A DNA stretch of 64,000 bases from Plasmodiophora brassicae (taxonomy: Eukaryota), in NCBI GenBank assembly GCA_036867785.1, contig CP145413.1:496001-560000 (forward strand), written 5' to 3'. The translations under genes and the position numbers were made by a program. Position 1 is the stretch's first letter. Each line of letters starts with the position of its first letter. The notes under the pieces were generated by a model. It did not search any database, had not been told where the DNA came from, and saw only the letters and a program-made list of their open reading frames with translations. Shown piece by piece: positions 1-64,000 of the stretch.

Positions 1-156
1 ATAACGACGATCGGTAGCATTCGTCTTCCTGATCAACCCAAAGCCTCCCAGACTCTTACAATAATTACCTTAATAGTTGTGTCTATTACAACAGCTGTGT
101 CATCTTCATTACGGGGATTGCCCCCCCCCCCCCCCAAACAGGACCTCTATGAGTCG

Positions 157-3100
157 CTATGTTGCCGATATCTCTGCGACGATGCTCCGACGTATTTCTT
201 GAAGCAGTGGAGTCTTGCAAACGCGGGATTCGAATGACGAGAATTCCGCCGACTCGGCAATACCTCTGATCGAGTTAAAGGTGATGAACGCCCGCACAGC
301 CGCTCTCAATACGTCCTTCGAGTCATCGCCACCGTCGCCTTTGCTCAAGCGGATCTGCTCCTTTATGCCCTGGAACCACGTCAGTATACGCTGGATAGTA
401 AGAGCAAAGTTCACACGAGGACCTGCGTGAACATTGGTGTCAAACGAGGTAGCATCTCTAGGACTCTTCGTGGACAATGTGATGCCATGTGGGCCAGAAT
501 GTGATACGCAGTTAACTGAACGTCCCGATCGTCGGTCAGGCTTCGCTCTGTTAAAACTCGATTAGATTGCGAGCAACCAGGCACATGCACCGTGACGCCG
601 ACCTAGGCAGCAGACGAAGTCCTCGGCACGGGTATCAACAAGGTCCGGATGCACTTCTATAACAGACTCTAAACAGAGTACCGCAGCTCGCCGTAAAGGC
701 GCACCGTCATCGACCTTTCGCTTGAAAGGACCGTAGTCGACCTATGCTGGCATTTGGTGACGGCAGACGAAAGAAAGACAAATACAGCCGACCGTGCGAA
801 CGAGAGATGGGTCTTGAGCCATTTGACGATACATGGCTGGCAATACAACGGGAACGACCTGCTCGAGGAGGCCCGGAACAGGAGGACCGCGCAGCAGAGC
901 GTTCACTGTAAGCAGCGCATGACGTCGAGTCTCAAGATCAGCGTCGTCAAGCATCGATAGAAACGCTGGCACGTGTTGTCCGAACTCTGCAGATGAAAAT
1001 CAGCTATCGCAGCGCATCATAACATTGTACGGGATGGCTGTCACCTTTGTCAATGTTGACATAGCGCAAGGCGCCGATGATAACCCATCGCACCCTAGGT
1101 GAAGGGTCTCTGATGCGGGCGACGATGTCTCGAGTAAGAGCCCGGCGGACAGTTTCGCCATCATTGCATAGCGCACCGAGGCAATGAGCAATGATACCCC
1201 TGATTCCTTCATCATCGGTGTTACAGTACTCGAACAGGAGAGGTGCAAGCTCCGCCGGCAGCTGGTCATCTGCCAGGTCGTCTCGAAGAACGATTACCTG
1301 TGAAGAAACGTAAGCATGAACACACAAAGTATTCAGGGCGCCAGAGCACCTCTTTCAGTGCCTTAAGAAGCAGGTAACGATGCGACGGAGCGCGCTTGAG
1401 GCGCGTAATAATCATGGGCAAGACTGCCGCGATATTTCGCGCCGCAATACGGCCGACTGCCTTCGATGCTGCCCATTTGATGTCTTCATGCGAATCGTCG
1501 AATTTGCTGAACATTGTGCCCAGGAGCCCGTTTACACCTGCGGCACATCTTCAGAGACTGAACCGACCATCACCTCGCTCGTACCGAAACCTGAAATGTC
1601 AATGTGCCGGCCGATTTCCCCAATGGCGGCAATGGAGACAAGCTGAGTGCTATGCTGCAATTGCATCATGTCCATTAGAACCGGGACCGTACTCAGCGGG
1701 TTTGGGTCAGGTGGTGCTGTCACAATAGTCGCCAGCACCATGCTCAGGTTTGTCACGACGTCGCGATCGAAGTGACCGGAACTTGCCATCAGCTGACGGA
1801 ACGCATCGAACAGACTGTCTCTCTGCAGGATCGCAATTCCCAAATGGTGTCCGAGCACGACCAGTGACTTGAGAAGCGAAACCAGAGCCGAACGATGTAC
1901 ACCCTAGGCCTAAGGGTTGGACTCAAGACGATCCTGTATAATGGCGAAACCGAAGAACTGACCGATAGAAGACGGCTTTGAGAGAACGATATCAAATGAG
2001 CCAATAGATCATTTGCATCAGCTCCTGACGCAAAGGCTGTGGGTTGCTCAGAAATCAGGCTCGTCAGAAGTTCTATGGCGAGCTGCGCCAGTCGGGTATC
2101 ACACTCGTCGATGCCTAGTCAAGGGCAGTCAGCAAGGTCCAAGAGAAAGGCGCGCTGTCTCCTAACATGCAATAATTTGCAAAAGGGTGCTCCGCAGCGT
2201 ACGTTCGTCGACGCTGCTCGCGCGGGTTCGTAACAGAGCGCTGAGCGCCTCGAAGGCCAAGTACCGCAAGCTCTGCGATTTCTTACGAAGTAGCGATAGA
2301 AGCTCGAGAAGAGACGCGGGCTTTAGGAACGACGACATATCTGTTACGACATCAAATCCAGCAAGCAATCGGACAGCACGATTCGAATACCCAGTGATAC
2401 GTTGGTCGAAGCAATACGCAAAAGGGCCTGTAACACAGCTTGACGGGTCACCTGTTGAATGTCATTGATTACGGGCTGAACACGCACAGCAGCACACTTT
2501 CCTCGTTTGACAGGCGTTCAGAGAGTACGGACAACGCTTGGCCGACGACCTCGTTCCCAGTAAACAGAGTCGACGACGCGAAACTTCCCAGCAGAACTGA
2601 GAGGGCATTGATGGCGGACTGTTTCACGTCCCTATCGACATCCTAGAGAAACGTAAGCATCTGCTCCAACGTATAATCGTCCAGCGCTACCTGTAGGACT
2701 AGGCAACTGTGTATCGCGTTTAACAGTTTCTGAAGGATGTTTTGCAATGACGGGTCTGTGTACAGATTCAGGTTCAATTGCTTCACATTCTGCGAACCGA
2801 TTCGGCATAGTACGGTTAGGATTGACAAGGACGATAACAGCAGCGCAGAGCTGCAAGGCGGCGTCTTTTACTTTCGGCAACGTGGTCGAACACGCACGCG
2901 CAGAAACCGCAGCAATATCGGCAACAAGCTCTACATGACCGACTAAGAGCGAGGCGGTTCAGCAGAACACGATCCGTCACTAACCGTCTATATCGTGGAT
3001 GGATCGCGACGATTCGCGCAAGCATATGGTGCGAATGCAGTTCAGAAGAGGAACGAGTAGAGTGTGCGCATGACCACCTTGAACGGTCTGCGTAACGAAA

Positions 3101-5188
3101 CGGATAAGGGATCGAAGCCACCTTACATAACGTCAGGTAGGAGACATAGAACGAATGGAAGCGATACACACTCAGTAGCAGCATCATTAACTTGCAGAGA
3201 GGGCAGTGAAGAGATTTCCGTAATGACTGCAACAGCAACGACATTGACTTCCACATCTTCTTCAGGGGTCAGCAGTTTTGTTAGCGTTGGTGACACACGC
3301 TCAACAAATTGGGATGTCAACGTTGATTTCTGCCACGTAACAAGCTCTAACAAAGCTAGAAGCGCCTAATTTCCATGGTCATCGAGCCGCAGCATGCAAG
3401 CATATCCTTTGTACCTGACGTTTCACATTGCAGTCACGATCTTCAACCCGAGACACAACTGTATCCACTACTGGTTGCAGAATTTCGATGCCGACTTCTT
3501 TGGCAATATAGGTAGTCAAAAGCATGCAGAAAGCAAGTTTGGGGCCAATCTTACTGTCATAAGCCGACCGGATGAAGGAAGTCAATGTCACGAGTGCCGC
3601 TTTACGAACTTTCCAAGCTTCATCGTCGTCATCAGGGAACTCAGCAGCATCGGCATCATCCCAGCCCTGATAAAGGATTCAAATCGAATTGATGCAGTAG
3701 CTATAGTAGTTCAGCGTTTCCTACCTCATCGTCATCAACGTCGTCAAAGGTGGCATCCGTCTCCATTCGGTCATGATTATCACCATGCGGTTCTCCCTGT
3801 TACGAATATAAGAAGTCTACCATGAAGTTACCTACGAATTGGAAATGACGTGTCCTGAGGGTCTAATAAAGTTTGGGTCGAATTGCGACAGAGTGCAACA
3901 TATAGGAATAACAGCGGGTAGAAAAGGAATAACGTCATGAGGACAGCGGTTCAAAATTGCGTCAAACGCCTACACGGGATCAGCACAGCAATGTCTATGG
4001 TTGCTCGTTGTTACTGACTTGCAGGCAGTTTTCTTTCAATTCGGTGAACACCTGCGGGTGCTCTTCACTGGCATCTTGATTCGACGCGCCGAGAAACCTT
4101 ATCAGCTGGGGTACGATCCGTACCAGCCATGGTCCAACAAGTTCACCGGACGCTCGACAGATAACTACGTTGCAATCAGAACAGTTCATGATGGAGACAG
4201 TGCTACATACCGCCAATAGTCTGGATGTAGGTATACAACGGTGCTAATGCAATTGACCCTGACCCTTCAATCCGATTGATGATGCACTGCATCAAGTGCT
4301 CGAAAAGTTGGAGGTTGATGATTGGGACGAGGACCCCGCAGGTCGCAATGGCATGCTTTCTGACAATTCGCCCGGGATTGTCAAGCAGAGTAACAACCTG
4401 ATCGAGGATGGCGCCATGATAGTTGACCAGCACTGAACCATAGCGCTTCAACAATTCTTTCAGCAGGTCAACGCAGATAATCTGGACATCGATAGGGAAG
4501 GGCGGCTCAGGAACCGAAAATGCCAGAGAAGGTAGGCCGGAAACCACCGGCCCACCAGGTCGAGGCCGTAAACCGGCAAAGAACACAGGAAGCATTGCCG
4601 CCGACAAGCGCGGGCCAGTTTCGTCTGGAGACGAGCAGATAATGGTTCGTATGCCCAGGGCATAAATGTCCCGGATGTCGTCTTTCCCGACAAGCGTCAA
4701 TTCACCTGCGGGACCAGTCGGATCAGGTTGTCGGTGTCCATCTGAAGGCGATGCATAGAACCTAGTTTGGTGACGATAGAAAGTGTCTGCTCGATATCAA
4801 ACTTTTTGACAATCGATGACAAGCTAAATCGCTGCGTAAGAGCTCAGCTACGATAATCGGCAATAACATACCATTTAACAGCAACTGCCTGGACATCGTT
4901 TGACTGCGGAAAGAGTAAGTCAGGTAATCATGATAGTGACAGACGCAATTGGGACCTGATCGCTCAGCTGCGACACGATCGCATCACGAACGGGCCCCTG
5001 CAGCCCCTTTTCAATGGCGTCAATTGCGTCCAGCTCGGTCGTCAGGTCGCTGGTCGCCATGAACCTCTCATCTTTATCGTGATGCCTGGTCTGGGGCTCG
5101 CGAGTCAGATCCTCACACCCGCACATCCAACATCTCCCAGTCCAACCCTCTCCAGAAGCCCGCGAATCCTCTGTGTCGATGTCGCCAT
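157..5188 (-). CDS. CAND1: Cullin-associated NEDD8-dissociated protein 1 (HEAT repeats), multi-exon
   Basis: Spliced N-terminus MATSTQRIRGLLER|TRHHDKDERFMATSDL resembles CAND1 'SSDKDFRFMATNDL'; exons DIRDIYALGIRTI, ELKENCLQ, DYGPFKRKVDDGAPLRRAA and C-terminal DVLRAAVRA...; many ~55-bp introns. Confidence 0.93.
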
Positions 5189-5359
5189 CAATCACCCAAC
5201 AAAGCTGCAGTATAATTTATGGCACGTCACGCAACGGCGACTGCAAAACTCGTCTTTGATCGCGAGTCGCGACTCGCTCGATGAATTGATGCCGCAGAAA
5301 CCGCTGTCGAGAAAACTCTTGACAGGAGCGCGTTATTTTGCATCGGATTTGCGTCGAAC

Positions 5360-5854
5360 ATGTTTCGTCGAGGTACGCGAGGCAGGGGCAAGACTGCTGA
5401 GGGCGAAGAAGGTCCCGAGCGGGTGATGGACGCGGTGAGGGTGGGAGAGAAGACGGGAGAGAAAACGCGATGGGACGTGTGCGTCTACGTGCATTCTGTC
5501 GGTTGGATTGCGGCGGCGGCGTTCATCACCTACTTTGGGAAGTTGCCCGAAGTGGTCCAGTACGATGTCCGAGTGCTTCGCCTTGTTCTATATGTCGGGG
5601 TCGCAATGACGCTGGTGGGTATGGGTGTCATACTGTATCTGGCGTTCTACCTGCCCATTGTCCAACGAATACCGGTTGATGACGCTGCTGACTACTGCCC
5701 GCGTGTTGTTTACCTGGGAGCGGGGTGTGGCGTCGGCTCTTATATTGCGTACATCATCGCATTGTGGCCTGTCTGGGGTTTGGGTACACCCATCATTGTT
5801 TCCGTCCTTGCGGTCGCCGCTGTTTTCTCACTGAACCTAATTCCATCATTCTAA
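5360..5854 (+). CDS. TMEM128-like 4-TM membrane protein
   Basis: 164-aa ORF with four hydrophobic segments; VHSVGWI and IALWPVWGLGTPII resemble the TMEM128 family. Confidence 0.65.
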   Translation: MFRRGTRGRGKTAEGEEGPERVMDAVRVGEKTGEKTRWDVCVYVHSVGWIAAAAFITYFGKLPEVVQYDVRVLRLVLYVGVAMTLVGMGVILYLAFYLPIVQRIPVDDAADYCPRVVYLGAGCGVGSYIAYIIALWPVWGLGTPIIVSVLAVAAVFSLNLIPSF

Positions 5855-6138
5855 GATAAAGAACGATGCCCCTGGCACTCCGGCTTGAAGGCCCTCTTCT
5901 CAATAGTCGGCAACAGTAGCGAAGGTTTGCGGTTTTAGCGTAGACCACCTCGACAAACCTAATTGCTTGTTGTCGGTTTGGAAGTAGCACATGTAAGGTC
6001 GAGAGTGCAGGTTTGTTGCTGGAGACTTCGGCATACAGGCACGTTTCGTTCCGTGAATCGCGGCACCACGGCAGCCGGGAAGTATGTGCGCGGCGGACTC
6101 CGCACGGACTCCGAAGGGAAGTCGTTAGCACTTTCACG

Positions 6139-7189
6139 ATGGACTACAGCTCAGCACTGGCCGCTGCAATCGAATGTGCAGAAGACGTCCCGGAAGCGAT
6201 TGAAGCACCTGAATCGATAGTGGCCGACGATGGTGACGACCAGGCTGAAGATGACGGCATTCGGAACTTGCCTGCTCTGAATCATGTCACCAATCAGGTA
6301 TTGATCCGAGCTGTTTCTTGAAGCGAGCCAACGCTCATAATGCCGTGCAGATTCGCCTTCCCGATGAGTATCCATGGGCGGAAACGCTTGTCATTACGCA
6401 CAACAAGGCCATTGACGTCGACGCAGAAGATGATTTGAAACGTGAAGTGCAATTGTATGTTGCAAAGGTGCTGTGTGTCGACTCGTTAACTTACGAGTTT
6501 CTTTAGCTACGAGTTCACGGTTAATGCAGTGAAACAGGCGGTAACGCGCTTAAACCAGGTTAGCTGGGTTATATTGTATCTTGTAACTTCGCCGTTAACG
6601 ACGTTATCAAAGATTGGGGTTCCATACCAGCGTCCTGCCGACTTCTTTGCGGAAATGGTCAAATCGGATGACCATATGGCAAGGATCAAACGGAAGCTTC
6701 TTCATGAGTCTGCTGCTATTGCCCAGGTCGCCGAGAACAAGCGTGTTGCTTCGCAGAAGAAGTTCGCTAAGCAAGTGAACGCTGAGAAACAACAAGAGAA
6801 AGCGCTGGCGAAGAAGACTAGCGTCGAGGCCATCAATGCATGGAAGAAGGGTCTGACATGATGCCGCATGTTCTTACACAGCTGGTTTTGACCATGTATT
6901 GCTCCGTACAGAAGCGAAATCCAACAAGCTGACTGAAGAAAGCTTTGATGCCGCGATGGCACTTGCGGAGAAGCAGGTGAAGAAGTGGAAAAAGTCGAAG
7001 GCGAAACATGCAGAGCCGAAAGTGTCCCACAAGCGTCAGCGAAAGAATGAGAAATTCGGCATCGGCTCAAGAAACCGAACCGGCAAGCGCAACGACCTCA
7101 CACAAGACGACAAGCCCAAGAAACACACGGGAAAGAAGCAGCGCCCGGGTAAGCGACGACGGCTGATGAGTACCGGGAAGTCAAAATGA
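6139..7189 (+). CDS. EBP2: rRNA-processing protein EBP2, multi-exon
   Basis: PWAETL, DDLKREVQ, GVPYQRPADFFAEMVKSDDHMARIKRKLL, KNEKFG and RPGKRRR motifs. Confidence 0.93.
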
Positions 7190-7256
7190 GCTTTCCCGGA
7201 AAGCCAATACAAATTCCCTATTCTCTGTATTCCTGATCGTATGACATCGGCAACGT

Positions 7257-9185
7257 TTAACCACGTACCCTGTTCTTCTTCCACTTGTCGATGAAATCCT
7301 GGACCCGATCAAGCTTGTGCTCGGACGGTGACGGCCCCCCGCGACTCAGTTGCGCTGCTCGTTGCTTGAGAGCTTCAAGGTTTGATTTAAGGACAGCAGA
7401 CGTTGATCGAAGATCGCGCTTGCCGTTTGCGGCCTTGAGCAAGCTGTTGCTGGAAGAACTAGGAGCTGCCTGAGGAGATCTTGAGAATTCCTCGAGGTCA
7501 CGAAGTTGTTGCTCGCGCTTCATGCTGCGGGTTTCGCGAGTACTGGATGAAACAGAAACAGGACTCGATAGATGGGATCTAGACAGCTCCTCCAGCTCAC
7601 GAAGCTGTTGCTGCCGCTTGATGCTCCGCGTTTCGCGTGTACTGCTGGAAGGTGAAGCCTTTGATTCTCTACTGGGATTTCGTCGAGGCCTTTCACAAAT
7701 GCTTTCGTCATCATTCGCAGGGAAATCGTCACTCGTGGTGCTCGATGGTCGAAGACGAACCGAGTCTCTCGTTGCAGACCGATTGGAACCATCCTGGACA
7801 TTTTCGTTGGCGTCCTTGTCTGCAAACACGACGATGTGAGCCTAAGTCAGCCGCAGCAGTAGTTGAGAATGCATACAATTGGCGGGAGGCGGTTTCTTGT
7901 CGCGAGTCCGCTGCTCCCGTTGAGTGTTGCGGGTTCCCCCAGTGATGGCTCCCTCAGATTCTCTAACAGACGTCCGTCGCCGTCTCTCAGCGGTGTTTGC
8001 ATCTTCCTCGTCCTGTATCCCGGTGTCACAGCTGACGCTAAGCGAGGATTCAGCTCGCTTCGAACGTCTCGTCGCTCGTTGTTGCACTGGTTGATCCTGA
8101 ACGCTTCCGTCTACGTTCTTTTCTGAAATAACGCATGAAATTAGGGCTGCCTCTGAACAGACCGAGTAACAAGTTATACCGATGACGGTAGGTCGTTTCG
8201 CGCGGGAACGTAGTTGTCGATCCACCTTTGGTTCCTGGCGAGGATGATGGGTTCGAATGATTACGACGTCATCGCTGTCACTGCCGCCGCTGGATGAGTA
8301 TACAGGCGTTGCTTCAGCATGCACTTTGGGTGTCGACTTGGAGCGCCCCGAGTTTCGTTTCCGTGCTGGCTTCTTATCAGGTTCGGTTATAGTCTCAGAG
8401 GCCTCGGAATCGGATCCCTGGTCCTGATGGGTGGACGAGCGGGATGATGGCTTGATGGAAAGAGACTCCATCTGTCTAATAGGAACCTCGTCATCCGAGC
8501 GAGTACGACTCGACGCTACATCACACTCGGCAGAGTCGTTCCGTGGCAAACTTCGACGCTGGTTGGCAACTGGAGAGAACTGAAGCGGTAGTGGAGCCAC
8601 CGACTCGTCCCGGGCTTCCCGGCCGTCTGGTCGTTCGGTGGCAGGTTGCTGGACAACAAGAGGCGTTCGAGCGACCAGCGCTGCGAATATAATCAGAAAC
8701 GACAAATTGTCGAAAACGTCGACGAGGTTACCTTTCGTCCGAAAAGCTTCGTGCGGGGCAGACTCCTCCGGCGAGTCGAACAGCATAGCAGTAGGAGCAC
8801 GGCGCGCAACTGGAACCTCCTCGTCAGGCTCTTCATCTTCATCATCGCCGGCGTCCTTATCATCAAGTGCCCGTTGAAGGTGACTCGCTGTTGGACGAAG
8901 CGGCGTCCGATACAATTCACGCTTTGTGACGAAAGGGTTGCGTGCGTCCGCATTTGTGTTCCCAGTGGATGGCTTCGTGTTGTCGGCGCGTTTCTTGATA
9001 TCCTGAACGGGTTTAGAAGGCTTTCCCGCTTTCCCAGTATCGGCGTGCGATGCACGGTGGTCCAGTTTCTCCAGCAAAGCTACGAACGTCCTGATCAATG
9101 GCTCTTTGTCCAGTTTCAAAATCGCACTCAGTGATGGCGTGCTGTCACCCAAGCCCAGCGCGTCCATTGCTCTACGACAGCTCAT
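7257..9185 (-). CDS. Hypothetical Ser/Arg-rich low-complexity protein (several exons)
   Basis: Long ORFs 7842-9191 and 7257-7829 joined by probable short introns; no recognisable domain; start uncertain (9185 or 9167). Confidence 0.6.
7478..7645 (-). repeat. Internal coding duplication, 2 copies (STRETRSIKRQQQLRELEELSRS / STRETRSMKREQQLRDLEEFSRS)
   Basis: Visible in both DNA and translation. Confidence 0.8.
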
Positions 9186-10072
9186 CGTCAAACACGATCA
9201 ACGATCCAATTGATATGGGGGTTTTTACCCGCTGAGCCGTTTGTAAACCTGGGCGTTGACAGTGTTGAACTTGAACGACTTCCCGCCATCTGCAATGCGT
9301 TAGCCCCGTCGTCAGCAACCGTCGGCGGCGATCCACAAACCGATTCTCACGATCAGGACATGGAACGCAGTGACAACCTGCAACGGCGTCGCCGACTTTA
9401 TCGACCGGAACACGATATCGTGTCGAGCCAGCCTGGACAGGACGGCATCCTCAGTGTTGTCGAGGCGCGCCATCGGCAGTCACGGCACGCCCCCCGCCGC
9501 GCACACACAAGTGAAAACCGCGCCAACGGGCTGCGCGCCCCGCTGCGCTATGTGCAACCCGCCGGCCGCGGCACCAATGTTCCACAGAGGCGACCCGCCA
9601 CTCACTGTGAAACGGCACAGCTGACCCTTCAGGCATGTAGCCGTGTGGAATGCGGCGAATACGTTTTCGAATACGGTACACGCAACTGACGAACCTCATT
9701 CCGAGATGCCCCGCTATACGTGGAATCGCGGCCCAAAACGTTCATCTGTTGCCAATGGGCGGTATACTGTATTGTATTCTGTTCCAGCGTTTACGATACG
9801 ACGGTCATTGGTCGGCGCCGTTGACGTTCAGGTTGGCGCGGCACCCACAAAGACGCTTTGCGGCACGGACGCCGGGACCCGATGGCGTCGTGGGCGGCGC
9901 GGATGAATCCGTTCGCTGGATCATCGTCGGCGTCGGTGCCGCCCTGCGAAGGTGCGGTGCCGCCTGCGAGCTCGACGACAGTCTACCGTGGGCGACTCGT
10001 AATATCGTACTGTGGGAATCGATCCACGTTCTGCGTCTGAATTTCATTCAGGGCAAAGTCCTCCGATTGTCG

Positions 10073-12158
10073 ATGAGGGACCTGTCGTGCTTTACAGGGA
10101 CGCAAACTCCAGCGACATTGTCCCTGTTTAATACGAAGCCCACGGATTCTATCACAACTGAGCAGAAGCTTCAATCAGTCAAAGCACTGCTTGTCCAATC
10201 GTCCACCGCTCTGCAACAGAACCAGGCCACCATCAAGTAGCACCTGGCGCCTGTTTCCTTGCGCGATCGGGGAACTCATCGTGCCCGTGTCTAGAGCGCT
10301 CGTTGAATCGCGCGACACGTTGCGCGCGGAACGGGACAGCCGGCCGACAATGGAAGAGCTCCTGGATGTTCAGAGACGGCTGGAGACACAGTGTGAGATG
10401 TCTCTGAAAGATCGCGTTCAGATCAAGCAGATGCAGGCGCTGGCAGGTGAGATCCGGGTCGCTTTCGGCGACAGGTGGGTCTGATCATGGTACCGTTGCA
10501 GAACAGCAAGAACAAGCGTTGCGTCAGAGTGAGGCAGCGTGCCACGAGCAGATGTTAACGTTCAGATCTCTTGAGTCGACCGTCAAGGTGGGCGGCTGTC
10601 CCTTGTACTGGATGAATGTCTCACCAAACGCCGCGCCTGTCTAGTCAATGGAACGTCAACTTGCGATGTCTAAGGAAGAGTCGTCCCGTTTACGCGATGA
10701 AGTTGCTTCTAGAACGGAGGACATGTCGATGTTGCAGAAAAGAGTAGGACTCTAAGCCTCACAATGAGCGTTCTGCGTCTGACGACCCGCTTGGGCAGCT
10801 TCAAGCGTCTTTGCAGTCTGAAAATGACCTGAGGACCGCTCTGAATTCAGCGCTTGCGAATGCCGCTGTGGAAACATTGCAACCGCCGTCCTCAGGGACC
10901 GAGCGAGACACTCTGCTTCGGATCGCCAAGGCATTGCTGATATCAACGGAGTCGTTGTCTGTAGAGTTGCTGGGCACCTCTATTGAACAGCGAGTCACTT
11001 CGTTGCAGGTAGAGACGCGTGAAGGATCACCCGCACGGTATCTTTGACATTGTGTGCCCTTCAGGAAGAGTTGCGTCTTCGTACGAGCCCCACTGATGAG
11101 CTGGAGACCCTTCGGAAACAATGCGATTCATTGCTCGAGCAGGTTGTACAGGAACGCCGTCGTGGCCCACGCTACGTGCTTATTCGTTGTGCATAGGCGA
11201 GGAGAATGTCGGCGGACTTCGACCAATGCAAACGGGAACGCGACGCGGCAGTTAACGGCGCTCGTTCGTCACGACTCGAAACGGATTCTCTTCGGAACGC
11301 TTGCGAATCCTTGCGTGCCGAAATCAAACAGAAAACCGCAATGCTGGAAGCGGCCCAGCAGCGCTCTTCTTCCAGATCGTCCCCTGAAGGAGCCATATCC
11401 GTACCTAGTTAGCAGATTGCATAGCGCAGCGAAGCACTGAATGGAGACGCAGGATCAGAAGTCGTCGGAGTTGTTGTCACAGCACAAGGTCGAGCTTCAG
11501 GCGGCTGCAGAACGGTATATGTCTTTGGAACGATCTGTAAGGCGAGTTCAACCATAGCCCTGTCTCAGCTCGTTACGTACTGAGTAGAATTACAGATGGC
11601 CGACCTTTGTACGAAATATAACAACGCGTGCTCGGACGCCAAGTCGTTGCGTTTGAGGTGCCAGTTGCTGGAACAGGATAAGGTACGCTTGCGCTCGTAG
11701 TTGTAGAATGTTGAAAACCCTGAGCTCGATTACGTCGATCAGACGAAATCTTCAGCTGGTGAGTGCACTAAATGTGATATTCGGAAACGAACCCTGGACG
11801 AAATTCGAAGCCACATGGCGTCTGCACTGGACGAGTCTAAATCGCTGCAGGTCCGTCTGGCACATTAACACCGACTCTATCTGCTCACACTGGTACTCAG
11901 GCACAACTGGCCACGCTTCGCGCAACGATTGCCCAGCAAAGAAAGGCGCTTGATGAACGCGATCGGCAGATTGTGCAACTGCAGGAAGACGCCCAGCGAT
12001 TCTCCCGGTCGTCACCGTTACCGCCTCAGGTCAAGCCTGCGCTGCCCTCGAGCGGTCACTACAGTGCGAACGAGAACTCCAACACGCAGGCCAACCTGCC
12101 GAAACCGATCAAGACCAGGAGGCCCTCCTCCGCCCCGTTCCAGATGCATGGCGTATAA
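10073..12158 (+). CDS. Hypothetical long coiled-coil protein, many short exons
   Basis: Successive Q/E/L/R-rich heptad exons separated by GT-AG introns, ending ...RRPSSAPFQMHGV*; start uncertain (could be 9882). Confidence 0.6.
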
Positions 12159-12264
12159 ATGACCCGTCGTGACTGCCAGGCTCGTGGCGCTTCTGGAACC
12201 CAGACGTCGGTGTTTGTAGGACGGGCCATCGCATAGGCCTAAGGCAGTGTATTTCACTCGTTGC

Positions 12265-13825
12265 TTATTGGCCGGTCGTCTTGAACTGGGACGCATAGTC
12301 CATGGCGCCATTCCACGACCCGAACTTGGTCTCGAACGCGACCCATTTGGCGGGATCCGCCAACGCCTCGACAGCATCGTCCACGACGCTCATGGTCGAC
12401 CTCAGGCACTTCTTCTCGCTGAGACGCGCCCTAACCGCGTTCAGCTGGTTCGCCGTCAGCGCGGCAGCGCCATGCTGCAGCATGGCTTCGTCCGCCTCGA
12501 TGTCGGTATCGAACCCGCTCATCGCCGCCGCCGCAGCGTCCTTAACAGCACTCAGCGCCGACTTCTCTTTCTCGAGGTCGCCGGACTCTCCCTGTCGGAC
12601 GCGGTCGATACAGTCGAACACGGTCTCGTGGGCGGCGTCGCCGGCGCCAAACTCGATCTTGCAATCGCCCGCGTCCGCCACCTCGACCATGCACGATGTC
12701 ACCTGCGTGTCGTCGGGCGACGTGAACCCGAACCCGAACAGGCGATCCGCATGACTGGGACGCGCGTCAGCCACGATAACAATGAGGTATAGGGCGCCGC
12801 CCCACCGACCTGGAGCTGTGGTAGAAGCTGAAGACGGGCGTCTCCGCGGGAATGTCTGTCGTGGCGATGACGCGAACCGTGTCCGTCTCGTCGTCGTAGT
12901 TGACGATGACGGACGCCTTGGCGTCGTGGTTGATCATGTCGATGAACGGCATCAGGACGTTGGTGACGGTTCCGTCACCGAGGCGAAGGCCCCAGACGCG
13001 ACCTGGGGGCAACCATCAGAAGCGCTGTCATGGTGGGAACGCTACGTGCAGGTACCAGCAGCAACGGTCCACATGGTCTTGTACTGTTCGAACGTGATTT
13101 CGGGGATGATGGGGAACACGAATTGGAATTGGTCGGCGAGGTTCTCGGCCAGCTGCTTCGTCATCCTGGTGAGCATCGACCCCTTCAACCACGACATGTC
13201 GTCGTCGTCCCAGAACAGGGGCGACGGCACCGATGTGGGCAGCAGGTCAATGTACGGCATCCATTCGGGCGTGTTCAGGTTCGCCAGCAGGAACATCGTG
13301 AACGCCACTGCGAAGACGTCAGGCCAATGCGTTTCTACTTATGCAGGGTGGATCCTTACTGGTCTCGTCCATGTCGGGCGTTTCCTGGAGCAACGGACCG
13401 ACCACCGGGTCGTCGACAAGGCGCTGCTTGCCGATCACGAGCAGCATGGGGAGCTTGACGAGGACGTCGTTCTGTTGGACGGGTCGTGTGCTCTGCAGGA
13501 GGTGACCGCCGTTGCCATCGTGGGCAATTTCGACGCCGTCGACGGTGGCGCCGTTGATCGTGAGCCACTCCATGAGGTCGGCGATGTTGTCGTCGTCGTC
13601 GGGTGATGTTGTCGTCGGTGCCGGCAGCGACAAGTTGGCCTGGAAGAACATGGCGATCAGGGCGACGATCAGGCAGACGATGATGCCTGTGACGCCGGTG
13701 AGCACGTTCTCCTTCCAAGAGAATGCCACCTGCTTCGTCATCACTTTGTCCACGTCATCGACGCCGCTCTTGCCGGGCGCCGTCTTCTTCTTGTCGAGGA
13801 GCACCTCGCTCTTCGGGTCAGCCAT
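12265..13825 (-). CDS. SET-domain methyltransferase (Rubisco-LSMT/SETD3-like) with N-terminal transmembrane anchor
   Basis: LMEWLTINGA, WMPYIDLLP, PLFWDDDDMSWLKGS, LMPFIDMINH and LFGFGF motifs; LSMT substrate-binding-like C-terminus; TM VLTGVTGIIVCLIVALIAMFF. Confidence 0.85.
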
Positions 13826-14171
13826 ACCTCTGTGCGCGCGCAGTCTCTTCCCCGAACGCCCGAACGTTTAGTTGGTGTGAACTCTGAACCCAACACTGGC
13901 AGAGTGTCGGCACTGGCCAGCGGTCTCAGTGTGGCGGTGCCTCTAGCCAAACACGTAGTCACTGGTGGACCCGCTGACGGAACCGTATCTGGCACGATAC
14001 ACAGTAGAGAGATACCCGTCATCCCCAGGTCCTGCGTTATCGTAGAGCGAGAAGGGCGTCTGCGTCGGACACCTGAATGCCACGCAGGCGCCAGTGAGGG
14101 AGACGCTGCCGATCGAATGCGACATTGGCGGATGGACAGGTGTGCAGTTCGGACTGCGTGGGCGACCGGCG

Positions 14172-16249
14172 ATGTTCAAGAAGGACGTCAGCGTCAGGAA
14201 TGAGGCGCCGCTCAGCGGCTCCCGGTACCGCGCCCTGCGACAGAAGCTGGCCACCACGTATGCGCGCATGTCCAGCGCGGACTGGGAGACATTGCTGCCG
14301 CCCAAATCCACCATGTTCGTGGAGAAGACGACCGTCCACCACGTCGTCGTCTATCGCATCGAGCGCAACCCCGTCTTCTTCGACGTCAACGGCCACGGGG
14401 ACGTCGTCCTGCCGACCGTGTACACCCTGTATGCGTGGAGCGCGTCACCTGCGCGCCGTACGCTTCCTGCTGAACGCGTTGCGACAGGTGGATGTTCCCT
14501 GAGATGCTTCCCCGGATCGTTGTACCGCCCGCTGTGTACTCGCACCTGCTGTCGGGTGCGGACGTTATGTTGCCTGGTGTCCTGCACGGGTCTGACCTGC
14601 AAGGCGCGACCATCGGCGACGCCAGAGCCGTCTACGTGGCTGGCAATGACGCGGCAATCGGTGCGCCTGACCCCCTTGCCGTGTTACTTACTGCGTCTAA
14701 CGCCTCGTGTTCAGCCGTCGGCACGATTCTATTGGACGACAGGGGCATCCAGGCGGCTGCTGGCAGAGGGAAGTGCTTGCGCACGTGCCATGTGTACGGG
14801 GACGGCCTGTGGCGGCATGGGGACCGATCCGTCCCCAACGACGGCTTCGTGTCCGATGCGGTCGCACCGCTCACGACTGCTGTGGAAGAAGAGCCTGACA
14901 TTGTTGAAGCGTTCAACGACATGCTGCTGGACGTCGATGATACCGTTGCTCCCGACGAGCCTGAGGCGGAGACGGTTGATATGATTGAGGATATGAAGTC
15001 GGCTCTGGAAGCCGCCGCGCGTCACGCTCTGACCGGGTTGGACAACGGGTCGCTTCCGGTTTCGCTGGCCGATATCCAGCAACTAATTCTCGACCGGGAC
15101 GACCGCCTGGACGTGAAGCAGACGCCGTACCGGACCTGGGACATGCTGTTCAAAGCGTTCGCGCGACGTGGCCTTATGAAATGCAAAGACGTCCGCGGCG
15201 AACCGTCTATCGTGTCCATTAACCATCAGCACCAGGACCTGAAAACCACGGTGGACGATGAGCCAGAAGACGTCGACAACGGGGACGACGCCGGCGAGCT
15301 CGAGAACGCGATCGACGAGGCACTCCTCAGAGCGTTGGCCACCCGAGTCACTGCAGGCGACCTTCCCCTGACCGCGTCGGCGCTGACAGAGCACATGCGG
15401 GCGTGCTGGACGGGGGCGGGCGATCTGCAGATCAAATCGTCGCGTTACAAGACGTTCCCGAAGCTGTTCAAGGCGTTCGCCAAGCGCGGCCTGATCAAGG
15501 TCAAGGACCAGAAATCGTCGCTGGCGATTACGTCGGTGAACGCCTCGCACCCGGACATCGTCCGGTTCACGGCATCGTCATCGCAGGAGGCGAACGCGGC
15601 ACCCGCGCGTCGTCAACAACGTCGTGATGACCTGAGCAAGATCCGCGTCGTTACCATGTTCGAGCCGACGAAACGGATCCGGTTCCTGTTCGGGGCGGCG
15701 CCGTCTCGGAACCTGGTCACCATGGGCGACGCTCGCGGTCGACTCATGCGGTACCTCGACGAGGAAGGCCTGCGGGACGATGGCGGGCAGGCGCGCTTGA
15801 ACCCGGTCCTGGCCGATGCGCTGTGGCACGGTGTCGCTGACGCCGAGTGCCCGTCCGTCGTCCCGATGAAAACGCTGTTCGAACATTTCGAGCGGCAGCT
15901 GACGATGCACACGGCCATTGATCTCGGCGACGGCGTTCAGCCCAAGTTCAAGAAAGGGCAGCCGCCGACGATCGAGGTGCTCGTCGAGCGCGCCGGGTCG
16001 AACCGGCTGCGAACGCGGGTGAAGAACCTGGAACCGTTCGGCATCGACCCGGGCGACATGGCGCGCTCCGGGCAGAAACTGTTCGCCACGTCCACGACCG
16101 TCAAACCGGTCGCCGGGAAGGCGTCCCCGGCCGCGTCCGAGGTCCTCATCCAGGGACGCGTCGACAAGGAGGTCTGCGCCTACCTGAAAGACGTGCTCCG
16201 CGTCCCTGCCAACCTGGTCACCGTCGTCCGGAAGGATGTGAAATCATGA
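14172..16249 (+). CDS. EIF2D: Translation initiation factor eIF2D (ligatin): PUA, winged-helix, SWIB and SUI1 domains
   Basis: MFKKDVSV start, LPTVYTL, LLSGADVMLPGV, GKCLRTCHVYGDGLW, IKSSRYK; SUI1-like C-terminus (TRVKNLEPFGID...EVLIQG). Confidence 0.9.
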
Positions 16250-16438
16250 ACGCCCGGCACCGGTTACGCAGCGTGGCCCATGACTGGCGCAAGTTCTGGC
16301 GGTCGCACCTTGTTGAGCTGCAGTCGCGCACTTCGCAGTTTCTCTGTTGCGTGGGGCGGGCCGCCTTGTTTCTATGGTTAGGCGCCCCTGCGGTAGTCGA
16401 TCGACGCGATCGATAAGAGGTACTACTGCTAGGCGGAG

Positions 16439-17203
16439 ATGGCGCCAGGGAGCCGTGGCGATGGGTCCAAAGCCGCCATCGCGGCGCTCCGTGCGCTTCA
16501 GGCGCGCCTGGAAGAGCTGGAGGCCGACAGGGAACGCGCGTTCGAACGCACGCGCGACGCCCAGCAGTCGACGTCGAGTGAGCTGGTGGCGCTGCGCGAC
16601 AAGTACGAGCGGAACGTGGAGGACCTGCAAGCGGAGCTCGACGCGTGCCGGAGGCGACTGGAGGCGGAGCGTCGAGCGCACGCGAAACAGATCTCTGAGC
16701 TTCGCGAGCAGATCGTGCGGATGGCACGGGACACGCAACAGGCGACCGACGCACTGGACGTCGCCAATGAGAAGCTCAGCCGGGTGCGCGTCGACGTGAC
16801 GACAATGACGGAGGCGGCGCCACGACCCTGGACCGCGAGGAGCCGATTGTCCAAAGCCAAGACGCGCCGAGCCAAGGCGGCGCGTCCGTCGGTGCCGTTC
16901 ATCCCGGGCGGGGCGCGTTCGAAATCGCATTCGCTGACGGCGACGGTGCAGTCGGCGCTGGCGACGGCGTCGAAGAAGGGGACGACGGATGAGGAAACGG
17001 CCAGGAAGCTGTCGGACCTGCTGGCGTCGGTCGACCTGGCCATGTCGCAGCTGAACCGGGCCGTGCAGAGGCGGATCGACAAGGCGCGCCGACGCAGCCG
17101 TTCGCCCGACGCGCAACGCTCGTACGAGAACAAGGTCAGGATGCTGTCCATCCTCCGGCAGTACAAAGCCGACGTGTTCGGCGAGGAGCAACCTTGTCTA
17201 TGA
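16439..17203 (+). CDS. CEP57/translokin-like coiled-coil protein
   Basis: SKAAIAALRALQARLEELEADR (Cep57 N-terminal coiled coil) and VPFIPGGARSKSHSLTATVQSAL (Cep57-type PF..G.S..SHS..ANVQ motif). Confidence 0.7.
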   Translation: MAPGSRGDGSKAAIAALRALQARLEELEADRERAFERTRDAQQSTSSELVALRDKYERNVEDLQAELDACRRRLEAERRAHAKQISELREQIVRMARDTQQATDALDVANEKLSRVRVDVTTMTEAAPRPWTARSRLSKAKTRRAKAARPSVPFIPGGARSKSHSLTATVQSALATASKKGTTDEETARKLSDLLASVDLAMSQLNRAVQRRIDKARRRSRSPDAQRSYENKVRMLSILRQYKADVFGEEQPCL

Positions 17204-17238
17204 AGTCGGGCAGCGTTTTATAACGATGATTCCCTGGA

Positions 17239-19093
17239 TCAGATCGACAGGCCCCGCCGGATGATGTTCGTCAGCGGGTACGTCCCCTTGGTGTCGCAGT
17301 TGACGGTCCAGATGAAGATGCCTTTGAGGCCGTGTCCCTATGCGGCACGTGAGCAACGGCGGCGTGACGTTGACATCGGGGCCGGACCCTCAGCCAGTGG
17401 ACTTGTGCGGCGACGTCGTCAGCGCTATCGTACGTGTACAGGACGCCGCCGCGGCAGAAGTACGAGGTGGCAGTGTTCGCGTCGTGGTACTCGACCAGGT
17501 TGGCATCGGTGGCTAGCGCGTCCACCACCTCGCTGTACAGGAGCTCCTCGGTGAAGCCGAGTGCCGCTTGCCCATAGGCACACGTCGATCCAGGCGCGAG
17601 CTTGAACGCTGGTGGCGCAGACAGCGGTCAGCGGACGGCCGACGACACCCATCGGGCACCGACGCCGACCTTTGGCGAACAGGCCGAGGCCGGCGACGAT
17701 CTTGTCGGCGGGCACCATGTCGAACTGGAACAACGACTCCTGGATGTCACCTGCGGCAGGACACGCCAATCAGCAGGAAGGAACCGCCGATCCGAGAGAG
17801 AGCAGCAGCAGCAGCAGCAGGCGTACCGGCGATGCGGTTGTTGTACAGAGCGGAATGGGGCGCCGTCGTCGTCGAGATGCTGTAGTGAAGTTCATCTGGC
17901 GGCCAGTGATCAGCGTCGCAAACGGGAGAGCAGATGGGCGCGCGCATGCCCATACAAAGCATGATGTTGATCCAGTCGACGTGGTTGTGCAGCCTGGCCA
18001 GGTCGTACCCGTATGCAATCAGCCTGTTCGCATCGCTGTCAGCAGACGCCGCAACGATGCCTGGGGAACCCGCCGGGGTACGATGGCGATGGGATCAGCG
18101 CCAGCGTGCACAGCATCCTGGGGTTGCCCGCACGCTCATCGGCGTCCAGCGCTTCGTGGATCTCGGCCAGCAGCATCACGAAGTTCGCCTTGTCGTCCGG
18201 CAGCCCTCCGAGCTTCGGGTCCCCCGGGAACTCCCCTGGGACATGCTCCCGTTAGCCCAAGCCGCCACGACGGCGGCGACGAATGGGCGCCCACAGTCGA
18301 TGTCGAACCCGTCGAAAGCGTGCAGGCGCACCCAGGCCATCAAGTTGGCGATGAACGTCGCCCGGTTCTCTCTCGTGGACACCATCGTCGACAGGACGTT
18401 CTGCGTCGGCGACCCGGCCGCGTTCTGTGCCGGACCGCCGATCGAGAGGAGCACCTTGACGTCCGGGTTCTTCCTCTTGGCCTAGACAACGCCCCGATGT
18501 CTGACAAGCATGGGACGGTCGAGACCTCGCCGGTTTACCGATGTGATGATGCGACGGTACATGCCCTGCTCCGGGTTGGCCACGTTGACATCCACAGCGC
18601 TGTCGGGGAAGATCTGGAAGTTGGCATCGACCCGGGCGAACGTGTAAACGATGTGCGTTAGCAGATCGGCGGGGATGTCCTCGGGCGGGGTCACCGCCAG
18701 GAACGCCATCGACCAGTAGGCGAGCAGGACGCCACCGGTCGAACGGCTGACCACGTTCGCGACATGCGGGTCCGGCTTCGCGTCCAACACCAGTTCGCCT
18801 TCGACGTCGCTCAGGCGCGGGAACACGAATTGCCCGGGTGCACATTCCAACGTGCTACAGCACGACGACGTCATCAGCGGTCGGTCGGTAACGACGCGAG
18901 ACGTACCATGCTCCACCACTGTTGCAGCAGAACCCAGGAGGGCAACCATACCCTGGAGGGCTAAACGCTGGCGTCAGTCGGCGCGGCACGTGTGTGACAC
19001 CTCGTACCAGAGAAGGTCGCCGTTCAGTGGCAGGCGAGGCACCCTGCCCGCATCGGCCAGCCCGGCCACGAGTAACGCGGCGATAACCAGCAT
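17239..19093 (-). CDS. Secreted GH18 chitinase with Cys-rich CBM18/hevein-like N-terminal segment, multi-exon
   Basis: Signal peptide MLVIAALLVAGLADA; GCPPGFCCNSGGAW; LTHIVYTFA; KVLLSIGG; catalytic FDGFDID|WE intact across an intron; VDWINIML; YTYDS; KGIFIW. Confidence 0.88.
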
Positions 19094-19443
19094 GGGACCG
19101 CCGCAAGGAACAAGTTCAAACCCAATGTGAAGTGGACCGCTGTGAACAGTGACGAAATCTGGCTGGCCCGCTGACCGACTGTGCCTCGTCCAGGAAATAT
19201 CTTCACAGCCGCCTGCCACGATGTGCAACGCTACCGGCAATTTCGGTTTCATACGCCCATATGGGGTCAGGGAAAGCTAAACGCGACACTGAGCGCCTGC
19301 TGTTGGAAGATCCACGCGTCACTGTACAGAAAGAACGGTCGACAGCGGCGTGACTCACGACTGTTCTGTTTCAGTTCGGCTTCCGCCGGCACAGCCCACC
19401 ATGGCCGTGCTTCAAAGTTCAAACGCTGACGAAACCAGGAACC

Positions 19444-20331
19444 ATGGTGACCGCGTCGTCTCGCCTTGCCGTTGTTGTCGCATTCCTGCTGGTCAGCGTG
19501 TACGCTGACGCTGACGTGGATGACGAGCTTCGCGACGAGGTCGACGAGGAGCTCGACCACGAGCGCCACCACCATCACCCGCTGTCCAACAGGACAATGT
19601 CGTTCATGGTGAAAGAGGGCGACGAACGGGTCGTCGAGTGCCCCGGCGGGGAGTTCACCAAGCTGGTCTTCGCCGGGTATGGCCGCCAAACCTACAGCAA
19701 CGCCACTGGGAAGTTCGCCATCGACCCGAAGTACAACTGCAACTCGGAATCGTCGCGATGGGTCGTCGCCCAGCTGTGCCGCCAACGCTCCCGCTGTGCT
19801 CTGCATGCCACAAACAAGCATTTCGGCGACCCGTGTCAAGGCGTACCGAAGACGTTGGCCGTCTCCCTCGTCTGCACAAGCGCCGTCCCGACCCCGACCC
19901 AAGCCAGCGTCATGCGGCAGCAACAATCGCGATCGATAGCAAAGCAATCGCCTGGGACCGGAGAAGCACCCGCGAACGCCACGCAGGGGCCTGCGAGCAA
20001 TGGGCCGAGTGGAAGCACGACAACGATGACGACGCCCCCGTCCACGCGAATGTTCACTTTGAAGGAGAACGAACAGCAGACGGTGTCGTGCGGGACGGGC
20101 GTGTTCAAGGAGGTCGTTTGGGCCGGGTACGGGCGCCAGGTCAGCGACTCGCAGAAGATGACGGCTGCTGTCGACCCGGCGTACAATTGCACAGCGGCCT
20201 TGTCGGCGGACGTGGTCAAGACGGCATGCGTTGGGAAGCCATCGTGTACGCTGACGGCCTCCAATGCTGTGTTCGGGGACCCCTGCGTCGGTGTCGTCAA
20301 GACGCTCACTGCCGTGATGACATGCGCCTAG
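19444..20331 (+). CDS. Secreted protein with two SUEL/galactose-rhamnose-binding lectin domains
   Basis: Signal peptide; two domains, each with AGYGR...C...C...FGDPC.GV.KTL...C; S/T/P-rich linker; intronless. Confidence 0.9.
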   Translation: MVTASSRLAVVVAFLLVSVYADADVDDELRDEVDEELDHERHHHHPLSNRTMSFMVKEGDERVVECPGGEFTKLVFAGYGRQTYSNATGKFAIDPKYNCNSESSRWVVAQLCRQRSRCALHATNKHFGDPCQGVPKTLAVSLVCTSAVPTPTQASVMRQQQSRSIAKQSPGTGEAPANATQGPASNGPSGSTTTMTTPPSTRMFTLKENEQQTVSCGTGVFKEVVWAGYGRQVSDSQKMTAAVDPAYNCTAALSADVVKTACVGKPSCTLTASNAVFGDPCVGVVKTLTAVMTCA

Positions 20332-20405
20332 AAACAACCCGTTACCAACAAGTTCGAAGGATTGAATGACCAACCGTCGGTGTGTAGTGTATGTACAACG
20401 TCGAG

Positions 20406-22787
20406 CTAGCTCCAAATGTCTTGAACGTAGCGATGCTCGGCCATTAGGACGGACAGAAAGCGTTTGGCAGAGTCAGTGTCCATGCCGGCATGCCCGGCGA
20501 GAACGTCGACGACGAACGTGTTCTGGACGTCCTTCGCCATCTGGGCGCCGTCACCGCAGACGTATACGACGGCGTCTCGATCGATGATCATTTCCGCCAT
20601 CAGTTTCGCGTGTTCGCGAAGCCGATGCGTCACGTAGACGACGTCTTCCGGATCGTCACGGGAGAATGCAGTGATCAGATTAGACAGCGTTCCCTGAGAA
20701 GCACGTTAGGTCCATGCCGGAAGTACGGAAGTCGGCGTACATCGTCAACGAATTGCTCCAAGTCTTTCCTGTAGATAAAGTCGAGCTCACGATGACGACA
20801 GCCGAAGAAGAGATACGATTCGCCGCTGGTGCAGTGACTCCGCTCAACGTCGTCGACGGGTTCGTCGGGAATCGTGATGTCGCATCCTCGCCAGAGTCCA
20901 TGGCCTGATGAACGACGTTGCGCACGACGATGTTGAAGGAACCCTCGGAACGGAGCCACGCCAGTACCAGGCCCGATCATGATTATAGGACGGTGCAGTG
21001 AATCCGGGAGCACGAACCATTGCGACCTGTAAACCCCGATCCAGTGAGATCTGGCAAAGCACTCAGGTTACGGAAAGTACGCAAGCTACCTGCGAAGAAA
21101 GGCAGGGACGGCAACTCTAGGATGCCGATCGGAGGTAACTTTACATCCAGGAGGCAGCGAGGTTGAAACGTCTCCCAGCAGACCGGCCGCCAAGCAAAGG
21201 TCATGCATCCAAGACGAGCACAGACCGTCAGGAAGGACGGTGAAAGCGATATGCGCTCTACAAGGCTAGGGTCAGTTGGGCGGATCGACGCAACAAAGCA
21301 AAGATATACGAGGATGGGTGGCAGATTGGGGAGGACGAAATTGAGTAATAGCGAGGCTTCAGTGACGGAAGTTGATCCAGGAGAGAAACAATTGGTGGAC
21401 GACACGATGGGAACTTCCTGAGAAGCGCGTCGAGAGAAAGCAACCGTTCAGCATCGTCAAGCCTACCTTACCCTGATAAGACATCCAATTGAAACGCTAC
21501 GTCTGTGAACTTACCTGAGAATAGCATCGCGTTCGTCTTGCACCGAGCAATGCGCGGCAAGCATTTTGATGAACGATTTCTTGAGGGGTGACCTCAGATC
21601 ACAGCAGTACAGCAATACATCACGAATCGAGCATGGGGACGGAAGATGTGAGCGCTGTTTTGACTCAATTTTAAACACGCGGCTGCCGTCTCCAAGACCA
21701 AGCTGTTCCAGCACTGTGTCGACGGCCTGATACTACGTTAGATGTGTCTGATAACGCAAGAGCAGACAAGAGACCTTCGGCGAATTGGGACAGTAGATAC
21801 CAAGAACATCCCCTGGATTGTAGGAGAGCCCGCGATATTCGTTAGGGATCGAAAGCTCACAATGGAGAACCTGGCGTAGGAAATGTAAGAGCAAGCTCGC
21901 TGAAAGATGAAGATCATTACCGTCTTCTTCGATGACGGGGCTGTCAAGTATTCGGCATGACATATCTCGGACCAGAATGGGGATTCTGGTGTGTACCCTC
22001 GTAACAGGAGTTCGGTTTCGTCGACACGCCAGCGCCACAATGATCCTTCTTTAAGATAGTCGGTCGAGTCATCGGCCCAAGACAGCACCAATTCAGGTTG
22101 TGCATTCGCTCGTCGTTTTGCTAGCAGCAGCTTCGCCTTCGATTTCGGTGACGGTTCCGTCGAGGGCGGTACGATGGTGTCATGGGGTGCCAGCTGTGCT
22201 GCAGGCGGCGAAATTGCAACACCCTCGTTGTTTAAAAGCGCACGACAGGCTTCCACAACTAGCCGAACGTAAGGCTCGACTGTCTTCTCAAGGCCAGTAG
22301 CCTCGTCTGCAAACGCGGACGGCACGAAGCGGATGGCCCCGATCGCATCCAGACGAGCATCAATGGTTTTGCCACAGTTGCAGAACTGGTCATAATTGCT
22401 GTCACCAAGTCCTAGCACTGAGTACGACAGCTTTCCTGCTAGGGACGCCTTATGCCGTCTGAGTTTTCTCCAGAATTTGTGTGCGTTATCCGGCGCCTGC
22501 GTTTGAACAGATTAGATGGACTTAATCGATTATCCAAATCACGAACCTCGCCGTTCCCAGTGGTCGACGTGATGATAACAATGACGCGCTCTTCAGAAAG
22601 CTGATTGATATCGTCACTGTGACTCTTCATCCTGACCAATGTCATCAGAACCCGACACAGAAACAATGCCGGATATGGGTCCGAACCAGTCATCCATTGA
22701 CATCACTGCAACGCCGCCAACTTCGCTGCCGATGCGTCTGGCAATATCCTCGGCATTGCCCGTCTGCGATCCAAACAGGATAGACAT
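20406..22787 (-). CDS. MTRR: Diflavin oxidoreductase, most like methionine synthase reductase, multi-exon
   Basis: LFGSQTGNAEDIA, STTGNG, LGLGDSNYDQFCNCGKTID, PRYYSISSS, IMIGPGTGVAPFRGFLQHR, LFFGCR, YVCGDGAQMAKDV; ends RYVQDIWS; no N-terminal membrane anchor. Confidence 0.8.
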
Positions 22788-22952
22788 AATAATTGAACCG
22801 CTCAGATGGTGACGGCGTGACGACGTTATGGCGCCGCGTTACCGGCCAGGCACGGACTCCGTGGCGGCCTTCGCCGAAACTCCGTCGCTGATCGGCGCAG
22901 CAGTCAATCGCCACGCGCTAGCCAGACTGCACTGTCGTCGAGCACTGCAGCC

Positions 22953-24122
22953 ATGTCGCATCAGACGACCAGCGATGCCGATATCGTGCGGCAGGTTGAG
23001 TTCTACTTCAGTGACAGCAACCTGAGGCGCGATAAGTTCATGAAGGAGACGCTCAAGCAGAACGACGGCTCGATGCCCGTTTCGGTCCTGTTGACGTTCA
23101 AGAAAGTGCAGGCGATGACGTCTTCCGTTGAGGCCATTGCGAACGCGATTCGCAGCGGCTCAGAGGCGCTAAAGGTCTCCGAAGACGGCACAGCAATCTC
23201 TCGAGCCACTCCATTCTCGGAAGAGTCTCTGGACCAGGCGGATTTTGACGCGCGAACCGTCTACGTGAACCATGTTCCGATGGATGCCACGATCGACTCC
23301 CTGACTGAGACCATGTCTGCTTTCGGGAAGGTCAACATGGTTCGTATTCCAAAGGCAACCGATGAGGGACGACCTCATCGTGGGTTCGCATTCGTCGAGT
23401 TCGCTGATGTCGCTTCGGTCGCCAAAGCCGTCGAGGCTCTACCAAAGAAGTCAGCCCGGAAAGTAGAATCCGAGGAGGCCCAGGAAAACGAGAAGCCTGA
23501 GAATGCTGCTGAGGAACAGGGAGAGACTACTCCAGCTGAAGCTGACAAGAGGGACGACGTCAAGGCAATGTACGCTCTTTCGCATGCTGACTGGAAGAAG
23601 GTCGACGAAAAGAGGAAAAAGGAGAGGGCGCTGAAGACCCAGGATGCTGCACAGCCCGAGAAGGTTCACGAAAAGGACCGATTGGTGCGCATCACCGGCG
23701 ATCTGTCCGGCGCCAAACGAGAGGCGCTTCATTCTCTGTTCACGCCGATCGGCGACGTCAAGTTCGTCGATTTCCCGCCTTCGTCCGAGTTCGCCACGAT
23801 CCGTTTCGCGACCGCCGAAATCGCCAAGAACGTCGTCGAGAAGGTATCCGAGGGCAATGTCAAATTCGGCGAGAACGTGCTGTCCGCTGCGCTCCTGACC
23901 GAGGAAGAGCAGGAGGCGTACTGGAAGAAGGTCGAGGAGGACAAGGCTGCCCGGGACATCGCACGGCAGACGGGACGTCGCGATAAACGCCAAGGCAACA
24001 AGCACCAGGGCAAGCGCAAGCGGGCCGACACTGCCGCTGAGGAACCCACCAACAAGGCCGCAAAGACGACGACCACCGACGGCGACGTCGACGCCGCCCC
24101 TGCCGCCAGCGAGTCTGCCTGA
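22953..24122 (+). CDS. La (SSB) RNA-binding protein: La motif, RRM1 and C-terminal RRM2
   Basis: IVRQVEFYFSDSNLRRDKFM; RNP1 RGFAFVEF; RRM2 ending EEEQEAYWKKV; intronless. A LARP7-type paralogue is not excluded. Confidence 0.88.
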   Translation: MSHQTTSDADIVRQVEFYFSDSNLRRDKFMKETLKQNDGSMPVSVLLTFKKVQAMTSSVEAIANAIRSGSEALKVSEDGTAISRATPFSEESLDQADFDARTVYVNHVPMDATIDSLTETMSAFGKVNMVRIPKATDEGRPHRGFAFVEFADVASVAKAVEALPKKSARKVESEEAQENEKPENAAEEQGETTPAEADKRDDVKAMYALSHADWKKVDEKRKKERALKTQDAAQPEKVHEKDRLVRITGDLSGAKREALHSLFTPIGDVKFVDFPPSSEFATIRFATAEIAKNVVEKVSEGNVKFGENVLSAALLTEEEQEAYWKKVEEDKAARDIARQTGRRDKRQGNKHQGKRKRADTAAEEPTNKAAKTTTTDGDVDAAPAASESA

Positions 24123-24348
24123 CCAGAACCGTCCCTAAAATCATTCTGATGTCAGACGACGACGTGTCGCACTACTGTCTCTGTAGTGCCCCGGCAGCCC
24201 CGATGCTGCGTAGGTAGTTCTGACTGTGGGATGGGAACGTACTCGTCAATCAGTGTTACAGCAGTCAGTCGGGGGGAGGCGTCGGCGGCAGGCCGTTTAA
24301 TTTGACAACGACCCGACGACAACGTCATTTTTCATTTTGGTCTTGTGG

Positions 24349-26071
24349 ATGGGGGATGATGATCGTCGGGCGGCGGTGGATGATGCGGCGCCCCTGTTGG
24401 ACGGTGTGTCGTCGAGGGCGGCACCCGAACGCAGGTCGATACCGGTCGGGCGTGCATTGTCAGTTGTGACCTGCGGGATTGTCGCAGTGGTGGTCGTCGT
24501 GCTTGTCACGCTGGTGCCCGGGCGCCGTGGTTCGCCTCCACATTGTCTGGTTGTCGTGTCGCTTGATGGATTCCGGTATGACTATCTCAAGCATCTGCCG
24601 CCGGACAGCGCATTGCAACGTCTCGCTGCTGAGGGCGTTCACGTCAACCGCTTACGGCCCGTGTTTCCATCAAAGACATTTCCGAATCATTATACACTCG
24701 TCACTGGTGTGTTTCCGGAAACACATGGGTGCGTGCTAGCGGATAGCGGTCTGCTTCCGGCACTGAGTCATGTGCAGAATCGTAGGGAACCATTTCTTCG
24801 ACCCAACGGATTCAACATGGTTTACAATGGGAAGTACAGAAAGTAAGTGGTGGGGAGCCGAACCCATCTGGGTTACAGCGGAATTACAACGTCGCCAAGC
24901 GAATGTCTTCTTCTGGCCGGGATCTTCGGCTGTCATCAAAGGCGTATCACCAACCGTCACGTTTCCGGTATCGTCCCTCTCTTTCTGTAGTTAGACGACG
25001 CTGACATTCGCCGCTACTACATAGTATAATGAGTCAGTCACTTTCGAGGAGCGAATTGACCGCGCGAGAGAATGGGTGGGCCAGGGTGTTCAAAGGCCAC
25101 CTCTGATCATGGTGTACCTTTCGGAGCCGGACGCTTCTGGACACGAGTAGGGTCGGCAGACTAGCTGAATTGGCGCTTGCGTAACATGACTTCCAGATAT
25201 GGCCCAGATTCAGAGCAGACAATCTCTGCCATTCATCGCGCCGATTCGATGATCTCCCGATTGATTGATGGGTTGGATAGGACCAACGTGGATTTGCTCA
25301 TCGTTAGGTAACGCCAAGCGCTGCTCCAGCAAACCGGATGTCTCTGACACAGGCTGGCCGTCCAGTGACCATGGAATGGTAAACATCGGAGACTCACCTG
25401 ACAAGATCATCGACCTCGACAAATTTCTCCATGTCCCGATCCCAAACCGGCTTCGGGTGGCGGCTTGCACTCCCGAGTTGCAGATCTACCCTGATGCCGA
25501 CCTGATACCTGAGATAGTGCAAAACCTCAGCGCTGCTGTTAAGCAGTATCCGAACATTAAGGTGTACCGGAAAGAAGAGGTTGCTGGTCGCATGTGACTG
25601 GGTCCCGTTGTGAGCAACGCTGACCAGCGCGCAATCAGATTCCTCGCCGTTTCCAATATCGAGACAACGCTCGGATTGCTCCTTTCGTAGTCGTTGCCGA
25701 TGTTGGATACAAGATTGTTGGAAAGTGTATCGCCCCTCGGATGGCCGGTGCACTTTATCGGATTCTGAATCGTATCCCTGGAAACAGCGTTCGGCTGTCC
25801 CGACGATGGCTTACGAGGAGGGCATGGGTTCGACAATGACGATCCACGCATGGGCGGCATCCTGATTGGCGTTGGACCGTCTTTCGAAGAACGAAAACAG
25901 GTACCGATCCTGAACAACACCGAGGTCACTCCTGCGCGGACCATGCGCGCCTGCCTGCATACCTGACGGTATCCTCAGGTCTACGAGACCATGTGCCGGA
26001 TTCTCGAAATTGTTCCCGCGCCAAACAACGGGACCCGCTCCGGTATCGACAGCCTCTTGAAGCACACATGA
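24349..26071 (+). CDS. Type II membrane nucleotide pyrophosphatase/phosphodiesterase (ENPP family), multi-exon
   Basis: VSLDGFRYDYL, PVFPSKTFPNHYTLVTG, WWGAEPIW, FWPGS, EPDASGH, SDHGM, GGHGFDN, APNNGT. Confidence 0.92.
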
Positions 26072-26214
26072 GCCCATTTGTTCCCTAATAAACTGTCCAA
26101 TGCAAACGCCGTCTACGAATTCGTTGCTGCTGCGTCACGCTGGCGCTTAGGTACAACTGCGCGTCGGGTGTCGGGGAAACTCCGTTGGACCTGGCCCGGT
26201 GAGCGCGGCCAGCA

Positions 26215-27685
26215 ATGCTGCAGCCGTTCAGCCGATTGGGCCTGAGTCCGACGTTAGTGAAGCGGATATGCTCGGTCGGCTGGACGACGCCGACGCCGAT
26301 CCAGGAGGCGGCGATCTCGGCGATCCAGCGGAGGCTGCCGCGGACCGATGAGGCGCGCTGGGATTTCTGCCGGCAAGCTGTCGTCATTGATTCCATGACG
26401 GGATCGGGGAAGACGTTGGCGTATCTGCTGCCCTTAATCGACGTCGCCATGGTCTCCAGAGGGCCCTCGGCAGCGATCGTCGTTCCGACAGACACGCTAG
26501 GACGTACGATTCAGCGCGTTCAACCAGGAACCCCGTATCTAACGCGAGAGGTCTGTTGCAGAACAGGTCCACGACGTTGTCAGTACCATCTTCCCCGGTC
26601 TGTCCACGATTGTCGACTCTGAAGGGCAATGCTCGCGCTCGGCCCGAACTGGCCTGCTCATCGGGTCCATCCACGCCTTGTCGAGACTGCCCGCTGACCG
26701 AATCGCCAACCTGCGCTGCGTCGTCCTCGACGAGGCGGACATGATCATGCGGCCGCCATCCCGGTACGAGCCTGCCAAGAAGATGCGGGTCAAATCACGC
26801 AAACGAGCTGTCACCGTCGAGGCCCTGCACCGCCTGCTGCAGACACACCTACCTGGCGATGACGAGTTCGACAGTGACGACGATGAAGGTGAGGACGATG
26901 GCAAGCACGTTCAAGAGGTGGAGGACGATGGCGAGCACGTTCGAGAGGTGGAGGACGATGCCGACGCTGGCGATAGGGATCTTGAGGCCCCGATCGTTGC
27001 CACCGATGACGGTCCCACTACTCCAGCGCTGATGCCGTTGCTGGTCGCCGTGTCCGCTACTGTCAACAGCCCGTTAAGGCACATGCTGAAAGTCAACGAC
27101 TTCGTCGGCCACGTCCATACGGTGTCCACGGAACCGTCTGGGTCTGGGTTGGCGTCCCCGTACGCCATACCGCCCCAGCTGGTGCACAAGTACATCGACC
27201 TGACCGACGTCTACGTCAAGGGTGTCGACAAGGTCGACATGCTGGCGTATGCGATCCAGACGGCGTTCACCAGCCTTCACGACCGCGAGCTGACGCTTGC
27301 TGTCGCACCCCCGGAGACGTCGGTGACGATGGTTGCTGAATCGCTTCAGCGATTCGGCCTTCGGGTATCCGTCGTCGACCGGGTCAACGACGACGAGTTC
27401 GGGAAATTTCGTGCCCGCGCTCACACCGATTTCGACGTCGTCGTCGGGTCGGAGTCGGCGGTCCGGGGTCTGGACCTGCCGGCCGTCCGGCAGGTCGTCC
27501 TGCTGGACCTACCAAGCCAGCCCAGCGACTACGTCCACCTGGCTGGGCGCACTGCTCGACAAGGTCGGCCTGGGACGGTGACGACCCTGATCCACGGGCG
27601 CCTGCGCCGCGAATCCATGCAGCGCCTGGCCGAACAGCTCCAGATCGCTGTCGATGAAACCGTGCTGAACTTCGATGCGGTTTAG
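26215..27685 (+). CDS. DEAD-box RNA helicase
   Basis: Q motif (PTPIQ), TGSGKT, VLDEAD, SAT, RGLD, HLAGRTAR; short introns in the 5' part. Confidence 0.88.
26891..26960 (+). repeat. 30-bp coding tandem repeat, ~2.3 copies (EDDGKHVQEV/EDDGEHVREV)
   Basis: gaggacgatggc(a/g)agcacgttc(a/g)agaggtg repeated. Confidence 0.9.
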
Positions 27686-27785
27686 AGCGTTGTGCGTGCA
27701 AATATAGTTAAAGTTGTATTCCACGAGATCCCGAAATGTATGGGTGTTGATTGAAACACCGTTGCTTTTAAGATTGTGGGTGAAT

Positions 27786-28157
27786 TTAAGCGCTGGACTG
27801 CGTGTACTTGGTGACGGCCTTGGTGCCTTCGGAGACGGCGTGCTTGGCGAGCTCACCGGGCAGGATCAGGCGGACAGAGGTCTGGATCTCACGCGACGAC
27901 AGGGTGGACTTGGAGTTGTAGCGCGCAAGACGGCCGGCCTCCAGGGCGATGCGCTCGAAGATGTCGTTGATGAACGAGTTCATGATGGACATGGCGCGGC
28001 GCGAGATACCCGTGTCGGGGTGGACCTGCTTCAGGACCTTGTAGATGTACGTCGCGTACGACTCGACGCGCTTCTTGTGGCGCTTCGAGCCCTTGCTCGG
28101 CTGCTTGGCCGTCTTGCCGGCGGCCTTGGTCGCGCTCGGGGCCTTCTTTGGCGGCAT
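27786..28157 (-). CDS. H2B: Histone H2B
   Basis: MPPKKAPS...[40 protein letters not shown]...[21 protein letters not shown]. Confidence 0.98.
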
Positions 28158-28584
28158 CGTCAACTCAGATGAATCGGAACTTGATCTGCTCGTAACGCGC
28201 ACGAAATGATTATGACGACGACGCCGTGGTTGCAGACGACGACGTTGTTCGAAGTTCGAACCCCGCCCGGCGCCGGTCAGGGACGAGAAGCGCGCCAAAC
28301 CGTCCGCCGCATACCAGGGACGGACACACCACGGTCGGGGCCTATGACCGCCTTGTCCGGCAAAACGCGATCCTATTGGCTGGTTCAGCCGCCAAAACGC
28401 GCTCAGGCCGTGCGGCGCCGACAAGTCGCCAAGGTGGTCCAAGGATCGAAGCAGACTATCGGAATTGGACAACAGGTCAAGCAGTAAACCTCATCGTGGA
28501 TAGTTGTACTGCATGCACGCACGGTATAATAACGAGGAATTTGATCATCTATATTACTTCCATGAACGATATAGAATATGTTCG

Positions 28585-30770
28585 TCACGATGTTGATCGA
28601 TTGGGTGGCTGCGGTGGAGGTGGCAGACGCCTATTGAAGGACATCGGCGGGCCCAGCCGGCTCGCCGTTGATGATGTCATTTCGAGACTCCATCTTGAGC
28701 TGGTAATCGCGCCGCTACAATACACACGGGTTGGTATAGTACTGCAGGCTGCGAATGCGCTGATGTGCCCACCTTGGAGGGACACCGCCAAGATTACTCT
28801 TGAAACGGGGGAGATCAATATGCGTCGGCGGTGCGGGCGCATCGACAGGAGCATTCATATAGGTCTGCATAAGCTCTGATAGATTGGACAACGGAGTGGT
28901 GGACCCTGGTCCAGCGCTCGCTGCATCACAGCCGAACGTTAGTTTCGGCAGCCAGCCAGAGGTAGTTAGTGATAACTACCTGGAGACAATCCGCTCAAGG
29001 CAGCAGGACGACCGGCTGCCTGGGCCGAATACGCTTGTGCTTGGGCAGGAGCAGATGCCTCGATGTCTGATTTCATCCATGCTTAGTGGACGATACCGAA
29101 CCGATAACGAGACAGGTTACCAGCCATCGACGATGTGCGCCCTAGCTTCGGGATCGTAGTTAATCGTGGGATCGTAGCAAGGCTAGGCTTTGCATTTGTT
29201 GGATCAGGCCCTGTTGTATCAATATCCATGCCGTCCTGATTTCTTGTCGGTTCTTCAGCGCCATGGTCTCTTCTGAAGGACACCGGGGAAACGGGAACCG
29301 ACCCGCCGGGGGACGACCGTTGTGACCCGGTCATCGCAGCCGGAGGTGGAGTCCTTGGAACCTGTCGAGGCGGTGGACTGTGCGACCGACTCCTGGACCG
29401 TCTGCCTGTAGAGATGGTTAAATAGCGCCTCCATTCAATCCAAGCCAACCTACCTTCGTTCTGGATGCCGGCGCGATCCCCGTCCACGACCATAGCAGAG
29501 GTATCGCGATCTGAACGAGAATACAACGCAGGGTCTGCGAGGTACTGTTGAACCAGTTGATTTCTTAGGGGCAGTTGTTGGGAGGACAACGCAGTCTCCA
29601 CTGCTGGATGGTTCGGTCCGTTCTCGTTAAGGCCCCTTTGCTGCATGAGCCAAACCTGGGAAAGTCCGAATTGAGTCCATATTGTTCCACGAAGCACGGA
29701 TTATGCATAGCGAACCTTTGCGCCCAGGTACAGGGGACTGACAGGAAACAGACGCTTCAGCAGCGCAGGGGATGCCTTTAGCTGGTCCAAATCATACGCT
29801 CCTAGCATATCACCAGGAACCGAGTCTGCAGCTACAGACATGGTCATGGCGATGCGAAAGCACAGCTTCGGCGTGTCGTACCAGATTTGGAAGCTTGTGA
29901 GGTTCGCGATTTCTTCCGCTTCAGAGTAGGCCCGCTCTCAGGTCCATTAGCGTTTGCATTAGAATGAGCAGCTTCAGGAGTCGTCACGCCTCCACTCCTT
30001 CTTCGCTTCTTGTCACGATCTTCCATCAACTGTATTGTTTGCATGATCTTGGCGATCTTACGCTCCTCTCTGAGACGGGAGTTAGTCTTAACTCTTTGGA
30101 TACCGCATTGCGACCAACCGAGATAGTTGACGTCGCTGCTCATCTTCGGGCGCAGACGCATTTTCTGTACCATGTCCAGAGGCGCCGGGAACAATGGCGT
30201 CGGCTCCAGGGACGATAGGTGCAGACTTATCACTTGGCGCATCAGCCTCCAGAACGGTCTACCACACAGTTGAAACAAATTGACCAGAGTGAACTGACAA
30301 GCCAGCATACGGAAGGCTGTTTCTTCGGCTTAGCTTTCTTCTTTTTCACGACGGTTGGCTTTCCAGCGACAACTTTTACAGCACCGGCGGCCGGCCGTAG
30401 GCCCCCGACCCAATGTCCTCTTGCGTCGTGGAGATCAGGTCGGCAAAGTTCACAGAAGTACTCTTTCGGGACTTTGCCTTTGTCAACCTGACTGCCTTAG
30501 TCAGAAATATAACAGTAAACGCAACGCGAATATCGTACTCGAACGCAATCGCCATGCTGCCAGACTTGACATATCTCGCATTCGATCATGAAACCGTCCT
30601 GCGACACGGTCAACACTTAGCGACGGCATCATAATTCGCAGGCGAAATACCACTTGTGAGTTATCGTCGCAAACGCATCGAGTGACCCACTGATCCGAGC
30701 TGCCCTGAACGCCATCGCCATCATCGGCGTCCGAGCTCACCGGCGAATCATTGCCGTTCGCCCCGGACAT
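28585..30770 (-). CDS. PHD-finger chromatin protein (Set3/MLL5/SETD5-like motifs), multi-exon
   Basis: VTRCVC...FMIECEICQVWQHGDCV...YFCELC PHD finger; LREERKIAKIMQTIQLMEDRDKKRRR motif; 3' exon structure uncertain. Confidence 0.72.
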
Positions 30771-31019
30771 CCAACCTCGGGACCGCCACGCTCACTGCGG
30801 TACCGCCTGCGACGTCCCCTGTCGTGTTTAGGCAGCGACCACGGGCGCGGCAGCCGCCGACCAGCGAGAAACGGTTGGTCCCCAACACGAAACCGATTCG
30901 TTTGGTCGCGATCGCCACGGACTTTGCTGAGCGGCTCCAAAGGAGGCCCAAAAAAATATCCCGTCCGCCGCCCATTTCGACGCGCCGGCGTCTGTTTTGC
31001 CACTGATGACGGATCACAG

Positions 31020-31444
31020 GCACTGTCGGGGCGTCGGCTCAGCCGTGCTGCGCCAGCGGGGCTGACTTGACCACTTGCTAAAAATGGTCGAGCAGGACCG
31101 TCCTGTGGAACGGCGCTGCATGTGAGACGGGGCACGTCAGGCTGTATTGGGATGTTCTTGTTGACGTTCTACCGAGACTGTGCCTCCGTGTCGGTGCTTG
31201 TCAGTGTCGAGCTGAAATCGCCTGTCGTTGATGACGTCATGGTGCTCGACTTCGACGACGTGACGTCTAGCTCGCCGCTCCATAACGGCCGACCGTTCTC
31301 CCAGCGCACCACGGTGCTGAATACGTCATCGGTCACGTCCCGCTGGCGTCGGGCAGTCGGCCGCTTGCGCTTCCTCGTCGCTGGAGCATTGCACGCCGCA
31401 TCGTTGCCCTCCATATTTTCTGCCGCACTGGTCTGCACGGGCAC
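31020..31444 (-). CDS. Small hypothetical protein with basic NLS-like motif
   Basis: ORF 31169-31444 (RKRKRP) followed by a plausible GT-AG intron; boundaries uncertain. Confidence 0.3.
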
Positions 31445-32768
31445 CGTCCCGGACAGTCATACACACGGCCGATGACGCCCTGAACGGGAATTGCTTCGAG
31501 AGCATTCGAGACTAAAACCTCCGGGAACGCACATTCATCTCACGTGTTGGCGGTAGCTATGAAATGCATACCAACGGTACGTGTGGCGTTTGGCCGTTAC
31601 TATTGTTGTGTGTCAACCCTCACTGGGCCGGTACCCTCCTCGAGCAGGATGATGAGCGACGGTAGGCCGGGACAGTGACGAAAATGAAAGGTACGGGCGT
31701 CTCTCTTCTTTCGATCTCGCGCTCAACACCTCTGCTGCAGCCATCCACCACGAGTGGATCATTGAAGGTCCTTCGTATTGCCTTGTTGTGTGCTGACGCG
31801 GGAAACCGGACCAGATATGTCAACCTCATTCGCTCCTTTCCGGCTCCGATTCCACGACCTGTTGCTACTTGTACGGAACCTGCAGTCCGCCTCCGAAAGA
31901 CCCAGAGATCGTACCTGTCGCGCATGCGTCCGATCCAAACAAACCGCAAGTTGCGACAGTGCCGTCGTAGCCAGATGTCACCGCGTCATGGTATGCCGAC
32001 CTGATTACCTGCCGAGAGTCCAGCTGAGCGGTCAATTCCTTGACAGCTTCCACGCTGGTGTGTGCATATTGCTACGAGGAACGGCGCTCCATGGCCAACC
32101 GGAAAGGTTGCCCAAAGCCACAGAACGGTCCGCCTTACGCTATCAATCTCCTCTGACGAAGACCCTGCCAGAACTGTTGAAGGTCGAAACGCATTGTATT
32201 TTGATGCTATGGTGCTCAATGGTCGTTACGAATGCAGCCCCGTCCGATTTATCTTGAGAAATGCATGCTGAATGCTGGCCCACATGACGGTTGTCCGTCT
32301 TCCGGGATGACGATGTCCTCTTCTTGGTCATGTCATTGCCGGTGACGCAACTTGTGCAGCGAACATCGATGGCATTGGAGATGCCAGCATCCGATATCAA
32401 ATGACAGAGACGGGACAATACTTGTCGGCGAGATTACATGTTCTACCGTACCTCCAACATACGGAGTCGTCCATAAGTTCGAAGGCACGTCGTTCCAGCT
32501 GTCTGTCTCCGTCCGGTTCCGATCGTTGTCGTGAATCACGTTTCGCCTTCCGATGGGATACCTTCCGGGTGGTCGTGACTCATGATCCGTAGAACGGCAG
32601 GGCCCTCCTCCGTAAAGCGGGCCTCATTCGAAATTCGCCAAACTCGATCGAACAGGCTTCCATCGCTGCCAAAGCCGACCACCGACCACTCGCCCCAGCA
32701 GCGAGGACTAGCCCTGTTCATCGACCCCAAACCTGTCCCAACACCACCACCAACCCATCATCAAGGAA

Positions 32769-34796
32769 ATGCAGTTCCAGGACGATCGCAACGCCTGTGA
32801 CGAATTCAACACGACATCCAATCCGTGCGCGTTCGACTTCGAGCTAACGCGCCCGACGCCCGACGACCGGTTCGTGTCGATCCCGCGACACTCGTCTGAC
32901 TGGACCGACCTGCTGAAACGGCACCCGGACGCGTTCGTCGTTCGCGTCAAAGGCCTCGCTGATGGCGGTGCCGCTGATCACTGCTCGCGATTCGAATCGG
33001 CCGCCCAGCAGACCGCACTGGCGACCGGGGCACTGAGCGCCGTCGGCAAGTTCGCCGAGTTCAGCGTCTCAGAAACGTCACCCATGCGCGCCTGCATCAC
33101 CCTGCTCTTCCTGTATGGCAACCCGTCCATGCACGACCGCGCCGCCTTCAACAACGCGCTCGCCATGATGCTTGACATGGAGAACGTCGACCCGTACATC
33201 ACGTACGAGATGCTGGACAGCTTCCTGTGCCGTCGTGGGCTCGTGTCCGGCACGACGGAATCAAGCACTGCCCTCAACCTGCTTCGGCAAAGCGTGCGCG
33301 GTCGACGACCAGTATCATCCCTGTTTCTGAAGCTGTCCACCGCGTACAGCGACGAGTGTCTGGAGTTGCTTCGCGACCTCCGGCACGTCGACAACGTCGC
33401 TGACCTGCTTGGGGCGCGATCCATCCACAAACTAGTCGTGTCGTGCGCCTCGAAGGCCGCAGCGGGGAGCGAGGCGCCGCTGGTGGTCGCCATGGAGATC
33501 CTGTCGCTTGGCGCCGAACCGAAAGACTGGGGGTACGTCGCCTTCAACACGCTGCTGCGAATGGCGACAGAACGGCACCCTGATCGTCAGAAACGGATCG
33601 CGACCGTCTGCGACATCATCACGTCGTCGTCGCTGGACGCCCTCGACAAGCTGTCGCTTTACCTGATCTCTGAGCTCGGCGACCTGCAGCAAGTCGACGC
33701 CCGTGCCGAACGCATCCAGTCGATCCTGGCGTCCAAGGCGCCCGCGTCAGCGTCCGACCTCCAGTTCCTGTCCGAATTGATGGCGTGTGGGTCGCCGTCC
33801 GCTTGCCACCTGGCCGGGATCATCCTGAGGCGCTGCGCGGATCACGGCAAGAGCGAGCTCGGGTGGAACCTGGCGTCGTCCATCACGGCCGTCAACAAGC
33901 AGGTCCTGAGCGAAGCGGTCCATCTTTGCAGCAAGGCGTACTTCAGCGAGGGGAGCCACCGGATTCGCCAGATCTGGTTTGCTCGCGTTCGATACTGCAT
34001 CGAGCGGCACTTGCTCTTCCTGAACCGGTACCCGTGCGGTCTGGCCCTGCATCTGGCATCGCACGCCCGCCAGTTCGACTTGTGCTGGCGATGGTTCTCG
34101 ACGATGAACGACGAGCTGGCGTTCCGCTTGACCGGGTACCACACGTCGGCCGTCCTGAAGGCGGCGTCGTACGCCGACAACCTGGACGCGCACATGCCCA
34201 AGATCAAGCAGGCGTACCAGATGACGCCGGCCGCCGAGAAGACGACGTTCACGTTCGTCCCGATGGTCCGCATCTGGAGCCTGTCGTCCAGCGCGTCTCG
34301 TACTGTCGAGAAAGCGTTCTGGGACGACATCTCCCGCGATATCACGACCATGCTGAACGAGGGCGACGGGCGGCACGATGCGAAGATGGTGAGCAAGTTG
34401 CGCCAGTGGCAGACGTCGTACTCGCGATGGACGGCGGCCAAGAAGGACACCAGACAGGAGAAGGCTGCAGATACCATCGTGATGCCGACGAACGCGAATG
34501 CGAGGAGCACGATGCGATACCCGGGCCCGCGTCATTGGTCGTCGACAGCAGCACCATTCATTAAGATGGCACCTTCGAAGACGGACGTCGTCGCATCCGT
34601 CGTCGACGACGTCCTGGCTACGGCCGACGACGTCGCCCCGCCCGCCGCCAAGGCGACCACCAGTTCGGCACCGTGGCGACGCGTCACGAACGGGTCGACG
34701 CTGCCGCAGATGCCGCTGATCCTCGACAGCTGGACGCCGTCGATCTGGACCGACCGCACTCCCGCGGCCAACAGCGCCTGGCGACGCAACTGCTGA
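32769..34796 (+). CDS. Hypothetical 675-aa helical protein with degenerate PPR-like repeats
   Basis: Intronless ORF with strong GC3 bias; YVAFNTLLRMA and ARQFDLCWRWFSTM...TGYHTSAVLKAA resemble the PPR consensus. Confidence 0.6.
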   Translation: MQFQDDRNACDEFNTTSNPCAFDFELTRPTPDDRFVSIPRHSSDWTDLLKRHPDAFVVRVKGLADGGAADHCSRFESAAQQTALATGALSAVGKFAEFSVSETSPMRACITLLFLYGNPSMHDRAAFNNALAMMLDMENVDPYITYEMLDSFLCRRGLVSGTTESSTALNLLRQSVRGRRPVSSLFLKLSTAYSDECLELLRDLRHVDNVADLLGARSIHKLVVSCASKAAAGSEAPLVVAMEILSLGAEPKDWGYVAFNTLLRMATERHPDRQKRIATVCDIITSSSLDALDKLSLYLISELGDLQQVDARAERIQSILASKAPASASDLQFLSELMACGSPSACHLAGIILRRCADHGKSELGWNLASSITAVNKQVLSEAVHLCSKAYFSEGSHRIRQIWFARVRYCIERHLLFLNRYPCGLALHLASHARQFDLCWRWFSTMNDELAFRLTGYHTSAVLKAASYADNLDAHMPKIKQAYQMTPAAEKTTFTFVPMVRIWSLSSSASRTVEKAFWDDISRDITTMLNEGDGRHDAKMVSKLRQWQTSYSRWTAAKKDTRQEKAADTIVMPTNANARSTMRYPGPRHWSSTAAPFIKMAPSKTDVVASVVDDVLATADDVAPPAAKATTSSAPWRRVTNGSTLPQMPLILDSWTPSIWTDRTPAANSAWRRNC

Positions 34797-34952
34797 ATTA
34801 TACAAAGGACGCCCTGACTGTGCGAACTGCACGTCCGCTTGCTGTTGGACGAAAAAGGCCGGAATCGTTCCGTAGAACGTTCGGTCGCAGAGGACAAATT
34901 CGTCCACCCGTTCGTCGACAAGCATCATTCAAAGGGGGTCGCGAACCGCACA

Positions 34953-35761
34953 ATGCATATAGCGATCTTTGGGGCGTCGCGGCCGATGGGCGCGCAGGCT
35001 GCTGCGCTGGCGTTGCAGCGTGGGCACACGGTGTCGGTGGTGTCGAGGTCGGGCGCGTCGGACCTCGCGGGGCGCGCTGGCGTGTCGATCGTCAAAGGCG
35101 ACGCGACCGTCGAGGGCGATGTCCGCAGCGCTGTCGAGAAGGCCGACGCCGTGTTGAGCTTTCTCGGTGGTGGGATGAAGAACTCGAAAGATGCCCTGCC
35201 GGTAGGAATTCCGTGGTTCGTAAGGTCTTGCATATTACTGATTACGTGCAGAATGCGAGATTCGCGAAACTCATCACGAAAGCCTTGCGGGACGATATCC
35301 CGTTCGTTACTGTCAGCAATATCGGAGCATCGCCCGAATCCCTTGCCCACCAGTCGCCCCTGTATCGCTGGATTGCGGTACCCCTCTACATGTTCGTATA
35401 TTTTCGCCGTTCTTGACCTGGCTCGTTATCTAATGGGGGGCACCTTCCAGGAAGCCCATCCTCGAAGACAAACGCGAAATGGAAGCAACGCTGAAGTCGA
35501 GTTCGCTAAAGAAATGGGCCGCCCTTCGTTGCGGTGCGTTTGCTAGCTGCCACGTATTTGATTATCGCTAAAGCAAGTCCCCTAGCTCAGCTGACTGATG
35601 CTGAACCGGATGCGTCGAAGGTCGTCGTCAAAGTGGACGACACCATTTCGGTCGTCAGCAATCGCACGAAACGTGGCGATGTCAGCATTGTCGCCCTTGA
35701 CCTCGTCGAGGGAAAGCGCGACGACATGTGGGGTCAGACTCCCGCTGTCATCAGCCCGTAA
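34953..35761 (+). CDS. NAD(P)-binding Rossmann protein (flavin reductase/BLVRB-like), multi-exon
   Basis: MHIAIFGASRPMG, VKGDAT, DAVLSFLGG, EDKREME, TKRGDV. Confidence 0.8.
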
Positions 35762-36478
35762 CCGTATGGCGATAGTGACACGAAGACCTGTCGAGTATTG
35801 AAGATTGAGACCCGTCCCAATTCCTGACACATCTCGTAAAACCATCGCACGGTCCATGGGAGCACCGCATTCGTACCGTCCAGCAAGGTCAATGAGAGTA
35901 CTGATGCCGAAATCGTAAGGCCCGGTTTTCGTCGTAGCTCCTCAGTCTGGCAGATGAGCGGCTGCATAGAACCATGGACGACTTCGTTGAGTTCAACTGA
36001 TTGTGACAAGCGTCGATACCAGTTCTTGTCACTCTGATGGGGTCTCGGACACCCTGATCGCCACAGGTGCAGTTGTCCATCATGGAACATTCAGAACTTC
36101 CCTCTTTCCGTGCATGCGACGATGCACGCGGGACATGGTTCAGAATACCTAGTGTAGGCCGTTAACAACGATATCAGCTGATTGCCGGGGCTCGCGTCGT
36201 TCCACCCCTGTCCCGCGCTCGGGTACCATTGAGTTCGGCACCCGCTACGGGGATTGGTTGCCTTGAGGAGTAATCCAGAACTGGGACAGCGTCGCATGCG
36301 AGGACCCATCTGGGGCATTGCGACCCTCTCTGTTCGTAAGGGAAGCAGGACAGTGCCCTAGAGTATAGTAATGTAGCCCAACACAAGATCATACGGAAGG
36401 TCCATCGAAAGGTATCACGTCCGGGAATGAATCCGATCGCTCTACATAGGAGGCAACGGTGTTTCTGTATTATTCAGG

Positions 36479-38379
36479 TCAGGCTGAGGTCGTCGACCGT
36501 GTTACCTTCGTTCTTGGTATGCTACCGGAACGCTCACCGTCATCGAGTAGGCCGTGACCTGACGAGTCCAGGGCTTCCGGCAATGTCGCCAATTCCGAAG
36601 GCAAAGCCTTGTTGGCTGTCTCGTTCGGCAAATGCATCGACACGTATGATGCGATTGCTGCTGTCGTGGCGAACGCCATCAGCGCTAGTGATACAGACGC
36701 GTCTTCCGACAGGAAGCTCGTCGAGATCCCCGCCATTCTTGCAACACACGATGCGACACCGAACCCAGTGCTTCGCAATGAGGTCGGGTAACTTTCGGCG
36801 GTGACGACGTACAACGAAATGAACGCAGCTGATACGCCACCGCGTGCCATGAACACGATGGCCACTGGGGAAACACTTCCGTTAGTGCCCTAATATACGC
36901 CATGGCACAAGCGTTGGGATAACCGTCAAGAGTAGAGCGCAGTTGCAAAGTTAGCACCAGGCAGGCGACAGCACAGACGGCGTACAGGGTGGCAAGCGTC
37001 CTCCGCCTTCCCCAGACATCAATCACTGTGTACGGTACGAGAAGAGCGGGGAACTCGGCCAAGCTCGCGATCAGCAGCGAGATGTAGTAGTCCTGGGGCG
37101 TGTCGTTCGTGAAGAATCGTGGGGACAGGAAAATGACTCCGTAATAGAGAAGGCTCGAACTGAACCACAGCGCCCAGAGTCGCGATGTCGTCGGCCACAG
37201 GGCCGCGCTGTACAGCACCTTCCTCATGACAACGTCAGATCAGGTTCAGCAGCCGGTCGGCGGCACTGTACGAACCGAGACTTTCTCACTAATGGTTGTG
37301 TGGTGGGAATGAGGGACAGGCGCTAACGTCCAGGATTGCAAGTGCAGCGAGGAGCCGTTGACACGGGAGACGCGCGAGATGAGGTCACGAGCATCGGTGA
37401 GACGACCTTGAACGGCAAGGTACCTTGGCGATTCGGGCATCCATGCCGACAATGCAAGCACGACGATGCCAGGCACGGCCGATACAATCAAAAGCGTCCG
37501 CCACCCATAGTGGGGGAGGATATTCCACGCCAGGACGACCTCCAGGACTGCACCACAGCTACGGCCACGATCACATCCTTTCCTCACCTCTTCAGCATAG
37601 CGATGTAGGTGCCTACCTCCAGAACGCCTTCCCAACGTCGCGTCAGACCCATTTTCAGCAATTCGAAAGCAAATCAGTTACTTGGTTTAAAAGGAGCATC
37701 TTGCCCCGGTTCTCGGATGGCAGGAATTCTGCCAGCCTGCTCTGTTAGTTGCAAGCTGCCCATGGACCTGAAGCTAGCGCACCTGTGAATAGCGTGAACG
37801 ACGTGTGCCCACCGCCGAGACCAACTCCAACGAAGAACCTCCATACGCAGAGCATTGTGATCGACGGTGCCGTTGCGCTCAACAGTCCTGGGAAGTTGGG
37901 ATTGGACAGTAAACGGGCCCGAATAAGAACCATCCAATACCGAAGACGGTGGTCATGCTGGCGGTGATCACGAACCCGTACCAGCGCCCGAACTTGTCGC
38001 TGATCAGGCCCGACATGAGGGACCCAATGAATACGCCCAGGAAGACCACGGCGCCGAGCAGACCTTCCATTCCAATAAGCTCACGCGCGCGTTGCAATGT
38101 CAGTTTCATCGTACCGTCGACGCCCTTCTCCAGGTTCCATTCGCTTTTGATGTCCTGGAGTAGGAACGAAAGCAGCAGGGCCTCCATCGCATCGCCGGCG
38201 GAGCAGACACCACAGATGGCCATGATTCGTTTCTGGAAGGCGCCCATGCCGGCCCGGTCCAGCGCCTCCGTCATTGTCAGCACAACCTCGCCGCTCGTCG
38301 ACATGCCGATATCCAGGTCCTCCTTTGACGCTGTCGCCCCTACCCCCTTCTTCGTCATCATCCCCTGATAGGTAGCCAT
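36479..38379 (-). CDS. MFS transporter, SVOP/SV2-related, multi-exon
   Basis: ALDRAGMGAFQ, GDAMEALLLSF, GLISDKFGR, PHYGWRTL, MPESPRYL, IDVWGRRRTL, AESYPTSLRSTGFG, LPNETANKAL. Confidence 0.9.
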
Positions 38380-38759
38380 CTGATTGTGACTGGCGGCTGG
38401 GCTGCACGTCCTCCCGCTTCCCATCACGTTTGGTATCTTGATAGGTACCAGACGGAGCAGTTGTTCATTCATTGGTCTGGTTCGCGATTGTTCCCATCTT
38501 AGCGCTGTGCTATTGTGTCTGTCGCGCATTTTGTTTGCGTTTCTAACAATAGCGGCAAATAATTCAACGTCGGGGTCATGCCGCAGGTTGTTGCGCAGGG
38601 CGAAACTGCGGGTCGCCAAGAAAGGCGCCCGACAACACACTTTGTCCGGCACGGACCCCGGGGAAGGGTCGAGGGCACAACCGTGTACCTACACCACCTA
38701 CCTACACGCGACCGCCTTTGAAACGTCCGCCCGTCGTACGGTCCTGGGTTGAGGCGCAC

Positions 38760-41586
38760 ATGGATGCTGCGCTGTCCAGATGGGGAACTCTGATCACGAG
38801 CAGCCGCGGGCGGCTTCTGGTGCCGATTGCATGCGCCATCGTCGTTGTTGTCTGTACGGTCAGCGTTGCCGTTGATGGCGCACAGCGTGTTCTCATAACG
38901 TGTATAGCGGCGTACTGGGCGGCACGCTTACCGGATTCCACAGAAGGTAATCATAGAACATGACGTGGCAGGATTGATTACCGGATCTGACCACGATGGT
39001 AGTGACGTTTGAACCGCCTCCGCAATCGCCGTCGGCAGAAGCGGAACAGGTCATCGCAGAGGCGTTCCCTTCCCTCGATCGTCAAATGGTTCTCGTCGTA
39101 CTTGCTACATCTCAGACGCCTGGAGTTACCGATCTGCAACCTGTGCAACAATTCCATGACCGTCTGGACGCGCTGGTCGTGTCCATGCCAGGCGTTCGGC
39201 TGACGGATTACTTTTCGATGTCCGCCAAGAGGCTTCCCCAATTGGCTAGCCGGATGGTTACCGATGACGGTCGCTCGACAATCTTCCTTGTGACCTATCG
39301 GGGGGAACCTAAACGGCATCTCGTCACTCGACGCGTACAGGCTCTGGTTGCAACGGCCTCGTCCCCGGTGGTCTCCTTCGGGTTAACTGGCGTCGATCCT
39401 CTCATCCAGTCAATTGTCGCCGACGCGACCGACGACCTTCTTCGGACAGACAGTGTGTCTCTTCCGATTGCACTCGTCCTGATGGCGTTTCTTATAGGCA
39501 GCGTACTGTTGCTGGCTCTACCGCTGATGTCGCTCGTGACAACGTTGTGCGTGTCGTTCTCCATCCTCTACGCCTTGACACACGTCACCGCCATCAGCTC
39601 CATCGTGCCACCTATCTCAATGTCCCTGATTGTCGCTCTATCCATCGACTATTCGCTGTTCCTCCTCGTGCGGTTCAAGGAAGAGATCTCAGAAGGAAAG
39701 ACATCACGTTCCGCAGCGTGTATATCACTGAGAACAGCCGGGCGCGCGATCGTTACTTCTGGATTGACGCTCGCAGCGTCCTTCGGGTCACTTTGCCTGT
39801 TCCGAGCGGAGCTGTTACGCTCGCTTGGGCTAAGCGCAGCCGTTGTCGTGGTCTGTACAGTCTTAGTCAACCTGACGCTGACGCCTGCTCTGCTCGCCTT
39901 AATCTGGCCGACCGTCGACCACGCTTCATGCGCCTGGAGCATGTTCAGACGTCCAGCGTCCAACAACGACACTGGCAGGATCTGGACGCGAATTGCAAAG
40001 ATGACAACGTCATCGAAGCTGTTAGCGCTGTTGAGCAGCACTGTTGTTCTCGTCGTCACGATTCCCGTTGCCGTCCGATCTTCCCAGGTTGTCACGACGA
40101 TCGATGCCTCGCAAATGTACCCGCGAGGCACGCCCGCATACAACACGCTCCAAGATCTCGGTACGCGATTCGGTGCAGGAGCCATTTCCCCATACCGCAT
40201 CGTCCAAACAGTGCCGCCGGGCGCCTCCATCTTCGGCGAAACGTGGTGGACAGAAGCGCAGAACCTCGTTCAGTCGATTGCGTTTCATCAAATCTGCGAC
40301 TCCAAAGGTCAGGGCTCGATGGTCAGCCCTGGTCATTCGCCACTGAATGGTCTCTGATTAGACATTGGCGCTGTGAGCGTTGTCCCGTCATTCGGCAACA
40401 TATCGTCTGAGCTAGCGCAAACCATAATTGCTCATCCAGACCTATTGCCTGGGGATCTTGGGCGCTCATACGCGTACGTCTTCAACGAGCTCGTGAACGA
40501 GAAGCGAACTGCTACGATAATCGAGCTACAGATCGCATTTGATCCTCTTGGCGATCGTGCGGCATCCTTGATCGCCGATGTACGATCGTTGCTGGTTGCC
40601 TACGAGAAACGCGGAAATGCTCGATACTACCTGACTGGCGGAGCCGTTCCCATTCTCGACACCATCGACGACGTGTTCAGGTTCGCTACATGCGCGCCAT
40701 GGGGACGACCGTTGTGCCTAAACGCTATGTCGTACAGCCACGTTCCCCATGCTGCGGTTTTCGTGGCCCTTCTCATTGTCGTGTTCCTGACGGTGGAGTT
40801 CCGGTCGGTCTTCGTGTCGGTTCGCGCGTCTGCTGGCATCGTCCTGTCCTTGTGCTGGGTGTTTGGCGTCGCAGTGGCTGTGATACAGTCCGGGTGGCTG
40901 GAGGCCCACTTTGAAGCCTATCGGGGAATCCGAGCGCTGTTCTGGTACCCAACGTTCACATTGTCGTTTCGCGCAAAGGTGCCGAATGAAACGTCGCTCA
41001 GGCTGACTCCGGTTCTCGTGGCGCCCGTCGTCGCCGGACTGGGCCTCGACTATGACATATTCCTGATGGAACGAATCGCCGAATATCGGGACCGCGGTCG
41101 TTCACATGCGGAATCGATTCGTCTTGCTGTTCTGAAAACAGGTTGGCAGAGGAACACGCCCTCAATGTATTGCGATCGTAACGTCGTGGTGAACGTGCCA
41201 ATAGGAAGTGTCATCTCTGGAGCCGGCCTGATCATGGCGGCCGCATTCTGCGGCCTGATGGCGTCCCGCATCGTGTCAGTGGCACAGATCGGGTTCATGC
41301 TAACCTGCGCGGTACGCCAACCCATCGTACATACGCCGCCGAGATTCGCGTCTCACCGCTGCGCCCAGGTTCTCGTCGACACCTTTGTCATCCGGGCATT
41401 CCTTGTCCCGTCCCTAATGTCCGTCCGCGTCGAGCACCCGATCACCGGCCGCCGTCTAATCACGATCCGCACAGGTTCCTCGCTGGCCAGGACATCGCCT
41501 GGTTTCCGTCAACAGTTCGCTGCTCGTCCAAGGCCGCACTGGCAATCGACGACGACCTCTACACGCCGTTGACGGCCGGTGCTTAA
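38760..41586 (+). CDS. MMPL-family (RND superfamily) lipid transporter with spliceosomal introns
   Basis: Two RND halves with ALSIDYSLFLLVRFKEE / TAGRAIVTSGLTLAASFGSL and GLGLDYDIFLMERIAEYR / GSVISGAGLIMAAAFCGL; VLVDTFVIRAFLVPSLM. Confidence 0.88.
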
Positions 41587-41717
41587 CGTCGCGCGTGCAT
41601 TGCCCCACACAGAACACACGTCATAACATACTGCTATCTCACCGGCTATAAACTAAACTCGGCACGTCGACCCCGACCGTTGCGGCGCCTCGCGGAACTC
41701 CGAACGACGACGTCGCG

Positions 41718-42552
41718 ATGCACCCGGACCGGCAGCGCCTAATAGCGTCGGCGCCGGCCTCTATCCCACACGACGAACTGCCCGCCGTGTCGTCGATCGT
41801 ACGCGGCCGGGTCGTGTCGATCAAGCAGTTCGGGGCGTTCGTTGGACTCGAAGGTCGTCACGGGCTGCAGGGCCTGGTGCACATCTCGGAATTGTCGCGG
41901 TCGCGCGTCGAATCCGTCAGCGACGTCGTCGAGGTCGGCGATTCCGTCTTCGTGAAAGTGCTGGAAGTGCGACCGGGGGCGCCACCGAAGCTGTCGCTGT
42001 CGATGAAGTATTGCGACCAAGGCACAGGAGCGGATCTGGATGCCAACGCGGTCGACTGGAGCGTGAAACGCGACCGCCAGAAACCGTTCGCGGGTCATGA
42101 ACCCCAGCCGTTGACTCTCGATGCTGTCCTCCACACAACCTGTGCAAGGTGGCCGAATGGGTTTCGCTTCGTACGTATTCGGTGTCGTCGATGCTGAAAG
42201 TTCGATCCACATAGGTGCGGCGTGAACGGTCACACCAAACAAGAATGCTATGCACCGCAAGACGGGGTACGATACGAACTTCTGCCTGAGGTATAACGAC
42301 GCCGCGCGCCTTGCCGTGTTTAATCTGATGGGCCGCCTTGGGCAGGTCGATGAATTCGAGTACGCGGCGGCGAGCAACGGGGCAGGGAAAGACGAGAAGC
42401 GGCGTCACGACCATCGCCACAAAACGCGTCGGCGTGAACCATCGAAACCCGATAAGCACAAGGTTGACAAGAAAAGGAAGCATCGGCACCGTTCGAGATC
42501 GCCCAAGAGGTCGAAGTCGAGCAGGAGGAGTCGATCTCGGGAGCGGGCGTGA
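41718..42552 (+). CDS. S1 RNA-binding plus CCHC zinc-knuckle protein (ZCCHC17/pNO40-like)
   Basis: GRVVSIKQFGAFV, GLVHISELS, LSLSMKYCDQGTGADLD; spliced CAR|CGVNGHTKQEC knuckle; K/R/S-rich tail. Confidence 0.85.
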
Positions 42553-44050
42553 ACGCAGTGATGAGTTCCGTCTGCGCCTGACGCCGTGTCACGAGTGATA
42601 AAGGCGCTCTCAGCATGGTGAAAGCAATACGTTGTGCAGGCGTCGGTACACGCACAACCAGCCCGTCCGACCACATCGTCACCAGTATCTACTTGACCGA
42701 CCTCGGTTACTATCGCGCACCAGTCGACCGGCCCCGATGGGACGACAAGGCAAGATTCGTCATCCACATGGATTGAGACCGCGGTCCGCTCTTCATGCGC
42801 GACAACGTCTTCAGGAACCTGATCTGAACGACCGTGACGAGCTTGCAGGCGTCAGCAGCGACAACTAGTGCGACACCGTTGTATAGCAGACCGAAGAGTC
42901 GTCCAGCGCTGCGACCAATAAAGTACGGACCATGCCTTCCGAACGACTGGATCGATGTCCTGCTCGAAACGGACACGGTCGACAAGGGGACCCGTCCCAA
43001 GCATCCGTCTGGAGACAGAGAGAGAACGGTCTGGGGTGGAGCGGATAAAGCGGTCGAGCGCATCTGTTGGGGCATATCAGCACCGCTTCGGCGTCAAACA
43101 GGAGCCGGTACTCCGGACGACGAGTGATGGCGTCCAACTCCCAATTCTGTAGCCGGGCCGGGCGATGTTGGATCATTAAAGTCGTTGCCTGCCATCCAAC
43201 GAACCTGTCGTCGATTACCGTTGTGGGTGGACATGAAATGTTCGACATTGAGGCCATGGATACCCAGTCGCAAAGTTCGTCTTCGGTCGCATCCTCGCCA
43301 TCGCCGACCCTGGCTGTGTTGACGTGTGCACTGCCAACGGGCCAAGCAGGGGGTAGAGTCCCCACACGACGCCATCTAGACGTCGGCACTGCGCTTGCTC
43401 TGGAGGTTTGCTTGGGCTCCCATACCGGGCCTGCATACGCGATTGAACGAATGGGTCCTCCGTCGTCCCGTTGCCCAGCGAATGATCCAGGTTCGCCTGC
43501 GACGACGTCTTGCGATCAGCGCCGACCGCGTCCGTGTCTGCGTCCCGCGTGATCGTCACGAAGCGATAGACGAACGAGAGTGGTGGGGATGGCGGCAGCA
43601 ACAATCTGTCTCGACAGCTGGCCATGTGCGCCGCCGATAGGCCCTGCCGGTGCAACGTTGGCGAGTCAGCCGACCATGAACCGGGCCTGCGACCGCCAAT
43701 CGCTCATCGACTCGTTGGCGAATACCTAACCGGTCGACGCTGACGCTGCCGACCGTCCGGGGTCCCGTCAATGTCCCGGCCGAGGCGGCGAATTCAGCTG
43801 ACCTGTACCGAAGCCGGTTCGACGCTTCCGCCAGTGTGCACGTCGCTCTACATTATATCGTATTCCCTAACGTCCTGGGATATTCGTCACGCGGGGCGAC
43901 TGGTCTAATCATCGTCCGATCCCCGTTGGGCGCGTAACGTGGACCACCAGTCGGCCAGTGACACGTGCCCTAGTGCTCATAGTGCTACCTGGACGTGTCT
44001 GGTACCACCGGCGTCGTCGCGTGATCCGACCAGGTCGTTCCAGGAGGGCG

Positions 44051-45172
44051 ATGGGCAACACACAGGCGACCCCGGCGACTGGCAGTGGAGACAGCACGAC
44101 GCGCACGAAGGCGTCGCGCTTCCGAAACTTCGTGGCGCGAATGGGCGCCTGCCTGTCGCCGCCGGATCTCCTCGATGTGGCCACCCTTACAGACGAGGTC
44201 CAGGCTTCTCGGCCGCCTGCTGTCTTCATGCCGCCTTCTGACGGTGAACGCAGATGGAGGCCCTTCGACAGCGCATTGATCAACTGGAGAGCAACGCCGC
44301 CAGCTCCACGTCGACGTCTGTGCCATCGCCACCTCCGTACGCGCGCCTGCACAGAGCAGGGCACGGTCGCCAGCACCTGACGAGGCCTTCACACAGGACG
44401 GCCCCAGGAGCGCCGTCGCCGCCCGCGCCCCCGTTAACGGTCCCTGACGATGGCAAACCGAACGAGGACAAGGCCACCGCAGGCGAGGCGTCGGTGGACC
44501 TGAGCCCGACAACGACGGCCGTCGTTGAACCCGGTAACGAACCGTGTGCCGTTCAGATTGACAGTACTGACATGTTGGCAGATGACGTCGCCCCCGTCGA
44601 TTTCTCGCGCGTCGATGGCCACTCCATCCAGGTTGTTCGCCCGCCACCGACGTCGATGCCGCCACAGGAGCACGTCCAGCCGGCCCGTCCCGAACAGGAT
44701 GGCGCTGCGAGTGCCGGCGACGATCCCGTACGTGCGACCAGGGCGCTTTGCTCACTCGACGTCGCTGACGGCGTCGTTTCCTCTGGTTTAGGCCAACGCG
44801 CTGTTGGACGACAGCCCCGCCCCGCTAGATGGTGCTGATGGGGAAACGCAGGAGCTCGCGGCGGGTGCTGATCGGGGCGCCGACCAGAGTCCGCTGGGAC
44901 CAGACCGCCGCATCTCGTTCGAGGACGTCTTCGTCGACGTGGATCGCGCGGCACACGACAACGACGTCGACTGGGTCGACCTCGGCAGGGTGCGCCAGAT
45001 CCCATCCAAGGCAAACGCTCGTCCGCTCACCTTCGACGACGTCCTGGCCATCATCGAAGTAGCCGTACGCGCCGATGATGCGATATGGGTTGATCTGGAT
45101 CGCGACGACGAAGCGGACGGCTTTGCGGACAGGGTCTTCGCGGATCTGATCGAATACAGTAATAACAATTAG
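44051..45172 (+). CDS. Orphan protein, palindrome copy A (~313-333 aa)
   Basis: MGNTQAT start; phase-0 GT-AG introns 44198-44253 and 44728-44791 (possible third 44337-44396) join the exons in frame through ...LIEYSNNN*. Confidence 0.7.
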
Positions 45173-45624
45173 AGCACGCTCCATATATGCGCCCTGCCGC
45201 CTGTTCACGGTGTCCGTTTGCATATACGTGTTGCCCATGATGTGCTCCGGTAGGGCACATCTTCAGGTGTGTTCTAGCTAGTACATCGCACAAAATTAGA
45301 CAATGGCCATCAGCGAGTTCGAACAGGGGGAGACCTGTATAGGTAGTGCTAGAAGCGACACTGATTTCGTGACCCAACATCGCCCGAGCCCGGTTGTGAC
45401 CGCCAAGCTGGAATCGGTCTACAGCGATGCCATCGCTGGACTACCTATGCAGGTTTCCCCAGTCACCGCTAGTTTGAACTCGCTGATGGCCATTGTCTAA
45501 TTTTGTGCGATGTACTAAACTAGAACACACCTGAAGATGTGCCCTACCGGAGCACATCATGGGCAACACGTCAATGCAAACGGACACCGTGAACAGGCGG
45601 CAGGGCGCATATATGGAGCGTGCT

Positions 45625-46746
45625 CTAATTGTTATTACTGTATTCGATCAGATCCGCGAAGACCCTGTCCGCAAAGCCGTCCGCTTCGTCGTCGCGATCC
45701 AGATCAACCCATATCGCATCATCGGCGCGTACGGCTACTTCGATGATGGCCAGGACGTCGTCGAAGGTGAGCGGACGAGCGTTTGCCTTGGATGGGATCT
45801 GGCGCACCCTGCCGAGGTCGACCCAGTCGACGTCGTTGTCGTGTGCCGCGCGATCCACGTCGACGAAGACGTCCTCGAACGAGATGCGGCGGTCTGGTCC
45901 CAGCGGACTCTGGTCGGCGCCCCGATCAGCACCCGCCGCGAGCTCCTGCGTTTCCCCATCAGCACCATCTAGCAGGGCGGGGCTGTCGTCCAACAGCGCG
46001 TTGGCCTAAACCAGAGAAAACGACGCCGTCAGCGACGTCGAGTGAGCAAAGCGCCCTGGTCGCACGTACGGGATCGCCGCCGGCACTCGCAGCGCCATCC
46101 TGTTCGGGACCAGCCGGCTGGGCGTGCTCCTGTGGTGGCATCGACGTCGGTGGCGGGCGAACGACCTGGATGGAGTGGCCATCGACGCGAGAGAAATCGA
46201 CGGGGGCGACGTCATCTGCCAACATGTCAGTACTGTCAATCTGAACGGCACACGGTTCGTTACCGGGTTCAACGACGGCCGTCGTTGTCGGGCTCAGGTC
46301 CACCGACGCCTCGCCTGCGGTGGCCTTGTCCTCGTTCGGTTTGCCATCGTCAGGGACCGTTAACGGCGGCGCGGGCGGCGACGGCTCTCCTGGGGCCGTC
46401 CTGTGTGAAGGCCTCGTCAGGTGCTGGCGACCGTGCCCTGCTCTGTGCAGGCGCGCGCACGGAGGTGACGATGGCACAGACGTCGACGTGGAGCTGGCGG
46501 CGTTGCTCTCCAGTTGATCAATGCGCTGTCGAAGGGCCTCCATCTGCGTTCACCGTCAGAAGGCGGCATGAAGACAGCAGACGGTCGAGAAGCCTGGACC
46601 TCGTCTGTAAGGGTGGCCACATCGAGGAGATCCGGCGGCGACAGGCAGGCGCCCAGCCGCACCACGAAGTTCCGGAAGCGGGACGCCTTCGTGCGCGGCG
46701 TGTTGTCTCCACTGCCAGTCGCCGGGGTCGCCTGTGTGTTGCCCAT
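45625..46746 (-). CDS. Orphan protein, palindrome copy B
   Basis: Mirror of copy A with intact ATG, splice sites and stop codon. Confidence 0.7.
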
Positions 46747-47216
46747 CGCCCTCCTGGAACGACCTGGTCGGATCACGCGACGACGCCGGTGGTACCAGAC
46801 ACGTCCAGGTAGCACTATGAGCACTAGGGCACGTGTCACTGGCCGACTGGTGGTCCACGTTACGCGCCCAACGGGGATCGGACGATGATTAGACCAGTCG
46901 CCCCGCGTGACGAATATCCCAGGACGTCAGGGGATACGATATATAGAGCGACGTGCACACTGGCGGAAGCGGCGGCCGGCTTCGGTACAGGTCAGCTGAA
47001 TTCGCCGCCTCGGCCGGGACAATGGTCGGGACCCTGGACGGGCGCCCCGGTCTGCTGCGTCGGAAGTCGGAACACTGAGCCTGGGTCGTTGCATATCCCG
47101 TGATTGTCGCTGAGGTGGTCCCATTGGCCACCCGCCGGATAAAACGAGGGGAACGGCGTCGGATTGCCGCGCCCCCTCCTCCCCCAGTTCTGTTTTCGCG
47201 TGTGACGTGAGCGACC

Positions 47217-47777
47217 ATGTGGAGGCGCGCGGCGCGTGCTGGCACGTCATGGAGCGTGCGCGCGATGTCGAACACGAAGACGTCGACGAACGTGACGGGC
47301 GTGCCCGTCGTGCCGAACGCGCGCGAGGTCCTGCTGGGGCTCTACGCCCGCACGCTCGAAGACGTCAAGGTCCGATATTCTGAGCGTGTGCGCGCCCCCC
47401 CGGTGACGACGTTGTACCAACCGTGACGGCAAAGGTCATCCCCGAGCACGCCGGGTATCGTCAGAGCGTGGAGAGCTTCACGAAGTTCCGCATGCAGGTC
47501 TGCCAGGAGAACGAAGACTGTGCCATCATCGAGGACGTACGTATGCCCGTTCCCGATTGTTTGCGGCCCTGACCATCGGACCCAGCTGATCAACGACGGC
47601 ATTGTCGAGGAGCTCATCGAGCAGGCCGAGAACGAGCTGAAGCTCATCCCGCAGATGGCGGAATGGAAACCCTGGGAGACGCCCGAGGGCTTCCAGGAGC
47701 CGACGGTCACGATCACCGGCGCCGACGACGACGACAACGAGACCGTTCCAGGTGCGCCGCCGTCGCACGCCAAGTAA
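47217..47777 (+). CDS. NDUFA5: NADH dehydrogenase 1 alpha subcomplex subunit 5
   Basis: KTSTNVTGVPVVPNAREVLLGLYARTL, YRQSVESFT, GIVEELIEQAENELKLIPQMAEWKPWE; two introns. Confidence 0.93.
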
Positions 47778-47987
47778 CTCGAACCGGCGCGCGCCCGCCC
47801 GCTCGAATACACACACTGCTTGGCGCCATCGTATGCGGGCCTGCCTGACGTGTCTGGCAGCGTCCACCTTTCTGTTGGGACCAGAGAAAGGTGCGACGGT
47901 GTTGCCGTTGGGTGCGAAGAGAGTTGCGCGACGGGTCGCAGTGGGTAGTTGTCGGTCGGCGCGTAACGTCGCGGTTGGTGTGTGTCG

Positions 47988-48554
47988 ATGGCGCACTTCA
48001 TTCATCCGGATCGCCTGAGCCGGCACCCGGCCGCCCAGCAGCAGCTGGAGCGGGAGCGGGACAAGCCGTCGGCGCCGCTCCAGCAGCAGCGGCGCAGCTC
48101 GCGCGATGAGCACGACCATCGCGGGCGGTACGCCGATCGGCGCGAGCGGGAATCGTACCGGCGGCCGGCGAAGCGGCCCGCCGTGCGGATCGACCGCGAG
48201 AAGGTCTGCCCGTTGCTGCTGCGCGTGTTCGTCAAGGAGAACGCGGCGATGAACGCGGCGGATTTCGATTTCCCGCTCGGCGACCTGACGCCCGGCGAGC
48301 TCCAGATCTACACGTGGCGCGACGCGACGCTCCTCGAGCTGATCGAGGCGATCCGCAGCGCGACGCCCGCCGCGCGCCGCACGTCCGCCAAGATCGACAT
48401 TGCGTTCGCGTACCCGAGCAGCAGGGAGGGCGGCATGGTCGTGAAGACCGTCGGGTCGGTGTACACCGGGCGGAAGGGCCCCGACGACAACATGACGCTC
48501 GACGACCTGAAGTTCGAGATCGGCGACTTCCTCGCCGTCTCCGTCTTCACCTGA
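47988..48554 (+). CDS. SAP18: Sin3-associated polypeptide 18
   Basis: IDREKVCPLLLRVF, ELQIYTWRDATLLEL, DDNMTLDDLKFEIGDFLAVSV. Confidence 0.95.
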   Translation: MAHFIHPDRLSRHPAAQQQLERERDKPSAPLQQQRRSSRDEHDHRGRYADRRERESYRRPAKRPAVRIDREKVCPLLLRVFVKENAAMNAADFDFPLGDLTPGELQIYTWRDATLLELIEAIRSATPAARRTSAKIDIAFAYPSSREGGMVVKTVGSVYTGRKGPDDNMTLDDLKFEIGDFLAVSVFT

Positions 48555-48712
48555 CGGGCGCCTCCTAACCGTACTATACACCAATCAGCGGTATTCGTCG
48601 GGCGCTGGCTCGTCACGTCGCACTCACCCTGCCTAGATTGAGCGATTCGTCAGTGATATCTGCCCTGGCAGCCGCCTGTTCGTCGATATCTGACCAATCA
48701 CCCGGGGGCGTC

Positions 48713-51700
48713 ATGACGCCCGACGCCCCATGGTCGCCGCGCACCTCGCTGATGGTCTACCTGGACGTCGTGTGAGCAGCCGGCGCGGGCTGGTGGGCGC
48801 CCCACCGAACGTCGCTGACCACCGCTCCTGCTGCCAGGAATGTCCCGCTGTCGAACCATTCCCTCGTTGCTGCGCTGTTCTGCGACGACCTCAACATGGA
48901 GCAGTCGGTCGCCCTGGGCGTCACGCCCGTAGGCTAGCGGGGCGTCGCCACCGCGATCCAGTAGTGGTAGTAATCGGGGGGTGCTTGCCAGGTGACGCCG
49001 AACACCGAGAGCCACATCGCGTTCAACAGATCGATCGAGGTCCCCGTGCGCTTCGACGCGCGCCAGCAGCTGACCGTTCGCCTGTACTTCTGCACGGTCA
49101 AGGACCGCGCACTGGCGTCCATGCCGATGGCCGACAAGGTATCTCCTAGACGCGGCGCGCCGGTCGGCACACTTAGGTGCCTCTCTCCCTCTCTGTAGCT
49201 GTCGACGATCTCGCCCGGCGTCATCGGGGAGACCGTCGTCACGATCCACGACCTCCTGCATGACCCGGGCATCCATGCGGCCGACGACGACGACTCGTTG
49301 CTAACGGGATTCGTGCGGCCGCTGAAAACCGTGTCGGGCGCCACTGTCGTTGGGCACGGCGGCAGCCCCATCAAGGTCGCCTTGTCGTGGCGCGCCATGC
49401 ATTGCAACACCCGCGTCGCCAACCTGCTCTTCTCCGCGTCCCTCTTTCGGGGACAGTTCTCCTGCATCACCCGGTCAGGTCGGTGGGGGGCGCGCTCCGA
49501 CAGCATCGTCTGATCTGCCTGCAGGTTCATCGCTCCTTCGATTCGGTTGCAGGTGCTGCGCCAGGTCAACGGTGACGACCCGAGCGCCAGCGCGTGGGAT
49601 CGCCTCGTGCATGCGCCTGCCACGAGAGGCCTCGAACCATCGTGGTTCGTCGAGGACACGTGCGTGGACAGGCTCCTGCCTGACGCAGGCGACGCGTTAC
49701 GCGTCAAGCTGTGGCACGTCCCGACGGTCGCCGGTCGCGACCGTCTGATTGCCGATGGGCTGCTCAAGCGGGCCCAGATCCTCAAACTGATCGGCGACCT
49801 CGACGAGCGCGCCAGGGCGGAGGAGGCCATGCTGGACAGAGGGTCGCAGGGCAACGTCCGCGAGGTGGAGAACCAGATGCAGGCCAACCTGACGGCCATG
49901 CTGCACAACCCGGGCACGCTGACCGCCAAACTCCAGTCGCCCGTCGAGGAGACGCTCGATACCGCCGAGGTCAAGCTCGAGATCGCGCGTATCAACCGAA
50001 CGTTCGCGCTGTTCGAGTACCTGAGCGCCGGCATGACACTCGACGTCACCGTGGCCGTCGACCTGAGCAAGGCGAACGGCGACCAGAGCGACGTAGGTGA
50101 CCGGGCGCCTTCGCCGGCCCTATCCGCCTGATCGATCTGTCGCAGCCGAAGAGCCTGCACTTTCTCGATCCGAAAGGGGCGGACCCCAGCTGCTATGCTG
50201 GCAACATGAAGGCGGCCGTCGAGATGCTCGAGCCGTACGCGTGCAGGATATTCCCATTGGGATTCGTATGGCATCGTGCGCGGTTCCGCGTCACCCGTCG
50301 TTGTTATGACAGGGGGTGCCCATGGCAGAACGGTACCCTGCCGAAGGAGACCGCATCCGAGGGCGCGTTCCAGTTGTGTCGGGTCAGGCCGTCGGGTGTG
50401 GTCAGTACCACATACCGTTCGGGTGCCTGTGTGCGGATGCGCCCGACTGAAACCGACCTGTCGGGCAGGTGGACAGCTGGGCGCAGCTGAGCACCTGCTA
50501 CCAGAACGTGATTCCGGGCGTCGCGTTGGGCGCCGGGCCGTCCATGGCCGCACCGCTCGTTTCACGCGTCGTCCAATCGTCGGTGCCGTTTTCATCGGAG
50601 AAGCAGACGTACTCGGTGCTCGTGATCTTCACCAATTCCGTCCCGAAGGACCTATCGGCATTCAAGGCCAGGTACGCCGCCCGCCCGCGCCATGACGCGA
50701 TCCCGGTCGATGATGTTGGAACAGCGTCCAGGAGTCGTCGTCGCATCCGGTCTCGGTCATTGTCGTTGGCGTCCTGCCTAGGAACTTCAGCCCGTCGTCC
50801 AAGCACGCGTTCCAGCCCCTGGCCAGGTTGGCGAAATCGCTGCGCGGCCGCGATGGCCTTGACGGCCGCAACAACTTCCAGTTCGTGGCCGCCCTCAACG
50901 AGTCGCGCCAGGCCTGCCGGTCCATGATGGCGGAACTGGAGGCCCAGATCCTCGCGTATGTGCCTCGTCGAAGGTGGCCTGCGCCGCTAGGTTCCGCCGT
51001 CTGATCAGGCGGGTGCCCAGATTCACGCGGGAGATTCGTACGCGCCCGCTGGCCATCGCGCCTCTGATCACGCGGGACGCCTTGGAGCGCCTTGAAGCCC
51101 GCCATGGATTCAGGCGCCGGCCGACATCGGACCTGGTCAGGAGGTCGATGGACAAGAACGCGCTGTCACCTGCACGATCCCCTTCCATCGGGCGGCACCC
51201 TTCTCTCGGACGACAGCCTTCCCTGGCCCGGGTGTCGTCTTTGGGGAGGCCACCCTCCTTGAGCCGCGTCCCAACGGAGCACGATTCCGAGTCGAACCTT
51301 CAAGCATCGCCGTCCCGTATCCCATCGGTATTCGACGGCGCTGCGTTGGTTGAAGACCTCACCACTGACGCGCCTGCAGATGGACAACGGGAGCGAGTCG
51401 AACGGCCCGATCAGTGGTCGCGTGGGGCGCGCGGCCGACGACCCCAGTCACCGATCGGGGGACAGCCGGACGGGGCCGGTGACCAGCGCGACGCATTCGA
51501 ACACGTTGTCGAAGCCGGCTGGACCGACAACGGCCGACATTCTGAAGGAGAAGACGGATGCCGACATCCTGAAAGAGAAGGCGGGCGGTCTCGTGCAGTG
51601 TTCGCCAGCGCCGCCGGTCTGATGCTCCTTGCAGGAAGGCGAAGCGAATGCGATTCGCGAAAGGTACAGGATGTCGACCGCCAAGCGCACGTTGAACGTG

Positions 51701-51985
51701 AAAGCGAGGACGGCGCTACGCGATGCGATCCAGCTGAAGCTCGTGTGCGACCCGTACGAATGGAAGGGGAAGGCGTCCATGGTGACGGACACGACGCCCG
51801 AGGCGACCTCGTCGGTCCAGTTCATGTCGCCGCATCGCAGGATGCGGTACGCCACACGGGGCGTGCGCCAGAAGGGCGCCATGCCCACCACGATCTTCAA
51901 CAAGCGATTCGGCCGCCTGCCGTCTGCCGTCCCTGACGACGACGATCCCGTCGATCTCCCGGGGGGAGACGAGCCGCGGCAGTAA
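48713..51985 (+). CDS. Copine-like protein (degenerate C2 domains plus vWA) with long C-terminal tail, multi-exon
   Basis: FEYLSAGMTLDVTVAVDLSKANGD, LGAGPSMAAPLV, TYSVLVIFT, SVIVVGV, GRNNFQFV; exon structure approximate. Confidence 0.72.
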
Positions 51986-52109
51986 CCGCCGGTAAATAGA
52001 CGAACACGTCGTGGCGGCTCAGTATGGGATCGTCTGTACGATGATTGTATGAATACACCCTTCATGGCCTGAAAGGAGCCGATGATGACACGATAAACAC
52101 AGGTTGGGC

Positions 52110-53540
52110 CTACGCTGGCGATAGGCCGAGATCGCCTGGATCGATGCTGAGTAGGGCCAGTGTCACCAGCGCGTCGCCGATCGGCGACTTGTAGTGTGCA
52201 TGGTCGTACGACAAATCGAAGACCGGCAGGGCCACCGCAAACAGGTCAACGATGGGTAGGGCGGCGCGCTGGGCGGCGGCCGTTGCGATGCGGTTGAATT
52301 CCGCTGTTCTCGCCGGAATCCGCCCCTCATCGCGGGCGCGCATGACTTCCCGGCAGAACACGAGCAGCATGGTGGTCAGCCAGTACATCTTGGGCGGGTT
52401 CGCCATGCGCGACAGCCGGCCGAACACAGCATCAACCATCGTGGCGTAGTCCGACGGCGTCGTCAGGACGGCGAGCGGATGCTGACCGGTGTTGAACAGC
52501 AGGACCCGGCAGGCAGCCAGGTCTGCCTCGGGGATCTCCCCATACGGCGCCATGATGTAGGTGAGTGGCGCCGTCGCCTGGCAGATTTCTTTGGCGGCCG
52601 CGTTCAAGCAGCCGATGTTCGATGGGTTTATCACGATCTCCATGGAGTTGTGCAGGTGCCGCGCGTGGCTGTCGCCGGCCAGACAGATCCGCCCCTCCGT
52701 CGGCATGAACCGCGACAGGTCTCCGGCCTGGCACGAGAAGAACCTGTACTTCAGGCGTTGAAACAGCTGGGCGACCCGGGCGCGGTCCAGTCCGGTCGCC
52801 TCCCAGGACGACGGGGACAGCCGCATCCAGATCGCCGGATCGTACGCTTCGTCGAGGTGGTACTTGGTGACGGTCAGGAAGTCGGCGATCTGTTCAGCGG
52901 ATAGGGCATCGGGACCGGCGTCGCCGGCGCCGTCGATGATCCAGGACCCGCCGCCCGACTGCACGAGATCGCGCGTGCAGTTCGGCAGCGATGATGGATT
53001 GTGCAGGGCCTCGCAGGCCGCCATGGAATCTGGGACGGCGAACGCATCCCGGATGACGTTCTCCAGGCGTTGCAGCTGATTGAAATGTGCCAACTGGCGT
53101 GTGATGTTGCCGTCGGCGGCGACGTAGGCCTGGAACGTGGGCAGGAACTCCACGCGGTACAGGCCCGCACACTCGAGGTGGTAGTCGGCGGCCCAGTGCA
53201 GGTCGTCGACCCGCGCCGCGAATAACGACTTCAGTTGGCGCGGGCCAACGATCCGGATCAGGAGGTGCGGGCAGGCGGTGACGCCGTCCACACACGATGC
53301 GTTGTGCAATCGGATCAAGTACCGGCCGGCGTTGCCTGAAACCGGCTGTCGTTCAATCCAGCGAACGAATGCGGCGCCGGGCAGACGCGCCGCCGTTTCG
53401 ACAATGGGCGGCGGCGCGGAAAGGTAGCCGGTGTTCAGGGCCGACGGCCACAGGAACATAATAGCGAACATCGTCGTAGCCGACAGCACGACAACGGTCA
53501 TCATCTGGACGAGTTGCCTGCATCGAGCAGAGCGCGTCAT
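52110..53540 (-). CDS. Type II membrane SGNH/PC-esterase-like protein (TBL/NXPE/CAS1-type acyltransferase or esterase)
   Basis: N-terminal TM; ICLAGDSHARH (GDS) and DHAHY (DxxH) catalytic motifs; intronless. Confidence 0.72.
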   Translation of the reverse strand: MTRSARCRQLVQMMTVVVLSATTMFAIMFLWPSALNTGYLSAPPPIVETAARLPGAAFVRWIERQPVSGNAGRYLIRLHNASCVDGVTACPHLLIRIVGPRQLKSLFAARVDDLHWAADYHLECAGLYRVEFLPTFQAYVAADGNITRQLAHFNQLQRLENVIRDAFAVPDSMAACEALHNPSSLPNCTRDLVQSGGGSWIIDGAGDAGPDALSAEQIADFLTVTKYHLDEAYDPAIWMRLSPSSWEATGLDRARVAQLFQRLKYRFFSCQAGDLSRFMPTEGRICLAGDSHARHLHNSMEIVINPSNIGCLNAAAKEICQATAPLTYIMAPYGEIPEADLAACRVLLFNTGQHPLAVLTTPSDYATMVDAVFGRLSRMANPPKMYWLTTMLLVFCREVMRARDEGRIPARTAEFNRIATAAAQRAALPIVDLFAVALPVFDLSYDHAHYKSPIGDALVTLALLSIDPGDLGLSPA

Positions 53541-54429
53541 TTTAATCGCCGACCCCGCTGACGTTCCCGTAATGGCGACGCGATTTATCCCGACCGATGA
53601 CGGAGCAGGACGGCGGCGACGTGACGGCCGTGTAACAGGTCCTTGCCAAGCCGTAACCGGCAACGGCGTCAGCGGCGGAGCCTCTGCTTGGACGTTATGC
53701 AGTCGCGCACAGTCACGCTGTGAACGTGTAGAATACAATTCCATTGGGCTCAGATGTGTTCGGCGTTCTCACGCCGATTCCGCATCGTTTCTCACTCACT
53801 CTGCGTCGGATGTCCCTATTCTGCAGATCCTCATCGCCAACAGGCGGACGCGTCCGCTTGCTATAATTGGCGCGGGCCATGGTCGCCTCGCGGCTATGGG
53901 ACCGGGCTGGTCGGCGTGCCCGTTGGTGATGCCGGCCGTGATGACCGGTTGTACCTTCGTTGACGACGTCAAGGAGTAACAACAGCACTCAGCAGCGCGC
54001 ACTGGGCTTAGCATTCGCGCCCGCCGCCATCGGCATCCGGTGGTGATCCGCTCCGTGACAACTTGAGTTGGCACCGTTAAGCGGCACCTTCACAAGTGAT
54101 GGGACCTGACACTATTTAGTACGACACCTGCCTACCGACAGAGCCCATCTGAACGCGAAACATGCCCGCGCACGGAACCGCAATCGTGGAGTGCCAGACA
54201 CTGTCATCAACCCCAGCAGTACCTGCACAGCACGCGCGCTATGAAGGTCTGACTGCCCGAGACGCATACGTTCCGAAGTGGCCAATGAACCAGACGTGCT
54301 GAGGCTGGTGCCCCGGGCGGACATTAAGTGAACGCAGCAGTTAGATAGCAACAAATGGCGGGGTCTATTGCACTTTTGCAGCAATATGGAACCCAACAGA
54401 GCCCATTTGAAGGAGAACGCAATGCAGGC

Positions 54430-56042
54430 TCAGTCAGATCCGCGTTTTCGCTTGCCAGGCTTCCTGCTAGGCTTCGCCTTGGGCTTGGTCGGGCTCGGCG
54501 GCGAGGCAGCAAACGGGTCCTGCGCGGGTGCCTCGTAAACGGCGAAACCGTCGACGGTTTCGTTCGTCTTGGCATGCGATGTGTCCATCAAGAACGCGGT
54601 AAAGCCGTTTCCGCAGACGACCTGCTGGGTGATCAGACCTTCCAGTGGGGAGCACTTTGCCGGCGACGCCGACGTCTTCCTTCCATATGGACCGCCAGCA
54701 AGTTCACCGTGCGTCGCGTTCCCCCAGAGAATGCACGACGATTCCGCCGCCACTCCGAACGTGGCCTTACCCGCCGACAGCGATCTCAGTTCCCAGCCTC
54801 GAAGGTCATAGCACATGGTGGGCGTCATCATTGCATCTCCGGACGGCTTGACTTTGCCCCACCTGCGATGACCGTCAGACACCCGCTCGAACCGTTTCCC
54901 TGGCAGTAACCCTGACCAGTAGATGCCGTGCTGGCTCGAGATGATGGAGCACGTTCCTCCACAAGCCATGACAGCATCCACGGGGACAGCTCGGTTGCTG
55001 GTAAACGTGCCGATCTGTCGCGGTCGCAGCTCGTCGCGTTGCACCTCATGGCCAAGCCTGAAGAAAGCATCCGACTCAGCGAACGGACCCTCTACATCAG
55101 CCTAAACAATACTACCGGCCATAGTCGCCACAGCCCCAGGAGTAGACGGACCCATCGTCAGTCAGGCAGATGGTGTGATTGATGCCGCAGGCGACGTTGA
55201 CAACGGAATCCTTGGGGATGCCAGGGACGTGTCGAGGCCGGGGCTGGGCCTCGATTTCCATCTTGATCGAACTGCTCTTCGTGTTGAACGTGTGGGTGCT
55301 GCCGTCGCCCAGGGCACCGTTCTCTCCACTGCCCGCCGCGTACAGGTTACCCTCCTGGGACAGCCACATTGTGAAATCCGCCCCACAGGCCACCATCTTC
55401 ACCGCCTTCGACAAGGCGACGCGCACGGGCGTCGCGACTTGGTCGACATCCGATCCAGTGCCCAATTGGCCTATGCGCACACACGGGCCCGTCATCATCA
55501 AACAGTCGTAAACGAGAGCGCCGCCGTCCACGTTACCGAATTTGTTGTCGCCGCACGACATTGCCGTCCCGTCAGCGAGGACAAACGACGAGTGGGCACG
55601 ACCGCACGACACAGAGACGACATTGTGGATATCGGGGACCTTCGTCGGCTGGTTCCGCTGTACGCGATCGCCGAGGCCGAGTTGCCCTTCGAGGTTGCGC
55701 CCCCAGGCGTACGCGTCCCCGTTGATGTCGACGGCGAACAGGTGGCTAGCGGCCGGCCCGCTGGCTATGAACCGGACGACGACCTCAGACAGCGACGCTA
55801 GCCGATGCGGCGACAGCAGGTCCTGGTAGAACTGCGCACGTTCCTCGCTGACACCGTCCGCGGCCGCCTTCTTGCCCTTGGCAGGTGGCCCCCGGCGCGC
55901 CAACTGCGCACACCATGAGGTACACTTTCGTCCACACATACATCGGCACCGCGCGTACGTTCTCAAAGTCGACACCACCGGCGAACAGCACGACGCCGCC
56001 CCCGAACACACTGCCGCCATCGTCGACGACGTCGGCCGTCAT
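54430..56042 (-). CDS. RCC2: RCC1-repeat protein RCC2/TD-60-like, multi-exon
   Basis: FIASGPAASH, WGRNLEGQLGLGD, VACGADFT, VACGINHT, SWGCGDYGR, MTPTMCYDLRGW, ILWGNATHGELAGG, KTSASP. Confidence 0.85.
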
Positions 56043-56302
56043 GATTGGCTGGTCTCTGGTCGACTTGACGATTGGCCAACGGACCGCGACTGCTCCTTTT
56101 TTGCCGCACCGCGCCGGCTCTGCCCCGCCTACATACTGCGTCACGGTCATGCCGCCGGCGCGAACGCATTTTGTGCGCGCAGCTGCCGCTGCGCAAGTGC
56201 TTCGTAGCATACACGCAACACTCGAATACTAATAGGATAGGAAAACAGATACGATATATGCGGCATATCAATTGGCAACACCGGGTAGTACTGCTGAACG
56301 CA

Positions 56303-57394
56303 TCAGGCAGCGATGATGGCGATGACGATGGCAGATAGCGCGGTGATAATAGGGACGGGGTAGATTGACGCGGATGAGCTGATTGCGACTGCTGGTGGCG
56401 GCAGGGGTCGCTGCTTCACGGGGATGGCGCGGGCGCCGACGCCGGTGTTGGCGGCGGCGGCGTGGATGCCAAGCCCGATGGCGCCGGCGATGGCGATCGC
56501 GGGGACGATCCGGTTCTTGATCGAGAATCTGGACGGGGGCGGGAGTGCCGGAAGGGACTTGGCCGGCAGTCGCTGGATCACATTCTTTAGCATGTATGCT
56601 GCGGCGAGGCTACCAGCGGCGCGTCCCAGGGTCCATTTCCACCTGGATGGCGATGCCGTTCTTGTACTTGTCGCCGCACTGCTCGTCTCGGGGGCCGCAA
56701 CAGGAACGCTGTCCTGAACGCCTTCGGCTGGGGCGACCTCGGTCTGATCGGGACTGCTCGTGTTCTGCTGACTGCCGGCGACGGGAACGCGCCCTTCAGC
56801 AGCAGCGTCCATGGGGGTATCGTCGTCGTCGTCGTTAGACTCGTCAACAGTTTGCAACGGACGATCGTGTGGAGGTTCGTCGTGTTGCCAGAACGTACAG
56901 TCGGGATTCGACTGCGTCTCGAGTCGATCGTCGGCGGGCATCGGCGTGCAGGATCGTGATGCCGGTTGCGACAAGGCCTTCCCCGGGGCCGGCCGAACCC
57001 GCGCCGACAAGGTGTCGTCGGAATCGGTGGCCGAAGTCGAGCACGGCAGGAACTGGACAAGTTGAGGGGTCTTGCCCGCTTGCGATTCGAGTTCCTCTAG
57101 CCGAGCTGTCAGCCGGGCCACACGCGTTTCCAGAGCGCCGCGCTTGGTCTCGTAGTTCTTCGTCAACACAGAACGACGACGGCGAAGCACGCGGACGTTC
57201 CCGGCGGGAATACTCGCCAGATCCCGTTCATACTGCTGCTTGCACTTGAGACCCGACCGGGCCTCCTCCCCAAGCGCTTTCTTCATGCGAGCGATCTTCG
57301 CCTGAAGGTCACCGTTGCCCGTCGATGCCGCCGCGGCGCCGAGAGCCACGGTCACGACGACCAACCAGCAGACGACGGCCTTGACGCGAACCAT
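56303..57394 (-). CDS. Secreted/membrane-anchored orphan protein (signal peptide, coiled coil, C-terminal hydrophobic anchor)
   Basis: MVRVKAVVCWLVVVTVALGAAAA; coiled coil; acidic linker; hydrophobic IVPAIAIAGAIGLGI and terminal PIITALSAIVIAIIAA; intronless. Confidence 0.75.
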   Translation of the reverse strand: MVRVKAVVCWLVVVTVALGAAAASTGNGDLQAKIARMKKALGEEARSGLKCKQQYERDLASIPAGNVRVLRRRRSVLTKNYETKRGALETRVARLTARLEELESQAGKTPQLVQFLPCSTSATDSDDTLSARVRPAPGKALSQPASRSCTPMPADDRLETQSNPDCTFWQHDEPPHDRPLQTVDESNDDDDDTPMDAAAEGRVPVAGSQQNTSSPDQTEVAPAEGVQDSVPVAAPETSSAATSTRTASPSRWKWTLGRAAGSLAAAYMLKNVIQRLPAKSLPALPPPSRFSIKNRIVPAIAIAGAIGLGIHAAAANTGVGARAIPVKQRPLPPPAVAISSSASIYPVPIITALSAIVIAIIAA

Positions 57395-57682
57395 GTGCGC
57401 GGTTCGATCGACCCGATTCGGAGTGAGCGGTGTGCGACTCCAAATTCCGCACGCCGGCTACTTCCTTTCAACGCAATCGCAGCGCACACCCGGGCTGAGG
57501 CGCCACAGCGGGCGCCCAAGTTTGGACCCCCTGGCGCCACTGGCGCCGTGGCGCGCACTTGGGGCCCCCCGTGCCACCGGTGCCGCACCGCCAAGTGCCA
57601 AGCCGGCGATCATCACCATCACCGTGACGAAAATACCTACACGCAGCGGTCGTGCACAAGGTCGCACGCGCCATGCGGAGGC

Positions 57683-57874
57683 TGACTCGTATAATGTGCA
57701 AGCAGTTGGAAGCGTTTAGGAAAGTGTTGTCCTCAGTGTATCTAACGTGGGGGGAAGCCGACGTCCCCATGACGTCGCACTCAACTGTGGCGCGGTCGCC
57801 ACTGTGCTTCAGTTGCATCACGTCGTCGCAACTCATGGGTCGGCCACTGTCGCTAGCCTTCCCATCATGAATCA
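57683..57874 (-). repeat. 3' LTR
   Basis: Direct repeat of 59065-59254; imperfect terminal inverted repeat TGACTC...GAATCA. Confidence 0.92.
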
Positions 57875-57938
57875 GCCGCCCTAAGGCGCTAGCGACAGGT
57901 CCACCCGACCCATCCCTGCCGCCCTCTTCATGACCTCC

Positions 57939-58722
57939 GGTTCACGAGTGGTCAGAGAGGCTCCACGCCATGCATGTATGCGATCAAGAAGAACGTACAC
58001 GAGGACGAACTTCCTCTGATTATCGACATACCCGACGACCGTCCGGACCTGGCGTGGAGCGCCATCCAGACAGAGTACTCCGGCCAAGCGGGCACGGAGC
58101 TGGCCATGTTCGACATTCTCTTGTCAACAACGAAGCTCAAGGCGGGCGCCGCCCTCACGGAGACGAAGGCGCACCTGACGGCGATGCGCGACCTGGGCAT
58201 CAACCTGGCCCGGGCGGATCCGAATCGCGCGAAGACTGAGTCGGACATGGCGACGAAGGTCCTTATCTCGTTGCCGTATACCGAGTATAAGGACCTGGTC
58301 AACTCGGTGCTGCGCTGACCTTGCCTTGCGTCAGCTCCCCGAAGGGACCGCGCAGCATCGAGTTGACCAGGTCCATATACTCGCTATACGGCAGCGAGAT
58401 GAGCACCTTTGTCGCCATGTCCGACTCGGTCTTCGCGCGATTCGGATCCGCCCGGGCCAGGTTGATGCCCAGGTCGCGCATCGCCGTCAGGTGCGCCTTC
58501 GTCTCCGTGAGGGCGGCGCCCGCCTTGAGCTTCGTTGTTGACAAGAGAATGTCGAACATGGCCAGCTCCGTGCCCGCTTGGCCGGAGTACTCTGTCTGGA
58601 TGGCGCTCCACGCCAGGTCCGGACGGTCGTCGGGTATGTCGATAATCAGAGGAAGTTCGTCCTCGTGTACGTTCTTCTTGATCGCATACATGGCGTGGAG
58701 CCTCTCTGACCACTCGTGAACC
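57939..58722. repeat. Inverted repeat of gag sequence: arms 57939-58315 and 58350-58722, 34-nt loop
   Basis: Arms are reverse complements; ~260 bp identical, one 4-bp CATG insertion, 8 substitutions near the loop. Confidence 0.97.
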
Positions 58723-59028
58723 TGTGGAGGTCGACGCCCAGACCAAGAAATTGTCCTTGCCCTTCAGCTGGACGGAGATCTTGATGCCGGACTCCTTCAG
58801 GCCCGGCAGCCTTTCCTTCTGCGCCGCTTCCAGCCGCGCCATACGATCCTTGAGCGCCGCGTTCTCGCGCTGGCCGGTCACGCTCTCGGCCGCCGCTGCT
58901 TGCAGGCGTTCAACCTCCGCCTCCAGCCGGCCCTGCTGCCGCTGGGCCTTGGACAGCGCAGCGCTCATCTCGGCGATCACGGCCTCCGCTTGGGCCGGGT
59001 CGGCTGGGATCGTTGGGATCGTCGCCAT
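58316..59028 (-). pseudogene. Copia-type gag fragment, frameshifted near 58725 and truncated
   Basis: Coiled-coil N-terminus, LKGKDNFLVWA, then in another frame AMYAIKKNV...LAWSAIQTEY...KVLISLPYSEY (Copia gag/UBN2-like spacing). Confidence 0.75.
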
Positions 59029-59037
59029 TACGCGTAC

Positions 59038-59064
59038 CAGTCGTAGAGACTGGGACTCTTAATC
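59038..59064 (-). promoter_or_regulatory. Primer-binding site complementary to the 5' half of tRNA-Lys(CUU)
   Basis: Element strand reads GATTAAGAGTCCCA directly after the 5' LTR; + strand CAGTCG-TAGAGACTGGGACTCTTAATC resembles the recalled eukaryotic tRNA-Lys(CUU) D-loop to anticodon arm. Confidence 0.75.
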
Positions 59065-59254
59065 TGACTCGTATAATGTGCAAGCAGTTGGAAGCGTTTA
59101 GGTGTTGTCCCCAGTGTATCAAACGTGGGGGAAGCCGACGTCCCCATGACCTCGTCGCACTCACAGTGGCGCGGTCGCCACTGTGCTTCAGTTGCGTCAC
59201 GTTCGTCGTGACTCATGGGTCGGCCACTGTCGCTAGCCTTCCCATTATGAATCA
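59065..59254 (-). repeat. 5' LTR
   Basis: Direct repeat of 57683-57874 with several substitutions and indels. Confidence 0.92.
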
Positions 59255-59351
59255 TAGGCGATTTCCGAGATGCTATCCTCGAACGTGACAAGATCTGCAT
59301 GTGATCGAACGGGTAGTACCTGGCCTGTCGTTCAGGTGGGGATCGTACGAA

Positions 59352-60185
59352 ATGCTGTATAAGGCGTTGGCGATAATCGGCAGTGCGGTAGCCTGGAGGG
59401 CGGTCGCAGAGACGTGCTGTGCGCGCCTGCAAGTGACAGCACTGGGGCAGTTGTCGTCGACGACTGCGTCGTGTACGAATTTAGAATCCGGGACGACGTT
59501 GATAGAGCAACCCGGAGGGTATGATGAGCTAGTCGGGCAGCGGGACCCGAATCCATACGTCATGGTGTGCACCGTATACGATCCCGGAACGTTTCGCTGG
59601 TGGCTGAACGGCCTCACAATGCAAGCACTGTCATCGTGCTCGTCGATGCCGCCCGTGACATGCACAACGCAACAGAAGGTCGGTCTGCCGTGGAACACAC
59701 GCCGACTATCGGTGAACCCTGATTCACAGCCGCTGACCGTCGACGGTGACCTAAACGTCGTCCTGGCCTGGGGGTACTACACCAACTTCAACACGTCGTC
59801 GCGGCCCTGTGGCGCCACGGGCGACATGCAGGCGACGGATCCGTCCACCGGATGCCAAATCCTGATGCCGTCCGCGATCCAAGCGACCGCCTCGCTCACG
59901 GCAGGCAGTACCGTCACGTTCACGAGGCAGTTCCGCGTCAAGCAAGTCGTTGGGCCCGGGAGCGACCACGCGGGTCCGTTGTGGGAAACCATGTGGTTGA
60001 CCGTCGGGACCAGCACGCTCTTGATCGTTGCCGTCGGAGCCTGCGGCGGCTGCTGCTGCTGCTGCCTGGGCTGCGGCATCTGGTGCAATCAGTGTCGCAA
60101 GCGTCGCCAGTGGCAGCGCCTGGCGAACGGTGCCGGCCCAGTGGCAGCGACCATCGCCACGACACCGAAACCCAACCCATGGTAG
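59352..60185 (+). CDS. Type I membrane/surface protein with Cys-rich juxtamembrane segment
   Basis: Signal peptide MLYKALAIIGSAVAWRAVA; Cys-containing ectodomain; TM followed by CGGCCCCCLGCGIWCNQCRKRR. Confidence 0.75.
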   Translation: MLYKALAIIGSAVAWRAVAETCCARLQVTALGQLSSTTASCTNLESGTTLIEQPGGYDELVGQRDPNPYVMVCTVYDPGTFRWWLNGLTMQALSSCSSMPPVTCTTQQKVGLPWNTRRLSVNPDSQPLTVDGDLNVVLAWGYYTNFNTSSRPCGATGDMQATDPSTGCQILMPSAIQATASLTAGSTVTFTRQFRVKQVVGPGSDHAGPLWETMWLTVGTSTLLIVAVGACGGCCCCCLGCGIWCNQCRKRRQWQRLANGAGPVAATIATTPKPNPW

Positions 60186-60216
60186 TAAACGATGCGAACG
60201 CGAACCGCCTGTGTGT

Positions 60217-60741
60217 TCATTCGGGATGCGGGAACTGGCAGAACGCGTCGTCGAGGAACGTCTTGAACGCGGTTAGTTGCTGTCTGACCAGCCCGGCCGG
60301 CGTCGTCTGGTCGGTGCACATGCCGAACAGGAACGATGCCACAGGGGCGACGACGAGCTTGCCGGCATCGCAGTCGATGCTGACCGACCTCAGTTGCGAC
60401 GACGCCAGCGCCTCCCGCCCGTCCATATCGTAGCACTGCCAGATCAGCGACACGATGCCGCCGACAACCTTCTCCGACGACCGGTCGCCGGCGAACGCCA
60501 GCAGCGACCCGTCCGGCTTCATCAGGAAGCAGCACTGCACGCCATCGACGCACGACCGCTCCAGGGCGTCCTGCAGGACGGACCACTTCACGAACGACCG
60601 CCCGTCCCCATCATCACCGCTGCTGGCGCGATCCGCCGTCCCCGCGGTGCCGCCGCTGCCCACTTCTTCGGCGCTCGCCTCGGCGTCCCTCTCCATGTCC
60701 GCCGCACCGCCCTTGGAGTGCGACTCGTTCAAAACGGCCAT
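60217..60741 (-). CDS. LAMTOR2: Ragulator subunit LAMTOR2-like (Roadblock/LC7)
   Basis: GVQCCFLMKPDGSLLAFAG, VVGGIVSLIWQCYD, IDCDAGKLVV, TPAGLVRQQLTAFKTFL. Confidence 0.8.
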   Translation of the reverse strand: MAVLNESHSKGGAADMERDAEASAEEVGSGGTAGTADRASSGDDGDGRSFVKWSVLQDALERSCVDGVQCCFLMKPDGSLLAFAGDRSSEKVVGGIVSLIWQCYDMDGREALASSQLRSVSIDCDAGKLVVAPVASFLFGMCTDQTTPAGLVRQQLTAFKTFLDDAFCQFPHPE

Positions 60742-60933
60742 CCCTGGTCGCTGGTAGGTACATCGTATAATGCAAACACCACCGTCGACACACGATGTCA
60801 GGTGTCGGGGGCGGGCGCCATCATCGCAGGTGCACCCCGAGCCGTCAGACGTGCTGCTACGATTCGCCCGGTCGAACCGAAGTAGGGGAACAGAGCAGGC
60901 TGCCAACCGGTGGCAGATAGAGGCGTTCGGTTG

Positions 60934-62073
60934 TTACTGTGCGTTGTTGCGTTCCTCCTCCTCCTGTATCAACTGGTCGAGCTCGTCGGTCATCTCCTGC
61001 AGCCGGTCCTGGATGCGCCTCGTGATCGCGGCGTACAAAGGCTCGTCGCTACAGAGCGCAGTGAGGAGCCGTGGTCAGTGTGGGCGATATACGTCGTACT
61101 GACTTGACGGCCCCAGAATTGGCGTGCACCTCGACGAGATCGTCGTACTCGATGGGATTCCCGCATAGAACGCGAACCTGGTTTCCGCATTGAATGCTGA
61201 TGCTCCCCAGTTTCAAATTCGACATACCCGATGGCCAAAGCGAGGCATCCAGGTATGGAGCGGCAGGACATCTTGCATGCCCCGATGCACGATCGGGATG
61301 ATGATGGGACGACGATAGTGACGCCCGATCTCGACGGCGACCTTGCCGACGCCCCACCGCAACGGATGAAGGGCCAGGCGTGAGTTCGCGGCGCTCTGGA
61401 TAACCTTGCCTTCAGGGAATACGTTGATCCATTGCCCGTCGCAGCCGTATTTCACTATGCGTCCCACACCCTGAAAGCAGCATCGGATTCGGTAGGGAAA
61501 CGTCGATGATGATGATGCCTACCGGTTGCAACAGTCCAGCGCCTCGGACAATGGGAATGGTCTTGCAATTGCCGAAGAATGCACTGCACAGCGAGTTCTT
61601 GAAGCAGATCTCACTGGCACACCTGTGCGATCTCTGTGAGCATCCCACAGAGCCGACTGCAGCCGGGTCGATGTCGAACCATGACCAGTTGCAGCGATCT
61701 GGGTCCCGAAGGACGGCCACTGGAGCGATGGCGGCAAGCAGGACAGGGTCGTCAATCGTGGAGTTGTGGTTCATGACAGTGATCATAGGCTGCCGAACGG
61801 ACCTGTGCGGACGCGTCTCATGCTACCTTGAATTGCAACAGGTTCGCCCAAACTATATTGATGCCTTTCCGCAATATGCCGTACGAACTGGTCGCCATTG
61901 TAGACGCGCGTGTCGTTTAGGCCGAAGAGCAGGGCGCGCGACACCGCGCCGACACCGACAAAGAAGATCGACTGGAACAGGTCCTGGAGCAGGCTCCGGT
62001 CCACGTCGGGCTTGGCGGCATCATTGGCCGGCCATGGGAACGTCGCCGATCCCGACACTGGCCAGCGGCCCAT
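60934..62073 (-). CDS. TAZ: Tafazzin (cardiolipin transacylase), multi-exon
   Basis: ITVMNHNSTIDDPVL, CASEICFKN, IPIVRGAG, WINVFPEGKV, LRWGVGK, PIVHRGMQDVLP. Confidence 0.92.
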
Positions 62074-63583
62074 CCAGGCACCACCACCACCCAGCTCTGG
62101 GAGGCAATTGTTGACGCTGGCGGCCTGGCCTCTTTTGCCGGAAGTATACCCAGGGCTATTTTATTGAGCAGCGAGGCACGCCAACGGCATGGTACTCTGG
62201 ACACGATTGAAACACCTGGTGCGAATGTGATACGGTTATGCCGAACTTGGGCGTCGGTCGTCCTGCCTTGTATAGTCGATCCTGGGCCCATTTCGGCTGG
62301 TCGTCGCAGTGCGCGCTGAAGTATGGGCGGGCAAGGGCGAACGTGCCGGTACCGCGTTCGTGTCGACCATGGTCGGATGTAGACCTAAACGGTAGGCGGT
62401 CGGCAGAACGCGAACAGCAATGCCCGGGTTACACAAAACAGGAGCTCCGGATGACGTTCCGTTGCCCTTGTGCCGCTGACCTACATTTCATATCGGAATT
62501 CGAAATCGATGCCTTGATCAGCAAGAATCGACCATCGATGTCGGCAAGGTGCGTCCAAGGCTCCAAGCTCTCTGGGTTCAGTTGCTGGGAGCAGCGAACA
62601 TTGTCGATCGGAAGAATGACGTCAGGCTGTCGTCCGGAGGGTGGATTCGGCCCATGCACGCTTCGCCATTTACCGTCGATAGGAACGTCACGCAGCACTT
62701 GGAGCTAATCCGTGTACACACGTGGTCAGCCTATTGGCAGCATATAAAGGCATTCATTCGTCATCAGTTCCGCGTTCTATGTGATGCGGGTACCGGCGGG
62801 CATGCCCATGAGAGTGAAGAATGAGATGGGTCATGGCATGGAGCGGTGCGGGCCCATTTCGGATGGTCCTCGGACTTGTTGCATAACATCGACATTACGT
62901 CGCGACGCACGTTCAGATCGCATTCGTCCCGAACGTACACGTTGCCCGTCACCACTCTTGATAGGTTGCCTACGGGACGACGCGAACATCGATGTGCAAT
63001 GTTCAAACAAGCCCCCGAGTGCACAAATCGCATATTCTCGATCGGCTTGGATCGCTTTGCTACAAGATGAGACTCGGCGCATGACGCCTGTTTGCGGGTT
63101 GTGACTTGTGAAAACGAAAATCGAGCGGAGCCGTTCATTCTACAAGGACTGCCACTGGCGCGCGTCAACCCTCTGTGCTTGCAATGTGCAGGGTGATGTT
63201 GTTGTCGTTTGCGTTGCAATGAGCAGAATGCAGTCAGGAACGCTGGGCACAGCTACAGTACGTAGGCAGTGGCGCCCCGCGCCAGCCCAGCAACAAGTTC
63301 CTACCTAAACATGTTGCTGGGACATCGCGGTACTCCAATCGTGGGTGGACATCAACGTCGCTAATGCTCGCTCTGATTTCATGTCGTCTCTTGAATAACG
63401 TGCTGACGGGGTGTGCTGCGCCTCGTCGGATAGAAATACGTTCTGTCCTAACGACGAAGCCACGTAAGGATTCGGCAGCCCCTACTCAGCGCGACACCTT
63501 GCTGCATTTAGAATGTTGTGCCCCGTTGCTTGCTGTCTGGCACTATATAGGCCAAGTCCCAAATCGAGCTACGCCAATGTATA

Positions 63584-63894
63584 TTACGCGAGTTGCCCGA
63601 TGGGGAATACCCAGACACGTGCACGAAGCAGCTGGACGCACATGAGGAGCTTCGAATCAGGAGACCATTCTGCGCAGGTTCAGCGGTGTCCACACGTACA
63701 ACCAGCCACCCGCGCGCCCTACCAATATGCTGGACAATGTCGCAGCACTCGCAGACATCAACGACCTCGAGCGTGTCCGCGTCGCGTACGGTGACGCGCA
63801 TCTCGTCCGCCGTCGCCAGCATCGACCCGCATGGCGAGTACTTGGCTGTCGCTGCGCCTTCGCTCGACACCTTAAACGGCTCCGAGAAGTCCAT
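63584..63894 (-). pseudogene. WRAP73: 5' fragment of WD40 protein WRAP73/WDR8 (truncated)
   Basis: MDFSEPFK...KYSPCGSMLA...RVTVRDADTLEV...C.DIVQHI|EWSPDSKLLMC...RARVWVFPIGQLA*; intron 63670-63722; similarity stops after ~85 codons. Confidence 0.65.
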
Positions 63895-64000
63895 CGCGAG
63901 TCGCGACCTATGAACCGATGCGGCGCGGCGCGCGCCCCGCGCGACCCTGCTCTTCCCCGCACGCGCTCTACCAGGTGCAATATGCGCCGTTTATGACGGA

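Follow-up and report, generated by a model that had tools for sequence, protein, structure and literature searches.

Mu killer of maize, in which a partly deleted MuDR is reportedly duplicated in inverted orientation, derives from a DNA transposon, and heritable silencing in trans as well as the formation of hairpin siRNAs are said to have been proven genetically for it. Amplification in trans to many copies defines the TRIM and LARD families. Rearranged endogenous pararetroviruses of plants are described as sources of hairpin siRNAs and were proposed to feed RNAi against their cognate elements (PMC9868043). A long hairpin engineered into the HIV-1 genome is reported to inhibit the virus in trans (PMC1819390). 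For the clubroot agent, 21-nt small RNAs and a palindromic region producing small RNAs have been reported (PMC13547706). At the level of DNA repair, fold-back priming at microhomologies with a spacer, followed by capture of the other end by end joining, is documented in two studies (PMC11724301, PMC3907307), and half-tRNA priming with initiator tRNA-Met is described for Drosophila copia and yeast Ty5 in a further one (PMC5371799).

Here we describe an element of 1,572 bp (~1.6 kb) on the minus strand at positions 57683-59254 of a 64-kb stretch of Plasmodiophora brassicae DNA, the whole of which is called the window in the following. It is bounded by long terminal repeats (LTRs) and carries a long palindrome made mainly of gag sequence; a natural LTR-bounded gag hairpin of this kind was not found in the portion of the literature that was searched. 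We favor, with a probability of roughly 0.6, the reading that a ~5.1-kb Copia-type LTR retrotransposon has left behind this element as an old, non-autonomous single copy, which was formed by microhomology-mediated fold-back repair.

Structure of the element

The element is located in the ~385-bp space separating two divergent genes. The left-hand one yielded no usable match in the ESM Atlas, and an oomycete core-promoter motif was matched once versus 0.17 expected matches, which is uninformative. The window has a GC content of ~59% and introns of 51-56 nt. In minus-strand order, the element and its borders consist of the following features:

59255..59259, minus strand: upstream copy of the target-site duplication (TSD), GCCTA, read from the sequence, matching the downstream copy at 4/5 positions
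59065..59254, minus strand: 5′ LTR, 190 nt, TG..CA, from blastn and pairwise alignment to the 3′ LTR
59038..59064, minus strand: primer-binding site (PBS), directly adjoining the 5′ LTR, complementary to positions 13-40 of tRNA-Lys(CUU) by tRNA alignment
58732..59028, minus strand: gag codons 1-99, from the coiled-coil N-terminus to ..LVWAS, 88/99 identical to the gag protein P0001; the relative's contigs match down to 58732
58708..58731, minus strand: F′, 24 nt copied in inverted orientation from the pol 3′ end, forming the outer end of the proximal arm, mirror of 57931-57953; relatives have 89 nt here
58350..58707, minus strand: C, proximal arm, sense gag, P0001 residues ~129-248, from the arm alignment and the relative's contigs
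58316..58349, minus strand: D, 34-nt loop, natural gag (..GPFGELTQGKV..), continuing the P0001 alignment
58310..58315, minus strand: 6-nt overlap GCGCAG at the fold-back junction, both natural gag and complement of 58350-58355
57954..58315, minus strand: C′, distal arm, gag segment C copied in antisense, from the arm alignment
57881..57953, minus strand: F and the pol C-terminus in its natural place, ..TTREPEVMKRAAGMGRVDLSLAP, with the stop codon TAG at 57883-57881, from the relative's contig match and translation
57875..57880, minus strand: 6-nt spacer from the pol stop to the 3′ LTR, without a clear polypurine tract by purine count
57683..57874, minus strand: 3′ LTR, 192 nt, TG..CA, from blastn and pairwise alignment to the 5′ LTR
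57678..57682, minus strand: downstream copy of the TSD, GCCTC, read from the sequence

An earlier note on this DNA had claimed an LTR pair flanked by a 5-bp TSD with four of five matching positions, and both were recovered. The two LTRs are identical at 179 of 186 aligned positions, corresponding to seven substitutions in addition to five indel events (K2P 0.039; blastn E 7e-73), and the single mismatch between the TSD copies would be compatible with an LTR pair of this age. The PBS claimed in the same note is likewise present, but it is not of the 3′-end type and belongs to the internal half-tRNA type, being complementary to the 5′ half of the tRNA. Its alignment to a tRNA-Lys(ctt), which was called by ARAGORN in the viral contig L006 and is thus not a host tRNA, matches in 24 of 28 columns, including all 14 nearest the LTR. 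L004, a distant relative, has the same motif ~35 nt ahead of its gag ATG. The element attests a Copia lineage with a PBS complementary to the 5′ half of tRNA-Lys(CUU) and not to initiator tRNA-Met. Directly before the 3′ LTR, the final 10 nt contain 6 purines and the final 20 nt contain 10, and a purine-rich stretch lies 25-55 nt upstream.

With direct LTRs of the TG..CA type, a 5-bp duplication and a tRNA-complementary PBS, the element carries three features of Ty1/Copia LTR retrotransposons (Pseudoviridae), and LTRs, duplication and the half-tRNA type PBS fitting tRNA-Lys(CUU) are also the hallmarks of a normal insertion. These structural features are far beyond chance. Searches for structured RNAs in the 64-kb window yielded nothing reaching the gathering score in Rfam and no tRNA in ARAGORN, and the PBS stretch gave a chance match to mir-961 only (E 6.6).

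The interior of the element is occupied by an inverted repeat with arms at 58731..58350 (382 nt) and 57931..58315 (385 nt), separated by a loop of 34 nt at 58349..58316, where the pairing of the distal arm begins at 58315. The arms differ by eight substitutions (8/379) and two internal indels (3 and 4 nt), with a longest perfect block of 264 nt. Either strand would fold into ~382 bp of dsRNA, 264 bp of them perfect, and folding of the inverted repeat as RNA gave −860.7 kcal/mol versus −346.6 ± 5.9 for 20 shuffles. The flipped gag copy of ~380 bp and the dsRNA of ~375 bp with a 34-nt loop that had been proposed before thus correspond closely to what was found. The proposal that the arms are gag copies holds for most of their length, but not for the outer 24 nt, which derive from the pol end, and 57931-57953 doubles as the outer end of the distal arm. 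The layout is symmetric, F′-C-D-C′-F, with 358 nt of gag in C, the 34-nt loop in D and 24 nt of the pol end in F. All eight substitutions lie within 79 nt of the loop (P ~4e-6 under uniform placement), which fits a later re-copying of the outer parts of the arms. The distal arm contains a 4-nt tandem duplication at 57969-57972.

Relation to full-length members of the family

The gag part of the element, listed as a fragment in the earlier note, shows 89-91% identity (88/99 residues and ~91%) to P0001, an intact gag of 489 amino acids with zf-CCHC and Pol_BBD domains, which was also the sole match in a search among longer proteins. With regard to the Pfam family Retrotran_gag_2 (cut-off 27 bits), the ORFs of the window (16.6-17.1 bits) and P0001 (24.8 bits) all remain below the gathering score, while the other seven relatives scanned reach 34-62 bits, making P0001 the exception among eight family proteins. 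The element would accordingly be placed in Retrotran_gag_2 by transitive homology only. A metagenome scan revealed five short loci (1.1-2.7 kb) of distant relatives, and in one of these relatives, L003, no pol domain was found in the ORFs downstream of gag.

Contigs of full-length relatives, with lengths of 2,997, 4,572, and 3,833 nt, are present in all three RNA runs inspected. The autonomous Copia family is transcribed, the presence of contigs showing transcription and not its level. The contig of 4,572 nt matches the gag part of the element (58310-58707), continues for ~3.9 kb and rejoins it at 57938-57845, so that ~3.9 kb of gag-pol are missing from the element. Over 58310-58707 the contigs of the relatives show 39 differences in 398 nt (~90% identity). 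Where the window has the 24 nt of F′, they carry 89 nt, and because these 89 nt of gag were replaced by the 24-nt inverted piece, the gag of the element is frameshifted. At the other end, a relative's contig matches 57847-57953 and then continues upstream as pol coding sequence in a hand translation, which identifies the tail that had previously been addressed as possibly the pol end as the true pol C-terminus. This match stops exactly at 57953, the mirror of 58708. In the relatives, natural gag continues past 58310 (the loose end was translated by hand and agrees with P0001), and the inverted arm therefore has 6 nt in common with the natural sequence. At the two indels of the distal arm, the relatives agree with the proximal arm, so that the distal state is the derived one. 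In addition, comparison with P0001 and the relative reveals derived changes private to each arm, namely T>S and K>M (proximal) and M>V (distal), which are the product of evolution, not of read errors.

Occurrence in public sequencing runs

Parts of the window are contained in 20 of the 24 runs listed, which come from 10 studies and include runs labeled as plant metagenome as well as RNA runs labeled as other organisms. Four of them, X1 and the three RNA runs, were compared with the window in the form of assembled contigs, not raw reads. The element is present in all four and none of the four tabulated joints skips it; all four also differ from the letters of the window at 58806, 58825, and 58842. 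A short-read contig of 218 nt from X1 (58241-58458) crosses the loop with no difference. In X1, this contig has a word depth of 58.6, the unique flanks have 59.3-74.2 and the block common to both arms has 147.2; as contig depth does not equal copy number, these values serve as a hint only and not for a ranking of expression. Together with the fact that only one type of hairpin junction is seen across the runs, they hint at a single-copy hairpin element. No other copy of the element exists in the 64-kb window, and among ORFs of similar length in the protein collection, 0 of 12 and 0 of 769 candidates match. Several copies with TSDs of their own, as expected after trans-amplification of a TRIM or LARD, were thus provisionally not found in the window, the contigs of the runs and the protein collection.

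Proposed origin of the palindrome by fold-back repair

These observations are probably explained by two repair events in the inserted element. In the first, at a break or a stalled replication fork in gag, a 3′ end would have folded back at an inverted microhomology of 6 nt (GCGCAG/CTGCGC), copied gag backwards and rejoined at the pol end, with the consequence that the interior was deleted. Later, the proximal arm would have broken at its outer edge and been repaired by snap-back synthesis templated by the other arm, by which 24 nt of the pol end may have been copied into gag and the outer ~300 nt of the arms made identical. The two small indels in the distal arm would have arisen last. The order of the two repair steps is inferred, and a single event with multiple switches followed by gene conversion fits equally well. 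We think that the palindrome has no selected function and that it could become a source of hairpin RNA only if transcribed. In a host with RNAi, a transcript crossing it in either direction would be diced, and the resulting hairpin small RNAs would be an incidental by-product.

Several points speak against this explanation. Long palindromes are usually unstable, and the persistence of this one in a compact promoter region, together with its perfect duplex of 264 nt, could reflect selection. The family is transcribed, and a silencer would therefore have a target. Part of the element is transcribed as well, as contigs from all three RNA runs cover 58850-59232 and cross the LTR edge. Furthermore, the divergence on the loop side of the arms (8/79) exceeds that of the LTRs (7/186), which is not predicted by a rearrangement after insertion. 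Finally, X1 may be the source sample of the window itself, in which case its support would not be independent.

Alternative explanations

One alternative is that the element acts as a natural hairpin-RNA killer, with siRNAs diced from a transcript across the palindrome repressing the autonomous Copia family in trans. A feature of Mu killer-like loci, a long inverted repeat with homology to an autonomous element, is indeed present, with a stem of 382 bp (264 bp perfect) and arms ~90% identical to a transcribed full-length relative. The presence of the element in all four runs compared and the coverage of 58850-59232 by window-type RNA contigs in all three RNA runs are in line with such a role, and inverted duplications derived from transposable elements are known to act in this way (Slotkin et al., 2005, as cited in PMC9868043). 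Nevertheless, contigs of the target family of 2,997-4,572 nt in all three RNA runs show that the family is not shut off, many 21-nt guides would carry mismatches at ~90% identity, and promoter activity of the LTRs is doubtful with a broken gag and diverged LTRs. Window-type contigs from the RNA runs do not extend over the arms, the loop or 57385-57772, contig gaps of this kind being no evidence either way. We regard a killer function as doubtful, and the evidence leans mildly against a strong or mobile silencer. A related scenario, which we hold to be doubtful to a comparable degree, would involve transcription of the palindrome, e.g., by the apparent plus-strand transcript running from the element into the right-hand gene, dicing of this transcript, a mere dampening of the active Copia family by the siRNAs and maintenance of the 264-bp duplex by selected arm-to-arm conversion. 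If true, a compact eukaryote associated with plants would possess a natural equivalent of Mu killer that is bounded by LTRs and directed at a retrotransposon. A hairpin feeding RNAi would be a small natural case of a retrotransposon family making its own silencer, with target and trigger readable from one locus, and transcription of the target family is already evident from public RNA data.

It is also conceivable, albeit unlikely, that the element was exapted as promoter or 5′ UTR of the right-hand gene (59352..60185, plus strand), with the palindrome as a passenger. Window-type contigs with 0 differences cover 58850/58856/58919-59232 and 59225-59676 in all three RNA runs and cross the outer LTR edge at 59254, which is impossible for a canonical LTR transcript. 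Plus-strand GT..AG joints were detected at 59677-59727 (in all three RNA runs) and at 59334-59389, although the latter is weakly supported (in X10 only, with a shorter side of 28 nt). On the other hand, contigs reveal neither the strand nor the ends of a transcript, and neighboring contigs do not prove a single one.

Alternatively, the hairpin could have been born during reverse transcription, by template switching or self-priming of the reverse transcriptase, and then inserted as a TRIM-like non-autonomous element that can be mobilized again. This would be in agreement with the retention of LTRs, PBS and pol end and with an overall arm divergence (8/379) not above that of the LTRs (7/186). 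However, the symmetric F′-C-D-C′-F layout would presumably need at least four switches, including copying of minus-strand DNA, and repair of DNA in place explains it more easily than retrotransposition. The single type of hairpin junction with a contig depth like that of the flanks and the absence of another truncated copy among the ORFs of similar length (0/12 and 0/769 candidates) render this origin improbable.

An assembly artefact by a fold-back chimeric read or a misjoin, for which one could invoke that certain long-read and amplification protocols are known to create palindromes and that X1 may be the window's own sample, is very unlikely because the independently built short-read contig crosses the loop and both arm flanks without a difference and at flank-like depth, while depth is about doubled in the block common to both arms, derived substitutions are found reciprocally in the two arms, and the three positions at which all four runs differ from the window hint that none of them, including X1, is the source sample.

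Comparison with known systems

Like Mu killer, the element is a deleted transposon derivative in which coding sequence from its own family has been duplicated in inverted orientation, and its transcript would be a long hairpin with homology to the autonomous element. Unlike Mu killer, a DNA-transposon derivative with proven silencing, it is a retrotransposon enclosed by its own LTRs, and its hairpin RNA and silencing effect are putative. With the endogenous pararetroviruses described in PMC9868043, it shares the origin from an integrated retroelement sequence that acquired a micro-scale inverted conformation by chance; those loci reside in plants and have matching siRNA peaks, whereas the palindrome described here belongs to a non-plant eukaryote and is a putative siRNA source. 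The hairpin HIV-1 of PMC1819390 is similar in being an LTR-bounded retroelement genome with a long hairpin directed against itself, yet it is artificial and concerns a retrovirus in human cells.

Like TRIM and LARD elements, it is small (1,572 bp) and has retained the LTRs, the PBS and the 3′ end of its interior while losing pol, but these families have many copies, while depth and junction types hint at one copy here. The PBS resembles that of copia and Ty5 in that its complement is an internal tRNA segment reaching into the anticodon arm (position 40 here), not the tRNA 3′ end; it differs from them in fitting tRNA-Lys(CUU), as predicted from complementarity, instead of initiator tRNA-Met.

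The preferred reading has a counterpart in fold-back inverted duplications (PMC11724301, PMC3907307), which likewise show a spacer between the copies (the 34-nt loop in our case), a short inverted sequence at its boundary (6 nt here), one end extended by synthesis and the other end-joined, and a deletion beside the duplication. The events described there are mostly 5-34 bp in yeast and megabase-scale and terminal in human, whereas the one reported here is ~380 bp long, interstitial, situated within a transposon and apparently extended symmetrically a second time. Even as a relic, the element would thus record in good resolution how fold-back repair acted twice in succession, preserving the 6-nt microhomology along with a palindrome that was symmetrically extended and then homogenized.

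Structure of the element and reality of the palindrome

Reading of the minus strand together with a repeat finder recovered the LTRs, the primer-binding site (PBS), the gag segment, its inverted copy and the tail, in the layout that the earlier note had proposed:

59254 to 59065, minus strand: 5′ LTR (190 nt, TG start, CA end)
59064 to 59038, minus strand: PBS (27 nt, immediately 3′ of the 5′ LTR)
58731 to 58350, minus strand: proximal palindrome arm (repeat finder, alignment)
58349 to 58316, minus strand: loop (34 nt)
57931 to 58315, minus strand: distal palindrome arm (repeat finder, alignment)
57874 to 57683, minus strand: 3′ LTR (192 nt, TG start, CA end)

The two LTRs are identical at 179 of 186 aligned positions (five transitions, two transversions and five indel events; K2P 0.039), and the element is flanked by the 5-mers GCCTA and GCCTC. 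When the 64-kb window was searched with the element (blastn), the only matches were between the two LTRs (E 7e-73) and between the inverted repeats inside the element; no additional copy was present in this window. Each LTR also contains a short palindrome (59162-59184 and 57784-57806; repeat finder label I3), which has a 10-bp stem and a 3-nt centre in the 5′ LTR but has decayed in part in the 3′ LTR. The arms of the large palindrome differ by eight substitutions, one 3-nt and one 4-nt indel, the longest perfect block being 264 nt. As RNA, the palindrome is predicted to form a single hairpin of -860.7 kcal/mol with the 34-nt loop (shuffles: -346.6 ± 5.9, n = 20), which upholds the suggested hairpin at the level of modelled structure.

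Part of the window stretch is contained in 20 of the 24 listed public sequencing runs (10 studies) and at least half of its words in five of the 24 (two studies). Four of the 24 runs were compared at 85% likeness, namely X1 (DNA, labelled plant metagenome) and X10, X12, and X18 (predicted RNA). The latter three were treated as RNA because all of them carry a GT..AG joint skipping 59677-59727, whereas X1 has none and reads straight through in a 5,900-nt contig. These data are contigs, informative for presence and joints, not for absence, level, strand or ends.

The palindrome is real: a 218-nt contig of X1 (58241-58458) extends across the loop into both arms (75 nt distal, 109 nt proximal) and shows no difference from the window. 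Word depth in X1 was 58.6 for this loop contig, 59.3, 69.2, and 74.2 for unique-flank contigs and 147.2 for the block common to both arms (58470-58623, in a contig matching the window's own copy, hereafter window-type), which hints at a single-copy element with two arms, contig depth not being equal to copy number. X1 is the best DNA match to the window and may be its own sample. At 58806, 58825, and 58842, all four runs have T, A, and G vs. G, C, and T in the window; this discrepancy hints that the source sample is not among the four and has one of three causes: errors in the window's consensus, divergence between strains or conversion from a relative.

Gag family and primer-binding site

The Pfam copia-type gag profile matched the window's gag ORFs weakly and under the cut-off (E 0.004-0.006). 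HMMER searches of 1.84 billion representative proteins yielded 19 matches at E ≤ 0.001, and the family is rare in the protein collections searched. The sole close match, P0001 (489 aa), is 91% identical over residues 135-261 and at 88 of 99 positions over the N-terminus, contains zf-CCHC and Pol_BBD domains and was found on three contigs of public run assemblies. As P0001 is both close and intact, the element's family has an intact gag. The remaining 18 matches are 30-41% identical, and all seven of these that were scanned score above the Pfam cut-off for Retrotran_gag_2. In gag alignment A3 (P0001-P0016), 10 of 10 proteins end at a conserved ..DL..QDF motif after Pol_BBD, in which the Q is invariant and the D and F are kept in ≥90% of rows. 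Such a pattern points to an ORF1 of gag plus beta-barrel that stops at the motif, with pol read separately. Assignment of the element to Ty1/Copia is based on four features: its LTRs, 5-bp duplication and PBS and, by transitive homology, its gag.

The PBS has no complementarity to a tRNA 3′ end. A search seeded with its 14-nt core plus three added letters led to a viral contig encoding a tRNA-Lys(ctt), and it was with this tRNA, not the host's, that the PBS was compared. Against the reverse complement of its positions 13-40, 24 of 28 columns agree, among them all 14 beside the LTR, and the match stops within the 3′ strand of the anticodon stem. The same motif occurs in L004, a soil metagenome locus encoding a 42%-identical relative (17 of 19 columns, same tRNA end position, 40):

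L004, 303 to 321: PBS motif, ~35 nt upstream of the gag ATG

The PBS of the family fits the 5′ half of tRNA-Lys(CUU) rather than a tRNA 3′ end or initiator tRNA-Met; priming by this tRNA is our inference. A partial tRNA-Lys(CTT)-like sequence, from D arm to CCA, also lies at the end of the 8.5-kb IMG/VR contig L007 (8290-8352, minus strand), with no gene call by ARAGORN.

Anatomy and origin of the palindrome

A full-length relative is represented by three contigs that align to 58310-58707 at ~90% identity (39 differences):

X10 record 10: 2,997 nt
X12 record 19: 4,572 nt
X18 record 24: 3,833 nt

Beyond 58310, these contigs read AEVLAQYKRGA (reverse-complemented, hand translation), the exact continuation of P0001. 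X12 record 19 re-enters the window match at 57938-57845 after ~3.9 kb, so that this much of gag-pol has been lost and an intact element would measure ~5.1 kb. The pol end is represented by X18 record 23, a contig also found in X1, which matches 57847-57953 and extends past 57953; translated by hand with the window, it gives ..NNPADALTKPTTREPVEVMKRAAGMGRVDLSLAP-stop, with the stop at 57883-57881, 6 nt from the LTR. The tail, previously regarded as a possible pol end, is the true pol C-terminus, as the relative's contig extends upstream into pol.

At 58708-58731, the window has 24 nt vs. 89 nt of gag in the relatives, coding SMTTMLKKSG..ASEQ of P0001. These 24 nt mirror the end of pol at 57931-57953; the gag segment is inverted as described in the earlier note, but the outer 24 nt of the arms stem from the pol end. 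Since the boundary 58708|58707 exactly mirrors 57954|57953, the interior is a symmetric palindrome, A-F′-C-D-C′-F-G (A, gag codons 1-99; F′, inverted 24 nt of pol end; C and C′, gag arm and antisense copy; D, loop; F, pol end). It contains only three novel junctions, namely A|F′, F′|C (together with its mirror) and the fold-back D|C′. At this last junction, natural gag homology reaches to 58310 and arm pairing starts from 58315, so that 6 nt, GCGCAG, are natural gag and at the same time complementary to CTGCGC at 58350-58355.

By comparison with P0001 and the full-length relative, two changes are derived in the proximal arm (T>S and K>M, at 58384 and 58375) and one in the distal arm (M>V). The two indels arose on the distal side, as the relatives show the proximal state. 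The arms have therefore evolved separately after the duplication. All eight substitutions lie at most 79 nt from the loop (P ~4e-6 under uniform placement), with none in the outer ~300 nt. The simplest account that we infer is a three-step fold-back history. Fold-back on the 6-nt microhomology and return to the pol end would have deleted 3.9 kb; the proximal arm would later have broken at its outer edge, and snap-back synthesis templated by the distal arm would have repaired it, bringing 24 nt of pol end into gag, removing 89 nt and re-copying the outer arm part; the two small indels would have arisen afterwards. A single complex replicative event, followed by conversion confined to the arm centre, fits as well. 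Formation during reverse transcription requires more switches, and no second copy in the data examined supports it. As for the fold-back history, microhomology fold-back priming with a spacer, one end synthesized and the other end-joined, is documented for yeast and human (PMC11724301, PMC3907307).

Transcription and neighboring genes

The element sits upstream of both neighboring ORFs, 97 nt before the first ATG of the right-hand one (plus strand) and 288 nt before that of the left-hand one (minus strand). In all three RNA runs, window-type contigs without differences extend from 58850, 58856 or 58919 to 59232 and from 59225 to 59676, and the outer LTR edge is crossed by such contigs; a canonical LTR-initiated transcript would not cross this edge. 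Plus-strand GT..AG joints are located at 59677-59727 (51 nt, three of three RNA runs) and, weakly, at 59334-59389 (56 nt, X10 only, shorter side 28 nt). Taken together, contigs and joints hint at a plus-strand transcript beginning inside the element and continuing into the right-hand neighbor, although strand and ends are not visible in contigs. As splicing at the 56-nt joint would excise the initial ATG of the right-hand ORF, at 59352, this gene model may start elsewhere. In the four runs, contigs continue past the LTR end (59254) in three different ways, pointing to family LTRs at other loci or to read-through transcripts. Long contigs of the full-length relative in three of three RNA runs show that the Copia family is transcribed. 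Elsewhere in the window, which looks eukaryotic and has spliced genes, a 453-aa ORF (38996-40357, plus strand) matches the MMPL family (E 4.5e-44), a mostly bacterial family.

Comparison with known systems

The element is a transposon derivative with an inverted duplication, a known kind, with an unusually well resolved anatomy. Its closest functional analogue is Mu killer, its closest mechanistic one fold-back repair. The earlier note had envisaged a hairpin silencer of its own family, possibly TRIM-like. Of the hallmarks of a hairpin-silencer locus, the element shows the structural one, which makes it a candidate; LTRs and PBS are kept as in a TRIM, but copy number provisionally argues against membership. 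No natural LTR-bounded gag hairpin was found in the literature searched. An engineered HIV-1 counterpart exists (PMC1819390). The 'half-tRNA' arrangement is shared with Drosophila copia and Ty5, which use initiator tRNA-Met (PMC5371799), whereas the PBS of the present family fits tRNA-Lys(CUU).
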